Part shown: positions 1-64,000 of the stretch, piece by piece
How the letters are laid out: each line of letters opens with the position of its first letter
How positions within the stretch are numbered: position 1 is the first letter of the stretch
Source of the DNA: a virus
Length of the DNA: 64,000 nt
Direction: 5' to 3' (one strand)
IMG/VR virus record: IMGVR_UViG_3300034198_012226
Coordinates: 22,482 to 86,481 of that record
Translations under genes and position numbers: made by a program
The notes under the pieces: model-generated
Database searches by the model: none
The model's input: the letters and a program-made list of their open reading frames with translations, nothing else
What the model was told of the DNA's origin: nothing

Positions 1-2427
1 GATGGCACTGCCGTCGATCACACGATCCGCACCGATGGTAGCGCCGACATCTCGTTCGAGTGGGCCTGGGCGGGTAACGAAGGCGACATCGACGGCTTCC
101 TGGTGTACGTGTTCCAGCGGTCGGCAACGGGGGCATACACCTTCGGCACGACCCCGGCTGAAGAAACCGTCTTCACCGTCCCGGCCAACAAGCGTGCGTT
201 CATCCTGACTGGCGCAGCGGCCAACCTGTACACCACCTTCGGCGTGCAGGCGTATCGCTCGGTGGACAAGGACGTGAATGCTGCGGGCGTTATCAAGTCC
301 ACCCTGGTGAAGCCCTCGCTGGTGGCTGAAAACCCGTACCAGCCCTCATCCAGTGTAGCTTTCGCTGGCAACGTCACCGGCACCATCAACGGCACCGCCG
401 TCGCCACCGTGGTGTCCAACGCCTCTGCCGGTAAGACGGCCAACGACGCCCTGCCTGCCATGAACACGGCGATCACCGGCAAGCTGGCCAAGAACGCCAA
501 CGACACCATCACCGGCCAGATCGCCTTGCAGTCCCAGTACGCCCTCCTGGTCGGCACGGCCAACGACGGCATCTTTTATGGCTCCACCGGCATGTACGGC
601 CGCAAGGGTGGCGTCACCCAGTTAAGCATTGGAGCGGACGGCACGGCCTACTTCGGCGGCACGCTCGGTGCGAACATTGTTGATGCAGGCAACATCAAGG
701 CCGGAGCTGTCCGTGCGTCGCACTTGATCATCCAGGGTGACGTGACGAACCTTATCCGCGATCCGCGTTTTGAAGACCCGAACTGGTGGAGTCTGCCAGG
801 CCACAACTACGGTCGTGGCGACTGGAGTACCACGCAGACAACCGCCTGGAAGGACAACTGCTCGCTGTATCTGTACAGCACCGGCAACCAGGTCAGGGAG
901 TTCTGGACGAAAGAGATGATGATCGAGCCAGGCGCTGAGTATTATTTCGAGTATCAGATCAGTTTTTCCGGCGACTTCGATGGTGATGTGGCGATTCACT
1001 GGTACATGCCGATGGTGTCCTGGTACAACTTCGGCGTGCCGAGTTCGGGCTATGTCTTCTCGGACAATTCTTCGGAGATTCACTACCCGAGCAACAGCCG
1101 TGGCTTCAAGCAAGTCACTGGCAGCGTGTATATTCCAGCCGACCCACGCCTGGTCAAGAGCGCCATCCGTGTGCGCTTCCGCGTCAACACCGGCTCCTTT
1201 GAACTCGGCGGCTTCCGCATCATTCGCAAGCAGGAAACCGTTACGATCCGCGACGGCGTCATCACGGCTTCCAAGATGAACCTGCCATGGGGCGGCTACA
1301 TCAACTCGGGCCAGTGGGGCTTCGACGCGGGTGACGGCTTCTGGCTGCAAGGTGGTGACGACCCTCGCTTCAGTATCGGCGCAGGCAACGCTCGCCTGAC
1401 GTTCCAGAAATCGACCGGCGTGCTCAAGATGCGGGGCGCGATTGAAGGTTCGTCTATCCGCACTTCGGCCTTGGGCATCGAATCGGCGCGCATGATCACC
1501 GACTGGAACATGACAGCTCCGTTCGTTATCTTCGACACCGCAGGCAGCTACAACGCCAACGCGACCAGCAAGACGGTCACGCTGACGGACATCTGCGGCC
1601 CTGCCTACACCGGGGTCGGCTATCACTCCAAGCGCCTTGCCAGCTTCCGTAAGGACATCTTCATCAAGGTTACGGTCAACGGCGACTTCGGGTGGGAGAA
1701 CGTGTACATCGACGTTGAGTACCACAAAAACGGTGGGTGGAATAACATCGCCAGCACCAGTGCAGACTTCAACTACCGAGCAGGAGTCACCATCGTCGTG
1801 CGTTACACCCCATGGTTCGCCGGTTGGGACTGGATTGCATTCCGAGCACGCACCAGCCAGGGACGCACCTACTCGATCACCATGGAAATCCAGGTATTCA
1901 ACTTCAACGAAACGACGTTCAGCGAAAACACCTGCTCCGGCATCAATGGTAGCGACGCAACCTACACGCCACCGCCGCCGACTGAGCGTGAGCCATACTG
2001 CGTGGACTTTGAGACCGCACGCTTCCCGGATGGCACTTATGTTCGTGATGTCCTGGTGGACGACATGGTCGAATGCTGGAACGAAGACCCGATCAATCCA
2101 GCCACCGAATACGCAGCAGCACTGCGGGTTCGCTTCGGTCATGAGGAGAGTTACCGTATCCGCAGCGAGAGCGGAGCCGAGCTGCTGCAATCGAAGTCCA
2201 CCCCGATGACCCTGCGCGACGGCAGGATGATCTACACCCCGGCGCTCCTGGGTGAGGAAATCCTTGTCAAGCGTGGCAATGACTTCGCATGGGAGCGCGT
2301 CGTTACCCTTGAAAACATCGGCGTCCGCAAGGTCGTCAAGCTGTCTCTCGGCGACCGCACGTTCTTCGCAGGTACCGATCCGGAAGCAACCATTGCAACG
2401 CACAACATCCAGCAGATGAAGCCATGA
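1..2427 (+). CDS. Tail fibre/host-specificity protein (5'-truncated) with C-terminal Hint (intein-like) domain
   Basis: Frame is open from base 1. Fibre-like G/T/A/N-rich sequence, 'IRDGVITASKM'-type repeats and a carbohydrate-binding-like segment. After a PPPP linker, residues YC(1999)...THN(2406) form a Hint domain. Confidence 0.8.
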   Translation, partial: DGTAVDHTIRTDGSADISFEWAWAGNEGDIDGFLVYVFQRSATGAYTFGTTPAEETVFTVPANKRAFILTGAAANLYTTFGVQAYRSVDKDVNAAGVIKSTLVKPSLVAENPYQPSSSVAFAGNVTGTINGTAVATVVSNASAGKTANDALPAMNTAITGKLAKNANDTITGQIALQSQYALLVGTANDGIFYGSTGMYGRKGGVTQLSIGADGTAYFGGTLGANIVDAGNIKAGAVRASHLIIQGDVTNLIRDPRFEDPNWWSLPGHNYGRGDWSTTQTTAWKDNCSLYLYSTGNQVREFWTKEMMIEPGAEYYFEYQISFSGDFDGDVAIHWYMPMVSWYNFGVPSSGYVFSDNSSEIHYPSNSRGFKQVTGSVYIPADPRLVKSAIRVRFRVNTGSFELGGFRIIRKQETVTIRDGVITASKMNLPWGGYINSGQWGFDAGDGFWLQGGDDPRFSIGAGNARLTFQKSTGVLKMRGAIEGSSIRTSALGIESARMITDWNMTAPFVIFDTAGSYNANATSKTVTLTDICGPAYTGVGYHSKRLASFRKDIFIKVTVNGDFGWENVYIDVEYHKNGGWNNIASTSADFNYRAGVTIVVRYTPWFAGWDWIAFRARTSQGRTYSITMEIQVFNFNETTFSENTCSGINGSDATYTPPPPTEREPYCVDFETARFPDGTYVRDVLVDDMVECWNEDPINPATEYAAALRVRFGHEESYRIRSESGAELLQSKSTPMTLRDGRMIYTPALLGEEILVKRGNDFAWERVVTLENIGVRKVVKLSLGDRTFFAGTDPEATIATHNIQQMKP

Positions 2428-3137
2428 TGAATGAATTGATGCAACTTATGAGCGGGGGAGCGCCGCTCCCCGAGATGGTTCCAACCGTCATCCCGGAGTA
2501 CGTTCCCCCTCCACACGGTATCAGGGAATTTCCGGTGTCCAGGCAGTTCTGCGAGGTAGAGCGGACGACTCGAAACGTGCTGACCACATTCATGCAGGCG
2601 AGCACTCCCGAGGACACCGACGACACGTACTTCGTGGCCACCGACCCGCCACTTGACCTGGACGCCACGCCACGTAGGCGTATGACCCAGGTTTTGCGCC
2701 ACATCGGCGGCACTGAAGTCGGGTGGGAGGAGACCTTGACCCTGGGGCAGATGATCGAGGCGGCTGTGGCCGAGACCTACGTCGATGTCGATAAGGTCTA
2801 CACCGACGCCGTTGGGAACCGCACCATGGAGTACACCATCGCCGAAGCCGAGGCCAGGGCCTACCTGGCGGCTGAAGTGAAGCCGGAGTCCGTGTCGTCG
2901 TTTATAGAGGGGCCTGCCCTCAGCAACCCGACCGGCGAGGTGCAGAGCTACGAGTGGGCCAGCCAGCAGATCGTGGAGCGGGCTGATGCCCTGAAATGGG
3001 CAGTGGGACGTTTGCGGGAAGTAAGGATGGCCAGGCAGAAAGACATGCGGGCGGCTACCAGTGAGATGGAGCTTGCCATGGCCGTCGCCACCTGGATGGA
3101 TTTCATCAGGTGGATCAGAGGGGTGTTGGGAATCTGA
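2424..3137 (+). CDS. Tail fibre assembly-like protein
   Basis: ATGA overlap with the fibre gene; C-terminal half resembles phage tail assembly chaperones (EY..AEAEARAY...A..I). Confidence 0.55.
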   Translation: MMNELMQLMSGGAPLPEMVPTVIPEYVPPPHGIREFPVSRQFCEVERTTRNVLTTFMQASTPEDTDDTYFVATDPPLDLDATPRRRMTQVLRHIGGTEVGWEETLTLGQMIEAAVAETYVDVDKVYTDAVGNRTMEYTIAEAEARAYLAAEVKPESVSSFIEGPALSNPTGEVQSYEWASQQIVERADALKWAVGRLREVRMARQKDMRAATSEMELAMAVATWMDFIRWIRGVLGI

Positions 3138-3220
3138 GACTGCACTCAGTGTAGGCAGGAGAAGGTGGCGCGAACTGATGACTTGAAGTAATATTGGCCA
3201 AAGTCAACAAGGAGTTCACC

Positions 3221-3712
3221 ATGGCAAAGTTTCGCGCCGCCTTCTACAAAGGTATCAGGCCAGGCATCGCTGGCATCTACAGTCACGCCGTCCAGAAGTG
3301 GGAGCGCGGCGAATACAGTCACGTCGAGCTGGTCTTCTCGGATGGGATGTCGGCCTCGGCATCGTTCACCGACAAGGGCGTCCGGTTCAAGCAGATCGAC
3401 TACACCAAGGTCGAGGACTGGGACTTCATCGAGCTGCCGGCCGAATTGGAAGCCGGTGCCCGCCAATGGTTCGTGGATCACGACGGCGAGAAGTACGACC
3501 TCCAGGGGAACTTCCACTTGCTGATCGGCTTCATCCCCGAGGATCGCAACCGCAAGTTCTGTTCCGAGGCCGCTGGCTACGCCCTGGGCTTCCCTGAAGC
3601 CTGGCGCTTCGGCCCGAACTGCCTGGCAGCTATCCTGCGCAACCCCAACCTGCGCGCCGTCATGCTCGGTGCGAAGGATCAAACCTTTGGAATCCCATGG
3701 CAGCACGGCTAA
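3221..3712 (+). CDS. Permuted papain-like (NlpC/P60-related) tail-associated protein
   Basis: AAGGAG RBS before ATG 3221; YSHVELVF followed by KYD and KFCSE (His before Cys, i.e. permuted order). Confidence 0.65.
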   Translation: MAKFRAAFYKGIRPGIAGIYSHAVQKWERGEYSHVELVFSDGMSASASFTDKGVRFKQIDYTKVEDWDFIELPAELEAGARQWFVDHDGEKYDLQGNFHLLIGFIPEDRNRKFCSEAAGYALGFPEAWRFGPNCLAAILRNPNLRAVMLGAKDQTFGIPWQHG

Positions 3713-6147
3713 GAATTGTCGCCAAGAATCTGGCGAAAAGCGCCAGCATCGTGGCCACCAGCGAGGTGGGCAACATGCTCGCCTCGAACCTGAAGAAGCC
3801 CTCCAAGAACTCGGTCTGGCGTGCCTCGGGCAAGCTGGCCACCTTGACCCTGTCCTGGGGGGCCGCTGTCGTCCTGAGCGCCCTGGCACTGCCACACTGC
3901 AACCTGTCGCCGACCGCACAGATGCGCGTGCGCGCCACGACCGAGGTCTCGACCACCAACCTACTGCCCAACAGCGACGGGCCGGTCTGGACTTCGCCAG
4001 CGTTCGGTGGCGTCGGCGACGCCCCAGGCTTCGGCTATTTCGCCCAGTCGATCCAGTTCCCGTCTACCAAGAGCGTTGACCTGTACCTGTACAGGAACGC
4101 CACTATCGCGGTCGGAACTTCGGCCACCTTCTCCTGCTTCGTGAAAATGGACGACGGCACCGCGCCGGTCGTTGGCTACAGCAACACCACGGGCGATTTC
4201 CGCATCGTGGTGGCCAACTCCGCGATCACCAGCAGCACGCTGGTCACGATCCAGAACCTGGGCGGCGGTGTCTACAGGGTCACCGGAACCCTGGCCAGCG
4301 GTAACGGCGCAAGTTCCAACTTCGGCATCGTCACCTATGCAACCCAGAGCGGCAAGGCTTTCCGCGTCACCGGCTACCAACTCGAATACGGCACGGTGGC
4401 CACGAGCTACTACCCGTCGAATGACACCTTCACGTCACGCTCGGGCAACGCCACCTATATCGGCGACGATGGCCTGATCAAGACCGCTGCAACCGGCGTG
4501 GCCCGTATGCAGTACGCACCGTTCGACATGGCAGCGCCGCCGCACCTGTTGCTGGAGGATGCTGCCTCGAACTTCACGCGAGGCTCTGCCACCTTGACCA
4601 CCGCGCACTCCTGGACGCACAGCGGCGTGACAGTCGCTGCCGCGACCGGCAAGTTCTATCGTGGCCTCCAGTACCAGAAGATCAGCAAGACCACGACGGC
4701 GGCAGCACAGTCGGCCCGCAGCAATGCGGTGACCACCTCCGCTGGTGCCACGCTGACCTCGTCGTTCGCCATCCGAGCCGACGCTGCGACCAGCGCGGAC
4801 TTCGGCCAATACGACAACACTGCTGCCACCTTCGGCACCGCCGCAGAGAGCATCGCTGCCATCGTTGAAGGCCCCGGCACCATCACGACCGTCCAGGCTG
4901 GTCTGTTCCGGATCAGCGGCCTGTCGGCGACCGAGGACACCATCGTCCAATGCACCAGCTTCTACCCAGTGAACTCCTCGGTCACCCTGAACATCTACCC
5001 AGGCAGCAGCGTCTCGGTGTCGGCTACCGACTCCGTCCTGGTGACCCGTGTGCAGACCGAGTACGGTGCCAAGTTCGATGGCACCGACCTGGTCACCAAC
5101 GGTGCATTCACCACAGACTTGACCGGCTGGACGCTGACGCAGCCTACTGGCGGCACGGTGACCTGGAGTTCGGGTACGGCCTCCCTGGTCAGCGACGGCG
5201 TCGGTATCCCGATCATCGACCGCAGCATTACAACCGTGGCGAACCGGACGTACACCTTGACCTTCTCGTCCACGACGAGTGCGCTCCAGGCATCGGTCGG
5301 CACCACGGCGCGTGCGACGAACCTGGCGAACTTGGCCAACTCCATCGTCGGCAACAACACGCTGACCTTCACGGCCACCGGCACCACGACCTATCTGTCG
5401 TTCCGCAAACCGGCAGCGGGTACCTCTGTCCTGGACAACGTCGTGGTCAAGGCTCACGCCCTGGTGCCGTTCGTGACCTCATACATCGCCACGACGACGG
5501 CCACCGGCACCAGGAACCGTGACGCGCATACCACAGCCCTGGGCACCCGTCCCGAGGGCTACATGGACACCTGGCAGAACTACGGAGTGGACACCGGCTG
5601 GCAGACGGCGTGCGCTGCCCCTGGCATCACCCCGGAAGGTATGGACGACATCGTGGGTGCCAGCGCCTACGCCTACGGTGGAGGCAACACGGCGCGGGCA
5701 TGGTTCCCGCCAGTGGCGGTGAAGGGCGTGTCGGTTTCGATCAGCGATCCGGACAACGTGCAGGGTTATGTGGAAGCGGCGATGCTGGTGGTGGGGGAAT
5801 ATTGGTCTCCGGCCAGGAATCCGTCGTGGGGGAACGGCCTCACTCCGATTGATCGGAGCAAGAACACGGTGACGGAAGGCGGGACACTGAAGTCTGACCG
5901 GAGAACACGGTCGAAGAAGTTGTCCGTGAACTTGAACAACATGGAGGAGGCTGATCGGTCGTACATGGCTGACCTGCTGCTGCGGTGTGGCATCACCGAG
6001 CCGATCTTCTTCTGCCTGTTCCCCGAGTCGGACGACCCGAAGCTGGAGCAGCACTACACGATCATGGGCAAGGTTTCCACCTTGTCAGCAATGACGATGC
6101 CTTATTGGAATGCTGCCAACTCACCACTTGAGCTGGAGCAAGTCTGA
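3697..6147 (+). CDS. Virion tail protein with inserted carbohydrate-binding/spike-like modules
   Basis: 816 aa, Thr/Ala-rich beta modules; FTSRSGNATY..DG.I.TAA.GVAR...LLLE motif typical of phage spike/fibre proteins. Confidence 0.7.
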   Translation: MAARLRIVAKNLAKSASIVATSEVGNMLASNLKKPSKNSVWRASGKLATLTLSWGAAVVLSALALPHCNLSPTAQMRVRATTEVSTTNLLPNSDGPVWTSPAFGGVGDAPGFGYFAQSIQFPSTKSVDLYLYRNATIAVGTSATFSCFVKMDDGTAPVVGYSNTTGDFRIVVANSAITSSTLVTIQNLGGGVYRVTGTLASGNGASSNFGIVTYATQSGKAFRVTGYQLEYGTVATSYYPSNDTFTSRSGNATYIGDDGLIKTAATGVARMQYAPFDMAAPPHLLLEDAASNFTRGSATLTTAHSWTHSGVTVAAATGKFYRGLQYQKISKTTTAAAQSARSNAVTTSAGATLTSSFAIRADAATSADFGQYDNTAATFGTAAESIAAIVEGPGTITTVQAGLFRISGLSATEDTIVQCTSFYPVNSSVTLNIYPGSSVSVSATDSVLVTRVQTEYGAKFDGTDLVTNGAFTTDLTGWTLTQPTGGTVTWSSGTASLVSDGVGIPIIDRSITTVANRTYTLTFSSTTSALQASVGTTARATNLANLANSIVGNNTLTFTATGTTTYLSFRKPAAGTSVLDNVVVKAHALVPFVTSYIATTTATGTRNRDAHTTALGTRPEGYMDTWQNYGVDTGWQTACAAPGITPEGMDDIVGASAYAYGGGNTARAWFPPVAVKGVSVSISDPDNVQGYVEAAMLVVGEYWSPARNPSWGNGLTPIDRSKNTVTEGGTLKSDRRTRSKKLSVNLNNMEEADRSYMADLLLRCGITEPIFFCLFPESDDPKLEQHYTIMGKVSTLSAMTMPYWNAANSPLELEQV

Positions 6148-6168
6148 CCCTAAAGTCAGTGTAGTCAG

Positions 6169-6190
6169 GAGGCCCTTCGGGGCCTTTTTT
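6169..6190 (+). terminator. Rho-independent terminator
   Basis: GAGGCCC-TTCG-GGGCCTT hairpin followed by a T run. Confidence 0.85.
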
Positions 6191-6191
6191 G

Positions 6192-6220
6192 TTGCTTGTA
6201 GGAACTCGCCGATATACAAT
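6192..6220 (+). promoter_or_regulatory. Sigma70-like promoter for lysis genes
   Basis: TTGCTT-N17-TACAAT upstream of ATG 6246. Confidence 0.55.
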
Positions 6221-6245
6221 TGCCGCAAATCAACGGACAATATCT

Positions 6246-6572
6246 ATGGACATTCAACCGCCAGACGGTACTTCAATTTGGACACTGGGTGCTGGTGCGG
6301 CGGGGGCATTGCTCTACCTGCGCAAGTTCCTCAGCCGACAGGGTGTGGACATCAAAAAAGACAGCGCAGAGGCCAATCTTATCCAGACGCTCCAGGAGGA
6401 GCGGGATAAGGCAATGGCAGCGGCTGAGAAGGCTTGGGAGACTCGTGCCGAGGACGCCAAGCTGATCGGCGAGCTGACCAGTGAGGTGCGCGCATTACGG
6501 GCACAAGTCGCGGAAATGCGCGCTGTCATGGAACGGATCACAAATGCAAACCAAGCTACTCCAGCCGCGTGA
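6246..6572 (+). CDS. Holin- or spanin-like membrane protein
   Basis: N-terminal hydrophobic helix plus coiled coil, directly upstream of the endolysin. Confidence 0.55.
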   Translation: MDIQPPDGTSIWTLGAGAAGALLYLRKFLSRQGVDIKKDSAEANLIQTLQEERDKAMAAAEKAWETRAEDAKLIGELTSEVRALRAQVAEMRAVMERITNANQATPAA

Positions 6573-7122
6573 CCTGGTAGCCGCAGCCTTCGAGCTGGAG
6601 TGCGAAGTCGCCGCCATCCAGGCGGTCTGCGAGGTCGAGGCACCTCGCGGCGGCTTCGCCAACGGCGTCTGCCTGACCCTATTCGAGGGTCACATCTTCC
6701 ACAAGTACACGAAGGGCCGCTTCGCCGAGAAGTACCCGACGATCTCGTACAAGTCCTGGACAACGCAGCACTACGGGAAGACCCCGGCCAAAGAGCGTGA
6801 GCGACTTGCCCTGGCCATGACCCTGGACATGAACGCCGCTTTGATGAGCGCCTCCTGGGGCAAGTTCCAGATCATGGGCTTCAACTTCGCCCTGTGCGGC
6901 TACACCAATGTGGTGGACTTCGTCCGAGACATGGAGTTCTCGGAAGACGCACAGCTCGACGCCTTTGTCGAGTACATCAAGAACGTGGGCTTGGCCGACG
7001 AGTTGCAGGAGCACCGCTGGCACGACTTCGCCAGGAAGTACAACGGGCCGGAGTACATGAAGAACAAGTACGCCGACAAGCTGGAAGCGGCCTACAAAAA
7101 GCACCTTGCCTCGGGGATATAA
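6544..7122 (+). CDS. Endolysin, N-acetylmuramidase (DUF3380-type)
   Basis: AV.EVE, LFEGHIF, SASWGKFQIMGFN and FARKYNGP motifs. Confidence 0.9.
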   Translation: MQTKLLQPRDLVAAAFELECEVAAIQAVCEVEAPRGGFANGVCLTLFEGHIFHKYTKGRFAEKYPTISYKSWTTQHYGKTPAKERERLALAMTLDMNAALMSASWGKFQIMGFNFALCGYTNVVDFVRDMEFSEDAQLDAFVEYIKNVGLADELQEHRWHDFARKYNGPEYMKNKYADKLEAAYKKHLASGI

Positions 7123-7123
7123 C

Positions 7124-7153
7124 TTTACGGCAGGAAACTCGTCAGCTTATAAT
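7124..7153 (+). promoter_or_regulatory. Sigma70-like promoter with GGAAACTCGTC in the spacer
   Basis: TTTACG-N18-TATAAT. Confidence 0.5.
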
Positions 7154-7178
7154 CAGGAAATACTTGACGGGTAACAAC

Positions 7179-7523
7179 ATGCCAGCAGCCCCACTCGACC
7201 TGGAAGTCGATCAGTTCGCCGCCTTCCGGAAGACCTCTTTCTACCTCGACGCCGACCGCCAGCCCATCGACATGACGGGCTGGACTGGTCACATGCAGAT
7301 CAGGACGCCAACCGGCGAACTGGTCTACGACCTGTCCACGGCCACCGGCACCATCTCCCTCGGCGCGGACGGCGCTGTCAAGCTGTCGATCCCGGCCGTT
7401 GACACCGCCAAGTTCAAGTTCGTGAAGGCCGAGTACGACCTGGTCGTGACGCCGCCGTCGCAACCGCCCTACCGCCTGCTCGTGGGTGAGGTGACCTTGT
7501 CCAGGGGCGTGACCCGGCCATGA
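7179..7523 (+). CDS. Virion structural protein (BppU-like Ig fold)
   Basis: PIDMTGWTGHMQIR...YDLVV...RLLVGEV pattern common in tail/baseplate proteins. Confidence 0.6.
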   Translation: MPAAPLDLEVDQFAAFRKTSFYLDADRQPIDMTGWTGHMQIRTPTGELVYDLSTATGTISLGADGAVKLSIPAVDTAKFKFVKAEYDLVVTPPSQPPYRLLVGEVTLSRGVTRP

Positions 7524-8038
7524 CCGACTGCAACCACATCATCGAAGTCGTCCAGGAGCAGATCGGCACCGTTGTCGATGTCCAGGATCGCACGCTGGTC
7601 GATGTCCAGGAGGTCACCTACATCATCGCCGACGCGAAGATGGGGCCTCCGGGGCCGCAGGGCCTGCCTGGCAATTCGTCGGGCCTGTTCGTGGCCAAGG
7701 CCGCTGCCAACCTGTCTGGGCACCGCGTTGTGCTGCTCAACGCCGACCGGAAGCTGGAGTACGGAAGCTGCGACCAGGAGGCCGACATGGACAGGATCAT
7801 CGGCGTCACCAATGCCGCTGCCGAGGCCAACATGGACTGCCCTGTCGTCTCCAGCGGCGAGATGGTCGAGAACACCTGGGCATGGGATGTCACCTTGCCC
7901 GTGTACCTGGGCACGAACGGCACCTTGACGCAAGTTCCTCCGGAAGCGCCGGGTGCCAAGTTCTGCATGGTGGTGGGGTTCCCGATCTCCAGCACCTCGA
8001 TTTTCATCAAACCTCGGGAACCCATCCTCATCTCTTAA
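7520..8038 (+). CDS. Virion structural protein
   Basis: Short collagen-like GPPGPQG; VYLGTNGTLTQ motif. Confidence 0.6.
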   Translation: MTDCNHIIEVVQEQIGTVVDVQDRTLVDVQEVTYIIADAKMGPPGPQGLPGNSSGLFVAKAAANLSGHRVVLLNADRKLEYGSCDQEADMDRIIGVTNAAAEANMDCPVVSSGEMVENTWAWDVTLPVYLGTNGTLTQVPPEAPGAKFCMVVGFPISSTSIFIKPREPILIS

Positions 8039-8050
8039 AGGTAAAGCACC

Positions 8051-8659
8051 ATGGCAAACTCGGTAACAAAATTCCTGAAGCAAGCAGGAGGCCGTTTGGC
8101 CGAAGTCTTCGCTGTCGTCTCGTCGGCGGGTGCCGCTGACGCCGACAAAATCCCGGCGCTGAACGGCTCGGGCGTACTCGATCCAACCCTGCTGAACGCC
8201 AAAGCGTCTTCGGCTGGCGCAGGCGATGCCAACAAGGTGGTCATGCTCGGCGCTGACGGCAAGATCGACTCGACCATGTTCAACGCCTCGGGCAACTCGA
8301 ACTCGAAGGATATGACGACCTCGGAAGCCCTGTCCGCTGGCAACTGGGTCAACATCCACGACGTGAGCGGTTCCGCTCGCGTGCGCAAGGCCGATGCAGC
8401 CTCGCCAGGCAAGCCGGTGATGGGCTACGTCCTTGCCGCTGCGGCCTCCGGTGCTACCGTCAAAGTGTACTTCGAGGGCGAGAACACTGGCGTGTCCGGC
8501 ATGACCGCTGGCGACGTGTACCTGTCGGCGACTACACCGGGTGCAGGCCAGGCAGAATCGCCAACCGGCGTGGGCGTCCTGAGCCAGTTCATCGGCGTCG
8601 CCACCTCGGCCACCTCGGTCAACTACCAGCCAGGCCCTGTGGTCGTGCAGGCAGGCTGA
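8051..8659 (+). CDS. Virion decoration/fibre protein
   Basis: Duplicated SSAGA.DA.K motif; VRKADA and VYLS.TTPG motifs. Confidence 0.6.
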   Translation: MANSVTKFLKQAGGRLAEVFAVVSSAGAADADKIPALNGSGVLDPTLLNAKASSAGAGDANKVVMLGADGKIDSTMFNASGNSNSKDMTTSEALSAGNWVNIHDVSGSARVRKADAASPGKPVMGYVLAAAASGATVKVYFEGENTGVSGMTAGDVYLSATTPGAGQAESPTGVGVLSQFIGVATSATSVNYQPGPVVVQAG

Positions 8660-8661
8660 TC

Positions 8662-9048
8662 ATGAGCGCCCCTAGCCTGAAGGTGACCGAGTACCGGAGC
8701 CACGCTGACAGCCCGCTCACGACCTTGTCCATCGAGCCGGGGGCGGTTGTCGTCACCATGTTGTTTGACCAGCCGAACTCCCACACTCGGCTGCACAGCC
8801 ACACGTTCGACCACTGGATGGAGGTCGTGAGCGGCACCGTCCTCATCGAGCTGGATGGTGTGCGCAGCATCAGGCGTGCGGGGGAGCGTTACCTGGTCGA
8901 GGCCCACAAACGCCACAGCGTGGTTCCCTTGTCCCTTGACGCCCTTGTCCGCTGCGTACACGAGAACCCTCAAGTCCATCCAGACAACGTAGACCCTCAC
9001 CTCGGCGTCCCGTATGAATGGGTCGGACGCCTGACCGAGATCGAATAA
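8662..9048 (+). CDS. Cupin-fold protein
   Basis: HSHTFDH...V.SG...H cupin metal motif. Confidence 0.65.
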   Translation: MSAPSLKVTEYRSHADSPLTTLSIEPGAVVVTMLFDQPNSHTRLHSHTFDHWMEVVSGTVLIELDGVRSIRRAGERYLVEAHKRHSVVPLSLDALVRCVHENPQVHPDNVDPHLGVPYEWVGRLTEIE

Positions 9049-10007
9049 TGCAACGCGCAAACTTTGTAGAAGAAACAGCAGTCTCCATTGCCGGAACCAA
9101 CGGCAATGGCGATGTCACGCTGACGCCGGTTTATGGCTACCCGTCGATTGAACGAGCACTCGGCACCGGCACCGTGTTCATCCCCTACGTCATCGAAGAC
9201 ACCTACAACTTCAAGATGGAGAGCGGGCTTGGCAAGGTGGTCGGGGGTGTGCTCACGCGCCTGAAGCCGCAGACCACCTGGGACGCCGCGACCGACACCT
9301 ACAACAACTTTGCACCAGCTCCCCTGGAGTTCGGCAGCAATCCCGAACCTGGCAGCATCCGGGTGCGTATCGCTCTCACGGCAGAAAACTCCCCGCCGCT
9401 GCACCCCGGCATGGTCAACGCTGGACTCAGCACCGAAGCCTGGAACCAGTACCCTATCAGCCCGCACCTCGGCGCGCAAACCGGCAGTGGTGCAGGTGTC
9501 AGTTCAAGTCCCGGTACGGAGTTCCACACCTACTACAGGCTGGACTACGGCGGCAGGCTCACGGGCTTGCAGATCGACCTGACCGGGAGCTATGCCAACT
9601 CGATCATCCGGCTGGCAGTGTATGACATCGGGCCTGATGCCTTGCCTTCCCGGAAGCTGGCACAAACGCACAACATCGACGCGAGCACTACCGGCCTGCG
9701 GACGCTGAACGATCCGAGCTTGTGGGTGCATGGTCAGAACGTATTCCTGAACCCAGGCTGGTACACCGTCATGTATCAGACGAGCTACGGTATCTCCGTG
9801 CGCGGACTCCTGAACGGCAACTCGGCGGGCACTGGCCCTAGCCCTCTCGGCCGTACCGGGCCTAGCTACGCGGGTTACAAGACGACCTTGACCAACTTCA
9901 GGTCGAACGGTGCTGCCTGGGAGGAGCTTCCGGCAGAGTTCGTTCCGGGTGCCATGGGCATCATGGGTGCGCAGATTGCTTGGGTAGGTATGAGGGTACA
10001 ACCATGA
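9048..10007 (+). CDS. Putative virion structural protein
   Basis: ANFVEET N-terminus and IRLAVYD motif; lies in the structural cluster. Confidence 0.55.
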   Translation: MQRANFVEETAVSIAGTNGNGDVTLTPVYGYPSIERALGTGTVFIPYVIEDTYNFKMESGLGKVVGGVLTRLKPQTTWDAATDTYNNFAPAPLEFGSNPEPGSIRVRIALTAENSPPLHPGMVNAGLSTEAWNQYPISPHLGAQTGSGAGVSSSPGTEFHTYYRLDYGGRLTGLQIDLTGSYANSIIRLAVYDIGPDALPSRKLAQTHNIDASTTGLRTLNDPSLWVHGQNVFLNPGWYTVMYQTSYGISVRGLLNGNSAGTGPSPLGRTGPSYAGYKTTLTNFRSNGAAWEELPAEFVPGAMGIMGAQIAWVGMRVQP

Positions 10008-10504
10008 TCGACTACATCGAGAAGGGCGCGGGGCTGCATGAGGCCATTCGCCAAGCTGGCCACTGGCTGCGCCAGGAGAACGGAGAGTGGGTCTCCTCCA
10101 ACGACGAGCTGGTGCAGCTCATCATCAACGACTACTCGCTCGTGCAGGCGCGTGCGCGCAAGTGCGCTGAGGTGACGGCACACGCCAAGGTGTTGCGGGA
10201 CAAGGTCGTGTCCACCATCAGCCCAGGCGAGATGGCGAGCTGGTCGCTGAAGGCCCTGGAGGCGACCAAGTTCAGCGCCAGCGGCAATGCCGCTGACTGC
10301 CCCATGCTGTCGCTGGAGGCCCAGGCCCGCAACATCCCACTTGCCGACCTGGTGGCCAAGGTGCATGGCAACACGCAGAGGTTCAGCATGGCCGAGGCCA
10401 TGATCGGTGGTACCGATGGACGCCACCGTGACACCATTACCGCGCTGGACGACTTCGAGGCCATCAACAACTACGACTTCAGCTCCGGCTGGCCGGTGGT
10501 GTAA
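10004..10504 (+). CDS. Tail fibre assembly-like protein
   Basis: SP.EMASW..K..EA...CP.L..EA.AR pattern; ends YDFSSGWP. Confidence 0.6.
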   Translation: MIDYIEKGAGLHEAIRQAGHWLRQENGEWVSSNDELVQLIINDYSLVQARARKCAEVTAHAKVLRDKVVSTISPGEMASWSLKALEATKFSASGNAADCPMLSLEAQARNIPLADLVAKVHGNTQRFSMAEAMIGGTDGRHRDTITALDDFEAINNYDFSSGWPVV

Positions 10505-10798
10505 GTGAGCTTCGGACGGTCGTCATTCGGCAGCATCCCATTTGGCCTCAATGCCTATGTGGTGGAGCAGCCGCCCCTGGAGGGTGGCCACCGCGCCATC
10601 ATTCTGATGGGCGGCGTGCTGCACCAGATTCCCGACGACCAGATCGGCCTGGGATGGGAACCCGTCACCTTGTGGCGTGGCCAGCTCGTGGAGTATGACC
10701 TGACCAAGTTCCTCCAGGCCGGGGAGCTTGGCATCCCGCTGATCTTCCTGGACGGCAGGCTCCAGACCTTGCCTGAAGGCGAGAACCTGATTCTCTGA
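10505..10798 (+). CDS. Hypothetical protein
   Basis: Abuts the upstream gene; phage-like codon usage. Confidence 0.55.
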   Translation: MSFGRSSFGSIPFGLNAYVVEQPPLEGGHRAIILMGGVLHQIPDDQIGLGWEPVTLWRGQLVEYDLTKFLQAGELGIPLIFLDGRLQTLPEGENLIL

Positions 10799-10828
10799 TT
10801 GCCAGACGAGTTTCCGTGTGGATATAAT
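10799..10828 (+). promoter_or_regulatory. Sigma70-like promoter with inverted GGAAACTCGTC in the spacer
   Basis: TTGCCA-N18-TATAAT; GGAG RBS downstream. Confidence 0.55.
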
Positions 10829-10851
10829 GGCTCCAATTTCTGGAGAGCAAC

Positions 10852-11394
10852 ATGGACAAGAACGACGTTTTGGATTTTGCGAAGAAGGCCATCCCCTGGA
10901 TCGGGGCGGCGGCTACCGGCAATGTGCCGGTGCTGGTCGCAATGGCTTCGCAGGCAGTCAGCGATGCGCTCGGCGTCAAGGTCGAGGCTACACCGACTGC
11001 AATCGCGGAAGCAGTGGCAGGCGCGACACCTGAACAGATGATCGCGCTGAAGGCGGCAGAGAACGACTTCGCGCTGAAGATGCGCGAACTCAACTACAAG
11101 GAAGTGACCGAGCTGTACGCTTCAGAGGTGGCCGACCGCAATGGTGCGCGGGAGCGCGAGGCGAAGGTCAACGACCACACCAACCGCAACCTGGCGTACC
11201 TGGTCATCGGTGCGTTCATCGCCATGGTGGCCTGCACCCTGATGGGCTGGACGAAGGCCGAGTCGGTCATGGCGGGCACGCTGATCGGCTACCTGTCGGC
11301 GAAGGCCGAACAGGTGCTGTCGTACTACTTCGGCAGCACGCGAGGCAGCTCGCGGAAGACGGAATTGCTGGCGTCGAAGACGCCGACAAAATAG
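10852..11394 (+). CDS. Holin-like membrane protein (3TM/GTA holin-like)
   Basis: DR..AR.RE, two transmembrane helices, V.SYYFGS.RGS..K. Confidence 0.7.
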   Translation: MDKNDVLDFAKKAIPWIGAAATGNVPVLVAMASQAVSDALGVKVEATPTAIAEAVAGATPEQMIALKAAENDFALKMRELNYKEVTELYASEVADRNGAREREAKVNDHTNRNLAYLVIGAFIAMVACTLMGWTKAESVMAGTLIGYLSAKAEQVLSYYFGSTRGSSRKTELLASKTPTK

Positions 11395-11433
11395 GGATTG
11401 CAACTCAGGAGGAGGTGATTCTCTATCTAGGTC

Positions 11434-11454
11434 GAGGCCCCGTAAGGGGCCTTT
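11434..11454. terminator. Terminator between convergent late and replication units
   Basis: GAGGCCCC-GTAA-GGGGCCTTT hairpin. Confidence 0.75.
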
Positions 11455-12006
11455 ACCTTATGGTGAAGCTATTCCGCTTCGCTCGGTTTGCTACCTGGGT
11501 CAAGACCTGGAAGTTATTCCACACACATGAAGTCCGCAGACGAGGTCTCCACGAAGTGGTATGACATGATCCACCTCCCAGGGTTCGCCAGTCAGCACCT
11601 CAAGCCGAATAGCTAGGTCACAGGCTTCGTAGAATACAAGGTCAGTCAACTCGGACGACCAAGGCATCACGGCCCGCTTCCTGGCGGCTCGCCGCTTGGA
11701 GCTATACCTGCGAACAGCGTCGGGATTTTCCCGCTTATATCGCCTACAGGTCTCACGGTGGGCTTCCTTCTGCTCGACCGTTGCAGACGACTTGTACCTG
11801 TTCCGGATAGCCGCTGACTTCTCTGGGTTCTCCTGTGCCCAACGAACCCTGCGGGCGGTCTCATGAACCTTATTTTCCTGGGCCTTGGCAGACCGGCGAA
11901 GCCTGGCGCAAGGTTTGCAGGCACTGCTATACCCACTGCTCTGGCTCTTGTCCACGTAGAACGACTCGAAGGGTAGAACCTGCTTGCAGGCATAGCAGTT
12001 TTTCAC
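11453..12006 (-). pseudogene. HNH homing endonuclease with a 2-nt frameshift near the C-terminus
   Basis: CxxC zinc knuckles and WEVDHVIPLRG..VCGLHV; the expected continuation WNNFQVLTQVANRAKRNSF lies in another frame after CATGTGTGTGG. Confidence 0.75.
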
Positions 12007-12008
12007 GA

Positions 12009-12209
12009 TTAGCTCGCTTCCTGTGGATCGGTGGGCAGCGGCTCCAATTGATCCGGCCCGTAGATGTGCAGTAGCCCCGCAGGCTCGTCCATCTCGAAGA
12101 CGTACCGCTCAAACCCTTTCAGGGTCGTGAACACGCCGACGATGGTGCCGTGGCACTGGTAACTGCCGCCGACCTTCTGGACGCGGTCTCGATCTTTAAA
12201 CTTAGGCAC
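12009..12209 (-). CDS. DfrB/R67-like (type II DHFR, SH3-fold) protein
   Basis: F..DRV.K.GG...G.IVG..TT....RY..E....G.LHIY...LE aligns by eye with the R67 DHFR core; overlaps the thyA stop. Confidence 0.65.
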   Translation of the reverse strand: MPKFKDRDRVQKVGGSYQCHGTIVGVFTTLKGFERYVFEMDEPAGLLHIYGPDQLEPLPTDPQEAS

Positions 12210-13167
12210 TAGGAATCTCCTTGTTGGTAACGGTTGTGGCCATCGGCACCTTGTCCGACTTGAGCCGGTATGGATTATAGCCGTCCAGGACGATCAGGCT
12301 GTGATCGACAGCGGCCAGGCCATTGGCATCGACACCGTACAAGTCCTGCCCCAGGAACAGATGGGGGAAGGGCTTCTCCTCTTTGGTGACGGCGATGTCG
12401 AGCTGCTCCTGCACGGCATCGAACGCCTTGTTGTAGATGTGAGTGTCGTCCAGGTGGTGCGTCAGCCAGCGCGGTTTCAGGCCGGTCGCCGCCGCCACCA
12501 GGTGGAGCAGCAGCGCCGCCCCGGCGATATTCATCGGCACACCCAGGAACATGTCCGACGACCGCTGGTAGAACGACATGTTCAGCTCACCGGCAGCGAC
12601 GTTGACCTGGAAGCGGTATAAGACGTGGCAAGGTGGCAGACACATCTCGGCGAAATGGTCAGGGCGCCAGGCCGAGAGCACGATGCGGCGGCTGTACGGG
12701 TCGTTGCGGATCATGTCCAGGACAACTTGCACCTGGTCGATGCTCTCGTCAACCACCGTGAACAGCGGCTCGTCTGCCGTGTTCTCGTACTCGTGGAGGG
12801 TATGAGCCTCCCAGTGCCTCCACTGGTAACCGTACGCCTTGCCCATGTCGCCAGGGCCTTTGCGGTGCGGGCTGGCCAGCCAGTCGGCATTGCCGTTGGC
12901 GTCCTTCTCCCACCACTTGCAGCCGATGGCAGCGAAGTCGGCGCTGTTGGTGTAGCCGCGCAGGAAGCCGACGATCTCGCCACGGATGCCGGGGAAGTAC
13001 AGCTCTTTCGACCACGGTGCCGGGAAGCCGTTGTTCATGTCGAAGCGCATGATCGAGCCGTAGGGCAAGGTCAGTGCCCACTGGTCGGTGCGGTTGTCCT
13101 GGCGGTAGCCGGTGGCCATGACCTCGCCCAGGAGCATGTGGTATTGGTGCATGGAAGTGTCAAGCAT
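12202..13167 (-). CDS. thyA: Thymidylate synthase
   Basis: YGYQWR, PYSRR, LPPCH, YQRSSDMFLGVPMN and HIY motifs; ATG 13167 with GGAG RBS. Confidence 0.95.
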   Translation of the reverse strand: MLDTSMHQYHMLLGEVMATGYRQDNRTDQWALTLPYGSIMRFDMNNGFPAPWSKELYFPGIRGEIVGFLRGYTNSADFAAIGCKWWEKDANGNADWLASPHRKGPGDMGKAYGYQWRHWEAHTLHEYENTADEPLFTVVDESIDQVQVVLDMIRNDPYSRRIVLSAWRPDHFAEMCLPPCHVLYRFQVNVAAGELNMSFYQRSSDMFLGVPMNIAGAALLLHLVAAATGLKPRWLTHHLDDTHIYNKAFDAVQEQLDIAVTKEEKPFPHLFLGQDLYGVDANGLAAVDHSLIVLDGYNPYRLKSDKVPMATTVTNKEIPSA

Positions 13168-13714
13168 TGAAGTCTCCAGTGAGTGTAGGGAGTTGGATAT
13201 GGGTCCTGGTACCCCGGCAGGAGTTCCAGGTGTTCTTGGTGCCGCCTTCAGCAGGGACGATACCCGAGGCGAACGTGTAGGCAAGCAACTGCTCACACGC
13301 TGCCACCTTGGCGTTGCGGGCGAACATGCCGCTGTGGCCGCGCCGAAGTGGCTCCATCGTGACCGCAGCACCGCCACAGATCGCCGCAACGATGTCCGCG
13401 AAGGTGTTTCGGCTGATGGTCCGGCTGAACCGGATATGGTAGTAGTTCGAGATGGAACCTGCCGAAGGCCCGCCTCCGGCCTCCTCGAACTTGTGGGTGA
13501 ATGGTGCGGGCAGGTGCAGTGCCAGGCGGGAGGCGTGGCCACGCAGGTACAGCTCCACCGCGAGGTGGTCTGCCCAGGCCGCACCGCCCGACACAAGGTG
13601 AGACCCTACAGGGACACGGGCGACGGCGTCAGCCACCATCCAGTCCCAGAGGGCGCGGGTCATCGGCTTGGTCTTGTCGCGGCCAGCCGTCCCGATGATA
13701 GCGATGCGATCCAT
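13160..13714 (-). CDS. SLOG/YspA-like nucleotide-binding protein
   Basis: IAIIGTAGR, LVSGGAAWADH, ARN and GGT motifs. Confidence 0.65.
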   Translation of the reverse strand: MDRIAIIGTAGRDKTKPMTRALWDWMVADAVARVPVGSHLVSGGAAWADHLAVELYLRGHASRLALHLPAPFTHKFEEAGGGPSAGSISNYYHIRFSRTISRNTFADIVAAICGGAAVTMEPLRRGHSGMFARNAKVAACEQLLAYTFASGIVPAEGGTKNTWNSCRGTRTHIQLPTLTGDFNA

Positions 13715-13716
13715 GC

Positions 13717-15822
13717 TTACACCATGATCACGTTGTCGGCCACCGCCTCGGCAGCAGCTTCGTGGGTGACCAGGAGGGTCTGCGGGAAGCCGGCCGATGC
13801 GATGAAGCCCATCAGCGACGCCGTGCGGTCATCGTCGCAAGCCGAGGTGGCCTCGTCCAGGACAAGGAACGAGCAGTCCGGGATGAAGGTCTTGAGCATG
13901 GCCACGCGGATCGAGAAGCCCAGGAGGTCAAGTGCGCTGCCGGACAGGCCCTCTGCCGGACGACCGTTGACCAGGAAGCCCTTGGTGCCCTTGGTCACGA
14001 CCGACTGCTCGCCGCGCATCTGGCTGAACATGACCGAGACCGAGGTCAGCACCACGGCCCACAGCTCGGCGGCGACGACTGGCCGCGCTGCCTTGACCTT
14101 CTTGACCAGCGTGTTGTTGAACTCCAGCTCCCGGCGCTCCTCGCGGCGCTCCTCCAGATCGACCTTGACCTGGGCGAACTGGCGCTCGGCGATCCGGAAC
14201 TCGGCCAGGCCACGGGCCTTGACGGTTTCCAGGGCCTGGAGTTCTTCACGGCCCTCGCGCAGTGCCGTGCGCAGCTCGACCACCTTCGTGTCAGCCATCG
14301 CCTTGGCGTGCTGGAGTTCGGCGAGATCGACCGGCACCGGCACCGCCGCCTTCAGTTGCGAGACCAGCAGCTCGTCCGAGGCGATGGCTTCGTCAGCGAC
14401 AGCCAGGCGGGCAACAGCGGCCTGCTTCTTCACCAGCGCGGCCTTCAGCTCGGCGAGCTGGCGGGCCATCTCGGTCGTCGGTGCCGGTGCCGATGGCGCT
14501 GCACCCTTCCAGGTGATGCGCGGCGGGACGTACTGCTCGTCCACCTCGACGTACTGGGCGTGGCGCTGGAGGAACGCATTGAACGGCGCGGCGCTGGCCA
14601 GGACGGCTTCCAAGTCCTTCAGCTCCTCGGCAGCTTCGGTGCCCTGGGCCACCAGGGTGGCACGCTCGGCGGTCATGGTAGCGATGCTGGCGTCCAGCTC
14701 GGCGTTCTTCTTGGCCACGTCAGGGAACTGGGACAAGTCCTGCTGGCAGAAGCCACAGATGGACGAGGTCGTCTTCTGGGACTCAGCCACCTTGATCTTC
14801 GTGTTCAGGTCGCTGACCTTCTCGCGCAGCTCCTGCACCTTGGCACGGCTGGAAGCGATTGCAGCCTCCAGGGAGGGCTTGCCTTCGTCCCACTCGACTT
14901 CCACCGTGGGCAGCTTAGAAAACGCCGTGTGGGCCGATCTGCGGGCTTCCTGGGCCTGTTCGTCACGGATGCCTTCCTCCAGCAGCGGGATGCGGCGCTC
15001 ATCCACCTCGACGGCAGCAGTGACGGCGTCCTGGTCACGAGCGTACTTCTTCCGCTCCAGGGCACCCTGCGCGGCCTCCAGGCTGGCCAGGGCACGGGTG
15101 CGAACGTCGGCAGCGGCCTTCTGCTCGGTGTAGTCGTCGTTCGCCTTCTTCGCCACCTCCTCGGCCATGGTCAAGGTGCGTTGCAGGCCCTGGTCGGCGT
15201 GCGACAGGGCGCTGATCTTCGCATCGACCTCGGTCGTATCGGGTGGCGTCGGGCCACCGGCTTCGAGCTTGGCTTCCAGGTCGCTGACTTCGTTGTCCAG
15301 CTTCGTGGTCGGGCCGGTGGTCAGGCGCTCGTTGAAGGCGTCCATCAGGCGGTCGAACAAGTCCATGCCCGACATGTCTTCGATGTACTGGGAGATCGCC
15401 GTGGGGCCAGCCTGCAAGGCACCGCGGAGTTCACCTTGCGGGGCGAACATCAGCTTCATCGCGGTCTGGGCATCGGCACCCAGGAGGGCCGAGGCGAACT
15501 TGCTGACCTCGTCCTGGCCGGTGACGGTGCCGCCGTCGTGCAGGCACTCGGCACCGTTCTTGTGCCGGGTGAAGCTGTACATGCTGTCGCCCTTCTTCAT
15601 CACCAGGGTGACCTTGGCCTCCTTCTCGGCCAGGCCGTAGGTGACCATCTCGGCCAGCGGCAGCGGCATCGCCTTGATGCCCCACAGGGCGTAGGCGATG
15701 GCCAGCAGCAGGGAGGTTTTGCCGCCCTCGTTCGGGCCGCGCACAGCGTTCAGGCCATTGGAAAACACGATGGTGCGGTCAACGTGTTTGCGCCAGTTCT
15801 TCATGTGGAGGGAGATCAGCAT
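13717..15822 (-). CDS. SbcC/Rad50-like ATPase
   Basis: GPNEGGKT Walker A, coiled coil, CGFC zinc hook, LSGS signature, LVLDE Walker B. Confidence 0.9.
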   Translation of the reverse strand: MLISLHMKNWRKHVDRTIVFSNGLNAVRGPNEGGKTSLLLAIAYALWGIKAMPLPLAEMVTYGLAEKEAKVTLVMKKGDSMYSFTRHKNGAECLHDGGTVTGQDEVSKFASALLGADAQTAMKLMFAPQGELRGALQAGPTAISQYIEDMSGMDLFDRLMDAFNERLTTGPTTKLDNEVSDLEAKLEAGGPTPPDTTEVDAKISALSHADQGLQRTLTMAEEVAKKANDDYTEQKAAADVRTRALASLEAAQGALERKKYARDQDAVTAAVEVDERRIPLLEEGIRDEQAQEARRSAHTAFSKLPTVEVEWDEGKPSLEAAIASSRAKVQELREKVSDLNTKIKVAESQKTTSSICGFCQQDLSQFPDVAKKNAELDASIATMTAERATLVAQGTEAAEELKDLEAVLASAAPFNAFLQRHAQYVEVDEQYVPPRITWKGAAPSAPAPTTEMARQLAELKAALVKKQAAVARLAVADEAIASDELLVSQLKAAVPVPVDLAELQHAKAMADTKVVELRTALREGREELQALETVKARGLAEFRIAERQFAQVKVDLEERREERRELEFNNTLVKKVKAARPVVAAELWAVVLTSVSVMFSQMRGEQSVVTKGTKGFLVNGRPAEGLSGSALDLLGFSIRVAMLKTFIPDCSFLVLDEATSACDDDRTASLMGFIASAGFPQTLLVTHEAAAEAVADNVIMV

Positions 15823-16949
15823 TTTCCTTCTTCCTTCTTTTCTGCGGGTTCGAGCATTTTGTGGACGACTTCGGCTTCAGGCTTGGTCAGCTTGGCGCAC
15901 AGCGACTTGAGCACGTCCACCTTCTGGAGGCTCTCGATGTTCACCTGGGCCATCTCACTGACACCGGCAATGCCCGACACGTTGACCGAGTTGGTGACGA
16001 TCAGGGCCTTGCTGTTCTGGCGGTAGCGAGCGACAGCGTTCATCACGTCGGCAGCTTCGGCGGCGGTGGCGGTGCCCTCGATCCGGACGAACCTACACTG
16101 GGTAGGGGCAAGGTCCGTCCAGTTCATGACGGCGAAGTCGCCCTCAGCCTGCCAGGTCGGCTCTGGCAGGGCACGGATCGTGACCGTGGTCTGCTCGGTG
16201 CCGAAGTCCTCCTGAGTCTCGATGAAGTGGGCGAACTTCTTGCCGTCCTTCTGGGCCTGGCCATGGGCAAGGCAGTCGGCAATCGAGGTTGGCCACTGGT
16301 TGCCCAGGATGATGACCTGGCCAGCCATGGCGGTGCGGCGCTGGTGCTCGTGGGCGAAGACCAGCGTCCAGCCCGACTTGATCAGGGCACGCGCCCACTC
16401 CTCGCTCACGTTCAGCGAGTGGTCGGATTCGACGGCGAAGTTGTTGTCGAAGTTGGCGTGCAGCAGGAGGAGGCCAGGCTCGGTGACATCCTCCAGGGCG
16501 CGGCGCAGCTCGACATCGAAAGCGTCCTGGTTCAAGCAGTGTGGGATCACCCATACTTTGTGGCCGATCTGCTCCAGACCCTTGTCGCGGACGTTGACCT
16601 GGGCCGGGAAGTTGGCGGTCAGCAGGGCGCACAGCATGGCGAACGAGCTGGTGCGCTGGCTGTTCTTGGCGATGTCGTGGTTGCCCAGGACGAGGTCGAG
16701 GATGCGCTCACGGTCAGCGGAGAGCCAGGCGTGCAGGATCATGTACAGGGCCAGGAGCTGGCCGGAGTCCACGTCGAATGCGTCGAACAGGTCGCCGTTG
16801 ACAATCAGTTCCTTGTACGCCTGGATCAGCTTCTCCAGCTCGTCCAGCAGGTACTGCTGGATCGCGGCGCGGGTGGCGAGGGTGGTGCCGGTGGTACGCA
16901 CGGCACCGATGTGAACGTCGTTCAAGACGAGGGCATTAACTTGGCGCAT
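15816..16949 (-). CDS. SbcD/Mre11-like metallophosphoesterase nuclease
   Basis: DVH, GDLFD, GNHD and AHEH motifs; adjacent to the SbcC-like gene. Confidence 0.9.
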   Translation of the reverse strand: MRQVNALVLNDVHIGAVRTTGTTLATRAAIQQYLLDELEKLIQAYKELIVNGDLFDAFDVDSGQLLALYMILHAWLSADRERILDLVLGNHDIAKNSQRTSSFAMLCALLTANFPAQVNVRDKGLEQIGHKVWVIPHCLNQDAFDVELRRALEDVTEPGLLLLHANFDNNFAVESDHSLNVSEEWARALIKSGWTLVFAHEHQRRTAMAGQVIILGNQWPTSIADCLAHGQAQKDGKKFAHFIETQEDFGTEQTTVTIRALPEPTWQAEGDFAVMNWTDLAPTQCRFVRIEGTATAAEAADVMNAVARYRQNSKALIVTNSVNVSGIAGVSEMAQVNIESLQKVDVLKSLCAKLTKPEAEVVHKMLEPAEKKEEGKC

Positions 16950-17274
16950 TGTCCTTCTCCAGGTAGATTTCGATGTGCTTCTTGATGATGTCGGCGTGGC
17001 AGCGGCGTGGCGCACAGGTGCAGGCCAGGGCAAGGTGCTCGCCCCGGCGCACCCGCTCGACCAGCTCCAGGAACGCGGTCTTGGCGACGTTGTCCTTGTG
17101 GGCCAGGCGGGCGAGCAGCCAGGGTTCGTACCGATCCACCATCATCCCGCGCTGGCTCTCCGTCATGATGCGGAACGGATTACCCAGGGCGGTCGGACGG
17201 CCAACGTACACGGCCACCTCGGGGAGGCGGGCCTGGGTCGTGGCCTTGTTGATGACGCGGACGGTGCCGACCAT
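16936..17274 (-). CDS. DUF4326-family protein
   Basis: VYVGRP..LGNPF and LAC.CAP..CHAD motifs. Confidence 0.8.
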   Translation of the reverse strand: MVGTVRVINKATTQARLPEVAVYVGRPTALGNPFRIMTESQRGMMVDRYEPWLLARLAHKDNVAKTAFLELVERVRRGEHLALACTCAPRRCHADIIKKHIEIYLEKDNAPS

Positions 17275-18227
17275 TACATGTCTTCCTTCGAGCGCAGGCA
17301 CTGGAAGGTCGGGAAGCGCGGCTTGGTGAAGTTGCCGGTGCCCTTGTTGAACACCTTGTACTTGCCGATCTGACCCTTGTAGATCGCGTCGAAATTCTCG
17401 AAGCCGTCCTTGGCTTCCTTCTTCGTCAGCTTACCGGCTGCGACCTTGATCGGTTGCTTGGTCTCCAGGTCGTAGCCGAGGAAGGCACCGATCTCACCGT
17501 TCGGCACCATACCGGCCTTGGCGCTGCTGCGCTCGGTCTGGCCCAGGGAGTTCTTCTTGGCCTCGTTCTGGTTGGTCTCACCCTCCTCGCAGCCGGTGAT
17601 CATGAACTCGCGCTCCTCGAAACGCTTGAAGCGCAGGAAGGACATCTCCTTGGCCGTGGCACGGCCGAACTTGTAGGGTGCCTGCATGGAGCGACCGATC
17701 AGACCCTCGTGACCTTCATCGTCGGCGCGATCCCACAGCGCCAGCAGCTCCTCCTTGTTCTGGACGATGTGCATCTCGGCCATCTCGAAGCGGTCTTCAG
17801 GCGGGAGCGCCGCGACACGGGCCTTGGCCAGGTTGTAGCGGTCGATGTAGGGCAAGGTCGGATCGGTGAAGTCATCGAATACGTAGAAGTGGGCATCCAC
17901 GTCCACGAACTTGCCTTCCTTCGGCTTGTCGCTGCGGCGGGAGAAGCCACCGCTCGACACGCTAATGCAGTTCGTCGCCAGAGGGTCGCCCACGATGCCT
18001 TCGGAATCGAAGCCGAAGTGGCGCGGCTTGTTGAAGCGTTCCTGGAGCACCGGGTTCTTGTGCAAGTCCATGCTGCGCCCGAAGTTGCCGTTGGCGTGCA
18101 GGGTGCGGACGCCGTCGTACTTGATGAACATGGCCATCGGGTACGGCAGACTGTCGAGCTGCGATTCGTCAACGTCGCAGGCCAGCATGGGTTTGAATTT
18201 TGGATGGGAGGGGTGAACCAGTTTCAT
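17274..18227 (-). CDS. ATP-dependent DNA ligase
   Basis: PMLA, KYDGVR, DSE, EGLI.R, YKFGR and PRFP motifs. Confidence 0.9.
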   Translation of the reverse strand: MKLVHPSHPKFKPMLACDVDESQLDSLPYPMAMFIKYDGVRTLHANGNFGRSMDLHKNPVLQERFNKPRHFGFDSEGIVGDPLATNCISVSSGGFSRRSDKPKEGKFVDVDAHFYVFDDFTDPTLPYIDRYNLAKARVAALPPEDRFEMAEMHIVQNKEELLALWDRADDEGHEGLIGRSMQAPYKFGRATAKEMSFLRFKRFEEREFMITGCEEGETNQNEAKKNSLGQTERSSAKAGMVPNGEIGAFLGYDLETKQPIKVAAGKLTKKEAKDGFENFDAIYKGQIGKYKVFNKGTGNFTKPRFPTFQCLRSKEDM

Positions 18228-18252
18228 TTTTATGTTCCTTCAGGTTGAATAA

Positions 18253-18274
18253 GAGGCCCCTCGAAAGGGGCCTC
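18253..18274 (-). terminator. Terminator-like hairpin after RNR
   Basis: GAGGCCCC-TCGAAA-GGGGCCTC; TTATT follows on the minus strand. Confidence 0.65.
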
Positions 18275-18342
18275 AGCTACTTCAGTCGTGGAGCATTCCA
18301 CAGATTGATCGGCGGGAGTTTCATCTCCGGCCAGTCAGGCTT

Positions 18343-20283
18343 TCAGAGGATTTCGCACACCCCTGCGGTGCAGGCCAGCTCGCGCACTTTGACGGAGGTG
18401 TCATCGCGCTCGAACTCGGCCAGGGCGTCCCAGTCGAAGGCTGGCATACGGGCCAGCAGCGCCTCGTATTCTTCCTTCGTACACTCGGTGTAGGGTGCCT
18501 GGCGATAGGTGTGATCGCTGTGCGGCAGGAACGAGACACCGGCCAGCTTGTCGAAGTTCTGGTACACCCAGTCGCCGACAGCCATCCACTCGTGATCACG
18601 CACGTAGATCGTGTTCGACACGTTGTGCTCCGACCAGTAGGTCTGGAACATCAGGTAGTGTTCGAGCTGCTGAATCGCGGTACGGTCGTTGCGGAAGACC
18701 GACTTGGCTGGCGCCTTGACCGGGAAGCTGAACACGTCCGTGGTCTCGGGCTTGTTGACGCAGGATTCGACCGGGAAGCCGAGCTTGTGCATGAGCTGCG
18801 CCAGCGGGTCTTTCTTGTCGCCGCGAACGGTACGGATGTAATACTCGGCATAACGCTCGTGCTTGCCGCTGGCGCTGTCCACCAGTTGCGAGACGGTGCC
18901 GGAAGGCTTGACGGTCGTGATAGCCACGGACTGGTTGATGCCGAGCTTCGCGGCCCATTCCTTGTTCACTTCGATGGCGTACAGCTTCAGCTCGGTCAGC
19001 CAGGCTTTGGCTTCGTCGGAGACGTAGGCAAGGACTTCGTGATCCATGATGCCGGTCAGCGACACGCCCAGGAGGCGTTCTTCTTCCTGGTTCGCCTTCC
19101 ATTCCGGACGGACGTAGCGGAAGTCGGTGAGCATCGACTGGTAGGTGCCCATGATGACAGCGACGCGAACCTTTTCCTTGACATCGGCAAGGGTGTCGCC
19201 GTGGCGCAGGACGACCTCGGACAGGTTGCACAGGCCCTTGCTGCGCAGGGCGATCTCGGCGCACGGGTTGGTGCCGACGACTTGGCTGGCATCGCGGCGG
19301 CCGGATTCCAGGGCCTTGTTGATCACGGCCTGGCGGTTGAAGATACCGCGCTCGCCGGACTTCGATTCGATCAGCGACAGCCATTCCTTCATGAACAGCT
19401 CCATCGACGGGCGTTCGGTGTAGGCGGCGCTGTTGTTGGCCAGGGCACGGTGCGGGTTGGTGTTCCACCACTGGCCGTTCTTCGCGCCGCGCATCCGGTC
19501 ATCGGACAGGTTCGACAGCGAGATCAGGGCACTGCGGCGCACACCACCGACGACGACGATGTCTGCGATCTTGCAAGTCAGATCGTGGCATTCGATGGAG
19601 GTGAGCTTGCGGCCCACGGCATTGGAGAAGGTCTCGACCGCGAAGTTGAACAGGTCGATCAGGGGTTGCGGGCCGGAGGCGCGACCACCGAAGGTCTTCA
19701 GCTTGGCACCGTGAGGACGGACGCCCGAGACATCCCACTTCGGGATGTAGCCTTCGTACAGGTAGGCCAGGAGCTGACGGAAGGCATCCGACCAGCCGCC
19801 CTTACTGTCGCGCACCTTGATCGTGTGGTCGATCTTGGTCAGCTTATCGACGGTCTCGACGTGCTGGACACCATCGGTGCCGGTGACGATGCGAGCGCCG
19901 ATGATCGGCAGCTTGGTCACGAACTGGCGCTCGACCGAGAAGCCGACGCCGGTACCGCACATGCTGATGTACAGGATTTCATCGAAAGCGCGGACGTTGT
20001 CGATGGCGACGAAGGAACAGTTGAAGCCCGCCATCGGGTCACGTTCCAGCGCAGGGCCAGCGGTCATCAGGGCACGCATCGAAGGCATGGCCTTCAGATT
20101 CAGGATCGCGTCGTAGATTTCGTCGGCGGGGTAGTGGGCGAATTTGCCGTAGAAGTAATCGACGTATCGCTTGACCGTTTCCGGCCAGGTTTCGCGGCGA
20201 CCGAGATCGTCACGCCAGCGGGCGTAGCGGCTTTTGTGGACATACTCCTGCAATGGAGTGGGGAGGTGGGCTGAGGCGGTCAT
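18343..20283 (-). CDS. nrdJ: Class II (adenosylcobalamin-dependent) ribonucleotide reductase
   Basis: SRYARW, PSMRALMTAG, FNCSF, VVVGGVRRSA, TNPCAE, VKPSGT and C-terminal CTAGVC motifs; no beta-subunit gene nearby. Confidence 0.92.
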   Translation of the reverse strand: MTASAHLPTPLQEYVHKSRYARWRDDLGRRETWPETVKRYVDYFYGKFAHYPADEIYDAILNLKAMPSMRALMTAGPALERDPMAGFNCSFVAIDNVRAFDEILYISMCGTGVGFSVERQFVTKLPIIGARIVTGTDGVQHVETVDKLTKIDHTIKVRDSKGGWSDAFRQLLAYLYEGYIPKWDVSGVRPHGAKLKTFGGRASGPQPLIDLFNFAVETFSNAVGRKLTSIECHDLTCKIADIVVVGGVRRSALISLSNLSDDRMRGAKNGQWWNTNPHRALANNSAAYTERPSMELFMKEWLSLIESKSGERGIFNRQAVINKALESGRRDASQVVGTNPCAEIALRSKGLCNLSEVVLRHGDTLADVKEKVRVAVIMGTYQSMLTDFRYVRPEWKANQEEERLLGVSLTGIMDHEVLAYVSDEAKAWLTELKLYAIEVNKEWAAKLGINQSVAITTVKPSGTVSQLVDSASGKHERYAEYYIRTVRGDKKDPLAQLMHKLGFPVESCVNKPETTDVFSFPVKAPAKSVFRNDRTAIQQLEHYLMFQTYWSEHNVSNTIYVRDHEWMAVGDWVYQNFDKLAGVSFLPHSDHTYRQAPYTECTKEEYEALLARMPAFDWDALAEFERDDTSVKVRELACTAGVCEIL

Positions 20284-20340
20284 GGTTTCCTATTTGGGAG
20301 CTTGGTATCGGAAGCCCCGCGACATTGCGCGGGGGCACTA

Positions 20341-20370
20341 ATTTTACACTGGCAAGTTGCCTCGTGGCAC
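20341..20370 (-). promoter_or_regulatory. Promoter for RNR operon
   Basis: Minus strand GTGCCA-N18-TAAAAT, with GGCAACTTGCC in the spacer. Confidence 0.45.
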
Positions 20371-20900
20371 TAGGTCATCGGAAAGAATCCGGTTGACTGT
20401 AACGCGGCCTTTGCTGTAGGAAATTCGGGGCAATCCCGCATGTCCCAGGAGGTGACGCCGGACTCGAAGTATTCGACCGGGGCGACCCGCCACATGCCGG
20501 TGGCCTTGAACAACACCAGGACGAAAGGATCGGCACCGGCCATGGCAAGTTTGCGCAGGTTCGGGAGCTGATCCAGAGCGTCCTTGGACAGCAGGTAGCT
20601 GCCGTTCTTGGTCTTGTGCTCCGTGGACTTGACCTCCAGCGGGATCGAGACTCGGCGCAGCTCGGGGTGCCGGTACCAGATGTAGAAGTCAGCGATGGCC
20701 GACTTCATCCGGCCCATGGCAGCTCGGGCATCTGGCGGTCGATCCCAGGCGAAAGCGGCCAGGTTGTTCCACTCGGTGAGCACCTCGATCACCAGCTTCT
20801 CGGCCGTCTTGCCGCGTTGGCCGACCTCCTCTTTCTTGATCGGCTTCGGCCTGGCGATGGCACTGGCACCGAGGACGCGGGGTTTCTTCATTCCGACCAT
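20370..20900 (-). CDS. RecU-like Holliday junction resolvase (PD-(D/E)xK)
   Basis: RGK.AE, ADF, LEVKST and Q...L motifs. Confidence 0.7.
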   Translation of the reverse strand: MVGMKKPRVLGASAIARPKPIKKEEVGQRGKTAEKLVIEVLTEWNNLAAFAWDRPPDARAAMGRMKSAIADFYIWYRHPELRRVSIPLEVKSTEHKTKNGSYLLSKDALDQLPNLRKLAMAGADPFVLVLFKATGMWRVAPVEYFESGVTSWDMRDCPEFPTAKAALQSTGFFPMT

Positions 20901-21274
20901 GGTGGCCCCTCTTTCTTCGCGGGGTGACCTTCAGGCAGCATGGCCTGGGCCACCTTCTGCGCCGCCTTCTTTCGCCCGCCACCCTTCTGTGCCGGTGGCG
21001 TCCAGGTCGGCCCCATGATGCGAACCAGGGACTCGGTGTTGAGGGTGTCTTTCCAGGCCGGAGGTGGCAGGCCATTGGCCATGGCCACCACGTCCTCCAG
21101 GTGGCAGGCGATGATGCCTTCCTTCGCACCTTTCACATGCGCCGAACGGTTCTTCGAGAAAGGCCACCAGTTGACCATGGTGGCGCTGCCGGTGACCTGG
21201 AAATGGCCGGGACTCGGCTCTTTCAGCTCGACTCCGAGCTGCTTCAGTGCCGAGCGAATCTGCTCGTCGTTCAT
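20888..21274 (-). CDS. Hypothetical protein
   Basis: ATGA overlap with the pol stop; GGAGG RBS. Confidence 0.6.
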   Translation of the reverse strand: MNDEQIRSALKQLGVELKEPSPGHFQVTGSATMVNWWPFSKNRSAHVKGAKEGIIACHLEDVVAMANGLPPPAWKDTLNTESLVRIMGPTWTPPAQKGGGRKKAAQKVAQAMLPEGHPAKKEGPPWSE

Positions 21275-23556
21275 GCTGCCTCCAACATGGTTGCCTTGGC
21301 CTTGCTGAACACCTCGTCCAGCGCCGCCTTGATGTTTTCTTCGATGAACCAGTCGCCGCATTCGATCTGCTCGCCGAAGTTCGGGCCGAGGGAGATCGAG
21401 GACATGCAAGGGACGGTCATGTCGTGGTACTGCTTCGTCATGCACTCGTGGATGATGCGGATCGCTTCCACGGCGTGATCCTTGTGGATCGAGAAAACCA
21501 GCTCGTCGTGAATCGGCGCGATGAAGCGGCAGTCGAAGTCGAACAGCACGCCGCTGTCCCAGACACGAGCCATGGCAAGTTTGGTCTGCTCTGCCGACGA
21601 ACCCTGGATTTCAAAGTTCGGACCTTGACGACCGGCCTTGTTCGCGGTCGAGCGATCCTGCAACAGCTTGGCCAGGTGGCGACGGGCACCCATCAGGGTC
21701 ATGGCGTAGCCGGTCTCCTCGACACGGGCACGCACGCTGTCCTTCCACTCGGTCACGCCGGGGAACATCTTCTCGCGGGCATCCAGGAAGTCCTGGGCGT
21801 CCTTCACCGGGATCACAATCGTGTACGCCAGGGTCAGCGCCTGGGCGTCATACTGTGCGCCGAAGTTCACGTTCTTCGCCACCTTGCGGAGGTCGTCGGC
21901 CATCTTGGCGATGGCTTCCTCGTCCCACTTGCGCAGCTTGATGAAGACGGTGTATTCGATCTCCTCGGCGGTGCCGGTGAAGTTGGCCGCGCCGACCATC
22001 GACTTCAGCTCCTCAACCTTGTCCTTGCCCCACTTCTTGAGCATGGCACCGGCAGCGGTGATGGAGTGCGGGTCTTTCAGGTTGTCGCCGATGTAGCAGG
22101 CGAGCATGTTGCGATCCTGGGACATGTGGGCCGCGAGCCTCAGCTCCTGACCCGAGAAGTCCAGCGACACGATCACGGCGTCCTTGTGGTGCGGCACGAT
22201 GATCTCGCGCACCTTGATGCCTTCACCCTTCTTCGGGAGCTGCTGCAAGTTCGGGCCGGACGACGAGTAGCGGCGCGTCACCGTCGCGCACTGATTCATG
22301 GACGAGTGCAGCTTGCCGTCCTTCCAGTGCTTCAGGTACGGGTACGGGTTGTAGTACAGGCCGCGCTTCGTCATGACCTTCTTCATCGCGGAGATGCAGT
22401 TCAGGATCACTTCGAGGTCGGGGTCTTTGTCCTTGTCGTACAGCAGGGCGAAGTCGATGGCGGTGTCGTCGGTGGACGCTTTCGTCCGCACCAGTGCCCA
22501 CTCCTCCGGCGAGAGCTGTGGCTCCTCGCCAGCCATCAGGAACTTCTTGAATTTGCTGACGGCCTTCACCAGGTCGCGGTTGAACTTGTAGTTGTCCTCG
22601 GTCAGCGCCGACGTGACGCGGATCGGCAGCTTCAGGATGTCGTACATGAAGACCTTCATCTTCTTGGCCGACTTCACGTCGATGGCAGGCTCGGACTTGT
22701 ACTTGTTGAACAGCAGGCTGTTGATGTAGCGGACATCGCCGCGCTCGACCGCATCGCAGAAGTTGGCAAGTCCTGCGTCGCTGCCGTCCGTGCCCGACTC
22801 GGTCATGATGTCCATGGCCAGGACGTTCAGCTTGTGCTTCTTCGACGTGGGCCGGAAGCCGAACAGGTCTTCGCAGGCGTCCTTCACGGTGGCGTTGGTG
22901 CATTCCGTGAACGGCTTCCAGAGCTGATCCAGGATGCCCTTCTGCACCAGGACATCAGTCAGTGTAGCCCTGGCCCTCTCGAAGGCTTTGTCGTCCTCGC
23001 GCTCCAGTTGCTTGAGGCGCTCGACCGAGACGTTACAGCCCTGGACATACGAGTGTGCGGTCATGTAGGCAGGCTTCACCTCGACCTGTTCGTACACGCC
23101 CATGGTCTTCTCGATCTCCATCACGAGGCCATAGAAGTTGTAGAGCGCAGCGGTGCAGATGGTGTCGTCGGCACCGTAGGCCAGCACGTCCTCGGCTTCC
23201 AGCTCGTTCATGCGGTACTGCTTGGAGACGATGCGATCCTTGAACGCCATCTTCAGCTCGTGCATGTCCTCGTAGCCGTGCTTCTCAAGGGCCTGCTTCT
23301 GCTTCTTCGGCGGCATCTCGGCGATGCGGTCGATGTTGATCTTCCAGGTATCCTCCACGATCTTGCCGCCCACTGGCAAGTCGTAGAGCCGGCCGGTCTT
23401 GGTCGTCACTTCCTTGTACGAGACCTGGTCGTAGTTCAGCCAGAGCTTGGAATTCTGCTTCAGGCCATTGCTCCAGTTCTCGTCCACGTAGGACGACATG
23501 ATCTTCGTGTCGTGGGCGTTCGACATGAAGCCACGGTAATCGGCGGCACCCATCAC
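21271..23556 (-). CDS. Family A DNA polymerase, C-terminal part (ExoIII + polymerase domain)
   Basis: YGADD (ExoIII), TRRYSSSGPNLQQ, DFSGQELR (motif A), KNVNFGAQY (motif B), IHDEL (motif C); has its own GGGAGG RBS. Confidence 0.92.
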   Translation of the reverse strand: MMGAADYRGFMSNAHDTKIMSSYVDENWSNGLKQNSKLWLNYDQVSYKEVTTKTGRLYDLPVGGKIVEDTWKINIDRIAEMPPKKQKQALEKHGYEDMHELKMAFKDRIVSKQYRMNELEAEDVLAYGADDTICTAALYNFYGLVMEIEKTMGVYEQVEVKPAYMTAHSYVQGCNVSVERLKQLEREDDKAFERARATLTDVLVQKGILDQLWKPFTECTNATVKDACEDLFGFRPTSKKHKLNVLAMDIMTESGTDGSDAGLANFCDAVERGDVRYINSLLFNKYKSEPAIDVKSAKKMKVFMYDILKLPIRVTSALTEDNYKFNRDLVKAVSKFKKFLMAGEEPQLSPEEWALVRTKASTDDTAIDFALLYDKDKDPDLEVILNCISAMKKVMTKRGLYYNPYPYLKHWKDGKLHSSMNQCATVTRRYSSSGPNLQQLPKKGEGIKVREIIVPHHKDAVIVSLDFSGQELRLAAHMSQDRNMLACYIGDNLKDPHSITAAGAMLKKWGKDKVEELKSMVGAANFTGTAEEIEYTVFIKLRKWDEEAIAKMADDLRKVAKNVNFGAQYDAQALTLAYTIVIPVKDAQDFLDAREKMFPGVTEWKDSVRARVEETGYAMTLMGARRHLAKLLQDRSTANKAGRQGPNFEIQGSSAEQTKLAMARVWDSGVLFDFDCRFIAPIHDELVFSIHKDHAVEAIRIIHECMTKQYHDMTVPCMSSISLGPNFGEQIECGDWFIEENIKAALDEVFSKAKATMLEAA

Positions 23557-24158
23557 TGGCCTCCCTTTACGTGGTCACGGATCAAGCCGGTCACCATGGC
23601 CGCGTCCTCGGCACCCAGGTCGCGGCGGCGTGCGGCGCTGACGATCTCGATGATGCGGGACAGGCGGTACGGCAGCTTCCAGCGGTCGATCACTTCCATG
23701 GCCGTCAGACGCGCCACGCGGCGCTCCACGGGCCTCACGACCGTTTCCGGCTCTGGCTCCCACCCGCCGCGCCTGAGCACATCCACGGCCTCCTCCGGCG
23801 AAAGCACGGGGGCTACGACCAGCTCGGCCACGACCGAGTCCGTTGGGGCTTTCTCCGCTGCGATCAGTTCGCGCTCGGGTTCCGGTGCCGGTGCCAGGTT
23901 GGCGTGGGTCGGGGCTTCGTCAAGGCGATGCCCGCCGACCGTGTGGGTGTACAGCGAGAAGAAGACGTAGAAGAAACGACCGTTGCCGCCCTTGACCGAG
24001 ACGCGGTTGATGCGCCGGTCGTCAAACAGTTCCTTGGTCGCAGCCTTCAGGTCTTCAACGTCGAACATGTGCATGTCCTCGGCCATGACCGTCATGGGCA
24101 CGCCGTTACGCATACTGTCCAGATAGTCAACGATATTTTTGTGGATGTCGGTCATCAT
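23553..24158 (-). CDS. Hypothetical protein (winged-helix-like N-terminus)
   Basis: Coupled ORF lying between the two polymerase halves. Confidence 0.6.
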   Translation of the reverse strand: MMTDIHKNIVDYLDSMRNGVPMTVMAEDMHMFDVEDLKAATKELFDDRRINRVSVKGGNGRFFYVFFSLYTHTVGGHRLDEAPTHANLAPAPEPERELIAAEKAPTDSVVAELVVAPVLSPEEAVDVLRRGGWEPEPETVVRPVERRVARLTAMEVIDRWKLPYRLSRIIEIVSAARRRDLGAEDAAMVTGLIRDHVKGGQ

Positions 24159-24382
24159 TTCTCCAGCAGCGCACGGAACTTGCGCTTGCAGATGGTGCAG
24201 TTGTTGTGACTGTTGTGCTTGTCGTTCTCAGTGGTGCCGGTCAGCCTCGACCAGTTGCCACAGACCGACCGGCCATTCGCTTTGATGAGGTGCCACCTGG
24301 CCCTGCCGTTGGGAGCACCAGGCTTCCACCACCCGAGGAACCCCTCGGGCAGCGGGGCATCGTTGAATTCGGTATCGGTCAC
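24155..24382 (-). CDS. Small Cys/His (zinc-finger-like) protein
   Basis: WH...S.CG.W...C.IC motif. Confidence 0.6.
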   Translation of the reverse strand: MTDTEFNDAPLPEGFLGWWKPGAPNGRARWHLIKANGRSVCGNWSRLTGTTENDKHNSHNNCTICKRKFRALLEK

Positions 24383-24384
24383 GA

Positions 24385-24762
24385 CTAGTCCTTCGTCACG
24401 ATGGTTTCGGTGTGCTGCTCGGTCTTCGTGCAGTTCTTACCGCAGGACTTCTTCACCTCGTAGTTCCGGTCGGTCGTGACCATACCGGCGCAGCGGGTGA
24501 AGTAGTGCTCCTTGCTGCCAGCCGTGAAGGCATACACCTTGCAGCCGTCAGCCTCGCGGATCACATGCGGGATTCGGGCACGGCGCTCGGCTTCGGCGGT
24601 GGCGCGGCGCTTCGCCTCGGCTTCCGGCGTGGTCTCGCAGTAGGTGATCGCCGACAGGACGACCACAACGACCCCGAAACCAGCCGCCAGAGACTTGTCC
24701 CGCCACATGCCCAGGCCCATGATCACCAGGCCGATAGCGACTCCGATCAGTGGCCCGTTCAT
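24385..24762 (-). CDS. Hypothetical membrane protein
   Basis: Two N-terminal transmembrane segments; DGCKVY.F...YF.RC; CAGGAG RBS. Confidence 0.6.
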   Translation of the reverse strand: MNGPLIGVAIGLVIMGLGMWRDKSLAAGFGVVVVVLSAITYCETTPEAEAKRRATAEAERRARIPHVIREADGCKVYAFTAGSKEHYFTRCAGMVTTDRNYEVKKSCGKNCTKTEQHTETIVTKD

Positions 24763-26120
24763 TCGTCGCACTCCTGGAGTGGGCCGAGCTGCGCCATGAT
24801 GATCGGCAGCTCGAAGGACACGTTCTGGATCGCCTTGACCTTCGACTTGGGCAAGGCTTCGAGCACCTGCTTGGCCTGGGCCTTGCTGATGTTCTTGATC
24901 TTGTCCGTCTCGCGGTGATTGACCGTGAAGAAGCAGGTGTACTGCATGTTGCGACCGAACGTCAGCGAGAACGAAGTCAGCTCGGCACCGAACACGTCAA
25001 CCGATTCAGCATCCTTGGACTCGTTGGACTTGGTCTTGGCCGTCTCCAGCCACTGCTCGGCGGTGTCGGTGGCACTGGTCTCGATGTCGAACGAGATGAA
25101 CGGGGATTCGCTGATGTGCTGCTTCATCCAGTCGAACGCTTGCTGGAAGTTCGCGGCGTGTACCAGGCGCACCGCACCGGCCCAGTGATTCAGGCGTTCG
25201 TCCTGGATCAGGCCACGCGGCTTGACCATGCCTGGCGTCCATTGCAGCGGCCTGCGCACGGTGTTCACCAGGTTCGGGTACAGCCTGGCACAGCGATACG
25301 ACTTGTAGACCATCTCGCGGTTGTCCAGGATTTTCTGAAGCGGCTTGAAGTTCGGCACGTCTTCTTCGAGGGCGCTCAACTGCTTCGTCAGGATCAACTG
25401 CTCGATGGTGGCAAGGTCGTTGTCGTCGTAGTTGCAGAGGAAGTCCAGCCAGGTCTTTTCGCCGAAGCCCTTGGCACCGGGAATCTTGTCGCCGGTGTCG
25501 CCGACGATGGCTTTGTAGATCGGGACGTAGCGGCAAGCGAACGGGCCGTATGGGTTCTCGACCACGCGCTGACCCTTGCTCTGCTTCCAGATCGTCACGT
25601 CCTTAGTCAGTGTAGTCCCGTCCGACAGTGCCGTCGCCAAGTCGCCGTCGTTGGAGTCGATGATCTTCTCGCCGTCCAGGTGCATACACAGGTACATGAT
25701 CACGTCGTCGGCCTCGATACCGTCCTGGGTGACCGCGATGGCACCGAGCGAGGTGAAGACCTGGATGATCATGTCGCGCAGCTTCTGGAACTCGATGTAC
25801 GCCTCGTCGGGGCGATCACGACCGGCTTTGTACTGCGGCAGGATGTTCTGGCGCATCAGCTTGCTGTTCAAGCCTTCGACCACCAGGATCATGTCCATCG
25901 GCCCCATCTCGAACTGGTTCAGCACCGAGACGAAGTGGTTGATCAGGTTCTCGTAGCCGTACTGGGCGCTGTTGACCAGCACCTTCTTCGGCTCGGGCTT
26001 CGGATTCTTTTCGGTAGGCTCAGGGGTGAACATCACTTCGATGCCGAACTCCTTGTCCTTACCCGCCAGGAGGGCCGTCCACAGCATGGACGACATGTCA
26101 ACGATCAGGCGCTTTCGCAT
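24759..26120 (-). CDS. DNA polymerase I N-terminal part: 5'-3' (flap) exonuclease fused to first half of 3'-5' exonuclease
   Basis: LIVD, YKAGR, EADD, DGD and GDTGDKIPG (FEN); FDIETS (ExoI) and QNVSFE (ExoII). Confidence 0.88.
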   Translation of the reverse strand: MRKRLIVDMSSMLWTALLAGKDKEFGIEVMFTPEPTEKNPKPEPKKVLVNSAQYGYENLINHFVSVLNQFEMGPMDMILVVEGLNSKLMRQNILPQYKAGRDRPDEAYIEFQKLRDMIIQVFTSLGAIAVTQDGIEADDVIMYLCMHLDGEKIIDSNDGDLATALSDGTTLTKDVTIWKQSKGQRVVENPYGPFACRYVPIYKAIVGDTGDKIPGAKGFGEKTWLDFLCNYDDNDLATIEQLILTKQLSALEEDVPNFKPLQKILDNREMVYKSYRCARLYPNLVNTVRRPLQWTPGMVKPRGLIQDERLNHWAGAVRLVHAANFQQAFDWMKQHISESPFISFDIETSATDTAEQWLETAKTKSNESKDAESVDVFGAELTSFSLTFGRNMQYTCFFTVNHRETDKIKNISKAQAKQVLEALPKSKVKAIQNVSFELPIIMAQLGPLQECDE

Positions 26121-26162
26121 TTCTTTTCTCCAAGTTTAGGGCCGCTGTTTGCGGCCCTGGTT

Positions 26163-26462
26163 TCAACGTCGTTTTGGTTCTCGCTTGGACTGGCAGTCCA
26201 CGCAGCGTATCCGGCCCATCTCCATCCGGAGGCGGGGGAGCGGCTCGCCGCAGTCGTCCTCGACGCAGTCGGGGATCGGGAAGACGCCGGTCGCTTCGTC
26301 CTTGCGCTGATAAATCCAGCCGCCCTCGCCGTCAGGGATGCGCTCAGGCTGCGACGCCTCGCGGGCACGCTTGACGTGCTCGGCGGTGTCGCGCATGGCG
26401 ATCTCGGTGCCACGGTCGATGTCGTCGGTGCGGCTCATGTCGCCGAATTCGTCCATGCTCAT
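26163..26462 (-). CDS. TraR/DksA C4 zinc-finger protein
   Basis: DDID near the N-terminus; C...CGEP.P..R......RCVDCQ. Confidence 0.75.
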   Translation of the reverse strand: MSMDEFGDMSRTDDIDRGTEIAMRDTAEHVKRAREASQPERIPDGEGGWIYQRKDEATGVFPIPDCVEDDCGEPLPRLRMEMGRIRCVDCQSKREPKRR

Positions 26463-27133
26463 GGCTGGAACCCTCCGATGCAGGTGCCGTTGTCGGTGCC
26501 GATGCGCAGGCCACCGCTGAAGGGGATCGAGATGCCGTGGACATAGGCGTCCCTGGCCTGGACACCCGAAACGGTGTTGACGCCAGCGATGGCCGCAGCA
26601 GTGCGCTGGCCGATCTGGGAGGCGATAATGCTGCCACTGACGGTCAGACCACCAGGACCGACCTGGAAGGACATGGCGGGCTTTTCCTGGGTCACCAGGA
26701 CGTGGTCGCCGATGGTGTAGTGCTTCGGCTTGCGATCCGCATACTGGGCTTCCAGCTTCGGGATCAGGTGGTTCCAGTCGTTCAGACCGGCGACGACCTT
26801 GGTGCCATTGAACTGGCGGTCGTCAATCAGGGTGCCGCAGACCTTGGCGTCGATGATGATGGCAAGGCAGGCCAGGCAGTTGCCCAGGTGCGGGGTGCCA
26901 TCTTCAGGATCGGTCTCCTCGCCTTCCCACCACTTGTAGCCGTGGCGAATGAATGCGTCGAAGTAGATCGAGGCGTAGACCGGGGTGGCACGCCAGTTGG
27001 TGCGGCCATACTTGGTCTTGCCTGCGAACAGCGCCATAGCGCCCTGGAGGATCGCCGAGACTGGGAACAGAGCCAGGGGCGGCTTGGTGCGACCGATCAG
27101 GTCTTTGGGATTGCGTGGATCAGGGGTTGTCAT
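26459..27133 (-). CDS. dATP/dGTP diphosphohydrolase-domain (DUF5664-like) protein
   Basis: NPKD..G..K.PL, G..KYG..NWR, RH...WWEGEE.DPE.G.PHL and DDR motifs. Confidence 0.8.
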   Translation of the reverse strand: MTTPDPRNPKDLIGRTKPPLALFPVSAILQGAMALFAGKTKYGRTNWRATPVYASIYFDAFIRHGYKWWEGEETDPEDGTPHLGNCLACLAIIIDAKVCGTLIDDRQFNGTKVVAGLNDWNHLIPKLEAQYADRKPKHYTIGDHVLVTQEKPAMSFQVGPGGLTVSGSIIASQIGQRTAAAIAGVNTVSGVQARDAYVHGISIPFSGGLRIGTDNGTCIGGFQP

Positions 27134-27237
27134 TATTTCTTCTCGTCTCGGGTAATAAAAATCGCGGCCGAAATTCCCGTAGGAATCGTTGCCGCGAGGA
27201 AGCATATTACCCGAATTTTTCTTCAGTGCAAGGGCTT

Positions 27238-27528
27238 TCAGCGTGTACGCCACACTCGGACGCCGTCCTGCTCGCCCTTGTCTTCCTGCCCAGGCACGAC
27301 CTCGGCCAGGCTGCGGATCGTGAAGTCCTTGCCATGGCCCTTGTCGGACTTCTTGTAGCGTGTGATGGCCGAGTTGATCGTGTTCGTGTTCGCCCCGGCG
27401 ATGAAGAACGAGTGCTCAACTTCCATCGAGTCGAACGGGTAGATCGGGCGGCGACCGCCGTGATGCGGGATCGGCGGGATGGGCACGCCGGACTGGACGA
27501 TGACCGTGCCAGCTTCGTGATTAGACAT
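27238..27528 (-). CDS. Hypothetical protein (conserved phage type)
   Basis: GVPIP, YPFD.MEV..SFF and GVRVWR motifs. Confidence 0.7.
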   Translation of the reverse strand: MSNHEAGTVIVQSGVPIPPIPHHGGRRPIYPFDSMEVEHSFFIAGANTNTINSAITRYKKSDKGHGKDFTIRSLAEVVPGQEDKGEQDGVRVWRTR

Positions 27529-28249
27529 TCGGTTTCTCCTTCAAAATGATGTGTGGATGCAACAGCTTGACGCTGTAGGCCAGGTCGGAATCGACCCCTT
27601 CGCCATCCTGGCGCTGGAGCCACTGCCAGAACGATACAGGCACTTCTTCGAGAGGCTTGCCCTTGTACTTGGCCGAGAACGGCATGACGGCGACCCTGGT
27701 CGGCTGGTACTGATAGTCCAGCAGCTCACGGACGGTCATGCCGGTCTCGCGGACGATCAGGCGCAGGAGATCGACGGTGTCCTCGACATCATCAAGTGCC
27801 GAGTGCGAGGTGCCGTCCCGGCGACCCAGGCCGAACATGAACTTGAGCGTGGCCAGCTTGTGGTTCTCGGCCTCGGGCCAGACCTTGCGAGCCAGGCGCA
27901 AGGTGCAAAGAGCCACCGAGTTCGGCCCGAACTTGTGCTTGACCTTCGGGAAATCGAACGGCGCATTGTGGCAGACGATGATCGTATCCACACCCTCGAA
28001 ATGCCCGTCGAGCACCTGGTCGAAGTATTCGTCCAGGGTCGGCTCATTGGCGACCATCTCGTTGGTGATCCGGTGAACACCCATGGCACCGAACGAGATT
28101 TTGACCTCGGGGTCGATCAGCGAACGAAGGCGATGCACCTCGTGCAAGGTGTCTTCGTCCAGCTCAATGATGCCGATCTCACAGACACCGACAGGTTCTT
28201 CGAGGCCGGAGGTTTCGGTGTCGAGGACGACGAGCTTTTCGAGTTCCAT
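27521..28249 (-). CDS. DEDDh 3'-5' exonuclease (ExoX-like)
   Basis: LDTETSG, HNAPFD, HSALDD; C-terminal MPF..YKG motif. Confidence 0.88.
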   Translation of the reverse strand: MELEKLVVLDTETSGLEEPVGVCEIGIIELDEDTLHEVHRLRSLIDPEVKISFGAMGVHRITNEMVANEPTLDEYFDQVLDGHFEGVDTIIVCHNAPFDFPKVKHKFGPNSVALCTLRLARKVWPEAENHKLATLKFMFGLGRRDGTSHSALDDVEDTVDLLRLIVRETGMTVRELLDYQYQPTRVAVMPFSAKYKGKPLEEVPVSFWQWLQRQDGEGVDSDLAYSVKLLHPHIILKEKPNV

Positions 28250-28512
28250 CAGCCCTCCACGACAGCCAGGATGTCGTCGCTCTGCACGACCAGGAAGTCT
28301 TCGCCTTCGACCTTGATCGACTGGCCGCTGTAGATGCCGAAGATGATGGTGTCGCCGACACCGACCTCGGTCACGCCAGCGCCAACGGCGACGATGGTGC
28401 CCTGGTCGTGCTGCTGTTTCGTCGGGGCCGACAGGATGATGCCCGAGGCGGTCTGGGTTTCAGGGGCGATGCGTTTGACGACGATGCGTCCGGCAAGTGG
28501 TTTCAGGTTCAT
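28249..28512 (-). CDS. groES: Co-chaperonin GroES
   Basis: LKPL..RIVVKR, TASGIIL, G.IVAVG and DILAVV motifs. Confidence 0.9.
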   Translation of the reverse strand: MNLKPLAGRIVVKRIAPETQTASGIILSAPTKQQHDQGTIVAVGAGVTEVGVGDTIIFGIYSGQSIKVEGEDFLVVQSDDILAVVEG

Positions 28513-28542
28513 TCAGGACTCCAGTGAGTGTAGTGGTCAGAG

Positions 28543-28567
28543 AAAAGGCCCCACGAGGGGGCCTTTC
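28543..28567 (-). terminator. Rho-independent terminator
   Basis: AAAGGCCCC hairpin with a T run on the minus strand. Confidence 0.75.
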
Positions 28568-28587
28568 CGTTTTACAGCAGCAGCCGA

Positions 28588-29463
28588 TTACTTGGCGTCG
28601 AAGTTGATCAGGGCGAAAGTCTTGTTGCCGCCCTTCTGCTTCGACTGGCGGCAGACGACGATGTCGCTTGCCTCGACCGTACCGCGTTGCACCTTGATGC
28701 CATGCGTCACCTGGTGGCGGGTGAACAGGGCGCGGGATTGCGGCGGCACTTGCAGCGCGACGATCTCGAAGTCTTCCGGCGCGATGTCGGCGTCGTTGGC
28801 GTAGGTCAGGAAACCGTAGATGGTCTGGTATTCCTTCAGCGCCGCGTCCTTGTAGCCGTGCAGTTCCTTCAGCTCGCCGATGTAGGCTTGAACGGACATG
28901 CCGTTGTCGTCGCCCGACGAGTCGATGGTCTTGCCGTCCAGCGAGTAGCGGACGTGCTTCTTGGCCGCTTCGTCGTCGGTGCCAGGCGAGGCCACGAAAC
29001 GAGCGTTGTACGACATGACTTCGATCTTGATGGTCTTGCCCAGGTCACGGCCGGTGTCATCGCTGAAACCATCCAGACCCACGGTCACGCGGGGGAATGT
29101 GTTGAAGTCGAGGGAACCCGGCTCGAAGACGTTTTCTTTATCCGAGAGGTGTCCGACGAATTTCTTGGAGACCGCCAGCGCGCCCTTTTCCTTGGCGATT
29201 GCAACCGCCGTGGTCGTGGCTTCCTTGACCGCTTCAGCCGATGGGCGGGTCGCCTCACGGGTGTCGGCGGCGGCGTCGGCTTCCGAGCCAGGTTCCAGGT
29301 GTGTGGTCGATGCAGGTGCCGATTCAGCGTTGTCGAGGACGGCGCCAGCCAGCACGTCAGCCGGTTTGTCCATCACTGCGGTTTCGGTACCGGCTTCCAT
29401 TTCCTCGAACTTGGTGTCGGTTGCTTGTGCTGCTGCTGCTTGGGTTTTTTTGCTCAGTGCCAT
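28588..29463 (-). CDS. Hypothetical protein, possibly ssDNA-binding/annealing
   Basis: Has its own promoter and terminator; acidic Ala-rich N-terminus; located in the replication cluster. Confidence 0.6.
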   Translation of the reverse strand: MALSKKTQAAAAQATDTKFEEMEAGTETAVMDKPADVLAGAVLDNAESAPASTTHLEPGSEADAAADTREATRPSAEAVKEATTTAVAIAKEKGALAVSKKFVGHLSDKENVFEPGSLDFNTFPRVTVGLDGFSDDTGRDLGKTIKIEVMSYNARFVASPGTDDEAAKKHVRYSLDGKTIDSSGDDNGMSVQAYIGELKELHGYKDAALKEYQTIYGFLTYANDADIAPEDFEIVALQVPPQSRALFTRHQVTHGIKVQRGTVEASDIVVCRQSKQKGGNKTFALINFDAK

Positions 29464-29589
29464 TTGAAGCTCCATTTAAGGTTGCATTGCCATTGTCAGT
29501 CTGCATAGACGGAATGCCTATACAGTCGTAATCACGGAATGTGATCACTAAATGAACCGTTCTTTTTGGAAGTACGGTTCAGGGGTACT

Positions 29590-29618
29590 ACTCTAACTGC
29601 TCTATTTACGGAAGTCAA
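29590..29618 (-). promoter_or_regulatory. Sigma70-like promoter
   Basis: Minus strand TTGACT-N17-TAGAGT in an AT-rich gap. Confidence 0.6.
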
Positions 29619-29626
29619 CACCTGTT

Positions 29627-32473
29627 TTACCGGCGTTGTTTGAATTCTTCCACGTTGTCCTTCGCAAGGTGCGTCACGCTGAACTCGAAGACGGCGGTCG
29701 ATGCCGAATCCTTCAGCGGCGACTCGCTGCACAGGGTGTCCACTGTGCCTGGGTAGGTGGACATGGCGTTGAAGTACGCCTCGAAGCTGTCGTACAGCAC
29801 CTCCTCGCCGAGCGACCGCTTGTGCTTGACGTACTTGGTGAAGCAGTTCCGCAGGCGCAGGAACAGCGCATTGCCGTCCACCACGTAGTCCTCGCCCTCC
29901 AGGAGCTGGACGCTCTCGTTGTCGCCGTAACGCGACAGGAAAGCCATGGCGTCGAGCACCTTGGCGGCTTCGGACACGACCTTCGGGATCAAGGTCTCGG
30001 CGGTGTCGGTGACAGCTTCCTTCATCGCCCTGAAGTCGTCATCGAACTCGTTGCCGAAGACCTCGCGCATCATGAGCTGGCCGAAGTCCAAGCCGGTCAG
30101 CAGCACCGCGACGTTGTACAGCGGCCGGTCGTTGTCGTCGGCCTTGCTGCCCACCTTGGAACGCACCACCTCCATGTTCCGTTCGATCTGCTTGCGCAGG
30201 CCGTCAGGTGGCATGGCGCGGGCACCGTCGATGCAGCGGCGACCGAGCATCGACAGGTACTGGCGGTTGGCCTGGCAGTAGACGAACTTCTCGCGGCGAT
30301 CCTTCTTGCCCTCCTTGGTGATCGGCACAGCCACGCAGCGGTCAAGGATCGCGGTCTGGCTGATGATCGCCTCGCCCATGACCACCATCGGCGAGCGGTT
30401 CGAGACACGGGTCAGCATCAGCTTGCTCTGGCCGGTCGTGGAGCTGACCGAACCCTTGCCGATGGTGTCGCCGTTGTAGTTCGAGCGCAGGATGCCCTTC
30501 GACTTCTCCAGCAGGCGCTTGTCCATCTCACGCGGCTTGTACTCCTCCAGGATGAACGGCATCGAGCCGGAGCACGTCGCCATTTCCTCGAACACGAACT
30601 TGGTCGAGTCCAGGGCCGACGACATCAGCGGCTCCTGGTGGAAGTAGTGGAGCCGCGCCAGCAGCTTGATCGTCTCGGACTTGCCGGAGCCTGCCGGGCC
30701 GTACACCTGGAGGAAGGGGTACTTGTTGTACAGGTGCCGGATCATCTGGGACAGGAAGGTGGACAGCATGAAGCCGAACACCCGCGCCACCACCTCGCGC
30801 TTGTTGATCTGGAACAGGTTGCGGAAGAACTCCCGAGCCTCCTCGCTGTCCTCCAGCTCCGGTGCCATGCGCAAGTCCGTCCGGAACTGCAAGTCGTCCG
30901 TCATGCTGCCAGTCAGCCTGTAGTTGATACCCAGGCTGCTGGTGACGCCGAACTGGTCGGCCCAGATGATGTCGGTCTCGCCTGTCGGGGTGGTGACCAG
31001 GTCGATGCCCTCCCTGCGGACGGTATAGACTTGCTGATTGTTTTTCATGGTACGGACTCGGAAGATGTCGGCCAACGCGCCGATCTGGGCGTCGGTCAAA
31101 GCGATGTTGCAGCTACCTGCACTCAGTGTAAATTTCAAAAAACTGCTGCGGGATGCGAAGGCGTCCATCCCGATAATTTTCGGCCGGCTCGGGCCACCTT
31201 CGATGCTCACGTCCACTTCGTAGCCGTGGACTTCCCCGGTCACCAGGTCGAGGAGCTGCTTCGGGTTGGCCAGGCCCAGGGCCGAAGCCTTGAGCACCTG
31301 GCCATCCTTCTTGATGTAGATGCCGCTGCCGGTGACACGGATGCCCTGGGACAGCGAGAACTCCTCCTCCTCGGCCAGCACCTCGTCGCCGCCTTCCTCC
31401 TCGGCGATGGCACCCATGTCCAGGTCGGGCGCTCGCACGTCCTTGTCCATCAGGTGCTTGATGCCGCCGACCGAGAACGAGTACCCAGGGTTCCCGTTCA
31501 TGTAGGCGTACATCCTGGACAGCTCGCGGCGGCGCTTCACCGGGTTGCCGTAACGGTCGCTGTTGCCCTGGTGGTTCTGGATCAGGCCAGCGCACGCCTC
31601 CAGGAACTCGTCCTCCTTCATGTTCATCGCGTGGGCCGCGATGGCAAGTTGGGTGGCGATGGCCTGGAAGCCCACGTCGCCGTTCAGGTACTCGCCGTTC
31701 ATGACCGCCAGCAGCGTCGGGGGAATCTTCCCGCCGAAGCTGGCCAGGATGTTCTGGTCGGCCTTTGCGTTCTTCCGGCGCTTGAGGGCCTGGTCGATCT
31801 TGGTCTGGGCCTTAGCGAAGATCAGACCCAGGTCAGGGTTGTACGTCGCCGGGTTCGGCGGTGCCATGTGGCGCGGCGTCGAGCACAGCGTCTGGTACTG
31901 CTCCAGGGTCAGGTTCAGGGCCTCCTCGACCGTGATCTGTACCTTGTGGCGACCAGTGCCCTTGCCGTCCTTCTGGCGCTCGATGTTCTTGACCCGCCAC
32001 ATACGGCCCTTCTTGGCCGAGTAGATGTTCAAGTCGAGCGTGTCCACGAACAGCTCGTTGGCCATCTCGCGGTAGATCAGCGGCAGCGCAGGCATCCCGC
32101 GAGGGGGCACCTTCGACATGAACATGTTCGGGTTGAACTCGATGTGGAAGCCCCGACCGCCCGTGATGAACAGCGCGAGCTGTTCCAAGTCCACGTTCTG
32201 GTCGTCGCGCAGGTTGGCCAGCAGCTTCTTGAACTGGGCGATGACGTTCTCCGCGTCCTCGTCGTCCAGGTCAATGTAAAAAGGCCCACGATAGTGAACC
32301 TTTGCCAGCTCGTCAGCAGTCAGCTCGGTCTCGAAGCTGTTGTCGGTGTCGAGGACGGTGACGAAGGCGGGGCGCTTGTCCTTGATGACACGCTCGCGCT
32401 CGCTGGCCAAGCCCAGGAACCACTTCCCGTCGCCCTCGTGCGTCTTCTTGTATTGGAAATACCAGGTTGTCAC
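29627..32473 (-). CDS. Primase-helicase (AEP-like primase + P-loop domain)
   Basis: YIDLD and TGGRGFH (AEP-like); GPAGSGKS Walker A, ILEE Walker B; GTG start after GGGAGG. Confidence 0.82.
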   Translation of the reverse strand: MTTWYFQYKKTHEGDGKWFLGLASERERVIKDKRPAFVTVLDTDNSFETELTADELAKVHYRGPFYIDLDDEDAENVIAQFKKLLANLRDDQNVDLEQLALFITGGRGFHIEFNPNMFMSKVPPRGMPALPLIYREMANELFVDTLDLNIYSAKKGRMWRVKNIERQKDGKGTGRHKVQITVEEALNLTLEQYQTLCSTPRHMAPPNPATYNPDLGLIFAKAQTKIDQALKRRKNAKADQNILASFGGKIPPTLLAVMNGEYLNGDVGFQAIATQLAIAAHAMNMKEDEFLEACAGLIQNHQGNSDRYGNPVKRRRELSRMYAYMNGNPGYSFSVGGIKHLMDKDVRAPDLDMGAIAEEEGGDEVLAEEEEFSLSQGIRVTGSGIYIKKDGQVLKASALGLANPKQLLDLVTGEVHGYEVDVSIEGGPSRPKIIGMDAFASRSSFLKFTLSAGSCNIALTDAQIGALADIFRVRTMKNNQQVYTVRREGIDLVTTPTGETDIIWADQFGVTSSLGINYRLTGSMTDDLQFRTDLRMAPELEDSEEAREFFRNLFQINKREVVARVFGFMLSTFLSQMIRHLYNKYPFLQVYGPAGSGKSETIKLLARLHYFHQEPLMSSALDSTKFVFEEMATCSGSMPFILEEYKPREMDKRLLEKSKGILRSNYNGDTIGKGSVSSTTGQSKLMLTRVSNRSPMVVMGEAIISQTAILDRCVAVPITKEGKKDRREKFVYCQANRQYLSMLGRRCIDGARAMPPDGLRKQIERNMEVVRSKVGSKADDNDRPLYNVAVLLTGLDFGQLMMREVFGNEFDDDFRAMKEAVTDTAETLIPKVVSEAAKVLDAMAFLSRYGDNESVQLLEGEDYVVDGNALFLRLRNCFTKYVKHKRSLGEEVLYDSFEAYFNAMSTYPGTVDTLCSESPLKDSASTAVFEFSVTHLAKDNVEEFKQRR

Positions 32474-32545
32474 ATGCCCTCCCAGGGGGCAGGCGACATG
32501 GAGCAACCGCAGTGTGCGGTCTTGATGGCGCTCATGCTGAACCCC

Positions 32546-33073
32546 TTAATTATTGATCAACGTCAGATTTACTTCTGGGTACAGCGCCCGGAAGTTCGCA
32601 GGGGTTTCCACTGCGGTGACTCCGGAGCTGTAGTAGTCGGCCTTCGACCGCACCTTGATGAGTGCTTGGAACGACATGGCCCGTTTGATACCACCGCGAA
32701 CGCTCTGGGCGTCCCAGTGGACTCGTTGTTTTGGCGGCACAGACACGAAGGCGTCGTAGTGGAACAGACGCTTCGGGATGTACGTCACAGTCATGACCTG
32801 GCGGGTGCCGAGGTCTTCCAGCGTGATCTCCGCGCCGGACTCTGCATTGGCGTGGAAACCCCGGACTTTGATCTGGGTGAGGATTTTGGGAGCGCGGTGA
32901 CCACCGGCTGCGTCGAGTCCGTCAGGCTTGTACACGACGAAGATGCGGTCGATGAAGCACTGCTCCACCTTCAGGTGCTGGAAGTCGGCGCAGACCTCGC
33001 GGTCGGGCGACTCCATGCGTTTGAACAAGTCTTCCAGCGAGGCCGCGTCGGACAGGTTAAAGGGGGAACTCAT
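32546..33073 (-). CDS. Hypothetical protein
   Basis: GGAG RBS; promoter TTTACC-N18-TAGAAT upstream at about 33109-33138. Confidence 0.65.
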   Translation of the reverse strand: MSSPFNLSDAASLEDLFKRMESPDREVCADFQHLKVEQCFIDRIFVVYKPDGLDAAGGHRAPKILTQIKVRGFHANAESGAEITLEDLGTRQVMTVTYIPKRLFHYDAFVSVPPKQRVHWDAQSVRGGIKRAMSFQALIKVRSKADYYSSGVTAVETPANFRALYPEVNLTLINN

Positions 33074-33143
33074 GCTGCATCTCCGGTCAGGTTTCTTCGA
33101 GGAAGCAATTCTACGAGGAAACAAGTCCGGAGGTAAAGCACAA

Positions 33144-34565
33144 TCAGCGCCCGAACAGCGCGTCCCGAATGTCCTTGTGGTTTCTTACCACACGGTTGAC
33201 CAGCTCGTCCTTCTTCATGAGGATGTCGAGCAGTCGGAGCTGGATGGTGCCCTCGGCGATCCCCACCCGGATATGCACCTTGCGCTTCTGGCCATTCCGG
33301 TACACCCGGCCCACAGCCTGCTCGAACTGGGTCGGGATCAGCGGCGCTTCCATGAACAGCACGTCCGAGCAGCAGTCCTGGAGGTTCAAGCCGTAGCCCG
33401 CCGACTGCACCTGGGCCACCAGCACCCGGCACTTCGGATCGGTCATGAAGCGGTCGATGTTCTTCTGCTGCTGACCGGCGCTGATGTCGCCGAACACGGC
33501 CACCGACCCGTGCTTCCGGGTGTGCTCGGTGACGTGGCGGCTGGTCAGCTTGTAGTTCGTGAAGATGATCAACTTCTTGTGGTGGCCACCGGCATCCAGC
33601 TCCTCCTGCTCGGCCTCCAGGTCTTCGAGTACCTGGTCGATCAGGTCGAAGCCAGCGGACAGGTTCGCCGGGTCGTCGCTGAAGTGGTCGTAGTTCATGA
33701 CCAACTGCTGGAGTGCGTGCCAGAGCCGGGTCGTCTGGGTGGCATCGAACTTGTGACCGTCCTCGTACTCCAGCAGCTTCTCCTCGGCGAGCTGGTGGTA
33801 CAGCTTCATGTGCTTGGGGTCAAGCTCATAGTGCATCGGCGAGTACGTGATGTCCGGCAGCTCGGTCAACACGTCCTCCTTCAGGATACGCACCGAGTTC
33901 ACCCGCATGTTCTTGTTGAGCATGTCGAGGTTCTTGTACGTCTGGGGAATCCCGAAGAAGTCGTAGGTATCGACGTGGATGCCTTCGTACTGCGTGTAGC
34001 TGCGGTAGATCGAGGGGGCCAGCAGCTTGACGTAAGCGTAGCCGTCCAGGATTTTGGCGAGCGGGGTGCCGGTGAGGAGCATCAGGTGGCCGGTCATGCT
34101 GAAGTCGCGCACCCGCTGATAGTTCTTCGACTCGTAGTTCTTGACGGCGGTCGCCTCGTCGGCGATGACGCAAGTCCTCTCGTGGTCGAAGGCCATGCAG
34201 ATGCGGTCGTAATCCCGCTTGAAGATGTCGTAGCTCATCAGGATGAAGTCGGTCTCGAACGTCATCGCTGCGCGCTTCTTCGGCGACCCGGCGTAGATCA
34301 TCGCCGTGACACCTCGGATGCTCTTGAGCCAACGGTACCAGGCCATCAGCAGGATCGGCGGCATCAGCACGATCACCCTGTCGATCTCCCCAACCTCCTT
34401 CTTGTAGAGGGCGCTGACAGTGGACGTTGCCGTCTTGCCTACACCGACTGCAAGGTAGTGCCCGGTCTTCTGCCGTGGGGCCAAAGCATCGACCGTCTGG
34501 ATTTGATAACCGTAGAGGGTGAAAGGCAAGCCGTACCGGCTCGCCACGAGTTCATAGGGGGTCAT
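33144..34565 (-). CDS. SF2 (SNF2-like) DNA helicase
   Basis: YQ, GVGKT, IADEA, LTGTP, GYGLNLQ and QAVGRVYR.GQ motifs. Confidence 0.9.
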   Translation of the reverse strand: MTPYELVASRYGLPFTLYGYQIQTVDALAPRQKTGHYLAVGVGKTATSTVSALYKKEVGEIDRVIVLMPPILLMAWYRWLKSIRGVTAMIYAGSPKKRAAMTFETDFILMSYDIFKRDYDRICMAFDHERTCVIADEATAVKNYESKNYQRVRDFSMTGHLMLLTGTPLAKILDGYAYVKLLAPSIYRSYTQYEGIHVDTYDFFGIPQTYKNLDMLNKNMRVNSVRILKEDVLTELPDITYSPMHYELDPKHMKLYHQLAEEKLLEYEDGHKFDATQTTRLWHALQQLVMNYDHFSDDPANLSAGFDLIDQVLEDLEAEQEELDAGGHHKKLIIFTNYKLTSRHVTEHTRKHGSVAVFGDISAGQQQKNIDRFMTDPKCRVLVAQVQSAGYGLNLQDCCSDVLFMEAPLIPTQFEQAVGRVYRNGQKRKVHIRVGIAEGTIQLRLLDILMKKDELVNRVVRNHKDIRDALFGR

Positions 34566-34566
34566 T

Positions 34567-35049
34567 TTAGTACCTCACTCCGAGAAGTTGCGCAAAATCA
34601 CTAGATTCTGCACTGCAACGGAGGAGTCGTGCAAGGTCAATCTTGGCTGAAGCCTCGATTGTTGCGACCTTGGAGATCACGATGTCGATCCAGTTGGGAA
34701 TCGTCCGGACATGGGGAAGGTTCGCCCAGGGCATCTGGGTCAACGCATTCATGAACACCGTGGGGTGTTGCTTTAGCGCGTCGCGCAGGCCGGGAAACAG
34801 TTCCCTGCAATTGGCGCCGTTCAGCGCCGCTTGCGAAGTGTAGAGCGCAGCGAGGTCACGGTTGACCAGAACGTGGGCATAATCGTCCGACGATGGGTCT
34901 CGGTGATCCTCGATGCTCTCACACGACAAGTACAGCAAATTCCACAACTGGACATCGTCGCGGCAGCTTATGCCCAGCCCCAGATGGGGCCTGGCATACC
35001 GGCTCGGGGGAACCGGAGAGTAGCAGAGCTGGCCACTAATCTTAATCAT
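34567..35049 (-). CDS. Hypothetical protein
   Basis: ATGA-coupled to the dUTPase gene. Confidence 0.55.
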   Translation of the reverse strand: MIKISGQLCYSPVPPSRYARPHLGLGISCRDDVQLWNLLYLSCESIEDHRDPSSDDYAHVLVNRDLAALYTSQAALNGANCRELFPGLRDALKQHPTVFMNALTQMPWANLPHVRTIPNWIDIVISKVATIEASAKIDLARLLRCSAESSDFAQLLGVRY

Positions 35050-35861
35050 ACACTAACTTTTTCCATTCCGGTGCTGCCGAAACCGCCCGAGCCGCGCTCG
35101 GTCTGTTCCAAATCAGTCACAACTTCCCAGTTCGGGATGATGACCGGCACCACCATGAACTGGGCAATGCGATCCATCGGCTTGACCGTGAAGCTGGCCT
35201 GGCCACGGTTTTCGAGGATGACGCCGAGTTCCCCGGTGTAGCCGCTGTCGATCAGGCCAGGGCCGTTGGCGACCGCCACCAGGAACTTGTTGGCCAGGCC
35301 GCTGCGAGACATCACGTAGCCTGCGGTGCCGGGGGCGAGCTTCACGGCGATGCCGGTCATGATCAGCAGCTTGCTGCCCGGTTCGATGACGGTCGGCTCG
35401 GTCACCGACGAGGCCACCAGGTCGAACGCGGCGTCGCCAGGCTTGGCGTAGGCAAGCTGCACCTCGGGGTTGATGAACTTGACCTTGAAGGGCAAGTCCG
35501 AATTGGCGTGAGCCGGACGGATCGTGACGCCGCTCGGGGTCAGGAAGTTCGCAGGGGTGCCGTCCTGGTAGTCGAAGGAGCCGTCGCCCAGGACGATCAG
35601 GGCAGGCTTCGCAGTGGCCACGGTGGCAGCGTCGGCCATCTCAGCCTTCTCGAAACGAAAGCCGCCCTTCTTGATCGCGGTGTTGACGAACACACCGACG
35701 CTCTGGGCCTGGCACAGTTCGAGGAACGTGTTGACCGGCACGTCGAAGTATTTGTAGGTGCCGCCCTTCATCTGGAGGTAAAGGTCGGTGCCATCGTGGA
35801 CGGCGCGTTGGATGTTCGATGAGTTGCGGAATTCGACTACACTCAGTGTTGGGTTGTTCAC
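35046..35861 (-). CDS. dut: KTSC domain-dUTPase fusion
   Basis: N-terminal SSNI...L...GTY.YFDVP...L..A.S.G.F.N..IK (KTSC); C-terminal AAFDL, SRSGL, GLIDSGYTGE, RIAQ and RGSGGFGSTG (dUTPase motifs 1-5). Confidence 0.88.
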   Translation of the reverse strand: MNNPTLSVVEFRNSSNIQRAVHDGTDLYLQMKGGTYKYFDVPVNTFLELCQAQSVGVFVNTAIKKGGFRFEKAEMADAATVATAKPALIVLGDGSFDYQDGTPANFLTPSGVTIRPAHANSDLPFKVKFINPEVQLAYAKPGDAAFDLVASSVTEPTVIEPGSKLLIMTGIAVKLAPGTAGYVMSRSGLANKFLVAVANGPGLIDSGYTGELGVILENRGQASFTVKPMDRIAQFMVVPVIIPNWEVVTDLEQTERGSGGFGSTGMEKVSV

Positions 35862-35862
35862 T

Positions 35863-36120
35863 TCACTCTCCTTGAGAATTGCGGCCGTGCTTTCGGTTGA
35901 TGTCGGCCATTGTTTGGGACGGAGACCGAGGGTCGGCCTCCGTGTCTTTCTTGATCGCGCCACGGGTGTCCTGCTCGAACCACTGGACGCACCCCTCACG
36001 GGTGATCGTCACGATCTGGGTGTCTACACGCAGGAGCACCCCGGCGATGTCAGCTTCCGGATTGGTCCGGAGTAGCTGGTCCAGCTTCTGCGTGGCCAGC
36101 CTCGTCAACTTGGGGTCCAT
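35863..36120 (-). CDS. Hypothetical protein
   Basis: Fills the gap between neighbours; start codon uncertain. Confidence 0.5.
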   Translation of the reverse strand: MDPKLTRLATQKLDQLLRTNPEADIAGVLLRVDTQIVTITREGCVQWFEQDTRGAIKKDTEADPRSPSQTMADINRKHGRNSQGE

Positions 36121-36592
36121 CGGCCACCTTCGGCTTATACAGTGGGTCAGCCCCGATGTAGATCGCCTCGGGGGCTTCTGGGTAATTGCGACGGATGTAG
36201 TCGAAGTCACCTTCGTTCCACCTGCGGAGGAGATCTACCTTCTCGTCATCGTCGTCCATAAAGCTGCCCTCACCCCCCAGGATGAACTGGATGATGGCTA
36301 CGGCTGCGTCAGTGCCTGTGTAGCTGACCACCGGGGCCTGTCCCTGCTTCATCCGATAGTCGTTGGCACGCTGGAAGGCGTTGCTCGCTGCGTCCATGAC
36401 CTGGGCGTCGGTGCCCAGGGCAGTGGCCATGTAGACGAAGTGCTCGACCACATCAGCAAGGGTCTTCTCCGGGGTGGCCGGAACCCTGGCCAGCGGTGAG
36501 TTGCTACGGTAGTCACCCTTGGTACTGCCGCCGCCCTCAAACTTGAACGTGAATTGGACGCGCACGTCCTTGAATTTATCGCTCACGATCAA
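36050..36592 (-). CDS. Hypothetical protein
   Basis: L..WNEG.FD.IR...PEAP...IGAD motif seen in phage proteins. Confidence 0.6.
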   Translation of the reverse strand: MIVSDKFKDVRVQFTFKFEGGGSTKGDYRSNSPLARVPATPEKTLADVVEHFVYMATALGTDAQVMDAASNAFQRANDYRMKQGQAPVVSYTGTDAAVAIIQFILGGEGSFMDDDDEKVDLLRRWNEGDFDYIRRNYPEAPEAIYIGADPLYKPKVADGPQVDEAGHAEAGPATPDQSGS

Positions 36593-37626
36593 GCAGCCTT
36601 CTGCTGTGGGGTGGCCACGCCAGCGCGTTCAGCAGCGATGGCTTCCTCGATCTCCGGGGTGAACTTGTCCTGGAGCTGGAGCATCAGCTTAATCGCCGCG
36701 CCGGTCAACTCCACCGGGTACATCTCGGTGTCCACGATATTGCGCGGCTTCTTGATCTTGTCCGGCAAGGCGAAGGCAAGGTCACGCGCCGTCTTGGCCT
36801 GGGCTTCCTGGCGCTTCTTCAGGGCCTTGGCTGCGGCCTTCGCAGCGGCCTCCTGTTCGGCTTTCTGGGCGGCGGTGACACTTCCCTCGTCCTCGCCCTC
36901 GTTTTCGCCGCCTGCGTCGTTCTGGGCGGTCTGCTCGTGCTTCGGCGTGACCTTGGTCTCACCCTTGCCCGCAGCCTTGTCCAGCGCGGCCATGATTTCT
37001 TCGTAGGCTTTCTCGCCGTGCTTCTTGTGGTACTTGACCGCTTCCTCGGCGGCGATCTTGTTGGCGCGCACCAGAGCCTTCACGTCGTCCGGCAGCTTCG
37101 AGATCACGATCAGACGGTCGATCCAGCCGACCGACTTGTTCAGTTCCTTGGCGATCTCCTCACGGGTGCAGCCGTCTTCACGGTACCAGATCGTGTGGTC
37201 AGCCTGTTCGATTGGCGTGAGGTGCTCGCCCTGGTTGGCCTTGAAGGACAGGCTGCGGGCCTGGCGTTCGGTGCCGGTGAAGCGGATCACTTCGTATTCG
37301 GTGATGCCCTTCTCGCCGCGTTCACGCATGGCTTTGTCAGCGCGGCACGCTGCGGTGTAGCGGCACTCGCCGTCAACGATCTCGGCGGTGTTGCCGTCCA
37401 TGGCCATGCGGACGATTGGGAGCGGGACGAAGTCGCCAGCCTCGTAGGCAGCTTGCAGCTCGGCGATCTTGGCCTGGGTCTCGGGCTTTTGCAGATCGCG
37501 GGGGTTGAAGCCCTGCTTGACGCTGATGCGATTCAGCGGCAGCTTGAGGTGCTCGGCCTTCTTCACGTCTTCGTTCTCACGCTCGAACTCGCGGAAGTTT
37601 TTGGCTGGCTTGGTATTTGCGGACAT
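36589..37626 (-). CDS. ParB/Srx N-domain protein with HTH
   Basis: GFNPR, IVDGECRY.A, LTPIEQA and EIAKELNKS motifs. Confidence 0.8.
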   Translation of the reverse strand: MSANTKPAKNFREFERENEDVKKAEHLKLPLNRISVKQGFNPRDLQKPETQAKIAELQAAYEAGDFVPLPIVRMAMDGNTAEIVDGECRYTAACRADKAMRERGEKGITEYEVIRFTGTERQARSLSFKANQGEHLTPIEQADHTIWYREDGCTREEIAKELNKSVGWIDRLIVISKLPDDVKALVRANKIAAEEAVKYHKKHGEKAYEEIMAALDKAAGKGETKVTPKHEQTAQNDAGGENEGEDEGSVTAAQKAEQEAAAKAAAKALKKRQEAQAKTARDLAFALPDKIKKPRNIVDTEMYPVELTGAAIKLMLQLQDKFTPEIEEAIAAERAGVATPQQKAA

Positions 37627-37682
37627 GGTGGTATCTCTCATGATTTGAGGTTGGATGGGTACTGCGGGAAGGGTGCTGCGGG

Positions 37683-37904
37683 TTACTGCTTGGACTGGCT
37701 GTCCGGAACGTCGGGATCGAACTCCACGAAGTAACCGTTGCCCTCGACACGCTTCTTCTCGTGGCACTGGGACGGTTTGAAATCGTGGGTGCCCATCAGG
37801 ACGAAGCACAGGGCATTGGCAAGTCGCAGTGCCCTGGTACGGCTGCTTGGGTAGTAGTGCTTGACCACCTTATCGTCCGAGCGTCCGAAGTGGATGGCGT
37901 ACAT
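37683..37904 (-). CDS. Hypothetical protein
   Basis: GAGG RBS. Confidence 0.55.
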   Translation of the reverse strand: MYAIHFGRSDDKVVKHYYPSSRTRALRLANALCFVLMGTHDFKPSQCHEKKRVEGNGYFVEFDPDVPDSQSKQ

Positions 37905-37923
37905 GGGTTTCCTCGGTAGGGCT

Positions 37924-37955
37924 GAAAAAAGACCACCCGGTGAGGGGTGGTCGAA
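37924..37955 (-). terminator. Rho-independent terminator ending the early operon
   Basis: Minus strand GACCACCC-loop-GGGTGGTC-TTTTTT. Confidence 0.8.
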
Positions 37956-38018
37956 AGTCCAAAACTAGGGATGTCCTGAAAGAGACGCACTCAGTGTAGG
38001 ACATTCCTGCCGGAAAGT

Positions 38019-38246
38019 CTAGCGACCGGCTGCAATGGACGTGACGGAGGCCACACCATTATCGGCTGGAGCAGGCTCCAGGCGGCGCACGCGGGCCTTC
38101 AGGGTCTGCACCTGGGCAGTCCAGTGTTCGAGTGCGGCCTGGGCTTCCAGGAGGTCGAGCTGCGCCTGGTGGTGCTGGTCGGCGGCGACCTGGGCGACCG
38201 GCGTGCGACCAAACTTGGCGGTGAGCCATGCGATGAGGTTTTTCAT
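38019..38246 (-). CDS. Hypothetical protein
   Basis: AAGGA RBS; coiled coil. Confidence 0.6.
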   Translation of the reverse strand: MKNLIAWLTAKFGRTPVAQVAADQHHQAQLDLLEAQAALEHWTAQVQTLKARVRRLEPAPADNGVASVTSIAAGR

Positions 38247-38539
38247 TTGGGTTCCTTGTTGTACTTCCGGTTCAAGATGGCCACGATTTCCAGGGCCTCG
38301 TACTTGCGGTGCCAGCCGCGCCGCACGGCGACGTTGTAGTGCGGGTGGTGGCGGCGCGGCACGTCGGGACGGGCCACGATTTTGATGACGCGGTTCGGCT
38401 CGCGTCCGAACACATACCAGCCAGGCCCCTCGGCAGGCGAGCGATCCACGAAGAACTCCTCCGTGAAGCTGCGCTCTACGCCATAGCGGGTGTCGGTCAT
38501 GGCGTACTCGGTTGGGGTCTCGGTCTTCCACTTAGGCAT
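38243..38539 (-). CDS. Hypothetical protein
   Basis: Coupled ORF with AGGAG RBS. Confidence 0.6.
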   Translation of the reverse strand: MPKWKTETPTEYAMTDTRYGVERSFTEEFFVDRSPAEGPGWYVFGREPNRVIKIVARPDVPRRHHPHYNVAVRRGWHRKYEALEIVAILNRKYNKEPK

Positions 38540-39227
38540 GGGGCTTCTCCTGTTTCAGTTCAATGACGCGCTGCGCCACCTTGAAGCGAGCGCCGTGGAC
38601 TGTGAACCCGACGATGGCCTTGCGATTCGGGTCTTGACAGAGCTGGCACACCGAGCACGTCATGTACTCGACGGTCTGGGCAGGGCACACCGTGATCTTG
38701 CGGCCGGCTGGTGTCGTCTTCCCTTTCCAGCCTCGCGGCAGCATGGTCACGACCGGGCCTACACCCAGTGCAGCCAGCTCGTCGGCTTCCTCGACGGTGT
38801 CAGCCGAGAGGTTGACCGTGAAGCCGAGCTGGTTGGCGAGCTGCACCACGCGCTGGTTGTGCGGCGTCATCGGGTAGTGGGTGTAGGTGAAGCCCCGACG
38901 CCCTACGTTCGCTGCGGTCAGGCCAGCCAGGTAGAACTCGTCAATGACGTTGTCGGTGCCGATGAGATCGCCAGCCTGGTTGTGACGCCAGATTTGGTTC
39001 TTCTTCAGCTCCTTGATCCGGAACAGGAAGCCGTCCCAGGTGTAGCCCTTCTCACCACGGGTCACCTTGTCCCAGTGGATTTTCATGGGGAAGTTGTCGG
39101 CGTAGCAGCCGTTCCCCTTCAGTTGGCAAGCGTCGGGGCAAGTCTGTCGCCCCGACGTGGAGACCGGGATCGGCCCCGTCTTGCTGTTGCCCGACTCGCG
39201 CCGGAAGTACACCGTGATTTCGGTCAT
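38532..39227 (-). CDS. Conserved Cys-rich phage protein (radical-SAM-like fold, DUF7227/gp88-like)
   Basis: N.KTG.IP, CP..C....CYA, RHNQAGD, FTYTH and CPAQ...C..C.LC motifs. Confidence 0.65.
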   Translation of the reverse strand: MTEITVYFRRESGNSKTGPIPVSTSGRQTCPDACQLKGNGCYADNFPMKIHWDKVTRGEKGYTWDGFLFRIKELKKNQIWRHNQAGDLIGTDNVIDEFYLAGLTAANVGRRGFTYTHYPMTPHNQRVVQLANQLGFTVNLSADTVEEADELAALGVGPVVTMLPRGWKGKTTPAGRKITVCPAQTVEYMTCSVCQLCQDPNRKAIVGFTVHGARFKVAQRVIELKQEKPHA

Positions 39228-39269
39228 TGCTTTCCTTTCGCCCCGCTATGTGCGGGGTCGTTGCGGGTG

Positions 39270-40094
39270 CTAGGCACCCTTGGTGAAGAATTTGCGGGAG
39301 TCGTAGTTCAGGGTGACGCCGTCGCGGTGCGTGAGGCCGGTGGCGCTGTCGTTGTGCTTGAACACGACCAGCCAATCGTACTTGCCCTTGATGACGCTGT
39401 AGCCGGTGTTCGCCCAGTAGACGGTGTCTCCGGCCTCGACCCGCTGCTTGATCTCGTCCACGGTCATGCCGACCTTGTGCTGGAGGCGCTTCCGGTAGGA
39501 GTCCTCGACGGCGTCCTCGTACTTGTCCCACGACTGCTTCGAGAGCTGCTGGCCGCAGTGAGACATGCAGCGGTACTGCTGGCCGTCAGGAACGATGTGG
39601 AAGCCGTCTTCTTCGAGACGCTCCTGCATGAACTCGGTGCGCAGCCAGGAGGCCGGGACGCCGTAGGCGAGGTAGTCACCGCTGTCGTCCAGGTTCCCGG
39701 CGTTCGGCACGCACGGGGAGCAGCGACCGCACTCGGTCAGGACAGGCGACTCGAACACGTACAGGTGCTGTGCGCCGCCGAGCCAGGACGTGCGGTACTT
39801 GACGCCTTCGTGCTCGCCTTCGTAGATCGGCTCGTTTGGTTCATAGCTGTCGTTGAAGTCCTGCTTGATCTGGTCTTCATCGAACTCAGGCGGCTCGCCG
39901 TCGTTGTCCTCGGCAGCTTCGACCAGGGCGTCGTGGGCACGCTTCATCTCGGCCAGGTGGTCTTCCCAGGCCGACTCGTAGTGCGCGTCCTTGCCGTGCT
40001 TGTAGCACAGGTCGTCCCACAGGTCAGGGTCGATGCCGAAGGCATGGATGTAGCCGTAGGCGAAGCCGGTTTGGGGGTGGAGGTTGGCAAACAT
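39270..40094 (-). CDS. Hypothetical acidic protein
   Basis: WLGGA and CSPCVPNAGNLD motifs. Confidence 0.65.
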   Translation of the reverse strand: MFANLHPQTGFAYGYIHAFGIDPDLWDDLCYKHGKDAHYESAWEDHLAEMKRAHDALVEAAEDNDGEPPEFDEDQIKQDFNDSYEPNEPIYEGEHEGVKYRTSWLGGAQHLYVFESPVLTECGRCSPCVPNAGNLDDSGDYLAYGVPASWLRTEFMQERLEEDGFHIVPDGQQYRCMSHCGQQLSKQSWDKYEDAVEDSYRKRLQHKVGMTVDEIKQRVEAGDTVYWANTGYSVIKGKYDWLVVFKHNDSATGLTHRDGVTLNYDSRKFFTKGA

Positions 40095-40774
40095 TAGCGC
40101 ATCCCCCCGAACATCCGACCCAGGGCCTCGCCGATCATGTCCTCGGCCCGCTTCTGCTTGGCCTTCTCCATCTTGGCAAGTACGGCCGGGGTTGGCGGCT
40201 CGATCTCGTACTCGTGGTTGTTCAGCACCTCGACCATGCGGTCGGCGACCTTCAGGTGCATCTCGCTCTTGTCGATCATGCCCTGGACTTCGGACATGAC
40301 GCTGGCCATCAGGCCCGCCGCCTGGTTCTCGCCGGTCTTCGCGGTCGTGCGCTTCATGGCCTTCTCGATCTTGTCCCGCATCTTGACGTGGCCGTCGCGC
40401 TCCTCCTTCGTGTCGCGGTGGATTTCGCGCACCTTGCCGGTGATCTCGTCCAGGATGTCGGTGTGTTCGACGTACTCGGTGTCCCGGATGATGAGGGCGA
40501 TCACGTTGCGCAGCGCCTGCATCGCGGTGGAGTTGATCTTCTCCTCCTCGGTGGCGCGGCCATCGTGGCGGTAGGTGCCGGTGGCGTCGTAGCGGGTACG
40601 GCGCTCGATGTCGGACAGCACGTCGTAGGCTTCCTGGATCATCTGGAAGCGCATCTTGTCGCCGTCAGGCTTGTCGGGGTGGTGCTGCTGCGCCAGCTTG
40701 CGGTATGCCTTCTTGATTTCGGCCTTGCTCGCGTCGCGGGCTACACCGAGTGTTTCGTACAGATCGTGTTCCAT
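40094..40774 (-). CDS. J-domain (DnaJ-like) protein
   Basis: [23 protein letters not shown] and AYDVLSD..RR..YD motifs. Confidence 0.9.
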
Positions 40775-40776
40775 GC

Positions 40777-40947
40777 TCAACCCTTCTTGAGTTGTTGGTA
40801 AGCCTGCGTGATGACGTGCCGCATTTTGCGACCCGAGATGATCACGCAGTTATCGGAGGTGCGGGTGGCCTGCCACCCTGGCTTGGTGCATTTGACTATG
40901 ACGCCGAGCTGCACCAGCTCTCGACGCATTTGGGTCACGTCCGGCAT
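40777..40947 (-). CDS. Small hypothetical protein (56 aa, [10 protein letters not shown]...)
   Basis: Fills the gap exactly, with stop/start coupling; below the ORF-track cutoff. Confidence 0.5.
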
Positions 40948-41807
40948 CAGGTTCGATTCCGGCGCTTGGACTTCTTGGCCAGCTTCTTCTTGGCCCGATT
41001 CTCGGCGCTGCGGTACTTCTTGTTGTTGCCGTAACGCTGCGGTGTACCGGCCCAGGTCTGGAACGGTGGCGGTGCCGGTGCCGGGGAGGATTCCCAGGCC
41101 GTTGCCGCTTCTCCCCAGGAGGCAAGTGCTGCGGTGGCCAGCACCGACGCTATGCCAGCCTTGTTGAAGCTCCTGCCGATCCTGGAACCTCCGGTGACGA
41201 CCATGGTGCGGTCATGCACGCGCTGCATTGCTTCGGAGTCGTAGACGATCCTGGTAACTGCGCTCCGGATGTACTCCACGTCGTGAGGAATCTCGGCCCC
41301 GTGGAACTTGCCGTCCAGGATTCGGATCGGCGGGCCTTCCGGCCTGATCGAAGCGATCCTGGCCTCCAGGTCGCTGAAGTCCATGGCTTCGACCCGCCTC
41401 GCCCACTCCTCGCGGCTGATGCCCCAGTATTCCGGGGTGTCCATGCCGAGGGTGCAGACCATCGGCTCACCGAGCGGCACCTCGTGGAAGTTGGGCATGT
41501 CGCCCGGTGGCCACTCCATCTGGATCAGGTGCCAGGGGCCTTCCCCTCCCGAGTTGAACAGGTCTCGGATGCGCTGGCCGTCGTCCGGCCCGTTCGGGGT
41601 GTGCAGCACGAACTGCGGTGTGCCATAGGCTTCCAGGAACCGGGCATTCTTCAGCGCGGCACGCTCCTCGCTGGTCATCCGGCCAGTGACGCTGCGCATC
41701 TGGTCTTCGGCAGTCTGCATGAGCCGCCGCCATTCCGCGTCAGGGTCAATGAACCGGCCCGTGACGGTGCCCTGGAGCTTGAATTCCTTGTCGTCTTTAT
41801 CGTCCAC
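40947..41807 (-). CDS. Hypothetical protein
   Basis: AAGGAGGT RBS; basic C-terminus. Confidence 0.6.
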   Translation of the reverse strand: MDDKDDKEFKLQGTVTGRFIDPDAEWRRLMQTAEDQMRSVTGRMTSEERAALKNARFLEAYGTPQFVLHTPNGPDDGQRIRDLFNSGGEGPWHLIQMEWPPGDMPNFHEVPLGEPMVCTLGMDTPEYWGISREEWARRVEAMDFSDLEARIASIRPEGPPIRILDGKFHGAEIPHDVEYIRSAVTRIVYDSEAMQRVHDRTMVVTGGSRIGRSFNKAGIASVLATAALASWGEAATAWESSPAPAPPPFQTWAGTPQRYGNNKKYRSAENRAKKKLAKKSKRRNRT

Positions 41808-41985
41808 CGCGCACCTCCTTCATGGCCCACTTGCCGACGTGGTTGCCGTTCGAGTCCTTGATGTTGCCGCTGGTGCGGCCGGACTCGACCTTGGTGACGA
41901 TCTCGCGCAGGATCGTGGCGACCTCAGCCGCCTGGTTCCCGTTCTTGAACGCCTCGTTGCCTTCGCTGTCGAATCGAATGATCAT
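41797..41985 (-). CDS. Hypothetical protein
   Basis: N.AF...EVA.IL...I.DSNGN.VG motif common in phage early genes. Confidence 0.65.
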   Translation of the reverse strand: MIIRFDSEGNEAFKNGNQAAEVATILREIVTKVESGRTSGNIKDSNGNHVGKWAMKEVRGGR

Positions 41986-42296
41986 CCCTGCCCCCCATTA
42001 TGTTGCCAGCCATGGTATTTGGCTTCGATGTGCCCCTCAAACAGAGCAATGAAAATGTACTCGTCGGTGTCGAGCTGCATCCGGCGCATGAAGTCCTTCC
42101 CCAGTTCCCTCTGGTCGGCCTCCAGCACCTGCTGCTTCGCCGCCTTGACGGCCTCCTCGTAGCCCGTGGCCTTGACGTGTGCGATGTAGCTGTCGGTCTC
42201 AGGCTCGCCGTCCCACTCCGGGATGTCGGCGAACCTGTACGAGCGCATCAGCACCACCGTGTAAGGCAAGGGCAGCTTCGTCACGCTGCCGCTCAT
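41982..42296 (-). CDS. Hypothetical protein
   Basis: ATGA-coupled on both sides. Confidence 0.6.
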   Translation of the reverse strand: MSGSVTKLPLPYTVVLMRSYRFADIPEWDGEPETDSYIAHVKATGYEEAVKAAKQQVLEADQRELGKDFMRRMQLDTDEYIFIALFEGHIEAKYHGWQHNGGQG

Positions 42297-42994
42297 GGCC
42301 GCATCCTTTCACCCTTCATGAAGCCGACCCAACGGGCAGCAGCTTCCTTGTTCTTGAACCTGGCGTGCGGATCACCGCTGCCGTCGATATGCACCGCGGC
42401 CTTCAGGCCGTTCACGTCGCATGGCTTGATCTCGTAGTCGCGCTCCCAGTAGCTCGGGTGGCGGTAGAGTTCCATGCCGGTGTTGGTCATGATCCGGATC
42501 ACGAAACGATCCAGCACCCCGCCGCCACCGTGGTCTCCCGGCACGACCAGGAGGGGAATCTTGAAGATGCCGGACGAGCGACCGATGCGGCCGTACACGT
42601 CGTTCTCCTCCGGCCACGGACGGCCATAGCCAGGCTTCTCCGGGTCGGTGTTGCCGTACCAGATGCGGACGATGCCTTTGCCCTGGATCAGGCGATCCAG
42701 CACCGTCTTGACCTTCTCGTCGGTGTGGATGCTGTACCAGGTCGGCAAGTTGATCCGGTTGTCGCTGATGTACTTGATCAGGTCACGGTAGAACTGGTAC
42801 ATGGCGAGGGTGCCGAAGTGCTCGGGGCCTGGCGCAACAGCTCCGGGAACGAACGGCAGCATCTGAGTCACCTGGTCAGCGACGTACTGGAAGCCAGCGG
42901 TGGTATAGCCGTCGCCGCAGGGGATCACGTAGAGCTTCTGCTCCTCGTTGATGGTGATCTCGGCGATGTCAGGCTTGACGGTTGGAGTGGTCAT
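42293..42994 (-). CDS. Hypothetical protein
   Basis: VRIWYG..GR.W.EE.DV.G.IGRS.G..K.PLL conserved phage pattern. Confidence 0.65.
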   Translation of the reverse strand: MTTPTVKPDIAEITINEEQKLYVIPCGDGYTTAGFQYVADQVTQMLPFVPGAVAPGPEHFGTLAMYQFYRDLIKYISDNRINLPTWYSIHTDEKVKTVLDRLIQGKGIVRIWYGNTDPEKPGYGRPWPEENDVYGRIGRSSGIFKIPLLVVPGDHGGGGVLDRFVIRIMTNTGMELYRHPSYWERDYEIKPCDVNGLKAAVHIDGSGDPHARFKNKEAAARWVGFMKGERMRP

Positions 42995-43355
42995 GATTTC
43001 CTTTCTTGTTGAAGACGGTGTCTCCACGTTTTTGGGTCTGGAGGGCGGCAAGGGTTCGGTAACCCCAGACTGCCGCGAGCAGCTCCAGGCAATGGCTGTT
43101 CTTCACGCTGCGCTGACACAAGTCCTTCAGCTTGTGGGCGTGGCGCTTGAACTTGTCGTAGCTCATCTGGTTCTGCTTCTCGAACTCGACCAGGAACAGC
43201 ATCACTTCGCTGTCCTCGGGGATGCTCTCGATCACGAACCCGTTGAGGTTGTTGGCCGACATGAACGCGGCCAGGCGATCCTTGAAATCCCTGGCCGGGT
43301 GTCGAGCTGTAAGGGGCTTTGGTTCCGGCCCCGGTGGCAGCTCGACGTACTTCAC
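42969..43355 (-). CDS. Hypothetical protein with glyoxalase-associated helical domain
   Basis: K..A..L.....S..LELLA..WGY pattern. Confidence 0.55.
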   Translation of the reverse strand: MKYVELPPGPEPKPLTARHPARDFKDRLAAFMSANNLNGFVIESIPEDSEVMLFLVEFEKQNQMSYDKFKRHAHKLKDLCQRSVKNSHCLELLAAVWGYRTLAALQTQKRGDTVFNKKGNHDHSNRQA

Positions 43356-43993
43356 TTGATCCCCGCCAGGGCCTTCAGCTCGGCCTTGATGCGCTTCGCG
43401 TCTTCGCCGCGCCAGGTCGCCGCATTCGACAGGAAGTAGATCACCTGGGTCTTCCCGTCCTCGCAGCCGTAGCGGCTGTTGACGGTGTCCACGCAGAGCA
43501 TGGCGTCCAGGTAGGGCACCGCGCCGAAATATGGTTTCGGCCACACCTGTTTGATCTCACGGGCGATCTCGCGGATCGTGCGCTGCGCGCCGACCAGCTT
43601 CATGGCCGAGCCGTACTTGGCGATGACGCGATCCAGCACCGATTTGAAGTGCAGCTCCATCACCGACTGGTGCTGCCCGTTGACGAGCTTGTCAGTGCAG
43701 CGGCCCTTGGTATTGGCCAGGGTCTCGCGGAAGTCGCCGTCAGCCGACAGCCCGAAGATGTGCTGCTCGCTCTCGTAGCCGTCGCGCTTCTCGTAGCGGC
43801 AGACCGAGGTCGTGGTCGTGATCAGGCCATCGGTGTGGCGCTTGTAGGTCGTGAAGTACAAGCGGTGCTGCTCGGGCAAGTCCCAGTGCGACTTGCGCTC
43901 CCAGGTGCCCTTGCCGTCGCGGCCCTTCCAGAGGATGTCGCCGGTTGGGTTGGTCACGAGGGTCGATTCGATAACGCTTTTTGCGGTGTTCAT
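43352..43993 (-). CDS. Hypothetical two-domain protein
   Basis: C-terminal EIA.EI...W..PYFGAVPYL.AM...YFL.NA..WRG..A..IK.EL conserved phage domain. Confidence 0.65.
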   Translation of the reverse strand: MNTAKSVIESTLVTNPTGDILWKGRDGKGTWERKSHWDLPEQHRLYFTTYKRHTDGLITTTTSVCRYEKRDGYESEQHIFGLSADGDFRETLANTKGRCTDKLVNGQHQSVMELHFKSVLDRVIAKYGSAMKLVGAQRTIREIAREIKQVWPKPYFGAVPYLDAMLCVDTVNSRYGCEDGKTQVIYFLSNAATWRGEDAKRIKAELKALAGIK

Positions 43994-44033
43994 GGTGCTC
44001 TCCAATGATTTTGGGGTTTGTACTGCGAAGGGT

Positions 44034-44510
44034 TTATTCTGCTGCGGGCTTCTCGCCCCAGACGCCGACCGAGGTGTGGTTGACCTCGGGGATGGAATCA
44101 AGTGGGACGAAGCCAAGCCACGGGTTGGCGATCATGGCGCGGTCGGTGGCGACGACCAGGGCGACCCCATAGGGTTCCCACGGGATGACCTTGAGGGCCG
44201 CGAGGCCGTCGATGCACAGGCGGGAGACGTTGGCGAGCACGTCCTCCTTCACCTTGACGTGGAGACTGCCGCCGCCGACCGGCTTGGCGATCCAGGTCTT
44301 GATGCGCGGGTCTTCCGACGACATGAAGTAAAAGCCGGGAACACGCGGGGTTTCGATCCGGTGGTCTTTCGTGAAGCCACCGTAGCCGTCGCTGCGACGC
44401 ACCGGCACCTTGACCTCACGGATGTAGGTGAACGCCTCGAAGAAGTACGAGAGGTCGGCCACCTGGCCGTAGAGGGTCTTCTTCAGGACATCAGCGCCGA
44501 GTTCCTTCAT
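44034..44510 (-). CDS. Hypothetical protein
   Basis: GGAGG RBS; coupled. Confidence 0.55.
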   Translation of the reverse strand: MKELGADVLKKTLYGQVADLSYFFEAFTYIREVKVPVRRSDGYGGFTKDHRIETPRVPGFYFMSSEDPRIKTWIAKPVGGGSLHVKVKEDVLANVSRLCIDGLAALKVIPWEPYGVALVVATDRAMIANPWLGFVPLDSIPEVNHTSVGVWGEKPAAE

Positions 44511-45145
44511 ACGCCCTCCGGCCAGTCGATGCGCAGCTTGTGGGCCTCGGCGAGGGCTTCCATGATCGCGTTGTACACCTGGAGCCGCTCCAGCTTCCAC
44601 TTCTTGCTGGAGACCGCGTCCTTGAACTCGGTGCGAATCTGGGAAGCCAGGGCAAACTCCCGCGTCGGGATGCCCTCGTTCATGCGCTTCTCGATGAACG
44701 GGCCGTCCTCGGTCAGCTCGCGGAACAGGAAGATGCCGAGCTTGTCGCCGTGCATCTCGGTCTCGAACGCCCCGGCGATGTCGCCGGTATCGTACAGGGC
44801 CTGAAGCGCGTCCACGATCACCGGCCTGGTCAAGTCCTTCATCGGTATCGACAGCTTGACCGTGATCTCGGTCTTGCCTGGCTTGCGCTTCCCTTCCGGT
44901 GCCGGTGGTGCGCCGAAGATGCTGCCGAAGATGTCCAGGAAGCTGTCACGGGTCTGGAACTTAACACCGGCCAGCAGCGCCATGCCATTGAAGACGATGT
45001 GGGCAAGTTCGAGCTTGTCCACGACGTGCTGGTTGCCGGTGCCAGGGTACTGGTTGTGGGCCGCAGCCCAGGCGCTGGCGACGTTGCTGAACTCGCCGAT
45101 GGGGTGGACGGTGCCGTCCTTAATGATGTTGAAGTAGGGTTTCAC
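44507..45145 (-). CDS. Hypothetical protein
   Basis: GGAG RBS with GTG start; HGDKLG.FL..EL motif. Confidence 0.55.
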   Translation of the reverse strand: MKPYFNIIKDGTVHPIGEFSNVASAWAAAHNQYPGTGNQHVVDKLELAHIVFNGMALLAGVKFQTRDSFLDIFGSIFGAPPAPEGKRKPGKTEITVKLSIPMKDLTRPVIVDALQALYDTGDIAGAFETEMHGDKLGIFLFRELTEDGPFIEKRMNEGIPTREFALASQIRTEFKDAVSSKKWKLERLQVYNAIMEALAEAHKLRIDWPEGV

Positions 45146-45161
45146 GGTCTCTCCAGGTGGC

Positions 45162-45314
45162 CTACACCGGGTGCAGGCAGGGTTTCGGCTCGACGGCCAG
45201 GAGGCGCAGCTCTGCGGGGAGCTGGCCGGCATTGCGTTGCTGGCGCTTGCGGCGGCGCATGTGGGCCACAGGGTGCTTGCGGTCGTTATACGCTTTCGGG
45301 TTTCGCGTCTTCAC
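45162..45314 (-). CDS. Small basic protein (50 aa, MKTRNPKAY...)
   Basis: AGGAG RBS with GTG; fills the gap. Confidence 0.45.
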   Translation of the reverse strand: MKTRNPKAYNDRKHPVAHMRRRKRQQRNAGQLPAELRLLAVEPKPCLHPV

Positions 45315-45774
45315 TATCTTCTCCTAGTTTCAGTTTGGTGGCGGGTTCCCAACGACGGTCAGCTTTCGGCACAGCGCCGACCAGGTAGTGCTGGAAGCCG
45401 GTCGGGATGCCGTCTTCCATGCGCTTGATGACCGTCTCCCGATCCCGGAAGTCGCTCATCATGAACTCCAGCAGGCGGGCTGGAACGTGCGGTGTCGATC
45501 GGATCACCCAGGCCGGGTCGATCCAGCGTTCAGCCGCGCTGTCGCACGTCGGCATGATGACCGCCGCGACGATGTGGCCCTTGATCTCGGGGATCACCCA
45601 GTCCAAGGTATCGACCACGCAGATGGCGCGGCCGGTGTGGATATGGTCTTCGCCAGGCATCCGGAATTGAATCCAGTAACCGGGCCTGACGTAGCCCACG
45701 TCGTGGCCGATCCAGCTCGCGGTCGGCACCTTCACTTCGCGGTGGCTGTACCGCACGTCCTTACGATTGCTCAT
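45286..45774 (-). CDS. Hypothetical protein
   Basis: GGAG RBS; coupled. Confidence 0.6.
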   Translation of the reverse strand: MSNRKDVRYSHREVKVPTASWIGHDVGYVRPGYWIQFRMPGEDHIHTGRAICVVDTLDWVIPEIKGHIVAAVIMPTCDSAAERWIDPAWVIRSTPHVPARLLEFMMSDFRDRETVIKRMEDGIPTGFQHYLVGAVPKADRRWEPATKLKLGEDSEDAKPESV

Positions 45775-45935
45775 TGCGTCTCCAGGTTGCGGCGCTCGGC
45801 CTCGTTCTCGGCCAGCTCGACGTAGTCTTCACGTCCGGCACTGCGCTCTTTTTCCAGAACACCGAGAACCTGGTTGTCGGTGCAGTTGCGGAGGTAGCTC
45901 TTGAACTCCTCCCGGTCTTTTTTGCTGATGCTCAT
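45771..45935 (-). CDS. Hypothetical protein
   Basis: YL..CTD.QV.GV.EKE..AGR motif. Confidence 0.55.
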   Translation of the reverse strand: MSISKKDREEFKSYLRNCTDNQVLGVLEKERSAGREDYVELAENEAERRNLETQ

Positions 45936-46147
45936 GCGAACCCCAATCGGTTGGAAGGCCACACCGACTTGTGGGTCGGCCCCATGACTTCGACCCAGAT
46001 ATAGTCGCCACCGTTCGGGTGGTTGTTGACGATAGCCTGGTCGAGGTTTTCAGTCCGGACGGTGCCGGTGAAACCGGCTGAACCCCGGTCTGGCGGGCAG
46101 CTCACGCGCTGCCCATACTTCAGTTTCTTTGCTTGATCGACTCGCAC
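45932..46147 (-). CDS. Hypothetical protein
   Basis: SH3-like pattern; ends SVWPSNRL. Confidence 0.55.
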   Translation of the reverse strand: MRVDQAKKLKYGQRVSCPPDRGSAGFTGTVRTENLDQAIVNNHPNGGDYIWVEVMGPTHKSVWPSNRLGFA

Positions 46148-46353
46148 AAGTTGTCCTTGAAAAGAGGTTCGGACAGCAGGATGTAGACGCTGCCGTCAGG
46201 TCGAGAGAAGCCCTTGTACATCCGGTTCTCGTGCATGTAGTTGTCGTAGCCATGCGCCGTGAAGGGCTGCTGTTTGAAGGTAGCGAGCACCGGCCCGTCC
46301 TTGTCGTCCTGGTGGACGGTGACGGTGTCCTCAGCCTTGTACTGGCGATCCAT
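46120..46353 (-). CDS. Hypothetical protein
   Basis: GGAG RBS. Confidence 0.5.
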   Translation of the reverse strand: MDRQYKAEDTVTVHQDDKDGPVLATFKQQPFTAHGYDNYMHENRMYKGFSRPDGSVYILLSEPLFKDNLCESIKQRN

Positions 46354-46828
46354 GTTTGCTCCGGATGTTGGCAAGGTCTTCTTCGAGGATGGTGATCTCG
46401 TTCTCCACGTCCATGAGCTGCTCCTCGAAGTCATCGTCGCCCTGGGCGTCGAGCCGGTCACGGTAGTTCTGGAGGAACTTGATCGTCTGCTCGATGATCG
46501 ACCCGGTCTCGGGCAGGAACTTGGCCGTCTTGTAGTCGCGCTTGACGACCTCCATGGCCTCGTCACGGCTGCTGGCCCTGATGAAGTAGCGGGCGATGGT
46601 GGTGCCGGTGATCGGGGTCGTGAAGTCCGCGAGCCAGAGGTCGTCCGGCGTGCCCCAGTATGCGCCGCCGCAGTCGTAGCCGCCATCGGTCAGCGGCACG
46701 CGTTCGAGCTGGAACTGGGGATCGGTCAGGCCGACGCGGTGAAAGTAGTGGCGACCCATCGGAGCGCCGTACTTGATGTTGACCTCGGCCAGGGTCAAGG
46801 GTGGTGGGGTTTTCGGCTTCGATGCCAT
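46331..46828 (-). CDS. Hypothetical protein
   Basis: YGAPMGR and GGYD.GGAYWG conserved phage motifs. Confidence 0.65.
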   Translation of the reverse strand: MASKPKTPPPLTLAEVNIKYGAPMGRHYFHRVGLTDPQFQLERVPLTDGGYDCGGAYWGTPDDLWLADFTTPITGTTIARYFIRASSRDEAMEVVKRDYKTAKFLPETGSIIEQTIKFLQNYRDRLDAQGDDDFEEQLMDVENEITILEEDLANIRSKHGSPVQG

Positions 46829-46829
46829 G

Positions 46830-47219
46830 TCAGTTTCCGTAGAGGTCGATGACAGCCTTGGCCGCGTCAGCCGGGATGTCGAAGGTTGCTGGGCTGTCCT
46901 CGACCCAGTTGCGGGCCTTAAACATGTAGTAGTCGGACTCGGTGTCCTTGACGATGTCGAACCCGAGTTCGTTCGCCCTGGCGATCTCCTGCTCGAACTG
47001 ACGGGCCACGGCGCGGCCACGCTGGTATATCGTGTCGAAGTCACGCGGGCCTTCGTAGCTGCGCGGCCCCAGGTTCTTGAAGCCGCGACGCCAGTCTTCA
47101 CGAGCGCCCTGGGTGCAGAACGGGTTCAGTTCGATGTTGTTCTCGCGGTACCGGCGAATATCCTCAGCCGCTACCTTCTCGGCCCAGGCCAGGACTTCCT
47201 CAGGGGTGTTGAAGCGCAT
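46830..47219 (-). CDS. Hypothetical protein
   Basis: Tightly packed operon ORF. Confidence 0.6.
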   Translation of the reverse strand: MRFNTPEEVLAWAEKVAAEDIRRYRENNIELNPFCTQGAREDWRRGFKNLGPRSYEGPRDFDTIYQRGRAVARQFEQEIARANELGFDIVKDTESDYYMFKARNWVEDSPATFDIPADAAKAVIDLYGN

Positions 47220-47220
47220 G

Positions 47221-47493
47221 TCAGTAGCCCTCCCGCTCGGTGGAGATGACCCAACGACCTTTGTCGTTGATCCAGGCGTGCAGCGGGCGCAGCTTCATGC
47301 CAGCCGGGAACACCTCGCGGAAGTGTTCACGCAGTGCCGAAGCGCGGCGCACATCGAGCTGGTAGAGGTAGCCGCCCACGTCGATCTTGTTGGCCTTCGC
47401 CTCGCGGATCACGTACTGGCTTCCTTCGTGGTCGGGGTTCTTGTCGATGAAGGTATCGACCTTGGCAAGTAGGGTTGTCCAGAGCTGTTTCAT
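47221..47493 (-). CDS. Hypothetical protein
   Basis: GAGG RBS. Confidence 0.55.
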   Translation of the reverse strand: MKQLWTTLLAKVDTFIDKNPDHEGSQYVIREAKANKIDVGGYLYQLDVRRASALREHFREVFPAGMKLRPLHAWINDKGRWVISTEREGY

Positions 47494-47494
47494 T

Positions 47495-47797
47495 TCAGTC
47501 CTCGATGTTGGTGACGCAGACAGGGCGGGTAACGTCGCGCTCGAATTGAACCTTGAACGACTCACCGATGAAGTAGGTGGCAACGAGCAGCAGCTCGCCG
47601 TACTCGGTGTCCTCGACGGACGCAACGACAGCGCCGTCCAGGTTGCGCACCATGCGGCGGGTGACGTTGGGCAGGGCCTCCAGCGGGTTGCTGCCGTAGG
47701 TGACCTTGACGACCGGCTTCTTGCCGCCCTTGCGCTCGGGCTGGCCGTAGTAGGTGGTCTTGATGATGCGCGGGCCGATGACGGTGCCGGTGCTCAT
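47495..47797 (-). CDS. Hypothetical protein
   Basis: Coupled ORF. Confidence 0.6.
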   Translation of the reverse strand: MSTGTVIGPRIIKTTYYGQPERKGGKKPVVKVTYGSNPLEALPNVTRRMVRNLDGAVVASVEDTEYGELLLVATYFIGESFKVQFERDVTRPVCVTNIED

Positions 47798-48222
47798 TCC
47801 TTACCCTCCGCAATGCGGTCGGCCATGGCGGTGACTGCGGCCAGGTCGGCTTCCAGGGAAGTGCTGTTGTCGGCGATCACGTCGTGGCCGTCGTTGCCGT
47901 AGACGAAGTTGACGACGCCACGGTAGGTGCCGTCCGGCAGGTACACGTAGAGGTCTTCCTCGTCGGTAGCGAACATCGCGGCCTTGAGGTACTTCACGTC
48001 GGTGCTTTTCTCGGTGGCCCAGTCTTCGCCGTCGTGGACGCGGAGGACGAAGCCTTCTTCGACTAAGTCGGTGATGACCTTGAACACGATGCGGCGCTCG
48101 ATCACCTGGCGGTTGTGGACGACCAGCTCCTCGGGGGTCAAGTTCTCCTTGCGGCGCGGACGCTTCGGGCCATCTTCGGATTTCGGACGGCCTGGCTTTT
48201 TCAACTCTACTTGGGGGGTCAT
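47794..48222 (-). CDS. Hypothetical protein
   Basis: V.DGE...F.TDE...VYGN.G.DVI.D motif. Confidence 0.65.
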   Translation of the reverse strand: MTPQVELKKPGRPKSEDGPKRPRRKENLTPEELVVHNRQVIERRIVFKVITDLVEEGFVLRVHDGEDWATEKSTDVKYLKAAMFATDEEDLYVYLPDGTYRGVVNFVYGNDGHDVIADNSTSLEADLAAVTAMADRIAEGKE

Positions 48223-48325
48223 GGATTCTCCAGTTGGAGGGTTTTCGCCGACCGGGATTGGTCGGCTACAGTGGGTGTAGCACCGCACGACACAGCCCTG
48301 ACTCGCAGGGCTGTAGCTTGAGGTG

Positions 48326-48559
48326 TCAGCTCGGAGGAGTGCTCATCCTCCAGTGGTACCGGGCGTTCGCTTCGGCGTGGGTCTCGATGTGCCACATCTT
48401 CGACTTCCGGCGATGGTACGGCAGCGCCAGGTATTCACGGCGCAGGCGCTTCAGGGTCGGGTGGTAGCCCTCCTTCTGTGCCCACGGGTCTTTGTGGTGC
48501 TGCGCTCGCACCGTCTGGTAGGCGGCGCGGCGCAGGCGCTTGGCGACCTTGCCGTTCAT
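48326..48559 (-). CDS. Small basic hypothetical protein
   Basis: MNGK.AKRLR N-terminus common in phages. Confidence 0.6.
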   Translation of the reverse strand: MNGKVAKRLRRAAYQTVRAQHHKDPWAQKEGYHPTLKRLRREYLALPYHRRKSKMWHIETHAEANARYHWRMSTPPS

Positions 48560-48957
48560 GACTTGCGCACCTTGAAGCGTTCATTGCGGTGCGGGCGCTT
48601 GTCGTCGGCGGTGACCATGGCCACGGTCACGTCGGTACCGCCTTCCACCATGACCGCTGTCACGAACCAATGGCGGTTGTCGTGGGTGACTTCCTCGCGC
48701 ACCTGGTAGTGGCCAGGCGGCAGGGTCTCGCGCAGCTCGCGGCCCTTGCGCTGCTGGTCGCGCATCTGGTGGTTGTGCCACCATTCATCGAAGTCCTTCT
48801 TCGTGATCCCGGCCTCCTCCCAGTCGATTTCCTGGAAGGCAGTGGTACTGATCGCCCCGATACGCATCAGCGCACAGAGCATGGCGCTCGGCACCTTCTG
48901 GTTTAAGACTTCCTCGCGGCTTGGTGGGAATGGGACGCCGCCGTCAGTGCATGGCAT
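48556..48957 (-). CDS. Hypothetical protein
   Basis: MPC.DG, LC and WW..HQ..D motifs. Confidence 0.6.
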   Translation of the reverse strand: MPCTDGGVPFPPSREEVLNQKVPSAMLCALMRIGAISTTAFQEIDWEEAGITKKDFDEWWHNHQMRDQQRKGRELRETLPPGHYQVREEVTHDNRHWFVTAVMVEGGTDVTVAMVTADDKRPHRNERFKVRKS

Positions 48958-48958
48958 G

Positions 48959-49168
48959 TTAAATCTCCTCGATAATGTAGCGGCCAGTGCGCTTCTCCAC
49001 GAGGAGCTTCTGGGTCGCTTTGTTGTAGGTGGGTTCGCCGATTTTGATCCGGCCCTCGGCAAGTGCCGACTCCACGTCGCCGTTGAAGTTGCGATCCGCG
49101 AAGGAGCGGGCCATGTAGTGGGCGGTGCCGACGCGGACGCCCTTCAGTGGATTTTTGGACTTTGCCAC
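48959..49168 (-). CDS. Hypothetical protein
   Basis: Fills the gap; GTG start. Confidence 0.5.
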   Translation of the reverse strand: MAKSKNPLKGVRVGTAHYMARSFADRNFNGDVESALAEGRIKIGEPTYNKATQKLLVEKRTGRYIIEEI

Positions 49169-49170
49169 GA

Positions 49171-49635
49171 TTATCCGATCATGTTGATGCTGCACATTTT
49201 GAAGCCATGGCGTCGGGTCAACGACGCTGCCTGGATTCGGTTTCGAGCGAGGACTTCAATCGCTCCGGACATGCCACGCCCCAGGTCGATCTCGACCCGG
49301 TAGACGTGACCCTTGGGATGACGGGTGCCGATGGTGCAGGTGTCGTCCAGCAGCAGACGCCGCTCGATCATGTCCTTGTGCATCGGCAGGATGTGCCAGG
49401 CTTCCGTCTTGAGCACCTGCTCGATGGCGTTCATGACGGCGATCCCATTCGCATGGGCCATCTCGTCGGCCATCTCGAAGACGCAGTCCAGAATCCGGCC
49501 GTAGTTCTTCGTGCGGTCAGCCGTCTTGTGGATTTCGGTGGACAGCAGGATGAAGCGTTCCGGCACGATGTAGAAGGGCAGGCAGTTGCGCTCGGTGTAG
49601 ATCGGCTCCTGGCGGGGCGCTACGAATTCAGCCAC
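49171..49635 (-). CDS. Hypothetical protein
   Basis: Overlaps the upstream stop. Confidence 0.55.
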   Translation of the reverse strand: MAEFVAPRQEPIYTERNCLPFYIVPERFILLSTEIHKTADRTKNYGRILDCVFEMADEMAHANGIAVMNAIEQVLKTEAWHILPMHKDMIERRLLLDDTCTIGTRHPKGHVYRVEIDLGRGMSGAIEVLARNRIQAASLTRRHGFKMCSINMIG

Positions 49636-51286
49636 GATGTTTGTCCTTGTGCTCGAACCAGCAGATTTCCTTGTGGGTGCCCCATTCGATCTGGGTGACC
49701 ATGACCACGTCGCTCGGGTTGGCCTCGTTCTCAGCCAGCCAGGCCATCAGGAGCTTGTCCCGGTTCTTGTTGATGTAGGCCGTTACCTCGGCGACCGTCT
49801 TCATGATCGGGTCGGCAGGCTTCACCGCAGGGCCGCGATAGTCCTGGCGAATGATCTTCATGAGCTGCTCCGCGACAGAGTCGCCGAAGGCTTGGCGCTG
49901 GCAGGCGTCCTTCAGCAAGTCGGTGAAGTATTCCAGGTCGGTGGCAGGGAACATCATCATCTTCGACTTCAGGTCGTCGCGCTCCTGGGCCAGGGTGTGG
50001 AACTCGTTCTTGAGCGATTCCAGCTCGGTCTCAGCCTTCAACAGGTCGTGGTTGATGATCGTGATCGAACCGTCGCCTTCGTGCTTGACCTCCAGGCCGT
50101 CCAGCTCCAGGGAACCCTGGAGCACGGAGTATTTGTGGTTGGCGTTGCGGGATTCCTGCATCGCCGTGTTGCACTCGTTGCGCAGCTCCTGGTTGGTGGC
50201 CAGGAGCTTTTCGATCTCCAGCCTGCGGGCCTCCGACTGGTCACGGTACGCCTTGCGCTCGGCAGTGGCGATGTTCAGTTCCGTCTTGAGGCGATCACGC
50301 TCCAGAACGAAGCGGTCACGTTCTTCCAGCAGGGTCTCGAAGTCCGACCTGGCCACGGCCAGCTCAGTCTGGAGCTTCTGGCGTTCGGCCTGCACCACGT
50401 TCACGCTTTCCTTCACGTTCTGGAGGTCGGCATAGACCTCCTTCATGGACAGGGCCTCGCGCCGGGTCTTGGACAGGCGCTCCAGCAGGAATTTGAGGTG
50501 CCGTTGGGTGTCCTCGTTGAACCAGCCGATCTGGTCGCGCAGCCACAGCTCCATCGCGTCGTCCTGCTGGTCTGGCGTCAGCTCGGACATGCGCTTGTCC
50601 TGGATCGCGGCACGGTCTGGTTCCGAGAGGCTTTCCCGCGTCTTGTTCAGCAGGGCGGCGCGATCCTTGGCTTCAGCCGAAGCCTTCCAGTTGACCGAAG
50701 CGGTGTAGTAGCGGTCGATCTCGTCGGCACCCTGGGTCAGGATCGTCTTGACCGCAGCGTAGGCTGGCTGTGCCGCGAGCGTCCGCATCCGTTGGGACAG
50801 GTCGGTGTTCTTCATTTCCTTGCCTGGACGGACAGTCAGGTTGGTCACATAGAAGTCCGTCTCATCCCGACGAACCTTGGCCGAAAGGTTGTACCAACCA
50901 GTGCCAGTCTCGAACTCCTTCGGCAGCGCGTCCTTCAGTGCCAGGCCCAGACGCAGCATCGGGTCGCCGGGGATCGACAGGGAAGCGACGTTGGGCCAGT
51001 GGTCAATCACGACCGTCAGCGAGCCGTCGTCCTGGTGCTCGACGCGCTTCACCTTCGCTGCCTGCTTGCCGGTCAGACCGCCGCCGCTGGTCTCGAACTC
51101 GGCGTGGATCACAGGCAGGAGCCGCGCCGAGATTCCGTCCGGCTCCGGTGCCCGGAACAGGTCGATCAGCGGGGCATCACCCTTCAGGTAGGCGATGACA
51201 TCTTCGGCCACCTCCTCGTAGGAAGTGTGGATGCCACGGGCGAAGGCTTGCTTGATGGTCTGGGCTATGTCGTTTTTCAGGTTCAT
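49628..51286 (-). CDS. Mosaic coiled-coil protein
   Basis: 552 aa with a long heptad region; VKRVE..DDGS.TVVID.WP module. Confidence 0.65.
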   Translation of the reverse strand: MNLKNDIAQTIKQAFARGIHTSYEEVAEDVIAYLKGDAPLIDLFRAPEPDGISARLLPVIHAEFETSGGGLTGKQAAKVKRVEHQDDGSLTVVIDHWPNVASLSIPGDPMLRLGLALKDALPKEFETGTGWYNLSAKVRRDETDFYVTNLTVRPGKEMKNTDLSQRMRTLAAQPAYAAVKTILTQGADEIDRYYTASVNWKASAEAKDRAALLNKTRESLSEPDRAAIQDKRMSELTPDQQDDAMELWLRDQIGWFNEDTQRHLKFLLERLSKTRREALSMKEVYADLQNVKESVNVVQAERQKLQTELAVARSDFETLLEERDRFVLERDRLKTELNIATAERKAYRDQSEARRLEIEKLLATNQELRNECNTAMQESRNANHKYSVLQGSLELDGLEVKHEGDGSITIINHDLLKAETELESLKNEFHTLAQERDDLKSKMMMFPATDLEYFTDLLKDACQRQAFGDSVAEQLMKIIRQDYRGPAVKPADPIMKTVAEVTAYINKNRDKLLMAWLAENEANPSDVVMVTQIEWGTHKEICWFEHKDKHRG

Positions 51287-51295
51287 GATTCGCTT

Positions 51296-52210
51296 TCAGA
51301 GTTCGTCGGAGCGGGTGTCAGGTGGGCAGTGCCGACCAGTTGCGGCCGGCTCGTTGTCACGGAGCTGCGGGCACTGGGAATGGCGGCACTCACCGTCGCG
51401 GCCCGCCGCGCAGCCGGTGAGAGGGCGCTCGGGCTTCGGTGGTTTGAAGTCCTTGAGCCTGCCGTGGAACGTGCAGTTGTAGCAGTCGGTGACGCTGTCG
51501 CCGTCCCATTCGGTGTCGCCTTGAATGTCCACCAGCTCGTGATCGCCCTCGGCTTTGAACACGACCACGGCGGTCTTCACGACCTTGATGTTGAGCATGA
51601 CGCTACCGCACTGCGGGCACTGGTACTGCGCGCCGGTCGGTACCACGACCAGTGCCGGTGGCGCTGCCAGCTCGGCGCACGGGTTGCCCCTGGCCAGGTT
51701 CGCAGCCATGGCCACGGCCAGCGGCCCGGTCACGGTGCCCTCGGCGCTGATCTTGGAACCGTCAGGGAATTCGGTACCTTCTGGCGTGATCCGCAGTGCC
51801 GGTGGCAGCACCTCGTCCAGGTCGGCCAGCATTCGTGCGACCCATGCGCTGCGACCGGCGACCATGATCCAGTTGGGCGTCGGGAAGGCCAGCTCGAAGC
51901 CTGGGCTGGTCAGCCGGATCGAATTGGATTCGACGGTGGCCGCGAGCCATTCGCCGAAGTAGTTGAACTCGGCGATGCGGTCGGAGCGCAGCTCGAACAT
52001 GACGTGGGAACGCAAGTCGGACTGGGCCTCGGCCCACGGTGCCCACTCGTCGGAGCCGGACAGGAAGTAGGCGGCGCTCTCCATCGACGTGCAGATTTTG
52101 CGGCCGTTGCCGACGTACTCCAGGCACTGCACCAGGATGGCGCGCATCTTGCGCAGCTTGTGGTGATCGTCTTCCCACAGCAGGAAGGGGTTTTCGTAGG
52201 TACGGTTCAC
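51296..52210 (-). CDS. Hypothetical protein with zinc-ribbon motifs
   Basis: CPQCGS, CYNC and C-terminal CAAGRDGEC.H..CPQ.RD.EP...GRHCP. Confidence 0.6.
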   Translation of the reverse strand: MNRTYENPFLLWEDDHHKLRKMRAILVQCLEYVGNGRKICTSMESAAYFLSGSDEWAPWAEAQSDLRSHVMFELRSDRIAEFNYFGEWLAATVESNSIRLTSPGFELAFPTPNWIMVAGRSAWVARMLADLDEVLPPALRITPEGTEFPDGSKISAEGTVTGPLAVAMAANLARGNPCAELAAPPALVVVPTGAQYQCPQCGSVMLNIKVVKTAVVVFKAEGDHELVDIQGDTEWDGDSVTDCYNCTFHGRLKDFKPPKPERPLTGCAAGRDGECRHSQCPQLRDNEPAATGRHCPPDTRSDEL

Positions 52211-52464
52211 AGCTTCTCCTCGGGTAAGGGAATGAATTCGACCACGCCCAGGCGGTTGGCGATCTGGATGATCTGGGTATCGACCTGGTCGTAGAAGGCG
52301 CGGCAGCACGTCTTGCCGTCGCCATAGAGGGAGGACTTGTGGCAGACGAAGTAGCTGCCCTCGGCCTTGCACTCCTTGATGATGTCGGCGGCGCGGGTGC
52401 CAGGGACGATGCGATCCTTCGAGAGCAGGCACTGCTCGCAGGCTTCCTCATACACCTGGAACAT
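52207..52464 (-). CDS. Small Cys-rich protein
   Basis: CEQCL, F.CHK and CRAF motifs. Confidence 0.6.
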   Translation of the reverse strand: MFQVYEEACEQCLLSKDRIVPGTRAADIIKECKAEGSYFVCHKSSLYGDGKTCCRAFYDQVDTQIIQIANRLGVVEFIPLPEEKL

Positions 52465-53020
52465 CGTAGGGCCTCAGCTCATGTGGTTGGAAGTAGGCGA
52501 TGCCGTCCTTGTACAACGGGTGCTTCTCGGCATCGTCCAGCTTGACGCCATAGCGCCCGGTGTGAACCATGCGCGGCTCGTACCCTACGGGCCGGTCATT
52601 GGCCAGCTCCTCGTTGACGATCTCGCCCAGGCCGTGAGTCTTCGTATCGACGCGGTCACCGATTCGCTTCTGCTTCACGTCGGCGATCATGCGGTCGAGC
52701 CAGGCCAGGCGAATCTGCTTCTGGATGAAGGAATCCTCGCGGGTCGAGTACGCCAGGTCAGGGTGGCCAGCGTCGCGGAGCTGGACGAACAACCATTCGC
52801 CCAGGTAGCCCTCGTCGGCGACGCCCTCGACCACGAAGTCCCGGATGATGTCCTCGACTACGCGCTCCTGGTCACGCCGGTCGTTGCGGCACGGGAAGGC
52901 TTCGATGAGGGCGAAGCAGATGTAGTGCTCCTTGCCCTCGGCGATCAGATTGCGAATGATGGGCAGGTACTGCCTGGCGATGCCGCGCTGCGCGGCGGTC
53001 ATGTGTTCGGAGAGATTCAT
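52448..53020 (-). CDS. Hypothetical protein
   Basis: YIC.AL...WL...Q..RLAWLD motif; a similar motif occurs in 51296-52210. Confidence 0.6.
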   Translation of the reverse strand: MNLSEHMTAAQRGIARQYLPIIRNLIAEGKEHYICFALIEAFPCRNDRRDQERVVEDIIRDFVVEGVADEGYLGEWLFVQLRDAGHPDLAYSTREDSFIQKQIRLAWLDRMIADVKQKRIGDRVDTKTHGLGEIVNEELANDRPVGYEPRMVHTGRYGVKLDDAEKHPLYKDGIAYFQPHELRPYDVPGV

Positions 53021-53262
53021 TGCGGGCCTTTATGGCGTGGACGGCACAGGTTTTCGATGCGCCGGGTGATGTTGGGATTGCGCTCACGGTCGAAGTCGGG
53101 CGGGATTCCTTCCAGCTCCAGCTCGATGATGGCGGTGCAGCGGGCGGTGCCCTCCAGGGGCCGGTGGTCGTAGCCGGGGCTGCGCTTGATCAGCGCCACC
53201 ACGGCCAGCAGCACGGCCAGGAACAGGGCAAGTTGGACGAGCAGGGGCATCGAACGTTTCAT
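53017..53262 (-). CDS. Small membrane protein
   Basis: One transmembrane segment. Confidence 0.5.
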   Translation of the reverse strand: MKRSMPLLVQLALFLAVLLAVVALIKRSPGYDHRPLEGTARCTAIIELELEGIPPDFDRERNPNITRRIENLCRPRHKGPQ

Positions 53263-53600
53263 GGCTTGCACTGCTCCACGATGGATTCGATCTCGGCCTC
53301 GATCTCGGCCTTGCTGTGGGCGACGTGGCCGGACTTCTTGATCTTGGCGATCTGCTTGTCGCGGGCCACGTTGCACTCCTGGGTGTCGTACTGTGGCCGG
53401 TCGTCCAGGATGTCTACGACCAGGTAACCGCAGATGGCGGACACGGAGATCAGGAACACTGCCAGTGCCAGGCCCGCCAGCAGGCCAGATCGGCCCGTGG
53501 CGGGGTTTTTGAAGGGTTGGCCACAGGTGGCGAAGGATACGGGCACGCGGGCCTCCAGGCGGCTGGTACGGGTCTCGGTGAAGGTCTTGGTATTTTTCAT
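53259..53600 (-). CDS. Membrane protein
   Basis: Central transmembrane segment. Confidence 0.55.
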   Translation of the reverse strand: MKNTKTFTETRTSRLEARVPVSFATCGQPFKNPATGRSGLLAGLALAVFLISVSAICGYLVVDILDDRPQYDTQECNVARDKQIAKIKKSGHVAHSKAEIEAEIESIVEQCKP

Positions 53601-53602
53601 TT

Positions 53603-53818
53603 TCAGGTCTCGGATTGGACTTCGGTCACAGACAGGATCGAGATGTGCTCGAACTCGTCGTACAGCTTGATGCGGGCATTGCGCTCGCTGGTGCCGGTGC
53701 GGCGGGCGACGTGGGTCTCGATCACACCCAGGGAGTTGACGCGGGTGCCGGTGAAGCGGAACTCGAACGTCTTATCAGGCGGTGGATCGGCAAGGTGGAT
53801 GTGCAGGTCAGTGCTCAT
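53603..53818 (-). CDS. Hypothetical protein
   Basis: GGAG RBS. Confidence 0.55.
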   Translation of the reverse strand: MSTDLHIHLADPPPDKTFEFRFTGTRVNSLGVIETHVARRTGTSERNARIKLYDEFEHISILSVTEVQSET

Positions 53819-53820
53819 AA

Positions 53821-54024
53821 TCAGCTCCGGCTCGGTTCGATGGAGATGACCAGGCACAGGGCATTGTTGGCGTCCTCATGGGCCTCGTCGCTCATGTCTG
53901 GGTCGTCGCAGGTTTCCTGGGCATCGGCACGGCCGGATGCAATCAGCATTTCCAGGAGGTCTTGGGTTTCCTGGCGCGGGAAGTCAGAAGCGACGGTGAC
54001 GGTGAAGGTGTGTTCGGTTTTCAT
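53821..54024 (-). CDS. Small acidic protein
   Basis: GGAG RBS; coupled to the PAPS-reductase-like gene. Confidence 0.55.
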   Translation of the reverse strand: MKTEHTFTVTVASDFPRQETQDLLEMLIASGRADAQETCDDPDMSDEAHEDANNALCLVISIEPSRS

Positions 54025-54809
54025 GGTTGGACTCCGGTTATATCGACAAGGGAACGCTTGACCCCGTTCTTGGGCATCATCATGACCTGGCCAGTGCTGC
54101 GCTCCAGGCCGACCATGGTCTTGTAGATCGTGGGATCGTTGACCAGCTCGGGATACTTCGTGGACAGCTTCGCGGCCAGTGTCAGGGAAGCGTCGTCGGC
54201 ATAGATGCAGAACACGCACGAGAACCGCTTCATGCCCAGGAGGTAGACACGGTGCGGCGACTGGCCAGCCATCTTGATCGTGGCGAAGACGCGGCCCTCG
54301 TCCCAGTCGTGGATCGGGAGCCAGTCGTACCACTCGCGGCCCGCCTTGCTGTTCTTCTTGTTCAGGGCGAAGGGCCGCAGCTTGGCACGGTTCCGGGATT
54401 CGTCAGCACGCAGGCCCATGCAGTTGACGACCAGGTTCCAGGCCGGGTGGCCCGCCTTCTTGCGCTCGTAGGTCAAGTGTCGGATGACCTTTTCGATTGG
54501 GCCTCGCTTTAAGTCGGAGGTGCATTGGCGCACGTCCGGCGACGGGAACATGCCGCGATCCTCGACCATCTGGAGGAACCCGCGCACCGGCTCGCACTTG
54601 ATGACGCGGTTGGCGTTGGTCGTGGCCTCGATGTGGGCCATGGCTCCCGACCACTCGACGCGGCCCAGATCGGCATGGACGACCACGAGCTGATCCCGTG
54701 GGATGAAGCGCATGGCAATGTCCATGGCCTGGCTATCCTTGCCTCCGCTGTGGTTGATGACGAACAGGGCACCACGGGCCACGAGTTCAGCAATGGTCGG
54801 GAGCGTCAC
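54021..54809 (-). CDS. PAPS-reductase/adenine-nucleotide alpha-hydrolase family protein
   Basis: HSGGKDS, RQCTSDLK, GLRADES..RA, PI.DW and R.SC.FC motifs. Confidence 0.85.
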   Translation of the reverse strand: MTLPTIAELVARGALFVINHSGGKDSQAMDIAMRFIPRDQLVVVHADLGRVEWSGAMAHIEATTNANRVIKCEPVRGFLQMVEDRGMFPSPDVRQCTSDLKRGPIEKVIRHLTYERKKAGHPAWNLVVNCMGLRADESRNRAKLRPFALNKKNSKAGREWYDWLPIHDWDEGRVFATIKMAGQSPHRVYLLGMKRFSCVFCIYADDASLTLAAKLSTKYPELVNDPTIYKTMVGLERSTGQVMMMPKNGVKRSLVDITGVQP

Positions 54810-54812
54810 GGA

Positions 54813-55052
54813 TCAGCCCTCCATCCGGACGGAGAGACGGCCGATGCCGAAGGCGAAGACCACGGCCACGCAAGGCAGCGCCACACCGATCCAGCCCATG
54901 AACGGGGAATACTGCTCCTCGGTCAGGCAGAACTGGTAAGCCTGGGTGCCGACCAGGAACAGGATTGCGCCCATGATGATGGTGATGCCGACTGCCTGGA
55001 TTGCGGCGATGCGGCGTTCGGTGCGGATACGGCGTGCGGTTGCGGTGGACAT
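54813..55052 (-). CDS. Small two-TM membrane protein
   Basis: Two hydrophobic segments. Confidence 0.55.
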   Translation of the reverse strand: MSTATARRIRTERRIAAIQAVGITIIMGAILFLVGTQAYQFCLTEEQYSPFMGWIGVALPCVAVVFAFGIGRLSVRMEG

Positions 55053-55065
55053 GGTGTTGCCTTTC

Positions 55066-55512
55066 TTATTTGGGTTGTGGTTGTGGGCGACGGCGACCGA
55101 ACAGGTGCCAGGTATTGCAAAACGGGCAGGCTTCGTACTCCTGCCCCAGTTCCCCGGCCACGACTCGGGCCTGGGTACCGTTCGGGAACTGGCGCTTGCC
55201 AGCACACACGAGCGGTGGTTTCGATACGCACGGTGCCCAGATCATGTTGAGCACGCGGCGGGTGGTGGAACCGTAGGACGGCAGCGACAGGCGGGGCCGA
55301 CCGGCCAGGTGCAGTACCCATTCGGTTGCGATGCGGGTGGACTTGCTCATGGCCTCGACACCGTACTCGGCATCCAGCTCGGCGGCGAATCCTTCCGGGG
55401 TATCGGGCCTGGGGCCGTGGCCCCGCACCAGCAGCGCCTTGGTTCGTGCATTCGGCGGGCCGTACAGGCGCAGGAAGTAGCCCTGCCGGTGGATGGATTT
55501 CTGCTTGGGCAT
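55066..55512 (-). CDS. Hypothetical protein with zinc finger
   Basis: C.GK..F...Y.CPFC..WHL motif. Confidence 0.6.
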   Translation of the reverse strand: MPKQKSIHRQGYFLRLYGPPNARTKALLVRGHGPRPDTPEGFAAELDAEYGVEAMSKSTRIATEWVLHLAGRPRLSLPSYGSTTRRVLNMIWAPCVSKPPLVCAGKRQFPNGTQARVVAGELGQEYEACPFCNTWHLFGRRRPQPQPK

Positions 55513-55516
55513 GGGA

Positions 55517-55939
55517 TCAGTTCCAGTTGGCGTAGGGTTCACCGCCCATGGTCGTCAAATGGACGGCGTCGAGGTACAGCTCGGGGTGCTTCATGGTGCG
55601 GGTGGCCTGGACAACGTCCTCGCGCAGCTCCGGGTAGTTGGGCCAGCACATGACGAGCGGACGGCAGGCGTCCAGGATGCGGAAAGCGAAGGGAACCTCA
55701 CGCTCTATCAGGTAGATGTACGAGAAGGGGCGCTTGTACAGGGCCACGCCTTCATCCTGGAGCTTTCCGCACATCGGCTCCGGCCAGCGCCAGCACGGGC
55801 GACCCTCGATCATGAAGGTGCCGACCTCGCCCTTGAGGAGACCCTCGGAGACGGTGCCGACGTGGACGATGTAGACGGAGCCGTTGTACTCGACACCGTA
55901 GACCCTAACGTCAGTGTAGCCTGGGAATGTGGTCTTCAT
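55517..55939 (-). CDS. Hypothetical protein
   Basis: GGGAG RBS; coupled. Confidence 0.6.
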   Translation of the reverse strand: MKTTFPGYTDVRVYGVEYNGSVYIVHVGTVSEGLLKGEVGTFMIEGRPCWRWPEPMCGKLQDEGVALYKRPFSYIYLIEREVPFAFRILDACRPLVMCWPNYPELREDVVQATRTMKHPELYLDAVHLTTMGGEPYANWN

Positions 55940-56247
55940 GCCAGGGCCACTCCCAGTGCCGATGCGTAGCGACGGGCCGACAGGTCAGCCAGGAAGTTTG
56001 CCTTCTGCACGTCCCAGGACGGACGGCGACGGGCACCGGCACGCTCTTGCGCCTTGGCCCAGGCCAGGTCGATGCGGGTGCCGCCGAACATGGCCACGTC
56101 AGCATCGTGGACAGCCTGGCGGGCGATGAACTCCGGGTTGGTGCGGTAATACTCGTAGTCGGCGGCGATGCGGGTGGCCTCGGCGCTCGGGTCGATAGTG
56201 ACGATGGCGGTGGCGAGGGCGTTGACGTGGATGATGGTAGCGGACAT
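55936..56247 (-). CDS. Hypothetical protein
   Basis: AAGGA RBS. Confidence 0.6.
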   Translation of the reverse strand: MSATIIHVNALATAIVTIDPSAEATRIAADYEYYRTNPEFIARQAVHDADVAMFGGTRIDLAWAKAQERAGARRRPSWDVQKANFLADLSARRYASALGVALA

Positions 56248-56323
56248 GGGATTTCCTTCCAGTTAGGAATTGGATTTCAGATTGGATTTGAATCTGGCAA
56301 GGGCGGTGCCGGTGCCAGGGATA

Positions 56324-57037
56324 TTAAGCGCCGCCGTTACGCTGCCAAATGGTTTGCTTTTCGACAGGGATTCGCTGGCGATCCAGGGCAGCACATAATG
56401 CGGCTTCACGTTCGTTTTCCAAACGCTCGGCAGCGCCATATTCACGGACAGGGGCAAGTAAATCGAGACCCTTCTGATAACGGCGGCGCAGCTCGTGCAA
56501 TTTGATCGGTTGAATCGTGGTGAGTGGAACTCGGCGACGTACAGGCTTTCCGGTTTCCACGTCGATCTCGGTAATCATAATGCGATGGATCGTGGCACCC
56601 TCGGGTAAATCCTCACCGGCATTATCGGCCAGGTATTTCTCCAATTGCTTGAGCGTCCAGCCCTTGCCATGGATCGTATCGACCAATATGGTTTTGGGTT
56701 GAATCTCGGCAGCTTCACGCAGGCCGACCCAGGCCACGTTCTTGGGATTGAAGCCGGACTTCAGGTTAATGCGCTTGATGAATTGGCGGCGCAGTCCCAG
56801 GGGTTTGGACGGATCAAAGTCCGACTCGAAGAACTCCTCGTTGTCGTCCACGAAGTTATCGAAGTCGTACCAGCGGTGCATGACGGTGATGCCCCTGGCA
56901 CCGACCAGGTGGAACAGCTTGTGGTTGGGATCGTCGCAGGAGTCGAGCATCTTCTTCCACTGCTTGTACATGGGATGGGACTTGTAGCCGTAACGGATGA
57001 CGCGAGCGGGCCGGTCATCCAGGTCAAGGTCGAGCAT
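56324..57037 (-). CDS. Divergent homing-endonuclease-like (HNH-related) protein
   Basis: HP.Y..W..M...C..P........GARGITV..RW..F.NF..D...RI....GFNP.NV.W family pattern; the usual DRID is replaced by KRIN. Confidence 0.65.
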   Translation of the reverse strand: MLDLDLDDRPARVIRYGYKSHPMYKQWKKMLDSCDDPNHKLFHLVGARGITVMHRWYDFDNFVDDNEEFFESDFDPSKPLGLRRQFIKRINLKSGFNPKNVAWVGLREAAEIQPKTILVDTIHGKGWTLKQLEKYLADNAGEDLPEGATIHRIMITEIDVETGKPVRRRVPLTTIQPIKLHELRRRYQKGLDLLAPVREYGAAERLENEREAALCAALDRQRIPVEKQTIWQRNGGA

Positions 57038-57070
57038 GGCGGTTTCCGTTAGTAGTGTGTGGGAATCGTG

Positions 57071-57100
57071 ATTCTACACGTCAATCAAGGATTCCAGAAG
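57071..57100 (-). promoter_or_regulatory. Promoter of the leftward early operon
   Basis: Minus strand GTG-TAGAAT extended -10 with an AT-rich upstream region (57100-57190). Confidence 0.55.
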
Positions 57101-57249
57101 AAAGAGATTCTGAAGTACAAAAAATTTCGTTTAGCAGTCCAAAAATAAAATTTGGATTTGTTTAGACTACTAGGTAAAAACTACCTTGCAGTAAAGCTCC
57201 TCCTATGAGGAGAGGCCGCACTTGCATAAGGTTTAGGCAGTATTCCCTT

Positions 57250-58180
57250 AAATGATGTGGCAAAGTTCTACGCATTTGGTAGATGTGTTACGCCACTTGC
57301 AGTGCGGGTGCCAATGAGCATTCCAATTGGAACACGCATTGGCACCGGCACTGATCCACGCCGTACCCCGTTGGTTGGGGGTCGAGATGGTCATCAGGCG
57401 GTGCTGGCCTCCGGTTGTTGTATCCCCTTTGGCCTTCCCTCGCGTCGAACTGGTCTCGCATCCATTGTGGGCCTCATTGCGGGCCTACACTGGGTGCTGT
57501 CGTCATCTGTACACTGGCGCAGGGCACAACCCCTGTCTTTACCCCTGGGATGCGCTCCCAGTTATCACGGTGAGAATACTGCGCAGGAGGGTATTGCTAT
57601 ATGTCCCTCACTCCTACACTCGTCATTGCCGATCACCCTTACCAGAGGGAACCATTACGGCCGTTTGCCTGCATGACTCTGGTATGTGTACAGTTTGTCC
57701 CTGTGCGCTCCTGATGGGATATAAAAACGGGGCGCTCAAGCGATACCACCCGCGAACGGTAAATGGGGCGCTAGACTGCGATGCCGTTGCACCTGGTGAG
57801 GCACAACGCACAGGGTAGAAACTGTTCGCCGCGTCATCACCAGGCGTAATTCGGCCTGGGACAATCGCGGGAATGTTGCTTTATTCGGTAAATGCCACCG
57901 GCAGCGGATACGCCAGGCTTATCAGAATGTGCGAGTAATGCCAGGGGCATCACCGCGCCATTACTAATGAGCGGGTATCTTTTCGGGTGGCATGTTGTTA
58001 ATGAACCGATCCTATCGAATCACCATGGGCGAGTAATGACAAAGCATCACCGCACAGCATGAGTAATCCGGCAGGATTCGGCGCGCATGGGCGCACCGGG
58101 CAAATTGGCATCGTTTTGTGCCGGTCTGCACTTCAGGATTTAAAGGCCCTGCCTATAGCAAGGCCCTTAAATCCTGCCCC
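57250..58180. ncRNA. Putative large structured non-coding element
   Basis: No credible ORF; many hairpins and long-range complementary segments (see findings). Confidence 0.45.
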
Positions 58181-58208
58181 GTCACCAGGGCAGGCAGGAA
58201 ACTACAGG

Positions 58209-58970
58209 TTAGGCAGCGGCAGGGGCAGCGGCGCGGCGCGCTTTACCTTTACCGGCTGGCTTGCCTTGCTCGGCAGGGGCAGGGGCAGGGGCAGGGGCAG
58301 GGGCACCGGCAGCGGCACCGGCGGCAGCGATAGCGGCACCGGCTTGCTTGTCGGCGAACTCAGCCAGGGCAGCGGCTTTGCCCTCAGCGAACGATTGCGC
58401 CAGGGCGGCAGGCACGCCCAAAGCATTGCGGAAATCGTCCATCAAGCCAGGGGCAGCGCGGCCGGTCACCAGCAAAGCCAGGGCAGCGCGCAGAACGTCG
58501 GAATCCGTCATGATGGAATCAGCCGCCACCAGCCCACGTTCGGCAATTTCTTTCTCGACGGCAACCTTTACGGCAGCGGCTTGCTCCTCGGCCTTCTTGG
58601 CTTTGGCTTGCTCTTTCTCGGCCTCGGTTTTCTCGGCAGGCAGGGCGGCAAGATAGGCAGTCTCGAACACGTTCGCCAGGCGCTCGGCCTCGGCCTCATT
58701 GCGTGCGGCGCGCTCCTCGGCAGTGATTTGCTCTTGCGGCTTGATGAACAGGGCAATGTAACCCACGGCAACAAAGCCAGCGTGAAGGGCCTTGCCCTGG
58801 ATGCTCTTGCTTTTTGCTGCCTCGGCAGCGCCAGCCAGCCAGTATTTATCCGTGCCCTTTACAGCGGTGAGGGCAGCGGTAAAGATGATGTTCAGGCGAA
58901 GGGCGGCACCGGCTTGCTTGTTACCAGCCAGGGCGGCGATTTGAGTTTGAAAGTCAAGATTCTGTTTCAT
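58209..58970 (-). CDS. Ala/Lys-rich first early protein with (PA)n tail
   Basis: AGGAG RBS and its own promoter; long inverted repeat at 58134-58176 downstream. Confidence 0.7.
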   Translation of the reverse strand: MKQNLDFQTQIAALAGNKQAGAALRLNIIFTAALTAVKGTDKYWLAGAAEAAKSKSIQGKALHAGFVAVGYIALFIKPQEQITAEERAARNEAEAERLANVFETAYLAALPAEKTEAEKEQAKAKKAEEQAAAVKVAVEKEIAERGLVAADSIMTDSDVLRAALALLVTGRAAPGLMDDFRNALGVPAALAQSFAEGKAAALAEFADKQAGAAIAAAGAAAGAPAPAPAPAPAEQGKPAGKGKARRAAAPAAA

Positions 58971-59048
58971 GGTTTGATGCTCCTATTTGGAGTGCCCTAC
59001 AGGGCGGGTTATCCGGATCAACAATGCGTTGTCCGTTTGAGAGATTCC

Positions 59049-59077
59049 ATTCTCGCAGAACTCATATACGTTTGCAA
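59049..59077 (-). promoter_or_regulatory. Sigma70-like early promoter
   Basis: Minus strand TTGCAA-N17-GAGAAT. Confidence 0.6.
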
Positions 59078-59189
59078 GTGTTTTCTTTGAAGTGTACGGA
59101 ATATGTTGTTCGTTGTTTCGCCGCCACATTCCCATGTTGCTATCCGGCAACATGTACGAGGGCACTAATAGTTGTCACTCTGACAACAT

Positions 59190-59472
59190 GGGCACCGGCA
59201 CTGGCCATGGCAGCGCCAGGGCAGGCGGCAGGGGCACCGGCACCGGCAGTGCCAGGGCAGGCGGCAGCGGCAGGGGCAGCGCCAGGGGCACCGGCAGTGC
59301 CAGGGCAGGCGGCAGGGGCAGCGCCTATATAGGAGGGCAGCGCCAGGGGCACCGGCAGTGCCAGGGGCAGGGGCACCGGCAGTGCCTATATAGGAGGGCA
59401 GCGCCAGGGGCACCGGCAGTGCCAGGGGCACCGGCACCGGCAGTGCCTAAGCCAGGGGCAGCGGCAGCGCCT
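59190..59472 (+). repeat. GGCA-based low-complexity repeats with 2x CCTATATAGG
   Basis: Recurrent GGCACCGGCAGTGCCAGGG(G)CA units. Confidence 0.85.
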
Positions 59473-59489
59473 ATGTGTTGTTACTCTGA

Positions 59490-59577
59490 CACTCTTATAT
59501 AAGACTTACAGGCACTCTTATATAAGACTTACAGGCACTCTTATATAAGACTTAGGGGCACTCTTATATAAGACTTC
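59490..59577. repeat. 4 x 23-bp tandem repeat, core palindrome TCTTATATAAGA
   Basis: Cores start at 59493, 59516, 59539 and 59562. Confidence 0.95.
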
Positions 59578-59595
59578 ACACTTTTTAACACAAAG

Positions 59596-59654
59596 TTATC
59601 CACAATTGGCACCCCTCAAAACGCATCAGATCGGCCTGTATTGAGTTATCCACA
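59596..59654 (+). promoter_or_regulatory. Two consensus DnaA boxes
   Basis: TTATCCACA at 59596-59604 and 59646-59654. Confidence 0.8.
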
Positions 59655-59706
59655 GGCACCCTACCCTACCCCTTACCAGGGCGGCGAACGTGGCACCAGG
59701 ACGTTT

Positions 59707-59726
59707 TACTGTATATTTATACAGTA
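59707..59726. promoter_or_regulatory. LexA (SOS) box
   Basis: TACTGTATATTTATACAGTA matches the proteobacterial CTG-N10-CAG consensus almost perfectly. Confidence 0.85.
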
Positions 59727-59732
59727 GTTTTT

Positions 59733-59879
59733 GCTTAAAAAATAGGCAGTTTTGGCACCGGATTTGCCTATTATTTAGGCAGCAAACAGGGCAGCGCCAG
59801 GGGCACCGGCACCGGCACCGGCAGTGCCAGGGCAGGCGGCAGGGGCAGCGCCAGGGGCACCCGTGCTTAAATTTTAGGC
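59733..59879. promoter_or_regulatory. Three Fis-like sites and a sigma-54 -24/-12 motif
   Basis: GCTTAAAAAATAGGC (59733), GCCTATTATTTAGGC (59766), GCTTAAATTTTAGGC (59865); TGGCAC-N5-TTGC at 59753-59767. Confidence 0.6.
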
Positions 59880-59940
59880 AGGGCAGGCAGCGCCAGGGCA
59901 GGCGGCAGCGCCAGGGGCACCGGCAGTGCCAGGGCAGGTG
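59788..59940 (+). repeat. GGCA-based low-complexity repeats
   Basis: Same units as 59190-59472. Confidence 0.85.
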
Positions 59941-60170
59941 ACGGGGCAGTCTTTAGCGCGCTGGACGGTGCCGGTGGCGATCCTACCCGCTCAAAAATTC
60001 CCGGCGCATTTTCCAAAAATTCGATGCAATTCCGACAACACCGGCACCGCAGTCGGTGTAGGACATGACGCCGCCCCTGTGTCATCCAGGACACACGGGA
60101 TTTCCAGATGACAAGTGGAACGAACTCATCTATGATTGCCCCCAGTCAAAACAACAGGGGAATCGGAAAC

Positions 60171-60359
60171 ATGTTCAGGCCAACGTCAAACGTCGGGAAA
60201 GCGGCAAAGCGGTCAGCACTGTCCATCATCGCTGGCACCGCCATCGCCACCTCCTACCACGTCGTCATGGGCCAGAACCCTGTCGCCACCCTATCTCTGG
60301 GCGTCGGCGCTCTCATCGGCATCGCCACCCTCATCGCCTACTACAAGCCAGCCAAATGA
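60171..60359 (+). CDS. Small two-TM membrane protein
   Basis: Two hydrophobic segments; first rightward ORF. Confidence 0.5.
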   Translation: MFRPTSNVGKAAKRSALSIIAGTAIATSYHVVMGQNPVATLSLGVGALIGIATLIAYYKPAK

Positions 60360-60808
60360 ACATCTTCGCCCATACCGAACCCACCGGCCCGTACCCCGCC
60401 TACGTCTCGATCAACGACCGGCACAACGACCACGTCACGATCACGGTGCGCAGCCGTGGCAACGACGGGCGCGACATCGGTGCCATGACCATGCCCACCT
60501 GGAAGCTCCGTGAAATGGCCACCAAGCTCCTGGAGCACTGCGACGCCGTCGATGAAACGAACGGCAAACTGAAACAGGCACCGGCACAGCTCCCGAAACC
60601 GCCCCTGGGCAGCTCCCACTTCCCGAGCGTGGACGAGATGGTCAACCGCTTCCTGGGCTGGAAACTGCCCGAAGACTTCTACCCCGACTGCGGCATCCAG
60701 TTCGCCAAGCCCGCTGACCAGCTCTCCTGGCCGACCGGCACCAACCTGCTGCACGCTGGCCAGGCCAAGGGAATGATCCTGCACATCCTGACGGGCGGTG
60801 CCAAGTGA
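60356..60808 (+). CDS. Hypothetical protein
   Basis: YPAYVSIN and MV.RFLGWKLP.DF.PD.GI...P.GTNL conserved phage modules. Confidence 0.65.
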   Translation: MNIFAHTEPTGPYPAYVSINDRHNDHVTITVRSRGNDGRDIGAMTMPTWKLREMATKLLEHCDAVDETNGKLKQAPAQLPKPPLGSSHFPSVDEMVNRFLGWKLPEDFYPDCGIQFAKPADQLSWPTGTNLLHAGQAKGMILHILTGGAK

Positions 60809-60872
60809 GCTTCCTCGCCATTTTCATGATCCTGACGGGCCTGGGTGCCCCGAAACCACCGGAGCCAAAGCC

Positions 60873-61058
60873 GTGAACACCGACACCATCAACCTGCTGC
60901 CCTTCCTGTACTACCTGGCCCTGGGCCTGGGTTGCTACGCCTACGGCCACAAGGCCGGTCGCAAGGACGGCATCAAGGAAGTCTTCGAGAGCGTCCGCAA
61001 GGGCGACTCCTACGAGACCGCCAGCGAAGTCATCTACGGCGAGGTGCTGCCAACATGA
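60873..61058 (+). CDS. Small membrane protein
   Basis: GGAG RBS with GTG; one transmembrane segment. Confidence 0.5.
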   Translation: MNTDTINLLPFLYYLALGLGCYAYGHKAGRKDGIKEVFESVRKGDSYETASEVIYGEVLPT

Positions 61059-61312
61059 TCGCCACCACCCACAACGGTGGCTGCGCGGCCATCAAGGAAG
61101 TCCGGATCGACGGCAAGGTCGTCAAGCACGTCGTGTACGCCGACACCGCCAATGGCTTCGCCATCGTCCACAAGACCGATGAAGCGGGCCGGATCGTGAC
61201 CAAGGACGACTGCATCGTCATCGAGCCGGTCATCGGCACCGTCAGCCTCGTCCTCAATCCGGACTGGGCCTACAACCGCGAGCACGCCGCCTTCGAGCCG
61301 GTGAGGAGCTGA
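61055..61312 (+). CDS. Hypothetical protein
   Basis: V..DG......V.YADT..G motif. Confidence 0.6.
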   Translation: MIATTHNGGCAAIKEVRIDGKVVKHVVYADTANGFAIVHKTDEAGRIVTKDDCIVIEPVIGTVSLVLNPDWAYNREHAAFEPVRS

Positions 61313-61315
61313 CTG

Positions 61316-61441
61316 ATGTTCAACTGGCTTGACCTTACCTGCGTCCACCGCGAGCGGGCCTTCGTCCAGAAGGCTTGCCGCCGCTTCGCCCTGATTGCTC
61401 TGCCCGCGCTGGCACTTGCCTGTGCGGTAACCTTACTGTGA
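61316..61441 (+). CDS. Small hydrophobic protein (41 aa)
   Basis: GAGGAG RBS; fills the gap. Confidence 0.4.
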   Translation: MFNWLDLTCVHRERAFVQKACRRFALIALPALALACAVTLL

Positions 61442-61449
61442 GACCCGAC

Positions 61450-62220
61450 ATGAAACACTTCGTCAGCGCCACCCTGTGGTTTTCCGTTGCCCAGTTCGTT
61501 ATCCTGTTGATCACCGGCCTGTTCGGCATCACGCCGATCCAGGAAACCTTCTTCCCTACACTGGGTATGGTGGCCTTCTTCGGCGTCTGGAACGCCATCC
61601 TGCGTGAGCGCCAGAAGAAGCGCGACTGGGTCGAGGCCAATGCCCGTCACCGTGAAGCCATGCTCGCGGGCGGCAAGCGCGCATCGTGGCCACCGAAGCG
61701 CCCTGCCGACGCCGGGGGCGAGTTCCACGTCGATGTCGATATGGATCGCCTGCGCAAGACCCTGTTCAAGACCACCGGCATGGGCCGCACCGAGATGCCC
61801 GTGGGCGACGGCTATGTCGATCCGGCCAAGGGCGTGAACCCGACGAAGCCGTGGCCCCGCTCGAACCCGCACCGCAACGAACAGTTCTTCGATGAACAGC
61901 TCGGCAAGCGCCAGACGACCCGCACGCCCGACCAGTATTCGCGCCGCACCGACCCGAAGCCGGCCGACACCGTGACCGTCACGCCTGACCCGCTGCCGAT
62001 CACCAGTCCAGCCCACCCGCTGCACGCCCAGACCTATGGTTCGACCTTCGGCAACACGAACGAGGACTCCTACCGCGCCCCGTGCGCCCCGGCACCGTCT
62101 TCGCACTCGTCGTCGCACTCGACCTACGACAGTTCGCCGTCGTACTCGTGCAGCAGCGACAGCGGCTCGTCCAGCTCCTCGGACAGCGGCTCCTGCGGTG
62201 GTGGCGGCGGCTGCGACTGA
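61450..62220 (+). CDS. Membrane protein with Ser/Gly-rich C-terminus
   Basis: Two transmembrane segments; ends SSDSGSSSSSDSGSCGGGGGCD. Confidence 0.65.
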   Translation: MKHFVSATLWFSVAQFVILLITGLFGITPIQETFFPTLGMVAFFGVWNAILRERQKKRDWVEANARHREAMLAGGKRASWPPKRPADAGGEFHVDVDMDRLRKTLFKTTGMGRTEMPVGDGYVDPAKGVNPTKPWPRSNPHRNEQFFDEQLGKRQTTRTPDQYSRRTDPKPADTVTVTPDPLPITSPAHPLHAQTYGSTFGNTNEDSYRAPCAPAPSSHSSSHSTYDSSPSYSCSSDSGSSSSSDSGSCGGGGGCD

Positions 62221-62235
62221 CCTGGAGGCTCGCCG

Positions 62236-62481
62236 ATGAAGACCTTATCCCTTCCTCGGCGGGCCAACCGCCATAGGAAATGCCCGAAACGGCTTGAAAT
62301 GTGCATGAAACGGTTGAAAAAGGCCCGAAAAGCACAGGAAACCGAAGAAAAACGTGTGGAATTGGCCGAAATGGTGAACAAATCGGCCCTTTCCATCAAA
62401 AAAGCCGCAGAAAAGTGCGGTATCACCCACAGACAGATGGCCCGGTACGTGGCTGCTGCATCAAGGAACAGCCATGTTTGA
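62236..62481 (+). CDS. Small basic HTH protein
   Basis: LSIKKAAEKCGIT.RQM.RY motif; GGAGG RBS. Confidence 0.6.
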   Translation: MKTLSLPRRANRHRKCPKRLEMCMKRLKKARKAQETEEKRVELAEMVNKSALSIKKAAEKCGITHRQMARYVAAASRNSHV

Positions 62482-62920
62482 AGGCGAAGGCGGGGAGTTC
62501 CCCCGCAAACCCGTTGCACCACTTGACGGAGCGCACATCCCGGTTTCCTCCGTGGACGTGTCGCTCTACAACACCATGGAGCTGCTGACGCTCCGGAACA
62601 AGATCGACGCCAGGCTCCCGCCCATGTCCATGGCCGAGCTGAACCTGGAGGAGGAGGTCGTGCGCCAGTTCATGACCGTCAAGGCGCTCCAGGCCACGAC
62701 CCTGGAAGGCAACGAGGAGGGCAACAAGAAGGCCGCGGTGGTCAACGCCTGCGCCGCCGCCCTCCAGCAGCTCGCCAAGCTCCAGATCGAAATCCACACC
62801 GCCGAGCGATTCAAGAAGATCGAAAACCTGCTCATCAAGCACCTGAAGCTGCTCCCGAAAGAGGCCGCTGAAGCATTCCTCTCGGCCTATGCCGAACTCA
62901 TTCTGGAGCCAAACTCATGA
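62474..62920 (+). CDS. Putative terminase small subunit
   Basis: Helical protein shortly upstream of TerL (position-based call). Confidence 0.45.
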   Translation: MFEGEGGEFPRKPVAPLDGAHIPVSSVDVSLYNTMELLTLRNKIDARLPPMSMAELNLEEEVVRQFMTVKALQATTLEGNEEGNKKAAVVNACAAALQQLAKLQIEIHTAERFKKIENLLIKHLKLLPKEAAEAFLSAYAELILEPNS

Positions 62921-63117
62921 CCGCCCAAATCCACCCTGAAGAAGCCCAGGTACTGGCCTTAATCCACATGGAAATCCTGACCCTCTCGCCGGACAAGCAG
63001 CAGAAGGTCACCAACACCGCCGCTGCCCTGCGCGAGTTCATCCGTGCAAATGGGCCGGAGGCATACATGGCACTGGCGCTGGTCGGCGCGGAGATGGCCG
63101 CAACGGGGATCGTATGA
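62917..63117 (+). CDS. Hypothetical protein
   Basis: ALALVGAE motif; coupled. Confidence 0.6.
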   Translation: MTAQIHPEEAQVLALIHMEILTLSPDKQQKVTNTAAALREFIRANGPEAYMALALVGAEMAATGIV

Positions 63118-63216
63118 CCCAGTTGATCGCCTACGTCCTCCAGTACGCCAGCTACAAACGCTGGTCGCTCAAGCTCAAGACCATCATGCTGATCGACTCG
63201 GATCGCCGGAGTCGCA

Positions 63217-64000
63217 ATGACTGACCTGATGCGCGAGCTGGAAAAGCTCGACCCTACACTGGCTTCAGTATTGCGCAATCCCATGTGCAGCGATCCGGCG
63301 TTCCAACGCCATATCGCTCGTATGCTGGCGTCGATGTCGGCCCATGGCCGCGACACAATCTCCGAGTTCATCACGACCAACACCTACCTCAAGGGCGAGC
63401 CGTTCTCGTTCCAGGATCACGAGTACCAGGACTTCATCCTGCGCGATCCGTCGAAGGAGAAGGTCATCATCAAGTCGGCGCAGATGGGCATCTCCGAGAT
63501 GAGCGCCCGCATGGCACTTGCCATGGGCAACCTCATCTCCGGGTTCTCGACCATCTACACCTTGCCTTCGGCGAAGGCGGCGCAGAACTTCATGAAGACC
63601 CGTATCGACCCGATCATCGCCGGGTCGCCGTACCTGAAGGACGCGGTCTCCAAGGCGGTGGACAACACCGAGATGAAGCAGTTCGGCGACTCCTACCTGT
63701 ACCTGAAGGGTGCCCAGGTGGACAGCCAGGCTATTTCCGTCCCGGCTGACATGCTGATCGGCGACGAGGTGGACAACTCGAACCAGGAGGTGTTGACGCT
63801 GTTCGAGTCGCGCCTGATCCACTCGAAACACCAGCTCAACGTGAAGCTGTCCACGCCGTCCGTGCCTGGCTATGGCATCGACAAGGCGTACAAGGAGTCC
63901 CGCCGCCACATCCACTTCTGCAAGTGCAAGCACTGCAACAACTGGTTCGAGCCGGACTACTTCGAGCACGTCAAGATTCCGGACTTCAAGGGCGACATCG
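63217..64000 (+). CDS. Terminase large subunit, lambda GpA-type (3'-truncated)
   Basis: Open frame not in the ORF track: FSFQDHEYQ, IIKSAQMGISE (GpA-type Walker A), LIGDEVD (Walker B), LSTP, CKHC. Confidence 0.9.
   Translation, partial: MTDLMRELEKLDPTLASVLRNPMCSDPAFQRHIARMLASMSAHGRDTISEFITTNTYLKGEPFSFQDHEYQDFILRDPSKEKVIIKSAQMGISEMSARMALAMGNLISGFSTIYTLPSAKAAQNFMKTRIDPIIAGSPYLKDAVSKAVDNTEMKQFGDSYLYLKGAQVDSQAISVPADMLIGDEVDNSNQEVLTLFESRLIHSKHQLNVKLSTPSVPGYGIDKAYKESRRHIHFCKCKHCNNWFEPDYFEHVKIPDFKGDI

Follow-up and report, generated by a model that had tools for sequence, protein, structure and literature searches.

A 66-aa ORF that overlaps the end of thyA in this phage encodes, with a probability that we put at roughly four in five, a dihydrofolate reductase (DHFR) of the R67/DfrB type which belongs to the 'LH' branch (cluster II) of that superfamily and recycles the folate of ThyA. 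The gene lies in the window, by which we mean the whole stretch of 64,000 nucleotides analysed here, taken from the virus record IMGVR_UViG_3300034198_012226.

The gene pair and its junction

The features of the locus are collected in Table 1. The original prediction described a 66-aa ORF overlapping the thyA stop, and the ORF, the residues quoted from it and an 8-nt overlap are all present in the sequence: at the minus-strand junction, GTGCCTAA, the GTG start of the small ORF occupies 12209-12207 and the thyA TAA stop 12204-12202, so that the two genes share 8 nt. The thyA ATG is in turn overlapped, also over 8 nt (ATGCTTGA), by the stop of the 184-aa upstream gene, for which Pfam and NCBIfam searches returned no match, and the endonuclease VII/HNH-like gene begins 2 nt past the DfrB-like stop. 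The start/stop overlap and the Shine-Dalgarno inside the upstream gene form, on reading the sequence, the layout of a coupled pair and suggest that thyA and the DfrB-like gene are translationally coupled.

Table 1. Features around the thyA/DfrB-like junction (positions in the window)
Feature	Position	Strand	Basis
Endonuclease VII/HNH-like gene, 168 aa	11500..12006	-	PHROG 1035, E 1.5e-18
DfrB-superfamily (R67-type, 'LH'/cluster II-like) SH3-fold protein, putative dihydrofolate reductase, 66 aa, GTG start	12009..12209	-	ORF listing, profile, structure model
8-nt overlap, DfrB-like start codon over thyA stop	12202..12209	-	Sequence reading
AAGGAG Shine-Dalgarno within the thyA 3' end, 7 nt before GTG	12217..12222	-	Sequence reading
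thyA, thymidylate synthase, 321 aa from ATG at 13167, PPCH catalytic-cysteine motif	12202..13167	-	Pfam, PHROG, NCBIfam
184-aa gene upstream of thyA, SLOG (DprA/YpsA-like) fold by look-alike search only	13160..13714	-	

The ThyA translation matches Pfam PF00303 (Thymidylat_synt; E 3.2e-69) over residues 7-300 of the 321-aa form, which fits the ATG at 13167, and PHROG 160 (E 9e-78), and it contains the catalytic-cysteine motif PPCH. It also passes the cut-off of the NCBIfam equivalog TIGR03284 (186.6 bits, cut-off 108.35), for which reason the thymidylate synthase reading was kept over that of a hydroxymethylase paralogue making no dihydrofolate. Five other records also gave weak ThyA-family matches (E 1e-15 to 1e-22), which could be thymidylate synthases or hydroxymethylases alike.

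The small ORF is a real gene under purifying selection. Its orthologue in a sister phage (L008) is 86% identical at the amino-acid level, and the codon differences between the two are mostly synonymous (32 of 59 codons differ, 23 synonymously and 9 non-synonymously) and biased to third positions (8/4/27 base differences at codon positions 1/2/3). The sister phage keeps the thyA overlap in another form, with an ATG start and a 14-nt overlap.

Relationship to the DfrB superfamily

By single-sequence searches the relationship to DfrB is faint. Pfam DHFR_2 (PF06442), which the original prediction had named as a check, is the sole Pfam match of the 66-aa protein, but at 14.8 bits (E 0.027, profile positions 1-26 unmatched) it stays below the gathering score of 25. 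NCBIfam NF000331 (trim_DfrB) gives 16.1 bits against a cut-off of 137, and a PHROGs search found no relevant match. With phmmer, the only PDB sequences matched are R67 DHFR chains, the best at E 0.058. Profile comparison is clearer: hhalign of A3, a 36-sequence family alignment, against A5, an alignment of 40 PF06442-bearing proteins, gives a probability of 97.3% and an E-value of 2.4e-11 over 63 columns. The window protein reaches 53.7 bits on an LH-family HMM from which it and its sister were withheld, scores 29.3 bits on the canonical A5 HMM, and shares 43-45% identity with PF06442-bearing proteins over 55-58 residues. Searched against the PDB, the family profile reaches the R67 Q67H mutant at E 0.0025 and the wild type at 0.19, with an unrelated IFT144 segment at E 0.0021; PF06442 matched 0/86 longer family representatives at E ≤ 0.001. 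These comparisons indicate that the 66-aa protein is homologous to R67/DfrB, and since both curated thresholds were missed, we place it as a distant superfamily member and not as a clinical-type DfrB allele.

The structure model points the same way. An AlphaFold2 monomer model (pLDDT 91.0, pTM 0.75) has five strands, and although a Foldseek search of the PDB returned nothing at E ≤ 0.001, its seven best matches are all R67 DHFR (E 1.2e-3 to 6.8e-3, target-normalised TM 0.82-0.85, rmsd 1.7 Å, 33-34% identity over 57-58 columns), ahead of Tudor, CAP-Gly and PWWP domains at 12-14% identity. As modelled, the monomer matches R67 in fold, an SH3-like five-stranded barrel of about 55-60 residues. A match of profile and of structure to DfrB was thus found, and the proposal that the protein is a DfrB relative is borne out by the hhalign result and by the Foldseek ranking.

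K12 of the window protein aligns with R67 K32 and is invariant in A3; across the family this position is K in 148/151 sequences and R in 2/151, and among active homologues K32 is the most conserved residue, replaced only by R (PMC12486381). Equivalents of I68 and Y69 are also present. In the pore strand, LHIY takes the place of the VQIY of R67, as originally described and as the translation and alignment confirm; it is the commonest motif of the family (58/151) and fits the B4-strand type nonpolar/polar/nonpolar/aromatic, the criterion of PMC12486381. At two positions the protein departs from family near-invariants, having S for D and C for F.

The family to which the gene belongs surfaced through tblastn against phages and a pattern scan of IMG/VR; a word-based homologue search found the window protein itself and one 86% relative only. 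Its profile recovers 2,372 clusters at 50% identity (E ≤ 0.001), as compared with the 386 homologues of PMC12486381, of which 20 are viral, and conservation of the domain stays strong from pelagiphage-like to Rhizobium-phage and 200-300-kb phage contigs. Of 14 matched GenBank phage records, the 13 apart from the canonical MW202697 all lack a reductase annotation, these 13 including H11 (E = 5), a record without annotation. Tandem two-domain proteins occur within the family, some family genes adjoin terminase genes, and other fusions and neighbours include DUF1599, nucleoside 2-deoxyribosyltransferase-like, MazG/PRA-PH and dCMP deaminase.

Within the family the window lineage is a long branch, for which the searches gave only two relatives, P0002 (85% identity) and P0140 (56% identity). 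Its E-to-G loop has 5 residues, as in 120/120 canonical sequences scored, while among LH sequences the loop has 3 residues in 126, 5 in 3 and 7 to 9 in 19. This canonical loop and the 29 bits on the canonical HMM raised the idea of a canonical/LH intermediate, which was dropped because a quick tree nests the long branch within the LH side of a split from the canonical side with 99% SH-aLRT support. The tree covers 83 of 270 domain sequences (3 window-type, 45 random other LH and 35 random canonical), its careful search is unfinished and most of its forks lack resolution.

Proposed role in the folate cycle and its alternatives

The SLOG-like gene, thyA and the dfrB-like gene form an overlapping chain in which the dfrB-like gene is the last metabolic gene. 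In the mechanism that we favor, ribosomes ending thyA could reinitiate at the overlapping GTG, so that ThyA and the DfrB-like protein would be produced jointly. If R67 is a guide, the DfrB-like protein would assemble as four SH3-like protomers around a central pore, with the LHIY strand as its lining and the conserved K12 at its mouth, and NADPH and dihydrofolate would be accommodated there side by side. Dihydrofolate released by ThyA would be reduced back to tetrahydrofolate, and through this regeneration by a phage enzyme dTMP synthesis during infection would become independent of host FolA. Tetramer formation is inferred from this analogy with R67, and dihydrofolate catalysis and trimethoprim insensitivity are probable properties of the 66-aa protein. 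Host FolA could itself recycle dihydrofolate, and the phage gene is therefore not strictly needed.

The genomic context was surveyed at 88 homologue loci, with adjacency counted by tblastn and fusions taken from open frames. thyA is adjacent or fused in 32/88 loci (an in-frame fusion in 4, thyA no more than 350 nt downstream in 27 and directly upstream in 1) and lies elsewhere in 4/88. Fusions of this kind occur in Rhizobium phages RHEph10 and RHph_N1_10 and at IMG/VR loci L078 and L079. Among the adjacent unfused loci the dfrB-like gene comes first in 27/28, and the window has thyA first. Other phages, too, show the linkage to thyA, with either gene first or with the two joined in frame, which answers the call of the original prediction for such a survey. 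The absence of FolA noted for the window extends to the whole phage, with no PF00186 match in the complete 86,481-bp record. FolA was likewise found in 0/28 virus records carrying the family, a count taken over these records alone. ThyA is present in 16 of these 28 records (in 7/10 when only those with a completeness of at least 90% are counted), and ThyX in 1/28. The fetched flanks of 52/88 loci, 44 of them with at least 1.5 kb on both sides, contain no thyA, and among complete records two have the family with neither ThyA nor ThyX and one has it with ThyX. From the thyA-less loci and these complete records, it follows that the family and ThyA do not always go together.

This incomplete linkage is one of several points in favor of a different reading, which we consider improbable, that the SH3-like protein does not act as a catalyst and serves in binding or assembly, with nucleotides, DNA or ThyA as examples of what it could bind, like the inactive clusters III-V, its linkage to thyA being structural or regulatory and involving no folate reduction. 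Binding has been proposed as the principal role of the DfrB domain, with catalysis promiscuous, and 25/25 assayed homologues not predicted to tetramerise were inactive, the tetramer being necessary for activity (PMC12486381). Active homologues are characterised in that study by a DfrB1-like homotetramer whose central tunnel is positively charged, and the prediction of a DfrB1-like tetramer agreed there with measured activity in 139/148 cases. The 52/88 loci without an adjacent thyA, the terminase neighbors and the complete ThyX phage that carries the family are in keeping with a binding function, as are the next-best structural matches, which are binding domains (Tudor, chromo, PWWP). However, the 99% SH-aLRT split of the tree groups the window protein with the LH sequences and away from the canonical ones, the cluster II enzymes that were assayed and found active include bearers of LHIY and of the related LHIF (PMC12486381), and the K32-equivalent lysine is kept almost throughout the family. 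The four in-frame ThyA fusions and the lack of FolA in all 28 records also point to the folate cycle.

Less probable still is that the protein does work as a reductase but acts in nature on some other pterin or folate-like compound and not on dihydrofolate. The wide, weakly specific DfrB pore accepts many strand motifs (PMC12486381), and the family members fused to or beside DUF1599, nucleoside 2-deoxyribosyltransferase-like, MazG/PRA-PH and dCMP deaminase partners would suit such a substrate, but of the cluster I and II members assayed, every one that expressed, 114/123, reduced dihydrofolate in vivo (PMC12486381), and the tightest recurring partner is ThyA, whose by-product is dihydrofolate. 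Finally, a reading frame open by chance, or misannotated where thyA ends, could be suspected from the short length of the ORF, its GTG start and the many spurious ORFs of like length in this high-GC window. This view is effectively refuted by the third-position-biased divergence from the sister phage, the pLDDT of the model and the reach of the family profile (2,372 representative clusters at E ≤ 0.001, 829 at E ≤ 1e-10), with the strong Shine-Dalgarno also against it.

Known systems and meaning

The dihydrofolate reductase reading has close parallels in print. Viral cluster II DfrB homologues with ThyA alongside, in genomes without FolA, have been described (Lemay-St-Denis et al., Mol Biol Evol 2025;42:msaf215; PMC12486381); 4/4 are near ThyA, one of them 5 bp away, and 3/4 were tested as active. 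For cluster II enzymes the same paper tabulates Km values of roughly 10 to 200 µM and a kcat near 1 s-1. These proteins, such as A0A6J5PTB3 (motif LHIF), resemble the window protein in their SH3 fold, K32-equivalent lysine and L-H-[IV]-[YF] motif, and both occur in Caudoviricetes genomes with ThyA and without FolA; the window differs from the usual order near ThyA in having thyA first and the dfrB-like gene second, with the 8-nt overlap. The DfrB-TS fusion (bit-GEM BBD027md-00173_03685) has the same LHIY motif and likewise joins a DfrB domain to a synthase of the ThyA family, but in one polypeptide, whereas the window has two separate overlapping genes; both of its activities were measured, with a kcat of 2.3 s-1, and it forms a tetramer and an octamer (PMC12486381).

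R67 DHFR itself (DfrB1, the plasmid type II DHFR; PDB 1vie, 2rk1) is the structure on which the window monomer superposes, although the disordered N-terminal tail found in R67 (78 aa) is absent from the window protein. The natural H of the window protein at the Q67 position corresponds to the engineered R67 mutant Q67H (2p4t), its best sequence and structure match. R67 belongs to an integron or plasmid resistance cassette, whereas the window gene is phage-borne and part of a putative dTMP module. In phage T4, frd-td pairs a DHFR with ThyA for dTMP synthesis. A comparison with the DHFR-TS of protozoa and plants, another such pair, has been drawn in print (PMC12486381). The reductases of T4 frd-td and of DHFR-TS are FolA-type, with another fold, and are not homologous to the window protein. 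The cultured lytic Vibrio phage vB_ValP-R39Z is described as carrying an R67-family DHFR, for which AlphaFold-Multimer predicts a tetramer, with ThyA and RNR as a nucleotide-metabolism module (Microb Genom 2026, PMC13749740); its genes lie far apart (ORF7, ORF57) and its reductase is recognised by PHROGs and DRAM-v, in contrast to the window gene, which standard libraries leave unnamed.

Such phages may reasonably be suggested as a possible native context of the dfrB family, a proposal that had already been argued in print, and the same holds for the concept of a ThyA-linked viral DfrB, its activity and its fusion, all published in 2025 (PMC12486381). The window gene is one more example, and the value of the present analysis therefore lies in better annotation and in the estimate of family size, not in a discovery. 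A broader reading, which we hold only tentatively and at somewhat less than even odds, is that dihydrofolate reduction for phage dTMP synthesis is the primary selected function of the family, in contrast to the view in PMC12486381 of a promiscuous side activity of a binding domain, that the LH branch is large and mostly unannotated and that phages are a possible reservoir of DfrB. It is based on the 2,372 clusters as against 386 homologues, on Pfam naming 0/86 longer representatives of a strongly conserved domain, on a thyA linkage that arose in both orders and as fusions, and on FolA in 0/28 records. If it is true, the window lineage would be an independent instance of thyA linkage, with thyA first, an 8-nt overlap and a loop of canonical length.

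Standard annotation, with Pfam and NCBIfam both leaving the gene uncalled, overlooks it. Every published assay of expressed cluster I and II members found trimethoprim insensitivity, and the abundance of the family in phages therefore bears on environmental resistance surveys. For the phage itself, the gene shows how a ThyA phage without FolA could close its folate cycle with a putative enzyme of 66 residues.

The DfrB-like gene and its junction with thyA

The source record, of which the window covers bases 22482-86481, is a complete virus of 86,481 bp with direct terminal repeats (CheckV 100%), in which the DfrB-like gene closes a minus-strand DNA-metabolism block ordered as exonuclease and DNA polymerase pieces, ribonucleotide reductase, DNA ligase, SbcD, SbcC, SLOG-like, ThyA, DfrB-like and HNH. 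ThyA is recognized by Pfam (Thymidylat_synt, E 3.2e-69 for the 321-aa form), by PHROG 160 (E 9e-78) and by NCBIfam TIGR03284, where its 186.6 bits pass the cut-off of 108.35. The original prediction placed a 66-aa ORF over the thyA stop, and both the ORF listing, which shows the residues given there, and a reading of the DNA agree: at the junction, GTGCCTAA, the GTG start lies over the TAA stop and 8 nt are common to both genes. Translation of the DfrB-like gene is probably coupled to that of thyA. A search of the entire 86,481-bp record revealed no FolA-type DHFR and no ThyX, extending to the whole phage the lack of FolA first noted for the window.

The stop of the 184-aa gene preceding thyA overlaps the thyA ATG in the same manner (ATGCTTGA). 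This gene has no match in Pfam or NCBIfam and no useful PHROG match; the protein atlas groups it with unnamed, largely viral clusters and, on structural grounds, with SLOG-fold DprA/YpsA-like proteins (TM 0.64-0.68). On the other side, the endonuclease VII/HNH-like gene may be a mobile endonuclease bordering the nucleotide-metabolism block.

Positions of features in the window and in related loci or records
Feature	Sequence	Position	Strand	Source
DfrB-like ORF, 66 aa, GTG start	window	12009..12209	-	ORF listing
GTG start of DfrB-like ORF	window	12209-12207	-	DNA reading
AAGGAG, 7 nt 5' of this GTG	window	12222-12217	-	DNA reading
thyA, 321-aa form, from ATG	window	13167, end 12202	-	Pfam Thymidylat_synt, PHROG 160, TIGR03284
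TAA stop of thyA	window	12204-12202	-	DNA reading
SLOG-like gene, 184 aa	window	13160-13714	-	
Endonuclease VII/HNH-like gene, start 2 nt past DfrB-like ORF	window	11500-12006	-	PHROG 1035, E 1.5e-18
33-nt direct tandem duplication	L008 (sister phage)	3968-4033		
Canonical DfrB, SVQIY-type	L001 (MW202697)	4001-4207		Pfam, E 2.7e-22
DfrB-like domain + thyA, one frame	L002 (Rhizobium phage RHEph10, JX483881)	3986-5002		
DfrB-like domain + thyA, one frame	L006 (RHph_N1_10, MN988505)	~4007-4990		
Protein with C-terminal DfrB-like domain, gp36	L003 (Pelagibacter phage Kolga)	3713-4165		
LH-type member, motif LHIF	G022 (whole record of L086)	42268-42636		

The DfrB-like ORF is a real gene under purifying selection, as seen from the codon differences between it and its orthologue in the sister phage L008 (86% identity): 32 of 59 codons differ, 23 synonymously and 9 non-synonymously, and the base differences fall 8/4/27 by codon position. 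L008 has ATG at the position of the GTG, and its overlap with thyA is present too. In L008 the 5' end of the gene is duplicated in tandem with one residue altered, so that two ATG starts lie in frame at a spacing of 11 codons, the first overlapping the thyA stop by 14 nt.

Homology to DfrB

Queried alone, the protein sequence hints at DfrB kinship at scores below threshold. DHFR_2 (PF06442) was the sole Pfam match (14.8 bits, E 0.027; gathering score 25), NCBIfam trim_DfrB gave 16.1 bits (cut-off 137), and a PDB sequence search matched R67 DHFR chains only, the best being the Q67H mutant 2p4t (E 0.058). By tblastn against 50,697 phage records, 11 records were obtained at E <= 10, 10 of them at E <= 0.01; the eleventh (H11, E = 5) was taken as noise. 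Among these records, MW202697 carries a canonical DfrB annotated 'R67 dihydrofolate reductase' (DHFR_2 E 2.7e-22). It lies between two ORFs both annotated DNA polymerase, which suggests that the polymerase gene is split and that the reductase gene occupies the break.

The decisive evidence on DfrB identity comes from family-level sequence comparisons. In an alignment of 36 family sequences, with the window protein first, V10, K12, G15, Y17, G21, R35, V37, E39, G45, L47, H48 and L55 are invariant, and hhalign of this alignment against one of 40 PF06442-bearing proteins gave a probability of 97.3% (E 2.4e-11, 63 columns). The window protein scored 53.7 bits with a family HMM built without it and L008, and 29.3 bits with the canonical HMM from the 40 proteins. 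The family profile gave weaker results against the PDB: R67 Q67H at E 0.0025, wild-type R67 at E 0.19 and an unrelated IFT144 segment at E 0.0021.

The predicted monomer fold matches R67. An AlphaFold2 model built with the family alignment has five strands (pLDDT 91.0, pTM 0.75), and R67 DHFR entries occupy Foldseek ranks 1-7 against the PDB (E 1.2e-3 to 6.8e-3, target-normalised TM 0.82-0.85, rmsd 1.7 Å, 33-34% identity), followed by Tudor, CAP-Gly and PWWP domains at 12-14% identity; this search gave no match at E <= 0.001. The DfrB-like ORF is homologous to DfrB, the claimed R67 relationship being upheld by profile and structure searches alike. In a quick tree built from 83 domain sequences, for which the careful search is unfinished and the majority of forks lack resolution, canonical sequences split from LH-type ones at 99% SH-aLRT, and the window type (P0001, P0002, P0140) falls within the LH side on a long branch.

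thyA linkage and domain forms among relatives

Scanning IMG/VR with patterns yielded 125 relatives; the 80 best of these, 7 GenBank phage loci and L008 make up the locus set. Selection of these 88 loci rested on two peptide patterns, and the set, with 60 distinct domain sequences, is redundant, so that the locus fractions are descriptive only. The survey of thyA adjacency proposed with the original prediction found thyA adjacent or fused in 32 of 88 loci, in both gene orders: fused in frame with no stop codon in 4 (L002 and L006, and the IMG/VR loci L078 and L079), within 350 nt downstream in 27, and directly upstream, as in the window, in L008. thyA lies elsewhere in the locus in 4 and is absent from the flanks in 52, 44 of which have at least 1.5 kb of flank on each side. 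Other common neighbours are PRA-PH/MazG-like pyrophosphohydrolases (32 loci), family A DNA polymerase (24), dCMP deaminase (13) and DnaB (13).

The fusion frames stay open for 273-280 residues past the DfrB-like domain. The two Rhizobium phage fusions, with a TTG start and an AAGGA(A) Shine-Dalgarno, are phage-borne DfrB-TS fusions in cultured phages, a type published in 2025; their public records annotate thyA alone, beginning it at an internal ATG, and pass over the DfrB-like domain. In 14 of the 27 downstream cases, all Kolga-like pelagiphage loci, thyA follows at 5 nt. Kolga gp36 and its counterparts in L009-L021 are proteins of ~150-167 aa that have the DfrB-like domain as their C-terminal third; NCBIfam gives no match for the N-terminal ~95 aa.

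Two tandem DfrB-like domains, each at E <= 1e-15 and differing in strand motif, occur in single polypeptides of 149 aa (P0003, possibly truncated N-terminally), 300 aa (P0005) and 192 aa (P0009). They could be natural counterparts of engineered tandem R67 constructs, which would give them an asymmetric pore; the main text of PMC12486381 uses neither 'tandem' nor 'duplicat'. One family representative carries DUF1599 and another a nucleoside 2-deoxyribosyltransferase-like domain.

Among 28 whole virus records carrying the family, ThyA-family matches were found in 16 (7 of the 10 records at least 90% complete), ThyX in one and FolA in none; two complete records have neither ThyA nor ThyX. The ThyX record, G022, is a complete 58.7-kb phage without ThyA and falls outside the folate-recycling explanation.

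Proposed function and relation to published DfrB homologues

In the HMMER alignment, K12 of the window protein is the counterpart of R67 K32, and its LHIY falls on the VQIY strand, with H at the Q67 position and I68 and Y69 retained. The histidine that the window protein has there naturally is the residue engineered into the Q67H mutant of R67, the best sequence and structure match. The Q67H change in R67 leads to tighter binding, and the natural histidine is consistent with tight ligand binding. Of 151 family sequences, 148 have K at the K32 equivalent, 2 have R and 1 has a gap, and the strand motif is LHIY in 58, LHVY in 36, LHIF in 25, LFIF in 9, LHVF in 6 and another in 17. Active DfrB homologues conserve K32 more than any other residue, with R as its sole substitute, and activity is supported by 18 strand motifs of nonpolar/polar/nonpolar/aromatic type (Lemay-St-Denis et al., 2025, PMC12486381). 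The window protein keeps both the key lysine and the motif type. The cluster II enzymes in Table 1 of PMC12486381 include two trimethoprim-resistant tetramers, A0A6J5PTB3 (LHIF) and DfrB-TS (LHIY; Km for DHF 28 µM, kcat 2.3 s-1); the LHIF enzyme shows NADPH substrate inhibition.

The best-supported reading is a putative phage dihydrofolate reductase of DfrB type that would be co-produced with ThyA. The enzyme, probably a tetramer with putative catalytic activity and putative trimethoprim insensitivity, would turn the dihydrofolate released by ThyA back into tetrahydrofolate, making dTMP synthesis independent of host FolA. The folate-cycle module originally proposed draws support from DfrB homology, the R67-type fold, thyA linkage and the absence of FolA. 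However, all curated thresholds were missed, structural E-values are only ~1e-3, the family is not constantly beside thyA and one ThyX phage has it, two near-invariant family residues are replaced in the window protein (36-sequence alignment), and PMC12486381 favours binding as the primary role of the DfrB domain. That the protein is non-catalytic seems unlikely to us.

The class is already published, and the window gene is an additional example. Of the 386 DfrB homologues described in PMC12486381, 20 come from viruses, 19 of these in Caudoviricetes. Its 4 viral cluster II homologues all lie near ThyA (one at 5 bp) in genomes without FolA, and 3 of the 4 tested as active; NTP-pyrophosphohydrolase fusions and the bifunctional DfrB-TS are described as well. 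A Vibrio phage with an R67-family DHFR and ThyA followed in 2026 (PMC13749740). Of 1,961 dfr candidates in a 2025 survey of lytic phages, only 8 were dfrB-type (PMC12466917); the survey used identity to known DfrBs, a criterion that would miss the LH branch. This branch far exceeds the published set in size, with 2,372 clusters at 50% identity at E <= 0.001 and 829 at E <= 1e-10. Pfam names none of the 86 longer representatives scanned, and a reductase annotation is missing from all 13 matched GenBank phage records other than the canonical one, including the unannotated H11. The window lineage has the reverse gene order, thyA first, with the 8-nt overlap, and an E-to-G loop of canonical length. 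The contribution of this work is small and lies in family size, the annotation gap, gene order and loop length.

Follow-up and report, generated by a model that had tools for sequence, protein, structure and literature searches.

A candidate one-kilobase structured non-coding RNA in a gene-free gap of an uncultured phage genome

A gap between two minus-strand genes, at positions 57038–58208 of the window (the whole 64,000 nt stretch of viral DNA that was analyzed), is fairly likely to specify a new multi-domain structured non-coding RNA of approximately 0.95–1.0 kb. The RNA would lie on the minus strand at about positions 57190–58190 and would be made early in infection. It belongs to no catalogued family. 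That it is transcribed, where it ends and what it does are points that we infer. The initial annotation of this DNA had suggested a large multi-domain RNA analogous to large phage non-coding RNAs. This is the best-supported reading, and the support consists of a conserved fold, compensatory changes and invariant loops.

The gap is about 1,000 bases, has no open reading frames (ORFs) and is found in an uncultured phage of about 86 kb. The spread of GC content between codon phases is 0.02–0.12 over positions 57300–58110 versus 0.3–0.57 in the flanking genes, and there are 12–18 stops per frame. A comparison with the related phage G001 shows no conserved ORF in the gap, the best tblastn matches being 20 residues or less; the same comparison recovers the flanking proteins at 49% and 55% identity. 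The gap is therefore non-coding, and codon-phase GC, stops and tblastn bear out the initial annotation, which saw no coding ORF between the two leftward genes. Two coding readings were rejected. No single stop-codon reassignment opens the gap 57038–58208. An ORF of 10 or 19 codons across the conserved block described below has no Shine-Dalgarno sequence, and a reading of the alignment shows that its differences are not at third positions.

The upstream gene (positions 58209–58970, minus strand) is the first gene of the leftward unit and encodes a 253 aa protein with an Ala/Lys/Pro-rich tail. It has no match in PHROG, Pfam or NCBIfam, and its homologue in G001 has 49% aa identity over 188 aligned residues. 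This gene is outside the RNA and marks its 5' boundary. The downstream neighbor (positions 56324–57037, minus strand) encodes a 237 aa protein with an HNH-like N-terminal domain and serves as a clade marker. The similarity, seen in PHROG and confined to residues 16–135, is to phage proteins that carry an HNH or homing endonuclease annotation, and specifically to their DNA-binding parts. Pfam detects no HNH or RuvC domain in the 237 aa protein, NCBIfam gives no match, and a search for a relative of solved structure finds none (best E 0.42). Weak leads from an atlas are an I-HmuI NUMOD-like assignment in 17% of the members of one cluster and AP2 in 13%. Homologues of the protein (n = 14) have 49–86% identity, and several are on contigs of 84–87 kb. 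An AT-rich spacer (positions 57038–57186, minus strand, GC 0.45) precedes this gene and is counted as a boundary and not as RNA. The equivalent spacer in G001 has a GC content of 0.355–0.375, and a third phage, G002, also has an AT-rich spacer. In the window, GC content falls across positions 56200–57400. The viral record carries an 87 bp terminal repeat. This repeat probably arose as an artefact when a circular or permuted genome was assembled, and the earlier description of the region as near the genome end is given no weight.

The fold of the gap exceeds chance. Relative to dinucleotide shuffles, the 931 nt originally flagged (positions 57250–58180) have z-scores of -7.71 (minus strand) and -4.91 (plus strand), none of 20 shuffles being as stable; this comparison had been set beforehand as a check, and the sequence passed it. 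Four coding windows of the same length have z-scores of -2.13, -1.31, -2.08 and -0.06. The syntenic gap of G001 has a z-score of -7.88 on the gene strand. The fold is also well defined, since the centroid energy is close to the MFE both in the window (-389 versus -397.7) and in G001 (-345.8 versus -352.9); in coding controls the two energies are 45–65 kcal/mol apart. A genome-wide scan with 300 nt windows on both strands, with fold energy corrected for GC, ranks the windows at 57920, 57120 and 57820 second, third and seventh out of 1,730 strand-windows. The two ends of the gap stand out alone, and the middle (57320–57620) is average, at -0.4 to +0.4. Relatives vary or have deletions in this same middle part of ordinary folding.

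Secondary structure modeling shows all the structures named in the initial annotation, each where it had been placed. Read 5' to 3' on the minus strand, the model begins right after the stop codon of the upstream gene with a small hairpin (positions 58176–58191) that has a stem of the GCCUG/CGGGC type and is predicted in both the window RNA and G001, with five shared pairs. It overlaps the 13-mer GGTGACGGGGCAG, which is present exactly twice in the window. A GCCUGCC-loop-GGCAGG hairpin is also found behind the stop of the upstream gene in G002, i.e., at the same placement in three of three phages. Hairpin H1 (positions 58135–58175) follows, with 19 pairs and a pair probability (p) of 0.91. It corresponds to the 43 nt inverted repeat at 58134–58176, whose arms are 19 nt and 89% complementary. 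This repeat had been described as lying behind the upstream gene without a U-tract; it is present, there is no T-run behind it, and a terminator scan of the minus strand of the gap returns no site. H1 shares 18 pairs with G001, five of them changed on both sides and two on one side. On a MAFFT alignment, 16 pairs of H1 are 100% paired and four are changed on both sides. H1 may mark the 5' boundary or may be a candidate processing site. The predicted hairpin H2 (positions 58100–58129) is kept in G001 and has the invariant loop CAAAACGA at 58111–58118; its stem differs from that of G001 by one G-C to C-G exchange.

Positions 58010–58098 contain a short GC hairpin (58079–58098, p 0.91) and then a bulged hairpin of 27 pairs (58010–58076, p 0.94). 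The bulged hairpin carries copy 1 of a module, GCGGUGAUG...CAUUACUCGC, that is present as a direct repeat. G001 has hairpins at this relative position, of different sequence and not alignable pair by pair. A branched domain (positions 57885–58009, p 0.75–0.96) is closed by two helices, 58005–58009 with 57885–57889 and 57984–57993 with 57892–57901. The second of these is the nested ATGCCACC/GGTGGCAT pairing recognized at the outset, and it surrounds a 31-pair hairpin (57907–57979) that contains copy 2 of the module. The equivalent in G001 is a closed domain at positions 243–375 of the G001 RNA. A contig from a wastewater relative skips positions 57905–58017. A 16-pair hairpin containing GGUGAUGA (positions 57829–57870, p 0.99) comes next; G001 has an 8-pair hairpin at its place. 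The following domain (positions 57699–57815) is closed by the long-range stem CCCUGUGCG.../...CGCACAGGG, which had been proposed to enclose about 100 nt and is found to do so, with 11 pairs between 57699–57709 and 57805–57815 (p 0.92). Ten of the pairs are common to G001, including changes of G-C to G-U and of G-C to A-U.

The middle of the RNA (positions 57541–57693) is variable and has average energy in the 300 nt scan. It contains hairpins at 57640–57684, 57581–57619 and 57545–57561, the last of which had been noted before and has six pairs in the MFE fold (p 0.87). Approximately 70 nt of this segment are missing in G001, and a wastewater contig has 65 other letters in place of 57543–57608. 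Further 3' is a hairpin with the invariant loop GUUGUG (positions 57519–57537), whose closing pairs C-G and A-U in the window are A-U and U-A in G001. The longest conserved block in the alignments, GAUGACGACA.CAC..AGUGUAG..CCGCAA, and a hairpin at 57458–57497 occupy positions 57458–57507. This hairpin, also noted before, has 13 pairs (p 0.88) and a GCAA-containing loop, for which the window has CGCAAUGA and G001 has CGCAAGA. The helix of the conserved block is in a different register in the two MFE folds, and its pairing on the MAFFT alignment is only 62–67%. The hairpin at 57356–57390 has the invariant loop CAACCAAC and 10 pairs shared with G001, five of which are changed on both sides; on the MAFFT alignment, eight of its pairs are 100% paired and three are changed on both sides. 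The long hairpin at 57300–57353 is confirmed with 23 pairs and a mean pair probability of 0.97. Its arms are 27 nt and 85% complementary. It shares 16 pairs with G001 (five changed on both sides, five on one side), and on the MAFFT alignment its 23 pairs are 90.9% paired with five double changes. Two 3'-terminal hairpins (57257–57296 and 57187–57226, p 0.62–0.92) complete the model, and four pairs at the base of the last one are common to G001. In the model the 3' end of the RNA is probably near 57187–57296.

G001 is the only close relative that could be reached. Its DNA polymerase is 80% identical to that of the window phage, and its gap is syntenic and has the same order of helices. As there are two alignable sequences in all, covariation here means pairwise compensatory differences. 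The gaps are identical at 594 of 1,004 aligned positions (59%), compared with 41–43% at third codon positions of the flanking genes. The window and G001 RNAs were aligned by a script that uses sequence and per-base pairing probability and not the identity of the pairing partner. The MFE fold of the window RNA has 391 pairs, and 85 align to pairs that are independently predicted for G001. Among these 85 shared pairs, 22 differ on both sides and 11 on one side, and the other 52 are the same in the two RNAs. With G001 reversed, 14 pairs are shared, and three dinucleotide shuffles share 11, 22 and 11; double changes in these controls number 1–9. On the MAFFT alignments, which use sequence only and where the tested structure comes from one of the two rows, so that the paired percentage is inflated, the 3' domain (59 pairs) has 84.2% of cells paired versus 32–44% when the partners are slid, and the 5' hairpins (34 pairs) have 93.8% versus 30–52%. 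Double changes number nine in the 3' domain and five in the 5' hairpins, versus 0–1 in each when slid; 3 of 500 and 10 of 500 shuffles, respectively, are as high.

The loops of the hairpins closed by shared pairs are identical or one letter apart in four of four cases, and the stems are variable. These frozen loops are CAAAACGA, GUUGUG, CGCAA(U)GA and CAACCAAC. In the two sequences compared, divergence has left the fold in place, with compensatory changes in the pairs. The loops GUUGUG and CAACCAAC are complementary, and one idea drawn from their sequences is that they could kiss; both are invariant and so show no covariation. The wastewater relative is 81–97% identical across the gap and flanks. 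Its contigs are from two runs that are labeled 'RNA-Seq cDNA' and were flagged as probably DNA; among runs catalogued as RNA, none contains the stretch.

The strand of the RNA was left undecided in the initial annotation on the grounds of G-U pairs. The G-U counts are indeed equal (34 versus 35 on the two strands), but other properties now point to the minus strand. Fold energy is lower on the gene strand than on the opposite strand both in the window (-433.1 versus -406.8 kcal/mol) and in G001 (-367.6 versus -332.6 kcal/mol), and the z-score is lower as well. In G002, an ORF-free gap that is rich in GNRA tetraloops precedes the orthologous neighbor gene. GNRA tetraloop hairpins number 10 on its gene strand and zero on the other; shuffles of the stretch have a mean of 1.09, and 0 of 500 reach 10. 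The G002 gap has a z-score of -3.92 on the gene strand versus -2.69 on the opposite strand, and its raw MFE is lower on the opposite strand (-399.8 versus -387). On neither strand of G001 is there a GNRA tetraloop hairpin whose stem has at least four pairs. On the basis of energy and z-score in the two alignable phages and of the GNRA loops in G002, the modeled RNA is probably on the minus strand, as are the flanking genes. There is no sequence similarity or motif common to the G002 gap and the window RNA, and any homology between the two is putative.

A covariance search of Rfam, also a check set beforehand, recovers no catalogued family. The whole 64-kb window has no match at the gathering score, and with E up to 10 positions 56900–58400 and 55000–60500, G001 and G002 show only chance-level matches to miRNA, snoRNA and sRNA families. 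The GOLLD, ROOL, OLE and raiA covariance models have no match at the gathering score in the window or, with E up to 10, in the window gap, G001 or G002. ARAGORN finds no tRNA genes. These Rfam and ARAGORN results agree with the early remark that group I/II intron and tRNA hallmarks are missing. A group I intron was rejected, as the catalytic-core covariance model has no match. A group II intron was rejected for lack of an Rfam match and of a reverse-transcriptase domain in eight neighboring proteins when analyzed by Pfam. The upstream ORF runs to its own stop codon, behind which is a conserved hairpin, and distinct ORFs follow; no split host gene was noticed. HEARO or IscB omega RNA was rejected as well, there being no Rfam match and no RuvC or HNH Pfam domain in the 237 aa neighbor. 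An intrinsic terminator at H1 or at the last hairpin was rejected because the scan of the minus strand of the gap finds no GC-rich stem with a U-run.

Searches for homologues were centered on the gap and its neighbors. Neither the window gap nor the G001 gap has a DNA match to GenBank phages, and the two flanking proteins, searched singly against IMG/VR, return nothing. With a profile from the alignment of the neighbor protein, G001 is the sole close relative in viral and metagenome contigs, and there is none in genome contigs. Pattern scans with conserved blocks return G001, or G001 together with chance loci (3 viral, 59 genomic) that have no further blastn similarity. A DNA search of five more distant relatives gives a best E of 0.09 or worse, with two weak G002 matches that are in coding DNA. 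In ten more distant relatives the matches of the neighbor-protein profile were confined to the N-terminal domain, in several paralogous genes, and no orthologue was placed. The DNA polymerase has 621 relatives at E 1e-30 or better, many of them on contigs of 75–95 kb, and the phage group is widespread in metagenomes.

The same structures could belong to a cis-acting intercistronic spacer of an early mRNA, which would act in processing by RNase III or RNase E, in stability, in read-through or in downstream translation. The gap is between co-oriented genes, and simple scans of its minus strand detect no promoter or terminator. The position of H1 right behind the stop codon, without a U-tract, and the like placement of the GCCUGCC/GGCAGG hairpin in all three phages are in keeping with a spacer, and the fold and its conservation fit a spacer equally as well as a free RNA. 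However, known processing or antitermination signals, such as the T7 RNase III sites and the nut and put sites, need far less than some 950 nt of closed multi-helix domains together with four frozen loops. In three of three phages an AT-rich stretch of 150–300 nt separates the RNA from the next gene, which suggests start signals of its own. We consider a spacer function unlikely.

The initial annotation offered a structured DNA signal as its alternative. Such a signal could be a T5-like injection stop, or part of an origin, including a structured pre-primer RNA of the ColE1 or T4 style with an R-loop in the downstream AT-rich stretch. As far as the account in (10.1101/866236) goes, the pre-early DNA of T5-like phages has untranslated regions of more than 1 kb that are full of inverted repeats and palindromes and are near DnaA boxes; paired DnaA boxes are inside the inverted repeats, and in T5 one region is split by an HNH endonuclease gene. 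The gap resembles the regions in that account in being a gene-free stretch of more than 1 kb in the early region, dense in inverted repeats, conserved across a phage group, and with an HNH-type gene beside it and DnaA boxes near. It is also followed, after the structured part, by an AT-rich stretch. The DnaA boxes are about 1.4 kb away. There are only two consensus boxes in the window, at 59596 and 59646, both in a second non-coding region outside the gap, and none is within 57038–58208. A T5-type region would also be sited within a long terminal repeat that is first to enter the cell; the only end repeat of the viral record is the 87 bp one from assembly. The T5 regions act on DNA, and their repeats are conserved in sequence and order according to the same account (10.1101/866236), whereas in the gap the arms change with compensation and the loops are frozen, and this favors a folded single strand. 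The strand asymmetry in energy and the strand-specific GNRA loops of G002 are properties that RNA has and duplex DNA lacks. A pre-primer is an RNA too, so that variant would overlap with the best explanation. A DNA-level signal is thus weakened, and we regard it as quite unlikely.

It is very unlikely that the gap has no dedicated function and consists of old intergenic palindromic repeats or decayed mobile-element remains that fold by chance, because, even though the neighbor gene resembles free-standing homing-endonuclease genes, GC drops across 56200–57400 and the variable middle folds only at the genome average, the gap is 59% identical where third codon positions are 41–43%, the helices are collinear with 22 double compensatory changes versus 1–9 in controls, and the hairpin loops are invariant.

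The preferred reading, a large non-coding RNA, can be put in terms of a putative mechanism. Leftward transcription would produce the RNA immediately after the upstream gene, which opens the leftward unit, either by co-transcription with that gene or from a start near the 13-mer GGTGACGGGGCAG. The long terminal hairpins would delimit it. The predicted fold would have at least 12 helices, among them two multi-helix domains that are closed and, toward the 3' end, a domain made of four hairpins, and selection would keep the helices and let their sequences drift. The frozen loops may make tertiary or intermolecular contacts, GUUG and CAAC being complementary, and the duplicated bulged hairpin module is a candidate protein-binding site. 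The role is the least certain part. By analogy with other large phage RNAs, it would most likely be that of an RNA scaffold or decoy early in infection.

A more far-reaching reading is tentative, and somewhat unlikely. The RNA would be the founding member of a class of phage RNAs of about 1 kb, in which the frozen loops (GUUG-CAAC and GNRA-type) build a compact or multimeric particle, the duplicated bulged hairpins capture a host or phage protein, and the whole acts as a host-takeover machine or a decoy; the G002 RNA would be a diverged member. If this were true, the RNA would rank with the largest structured RNAs, other than ribosomal ones, that are known from phages, and its synthesis would fall in the first minutes of infection. 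To our knowledge, the ribosome apart, large structured RNAs are rare, and a surprise has come from every one that has been studied (RNase P, introns, OLE, GOLLD, ROOL). An RNA of about 1 kb with a conserved fold behind the first early gene of a widespread phage group would be a new case of such an RNA. It is directly testable for a role in host takeover, defense evasion or the start of replication. For annotators there is a warning that a kilobase of phage genome that looks 'empty' can be a gene.

Several known systems have partial likenesses to the gap. T7-like RNase III hairpins are similar to H1 in that they are long, have no U-tract and are directly behind a gene in an early transcript. 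T7-like RNase III sites are single hairpins of some tens of nt, whereas the gap is multi-domain and about 950 nt. Group I and group II introns with homing-endonuclease genes are similar in the presence of a large structured RNA by a homing-endonuclease-like gene and in GNRA-type loops. They differ in that intron models have no match here, the upstream ORF ends in a stop and a conserved hairpin in three of three phages, and the neighbor has no detectable catalytic HNH domain. GOLLD and ROOL are associated with tRNAs, whereas the window has no Rfam match and no tRNA genes near the gap. The genomes here are also GC-rich, about 86 kb and from wastewater-type samples. The likeness to GOLLD and ROOL lies in the large size (several hundred to about 1,000 nt), in the many helices and in being a non-coding RNA carried by a phage. 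GOLLD and ROOL RNAs form RNA-only complexes, as far as the description in (10.1101/2024.12.08.627333) extends, and the conserved hairpin loops of the window RNA could make RNA-RNA contacts.

The flagged stretch (positions 57250–58180, 931 nt) is inside an ORF-free gap at 57038–58208. The source record is an IMG/VR virus of 86,481 bp with an 87-bp end repeat, and the window represents its bases 22482–86481. Two minus-strand genes border the gap, an upstream gene (58209–58970), which encodes a 253 aa protein with no family match, and a neighbour gene (56324–57037) of 237 aa; genes around the gap are mostly without known function. Gene blocks diverge leftward from ~59000 and rightward from 60065, with a second non-coding region and its two DnaA boxes between them. 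Since the leftward genes begin at ~59000, the gap is directly behind the gene that opens the leftward unit.

The second non-coding region (59130–59945) has GGCA-type filler, four TCTTATATAAGA palindromes and consensus DnaA boxes at 59596 and 59646, and is probably a regulatory or origin region. The 13-mer GGTGACGGGGCAG has exactly two window copies in divergent orientation, at 58174–58186 (minus strand) at the 5' edge of the putative RNA and at 59937–59949 (plus strand), ~115 nt upstream of where the rightward genes start. Similarity between the copies continues over the next 9–10 bases, and wastewater contigs have this motif at loose ends; the element may serve as a phage promoter or operator. 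The DNA polymerase gene (21271–23556, minus strand) is of a short form, about 720–760 aa, and many of its relatives have a fused form of ~1,150 aa with 5'-3' exonuclease domains.

The initial annotation described a densely base-paired non-coding region, and this observation is confirmed; all the inverted repeats and stems it named are present. The codon-phase GC difference is 0.02–0.12 over 57300–58110 compared with 0.3–0.57 in the flanking genes, in keeping with the proposed absence of coding. There are 12–18 stops per frame in the gap, with 7–13 left when any single stop codon is read as sense, and no ORF common to this gap and that of the close relative G001 was found. Folding of the 931 nt relative to dinucleotide shuffles gives z values of -7.71 (minus strand) and -4.91 (plus strand). 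Because long GC-rich sequence alone can yield negative values, four length-matched coding windows were used as a control and gave -2.13, -1.31, -2.08 and -0.06. Centroid and MFE energies in the gap are -389 and -397.7, whereas those of the coding controls are 45–65 kcal/mol apart; the near equality signifies an unusually well defined fold. A stricter control was a whole-genome scan of 300-nt windows with fold energy regressed on GC, where windows at 57920, 57120 and 57820 rank 2nd, 3rd and 7th of 1,730 strand-windows, but the middle of the gap (57320–57620) is average, which tempers the z-score result. The most negative GC-corrected fold energy of the scan, -3.21, is at 11220–11519 on the plus strand.

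With the window and G001 gaps as queries, nothing similar was found among GenBank phages, and the DNA polymerase is only ~27% identical to those of cultured Vibrio and Pseudomonas phages. A single close relative is present in IMG/VR, namely G001 (86,761 bp), whose polymerase is 80% identical; it has the same gene order and a ~1.1 kb gap between the two homologous genes. The G001 gap folds with z values of -7.88 on the gene strand (that of the flanking genes) and -6.46 on the opposite strand. For the 237-aa neighbour protein, 14 homologues were found (49–86% identity), several on 84–87 kb contigs, which implies a clade of at least about 15 members. Two wastewater runs contain a relative that is 81–97% identical over the gap and flanks. 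One wastewater contig has 15 letters in place of 113 nt at 57905–58017 (most of one hairpin domain), and another has 65 different letters in place of 66 nt at 57543–57608 (the variable middle). This suggests gain or loss of whole modules between related phages.

The window and G001 RNAs were folded independently and helix order was compared. Ten elements are in the same order in both: a small hairpin after the stop codon, the long hairpin H1 (58135–58175), a hairpin with loop CAAAACGA, long bulged hairpins, a closed branched domain, a CCCUGUGC/GCACAGGG stem around ~100 nt, a GGG-GUUGUG-CCC hairpin, a long conserved block, a hairpin with loop CAACCAAC and a long terminal hairpin. When the two were aligned by script on sequence and per-base pairing probability, blind to partner identity, 85 of 391 pairs of the window MFE fold coincide with independently predicted G001 pairs, compared with 14 for reversed G001 and 11, 22 and 11 for three dinucleotide shuffles. 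Among the 85, 11 are changed on one side and 22 on both; covariation, which had been named as a test, here means compensated stem changes between two alignable sequences (22 double changes versus 1–9 in controls). In plain MAFFT alignments the 3' domain (59 pairs) is 84.2% paired with 9 double changes, and the 5' hairpins (34 pairs) are 93.8% paired with 5; slid partners give 32–44% and 30–52%, respectively, each with 0–1 double changes. As the structure was taken from one of the two rows, these paired percentages are inflated, but this does not affect the numbers of double changes. The four hairpin loops with common closing pairs are all identical or one letter apart, and such conserved loops on drifting stems match a single strand that folds and do not match sites in duplex DNA. 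Gap identity between window and G001 is 59%, compared with 41–43% at third codon positions of the flanking genes, which indicates that the gap is under selection.

The MFE is lower on the gene strand than on the other in both the window (-433.1 versus -406.8 kcal/mol) and G001 (-367.6 versus -332.6 kcal/mol), despite the gene strand being U-poorer in the window. In the window, G-U counts (34 versus 35) do not decide the strand, as already noted of the wobbles from the sequence. A third, more distant phage, G002 (84,785 bp; polymerase 58% identical), has an ORF-free stretch immediately upstream of its neighbour-gene homologue (46% identity). No motif common to this stretch and the window RNA was found; it also folds with a weaker signal (z -3.92 gene strand, -2.69 other), and its raw MFE is lower on the strand opposite the gene strand. 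GNRA tetraloop hairpins in the stretch number 10 on the gene strand and are absent from the opposite one; shuffled sequences have a mean of 1.09 and 0/500 reach 10. In each of the three phages, the stop codon of the upstream gene is followed by a hairpin of the form GCCUGCC-loop-GGCAGG. G002 thus supports a predicted gene-strand RNA at this site, with homology to the window RNA unproven. Such strand-specific features point to RNA over a DNA signal.

The minus strand of the G002 locus (L119) has a perfect palindrome, CATTTACAGTAAATG, in three copies, each enclosing a gene's TAA stop, and a variant just ahead of the HNH-like gene (about 2770–2790, 2598–2615, 2400–2420 and 1262–1280). Together these sites flank the structured gap plus two short ORFs, of 46 and 60 codons, that have Shine-Dalgarno sequences; they may be operator or processing sites.

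No Rfam match was found, including GOLLD, ROOL, OLE, HEARO, group I and II introns, RNase P and 6S. The lack of intron and tRNA hallmarks noted initially agrees with the absence of Rfam intron matches and of any tRNA found. An RNA-guided nuclease reading is unsupported, because the neighbour's "HNH endonuclease" label comes from PHROG matches to residues 16–135 only, Pfam finds no HNH domain and Atlas leads are weak. In a more distant phage, G003 (IMGVR_UViG_3300012020_000004), four separate genes match only the N-terminal domain of the neighbour protein (residues about 6–137), which marks this domain as a module that spreads within this group of phages.

A large multi-domain non-coding RNA, as the initial annotation proposed, is the best reading given the fold and its conservation, and the alternative it offered, a structured DNA signal, is weakened by covarying arms and strand features. 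The two alignable sequences probably represent a new ~0.95-kb multi-domain minus-strand RNA specific to a clade of ~86-kb uncultured phages; we infer its ends, expression and role. GUUG-CAAC contacts between invariant loops, and the duplicated bulged hairpin as a putative protein-binding site, are offered as ideas only. A DNA-level signal, i.e., a T5-like untranslated repeat region or a replication origin including pre-primer RNA, is improbable, as stem arms here covary and are not fixed, and strand-specific features indicate RNA. A pre-primer transcript of an origin that extends into the AT-rich spacer is possible, and would still be RNA. For T5-like phages (10.1101/866236), untranslated regions of >1 kb full of inverted repeats are described in the first-entering DNA, together with DnaA boxes, and in T5 one is split by an HNH gene. 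The layout around the gap resembles these regions, but the DnaA boxes that accompany the repeats in T5-like phages are located outside the gap here.

Follow-up and report, generated by a model that had tools for sequence, protein, structure and literature searches.

What does a phage keep in a long stretch of DNA that appears to encode nothing? The 86-kb phage genome from which our window derives (the window being the whole 64,000-nt stretch of DNA that was analysed) has a gene-free gap of ~1.1 kb with the early gene arm on one side and the late arm on the other. An initial annotation proposed that this gap holds an array of binding sites for different host regulators, set in GGCA-rich filler, which could act as a decoy for those regulators, as an origin or as an entry element. 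Its placement of the array at an early/late divergence point upstream of a GpA-type terminase agrees with the gene map: an early gene running leftward (58209-58970) and the first of the rightward genes (60065-60808) diverge from the gap, and the large terminase starts at 63217. The absence of any gene inside the array is borne out as well, in that BLASTP (E <= 1e-5) against the fetched viral loci matched none of the open reading frames of at least 60 aa located there. An Rfam scan of 57000-60300 gave no match and neither did a search of named phages with the DNA of 58000-61000, which in plasmids has weak matches to filler only. All of the sites that the annotation had listed are present, at far above chance frequency, and we give them here together with the flanking genes and the further elements that emerged from our analysis:

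58209-58970, minus strand: first leftward (early-side) gene, encoding protein P0001 of 253 aa with an Ala/Lys/Pro-rich tail
59133-59154, no strand assigned: palindrome CATGTTGC-N6-GCAACATG, candidate phage-specific operator
59171-59187, no strand assigned: palindrome GTTGTCA-N3-TGACAAC at the head of filler array 1, candidate phage-specific operator
59186-59480, plus strand: filler array 1, ~49 hexamers G[GC]CA[GC]N, all on one strand, within which a 61-nt higher-order unit occurs in three copies
59240-59424, minus strand: four identical copies of TGGCACTGCCGGTGC (59240, 59288, 59349 and 59410), each one mismatch from TGGCAC-N5-TTGC
59324 and 59385: CCTATATAGG palindromes inside filler array 1
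59490-59576, no strand assigned: four 23-nt units, each with TCTTATATAAGA, exact copies of the SdhR core operator
59596-59654, plus strand: two perfect DnaA-type boxes TTATCCACA (59596 and 59646) on the same strand, each preceded by AG
59690-59726, plus strand: sigma-70-like rightward promoter GTGGCA-16-TATATT (9 of 12 matches)
59707-59726: SOS-type palindrome TACTGTATATTTATACAGTA, 20 nt, containing the -10 element of the sigma-70-like promoter
59732-59880, no strand assigned: three copies (59732, 59765 and 59864) of the 17-nt palindrome TGCYTA-N5-TAGGCA, whose half-site contains the GGCA of the filler
59753-59767, plus strand, rightward: perfect sigma-54-type -24/-12 consensus TGGCACCGGATTTGC (TGGCAC-N5-TTGC), the sole perfect copy in the window
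59775-59945, plus strand: filler array 2, same hexamer family and same strand as array 1
59815 and 59917, minus strand: two further copies of TGGCACTGCCGGTGC, in filler array 2
59938-60040, plus strand: conserved right-hand element GTGACGGGG.AGTC ... CTCAAAAATT ... CATTTTCCAAAA.TTCGATG, defined by alignment with the related loci L005 and L006 and partly with L007
60065-60808, plus strand: first rightward gene, 247 aa, with no assigned function

The proteins that border the gap have few relatives. The gene for P0001 has an AGGAG ribosome-binding site ahead of its ATG, and its product has no match in Pfam or PHROG families, shares 46% identity with a homologue in L005, has a single further homologue among 5.8 billion protein clusters and found no relative in searches of named phages and of viral contigs. 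The 247-aa protein on the other side matches named phages over its C-terminal domain only and has no relative in the viral contigs searched.

Tandem operators of a host central-carbon regulator

The TCTTATATAAGA copies start at 59493, 59516, 59539 and 59562, and a search of the 64-kb window at up to two mismatches returns these four only, against 0.20 expected, with none of 100 shuffles reaching four. Judged by its sequence, this core is the operator of a host HutC/GntR regulator that is called SdhR in print. The SdhR motif was predicted by comparative genomics in Betaproteobacteria and is described there as a palindrome with additional symmetry that includes the TCTTATATAAGA 12-mer (Suvorova, Korostelev and Gelfand, PLoS One 2015, PMC4494728). 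The core palindrome is present in the window in four perfect copies; the outer symmetry, TCTTATG ... CATAAGA, is absent from the window units, which are flanked by CAC and CTTACAGG. Because the four units are exact copies of a host operator, the evidence for host sites in the gap is stronger than the initial annotation had it.

A scan of bacterial genomes for paired TCTTATATAAGA boxes returned at least 120 loci. Among the matches listed, the two boxes are 29-31 nt apart in 85 of 120, and 82 of these 85 listed loci, all from Burkholderiales, have an isocitrate lyase homologue with the two boxes upstream of it, at a median distance of 61.5 nt among the same matches. Three Comamonadaceae genomes of 3.7-4.1 Mb contain exactly three perfect boxes each, to which a tolerance of one mismatch adds none, and reversed-pattern controls in the same genomes gave 0, 2 and 0. 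The third box lies, in all three genomes, ~55 nt upstream of a GntR+UTRA regulator gene between mdh and sdhC. Pairs of the 12-mer with other spacings occur in Bacteroidaceae, Phascolarctobacterium, Bradyrhizobium and Prochlorococcus genomes, so not every occurrence need be an SdhR site. Together, the operator, the G+C content of the phage genome (61.6%) and the type of its SOS box point to a Comamonadaceae-like member of the Burkholderiales as the probable host. A host link through the terminase was also sought and discarded as uninformative, a relative being found in one of 201 genomes of the inferred host family at 48% identity.

The 12-nt core is identical in host operators and phage units, whereas their arrangement differs: in the host a pair of boxes with a spacing of 29-31 nt serves the isocitrate lyase gene and a single box the gene of the regulator itself, and in the phage four boxes follow one another with a 23-nt period, lie ~500 nt from either flanking gene and lack the outer symmetry. 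The flank of the window units resembles that of the second host box, with 16 nt (TCTTATATAAGACTTA) common to these units and the consensus of that box. Copying of the host isocitrate lyase promoter by the phage was considered and rejected: blastn-short found no shared sequence beyond the boxes, the TTTCA...TGAAA palindrome upstream in the host is absent from the window, and a sigma-54-like element follows the second host box in just 19 of 85 loci. No GntR-family protein was found in the phage, nor did the host GntR protein have a relative among the fetched viral open reading frames (phmmer, E <= 10). The protein encoded at 47794-48288, common to L028 and L034 near their boxes, was likewise dropped as a candidate for a shared box-binding protein when its profile, run against all fetched viral open reading frames, matched three loci and two more weakly. 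Literature searches found no report that treats SdhR together with phage, nothing specific on GntR, isocitrate lyase and succinate dehydrogenase, and, in full text with the core 10-mer, nothing on bacteria or phages among the matches listed.

Other host-type sites and phage-specific palindromes

We judged the palindrome at 59707-59726 against CTGT-N8-ACAG, the LexA consensus; at up to three mismatches the window holds one SOS-type palindrome, against 0.01 expected, and this match is itself free of mismatches. It is placed where bound LexA would be predicted to block the sigma-70-like promoter, it is shared with L006 together with its left flank GGACGTTTT, and SOS-like boxes stand ahead of DnaE2-like and AlkB-like genes in host-family genomes. 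The overlap with a promoter-like site and the flank kept in L006 suggest that this box acts in cis.

The two DnaA-type boxes are the sole perfect copies of TTATCCACA in the window. Since a tolerance of one mismatch gives eight matches against 5.1 expected, it is the perfect pair alone, with its spacing of 50 nt, that is remarkable. The position of the first of the two is taken in the alignment with L005 by a fifth SdhR-type box. At 59753, the -24 GG and -12 GC of a sigma-54 promoter occur at consensus spacing. Matches of the TGGCAC-N5-TTGC type number 17 in the window against 6.0 expected, seven of them in the region, and those formed by TGGCACTGCCGGTGC arise from tandem repeats and are therefore not independent events. 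The syntenic regions of L005 and L007 have no match to the sigma-54 element, that of L006 has a one-mismatch match on the minus strand only, and a search of the phage for a Sigma54_activat gene found none; an activator may come from the host.

Other palindromes in the gap appear to belong to the phage. The three G-N13-C 15-mers first read as Fis sites are the inner part of the 17-nt palindrome TGCYTA-N5-TAGGCA which, counted with a one-mismatch site at 57223, gives eight strand-matches against 0.09 expected. L005 has two copies and three host-family genomes (11.8 Mb) have one match; being kept in L005 and near-absent from the host family, the palindrome looks like a phage-specific operator, an explanation that fits it better than a Fis site. 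The palindrome GTTGTCA-N3-TGACAAC, of which the window has a degenerate copy at 59477-59491, is present in L005 and, at up to one mismatch, in none of the three Comamonadaceae genomes; CCTATATAGG is also found in none of three host-family genomes. The TTGC...GCAAC core of CATGTTGC-N6-GCAACATG aligns with L005 and L006. The initial assignment of the sites to host regulators can therefore be retained for the SdhR, DnaA-, SOS- and sigma-54-type sites and is not supported for the presumed Fis sites, GTTGTCA-N3-TGACAAC and CCTATATAGG. The right-hand element at 59938-60040, just upstream of the first rightward gene, is a candidate phage promoter or control site.

Filler arrays, relatives and the same boxes in other phages

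The filler shows a high degree of order, its two arrays consisting almost wholly of same-strand hexamers. If every GGCA or GCCA is taken as a cut point, pieces of exactly 6 nt make up 29 of 42 in array 1 and 14 of 25 in array 2; the arrays have a GGCA density of 105 per kb, compared with 8.4 per kb genome-wide, and Tandem Repeats Finder reports periods of 6, 12, 18, 24, 36, 48 and 61. L005 carries ~17 tandem GGCAGT units at this place, and L007 carries (TCTGGT)x9 and (ATGAACCAGAGC)x7. These pure hexamer microsatellites in relatives are what neutral microsatellite growth would leave; the filler might otherwise encode a low-complexity Gly/Ala/Arg-rich protein, for which open reading frames such as 59092-59502 do remain open, or form a partition centromere. 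Ribbon-helix-helix partition proteins bind rows of short direct repeats, and a ParB-like gene is present at 36589-37809. We nonetheless hold this group of explanations to be highly unlikely. The arrays occur at the same place in relatives down to 69% terminase identity (L007) with different units, and such persistence argues for some constraint; the reading frame shifts at each CCTATATAGG and no array open reading frame matched in any relative; and a ParA/CbiA ATPase was not found in the genome, whose sole ParB-like gene is 21 kb off. The GGCA hexamer filler is left without explanation by the tests made.

The comparison with relatives for which the initial annotation had called comes out in its favour: a site-plus-filler architecture is kept, with a different set of sites, a shuffled order and different filler. 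Host sites vary between relatives and phage-specific elements are retained. A relative ~90% alike over 59548-59829 is present in two wastewater runs, and a terminase-fragment scan of metagenomes gave seven loci, none with a new syntenic array. A long GGGGCA array also occurs in the Aeromonas plasmid pHm21, which has an A/T box resembling that of L006 and no terminase relative.

SdhR-type boxes, in many cases with DnaA boxes beside them, occupy the early/late boundary of 43 viral contigs spanning three terminase types, with the 23-nt period in 25 of the 43. In 18 loci the boxes lie 352-760 nt upstream of a small gene, mostly followed by large terminase and portal genes (clusters of 20 and 14 loci), and in seven loci T7-like replication genes stand on the opposite side of the boxes. 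The extra outer symmetry appears at 37 of 104 boxes and in 26 of 43 other viral loci. Perfect DnaA boxes, up to seven per locus, lie within 500 nt of the repeats in 33 of 35 cases across the 43 loci. Perfect copies of the sigma-54 consensus in other phages fall within 500 nt of the boxes in 6 of 11 cases, in a zone that makes up 11% of the sequence (P = 6e-4), and such copies near SdhR-type boxes occur in four other viral loci.

Host-regulator sites in phage DNA are familiar from LexA-controlled phages and from the NtcA or PhoB boxes of cyanophages. A further example is that of phages of Alphaproteobacteria, which reportedly carry CtrA boxes, host-regulator boxes by which a phage senses host state; these too are sites for a host transcription factor within phage regulatory DNA that recur across lineages infecting one host clade (PMC9437464). 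The present boxes differ from them in belonging to a central-carbon regulator that our literature search did not link to phages before, in being tandem, perfect and far from genes, and in sharing a single gap with sites of the DnaA, SOS and sigma-54 types.

Possible roles of the region

Since the gap contains exact sites of several host regulators, one of them a central-carbon regulator, it is probable that this phage senses, or perturbs, the physiology of the infected cell. The reading that we favour, tentatively and at slightly less than even confidence, is that the region is a cis-acting hub which places transcription, and probably replication too, under the control of host factors. In ~1.1 kb it would dock host proteins, at four putative SdhR operators, two DnaA boxes, one SOS-type box and one sigma-54-type element, beside phage-specific operators. 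SdhR and LexA bound on the incoming genome would restrain rightward (late-side) transcription, and DnaA would mark or assist the start of replication within the region. Relief could come from host state, through the SdhR effector or DNA damage, and also from copy number, as a few hundred phage genomes with four operators each may exceed the supply of a repressor that regulates its own gene and has just three perfect sites on the host chromosome. Phage promoters would then be freed and, as a side effect, so would host isocitrate lyase and the regulator's own operon; titration of the regulator would be a consequence of amplifying the phage DNA. The host sites may be add-on inputs to a conserved core that is phage-specific, comprising the GTTG palindromes, TGCYTA-N5-TAGGCA, the right-hand box and the hexamer arrays, and the arrays most likely grew by slippage into rows of GGCA half-sites that a phage protein would bind, which is the weakest step of the proposal. 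In favour of the hub we count the identity of the operator, the recurrence of its boxes at this position in other phages, the overlap of the SOS box with a promoter-like site, the clustering of perfect sigma-54 consensus copies near the boxes of other phages, and the turnover of host sites among relatives that retain the phage-specific elements. We count several observations against a cis-acting hub: the boxes lie ~500 nt from genes, far for classical operators; the promoter scan finds just two weak sigma-70-like sites (0.8 expected), none of them leftward; none of L005, L006 and L007 keeps the sigma-54 element, and no phage activator for it was found; and the 33 of 35 DnaA boxes near repeats would fit an origin or a sink for regulators equally well.

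An origin is indeed what the 23-nt repeats adjoining two perfect DnaA boxes bring to mind. The region might mainly initiate replication, with DnaA on the two boxes, a protein array on the four repeats and adjacent AT-rich DNA opened for loading of the phage primase and helicase, the other sites being incidental. We judge this somewhat unlikely. It is consistent with the divergence of both gene arms from the region, with a phage-encoded primase, helicase and DNA polymerase I, with the co-localisation of DnaA boxes and repeats in other phages and with relaxed DnaA boxes beside the repeats in the terminase relatives L011 (four of four in the locus) and L027 (two of two). The most AT-rich 40-mers of the gap, at 59560 (75% A+T) and 59705 (82% A+T), also speak for it; they fall on the boxes and on the SOS palindrome, and they contain no repeated 13-mers. 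Iteron-type origins of plasmids and prophage-plasmids, such as RK2 oriV and P1 oriR, similarly combine ~22-nt tandem repeats, DnaA boxes, AT-rich DNA and a neighbouring G+C-rich stretch. Unlike them, the phage has no Rep that we could find (no Rep_3-type initiator gene at E <= 0.1), and its repeats equal the operator of a host regulator rather than the site of a replicon-encoded initiator, and both points weaken the oriC-like origin that the initial annotation had offered as the simpler alternative. ParA and an integrase were searched for in the phage and not found. DnaA boxes are scarce in the closest relatives (one relaxed in L005, none in L006 and L007), and L006 and L007 lack the repeats too, although an origin core would be expected to be conserved. 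The maximum of the cumulative GC skew is at 59977; the skew goes with the coding strand, however, and in the bacterial convention has the sign of a terminus, so it lends no support to an origin. A genome end, concatemer junction or injection-stop site, formed by a unique centre between short-repeat arrays with DnaA boxes as in T5, strikes us as quite improbable. Two same-strand arrays do surround a 300-nt centre, and many of the named phages that match the terminase best are those of Staphylococcus, Bacillus and Listeria, a group that packages defined ends with long terminal repeats. In many phages early genes start beside the entering end, and here they adjoin the region. In T7, short-repeat arrays of unknown function flank the terminal repeat, so that two rows of short direct repeats around a short central segment at a junction of the genome are common to both; the repeat units differ, and T7 genes all run in one direction whereas those of the present phage diverge. 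Boxes lie within 300 nt of the contig end in 12 of 43 viral contigs, against 2.4 expected; assemblers, however, also end contigs at repeats, and the Logan contigs compared, from four of the nine runs, break exactly at the arrays. Moreover, the record is a circular assembly with an 87-nt overlap inside the terminase gene, and the probable small terminase gene (62474-62920, conserved with nine loci) lies 2.5 kb to the right of the array, which would speak against a lambda-like cos site within it. [quoted passage not shown] On that account, both are large untranslated regions by the first-expressed genes with repeats, inverted repeats, palindromes and DnaA boxes, a likeness in sequence features. 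T5-like phages have their eight boxes in a fixed arrangement, against two in the window and none or one relaxed in its closest relatives; sites of other host regulators in iss are not described there, and the DnaA role is itself put forward as a proposal.

The dedicated sponge put forward in the initial annotation would have no role in cis: amplified sites would soak up SdhR, DnaA, LexA and perhaps sigma-54 holoenzyme, derepressing glyoxylate shunt, TCA and SOS genes and blocking initiation on the host chromosome. We consider this unlikely, and the same doubt attaches to the broader proposition that phages of freshwater hosts of the Burkholderiales type carry gene-free 'regulator sponges', in which tandem perfect operators of the central-carbon repressor SdhR stand with DnaA boxes, an SOS box and sigma-54-like elements and which, once amplified, would strip the cell of these low-abundance proteins, turning on glyoxylate shunt and TCA genes and halting chromosome initiation. 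The number of sites is in its favour, with four perfect operators in 80 nt compared to three per 3.7-4.1-Mb host-family genome and seven sigma-54-like elements within 0.8 kb, as are their distance from the flanking genes, a site set that varies among relatives as expected of add-ons, and the repeated acquisition of boxes and DnaA boxes in three terminase lineages. Tandem decoy sites are also reported to sequester a regulator in a synthetic yeast system (PMC3322331). Yet any binding would bring titration, which need not therefore have been selected for; a cis role is suggested for the SOS box by the promoter-like site that it overlaps and by the flank that L006 keeps along with it; and four of the site types look phage-specific rather than like host sites. 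Nor would such titration require that the boxes, in phages unrelated to one another, steadily precede the late operon, a position that may itself reflect available non-coding space.

If the boxes bind SdhR, as a cis-acting hub would have it, they would link phage development directly to host central carbon metabolism by way of non-coding DNA, a link that would be repeated across 43 environmental phage contigs and no fewer than three lineages of terminase. If the amplified sites did serve to strip the host of its regulators, metabolic takeover would be accomplished by non-coding DNA and not by auxiliary metabolic genes. An exact host operator in a phage genome is, in addition, a host-prediction marker for uncultured phages. 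Should the SdhR link prove true, TCA/glyoxylate state would be a new entry in the short list of host signals that phages read, and metabolic reprogramming without any phage protein would become conceivable.

Divergent gene arms and the sites between them

The record is 86,481 nt long with a G+C content of 61.6%, the window covers bases 22482-86481, and an 87-nt overlap closes the record on itself. A GC3-guided ORF map gave a layout of two gene arms that diverge from a 1.1-kb gap, which therefore holds the array region. The features that we refer to are as follows.

Layout of the record and of the gap (window positions unless stated)
60065, across the record ends, to genome position ~33.9 kb: rightward arm, with a GpA-type large terminase (from 63217), portal, 2592-aa protein and tail genes
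58970 down to ~11500: leftward arm, with ribonucleotide reductase, 959-aa primase, helicase and ParB-like protein
58209-58970 (-): first leftward gene
59130-59945: array region
59186-59480 and 59775-59945: filler arrays
59490-59576: four 23-nt units, the "iterons"
59753: sigma-54-type site
59938-60040: conserved right-hand box

Six-frame searches of the whole record found no tyrosine integrase, CbiA-type ParA, Rep_3 initiator, GntR-family protein or sigma-54 activator. Over the whole record the cumulative GC skew is lowest at genome position 32380 and highest at 82458 (window 59977), and this maximum simply mirrors the coding-strand switch. Coding strands usually show purine loading; here they are instead rich in C in both arms.

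The initial annotation had described a gene-free array of host-regulator sites, and every site that it listed is present in the window at the position it gave. The four TCTTATATAAGA boxes are the sole matches in 64 kb even at 2 mismatches (0.20 expected), the two DnaA-type TTATCCACA boxes and the sigma-54-type TGGCAC-N5-TTGC at 59753 are the sole perfect copies of their kinds, and only 0.01 matches are expected to the 20-nt SOS-type palindrome; the listed sites are not chance events. The DnaA, LexA and sigma-54 sites were judged against the consensus strings generally given for them, as in the initial annotation. The SOS box overlaps the -10 element of the sole decent rightward promoter-like site in a promoter scan, and its flank is kept in the relative L006. 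The absence of genes was borne out as well, since no ORF in the array matched any of the viral loci retrieved, and Rfam gave no match in the region. A second gene-poor stretch, at 57040-58200 just left of the first leftward gene, carries a 1-mismatch copy of a phage palindrome (TGCATA-N5-TAGGCA, 57223) and a 1-mismatch sigma-54-like element at 57299 (-), and may be part of the same control system. Wastewater samples contain a close relative of the phage, because contigs from runs X3 and X7 are ~90% alike over 59548-59829 and over portions of the genes on either side. In the public runs, which are available as assembled contigs, the assemblies break at the arrays.

Conserved frame and filler arrays

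A search with a terminase fragment returned six viral loci. In the closest described here, L005 (84% identical terminase), the GTTGTCA-N3-TGACAAC palindrome and the right-hand box are retained. Its filler is of the GGCA type and includes ~17 GGCAGT units in tandem, two of its SdhR-type boxes are perfect and two nearly so, and TGCCTA-N5-TAGGCA occurs twice; a fifth box aligns with the position of the window's first DnaA box, and the syntenic region lacks a perfect DnaA box, an SOS box and a sigma-54 consensus. L006 (76%) has reordered modules, GCC/GGC-rich filler and no SdhR-type boxes; its SOS box is retained, together with the flank on its left. In L007 (69%) seven ATGAACCAGAGC units and nine inverted TCTGGT units surround TATAAACAGTTTATACAGTT repeats, and the host sites are all absent. 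L008 has different genes at that position. The related phages to which the initial annotation had looked for shuffled sites do keep a frame, with its order shuffled in L006 and with filler and host sites that differ across L005-L007. These differences make the host-factor sites lineage-specific additions; the conserved frame, as judged across these loci, is the palindromes plus the presence of short-period arrays. Twice in the more distant L008 (20-80 and 540-600) an element CCAGGCCCCTC...TTTTTCAAAC, resembling the start of the L006 right-hand box, stands ahead of one of two paralogous small ORFs.

The filler itself is built from the hexamer G[GC]CA[GC]N, repeated on one strand in both arrays and grouped into larger units 18 to 61 nt long, and the pure microsatellites in the relatives imply that such arrays grow by slippage. 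On the minus strand an 18-mer, TGGCACTGCCGGTGC, recurs in six copies that differ at one position from the sigma-54 consensus; since this property is lacking in the arrays of L005, L006 and L007, we treat it as a lead only. Because GGCA is the outer half-site of the TGCYTA-N5-TAGGCA palindrome, the sequence suggests that the filler forms rows of half-sites for one phage protein. The Aeromonas veronii plasmid pHm21 (L199/L200), in which no terminase relative was found, has at least ~40 GGGGCA or GGGCAA hexamers across its record start, followed by CCCCTAATTTTTTGAAAATTTTC, an A/T box resembling the L006 right-hand box.

A predicted host operator in phage DNA

The pattern of two TCTTATATAAGA boxes 5-30 nt apart was searched in viral contigs and, with one genome per species, in bacterial contigs. 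At least 120 bacterial loci carried it, mostly from Comamonadaceae and other Burkholderiales among the matches listed; among these same matches the spacing was 29-31 nt in 85 of 120 loci, 82 of the 85 had an isocitrate lyase homologue, and its alignment started at a median of 61.5 nt from a box. Each of three host-family (Comamonadaceae) genomes contains exactly three perfect boxes, and in all three a regulator gene of the GntR+UTRA type (HutC subfamily), situated between mdh and sdhC, has the third box ~55 nt in front of it, a layout that is, on gene order, the classical signature of a putative autoregulated repressor with its operator. A 2015 study describes SdhR sites as palindromes with additional symmetry that contain the 12-mer (PMC4494728). 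The host-locus layout and this motif together identify the four "iterons" as exact copies of the predicted operator of SdhR, a host HutC/GntR regulator, in a phage that has no regulator of that family. We infer a Comamonadaceae-like Burkholderiales host. Among the papers searched, none mentions both SdhR and phage.

The 12-mer also occurs in pairs at other spacings in unrelated bacteria (among them Prochlorococcus, Bacteroidaceae and Phascolarctobacterium), with 35 nt between boxes in many Prochlorococcus single-cell genomes (L062, L074, L080, L106, L109 and others; 28-30% G+C). The box and isocitrate lyase region of L102, labelled an Akkermansia muciniphila MAG, is nearly identical to that of Limnohabitans L091, probably through a binning or labelling error. 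At L171:7097-7136, on a Burkholderiales MAG contig of 44% G+C, two boxes show the phage spacing of 23 nt directly upstream of a gene whose sequence looks to us like that of an H+-translocating pyrophosphatase. Host isocitrate lyase loci (L054-L173) share a conserved arrangement: a palindrome of the TTTCA...TGAAA type, single or double, precedes an IHF-like TAAGYNNTTGATTT and an A-tract, after which come boxes 1 and 2 and finally CTTAGAAT. Beyond box 2, 19 of the 85 host loci carry GGC[AC]N-N5-TTGC, and 16 of these show the identical offset, 17 nt. In some host species isocitrate lyase may therefore be served by a sigma-54-type promoter or by an additional operator.

Among viral contigs 43 carried two boxes, at 35%-58% G+C, with the 23-nt period of the window in 25 of them; these counts overstate independence because 13 locus pairs share >20% of their 21-mers and are near-duplicates. 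The published outer symmetry is present in at least one box of 26/43 loci and in 37/104 boxes, against ~0.3% expected per box, which marks many of them as SdhR-type sites rather than chance resemblances. By gene clustering and PHROG scans, the terminases encoded close to the boxes fall into three types.

Terminase types near the boxes
GpA-type terminase: window, L005, L011, L013, L027
420-aa terminase: 20 loci
Third type: L012, L026, L044, L047

In 18 loci the boxes are 352-760 nt away from a small gene upstream of the 420-aa terminase; across the boxes lies a T7-like primase-helicase in 7 loci with this terminase or its small upstream gene, and a DNA polymerase in 6 such loci. A block of tail-spike and terminase genes is headed by the boxes in L012 and L026, so that a position at the head of structural genes recurs. 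Within 500 nt of the boxes (11% of the sequence of the 43 loci) fall 33 of 35 perfect DnaA boxes, in 11 loci, and 6 of 11 perfect sigma-54 consensus sites, in 4 loci. Other elements accompany the boxes in particular phages. TTTCAC-N3-GTGAAA, which resembles the host pre-box palindrome and is absent from the window, occurs within 400 nt of boxes in L018, L026, L044 and L047 and, at <=2 mismatches, in 8/43 viral and 41/85 host loci. The 420-aa-terminase phages (L015, L016, L018, L022, L024, L030, L031, L040, L043 and others) have a G-rich GGGGGGAGGGG-like box after the SdhR-type boxes and a conserved CC.AGATACAAAA stretch between boxes and small gene. Beside the boxes stand short tandem CTGACTCTCTGTG units in L017 (10117-10190), tandem CTGTGCATAAC units, which are relaxed DnaA boxes, in L011 (745-820), and 30-nt repeats in L037.

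Candidate functions of the region

The initial annotation read the region as an array of sites for host regulators, possibly a dedicated sponge, and that description holds in part. It stands for the SdhR boxes and for the SOS-type box, matches to which (<=2 mismatches) number 1-5 per host-family genome against 0-1 for reversed-pattern controls, one immediately preceding a DnaE2-like gene and another preceding an AlkB-like one. It is not supported for three palindromes that we read from their distribution as candidate operators of phage proteins: GTTGTCA-N3-TGACAAC and CCTATATAGG were found in none of the three host-family genomes, and TGCYTA-N5-TAGGCA, to which the supposed Fis sites belong, has one match in 11.8 Mb of host-family DNA. 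Nor did the search of the whole record find an activator of the phage's own for a sigma-54 promoter. We consider the sponge quite improbable. A plain DnaA-assisted origin, which the clustering of DnaA boxes near SdhR-type boxes favors, seems to us unlikely, given that no Rep protein was found, that the repeats are a host operator and that close relatives conserve the region poorly. Boxes lie <=300 nt from a contig end in 12/43 viral contigs against 2.4 expected, which could reflect true termini or places where assembly broke off at repeats. That the region is a genome end or an injection-stop region has little probability in our view, and neutral, coding or centromere readings of the filler, taken together, very little indeed.

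The best fit, which we hold tentatively, is a cis-acting hub at which bound host proteins would gate transcription of the phage and, probably, replication initiation. We favor it because the SOS box sits on a -10 element with a flank conserved in L006, because several phages have sigma-54 consensus sites along with the boxes, because the boxes consistently sit at the head of late genes, and because the set of host sites changes from relative to relative, which is what one would expect of accessory inputs. Once amplified, a phage genome with its four perfect sites would compete for SdhR, since the host chromosome has only three and SdhR is predicted to regulate its own gene; titration would follow from binding and could act as a copy-number timer for late genes.

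We class the region as putative phage regulatory or origin DNA that uses host factors. The predicted SdhR regulon has the same site as the window boxes, in a different arrangement and setting. Iteron origins are among the closest known likenesses and differ in that a Rep_3 search found no replicon-encoded initiator here and the core is not conserved in close relatives; a partition centromere differs in that no CbiA-type ParA was found in the record. Phages that reportedly carry host-factor boxes, such as CtrA boxes, are also among the closest cases. So is the T5 injection-stop region, described as untranslated and repeat-rich with 8 DnaA boxes (bioRxiv 10.1101/866236). Tandem candidate operators of a central-carbon regulator common to unrelated phages appear to be new, as do hexamer-phased arrays; and if the sponge of the initial annotation were true, the phage would exert a metabolic effect through site titration.
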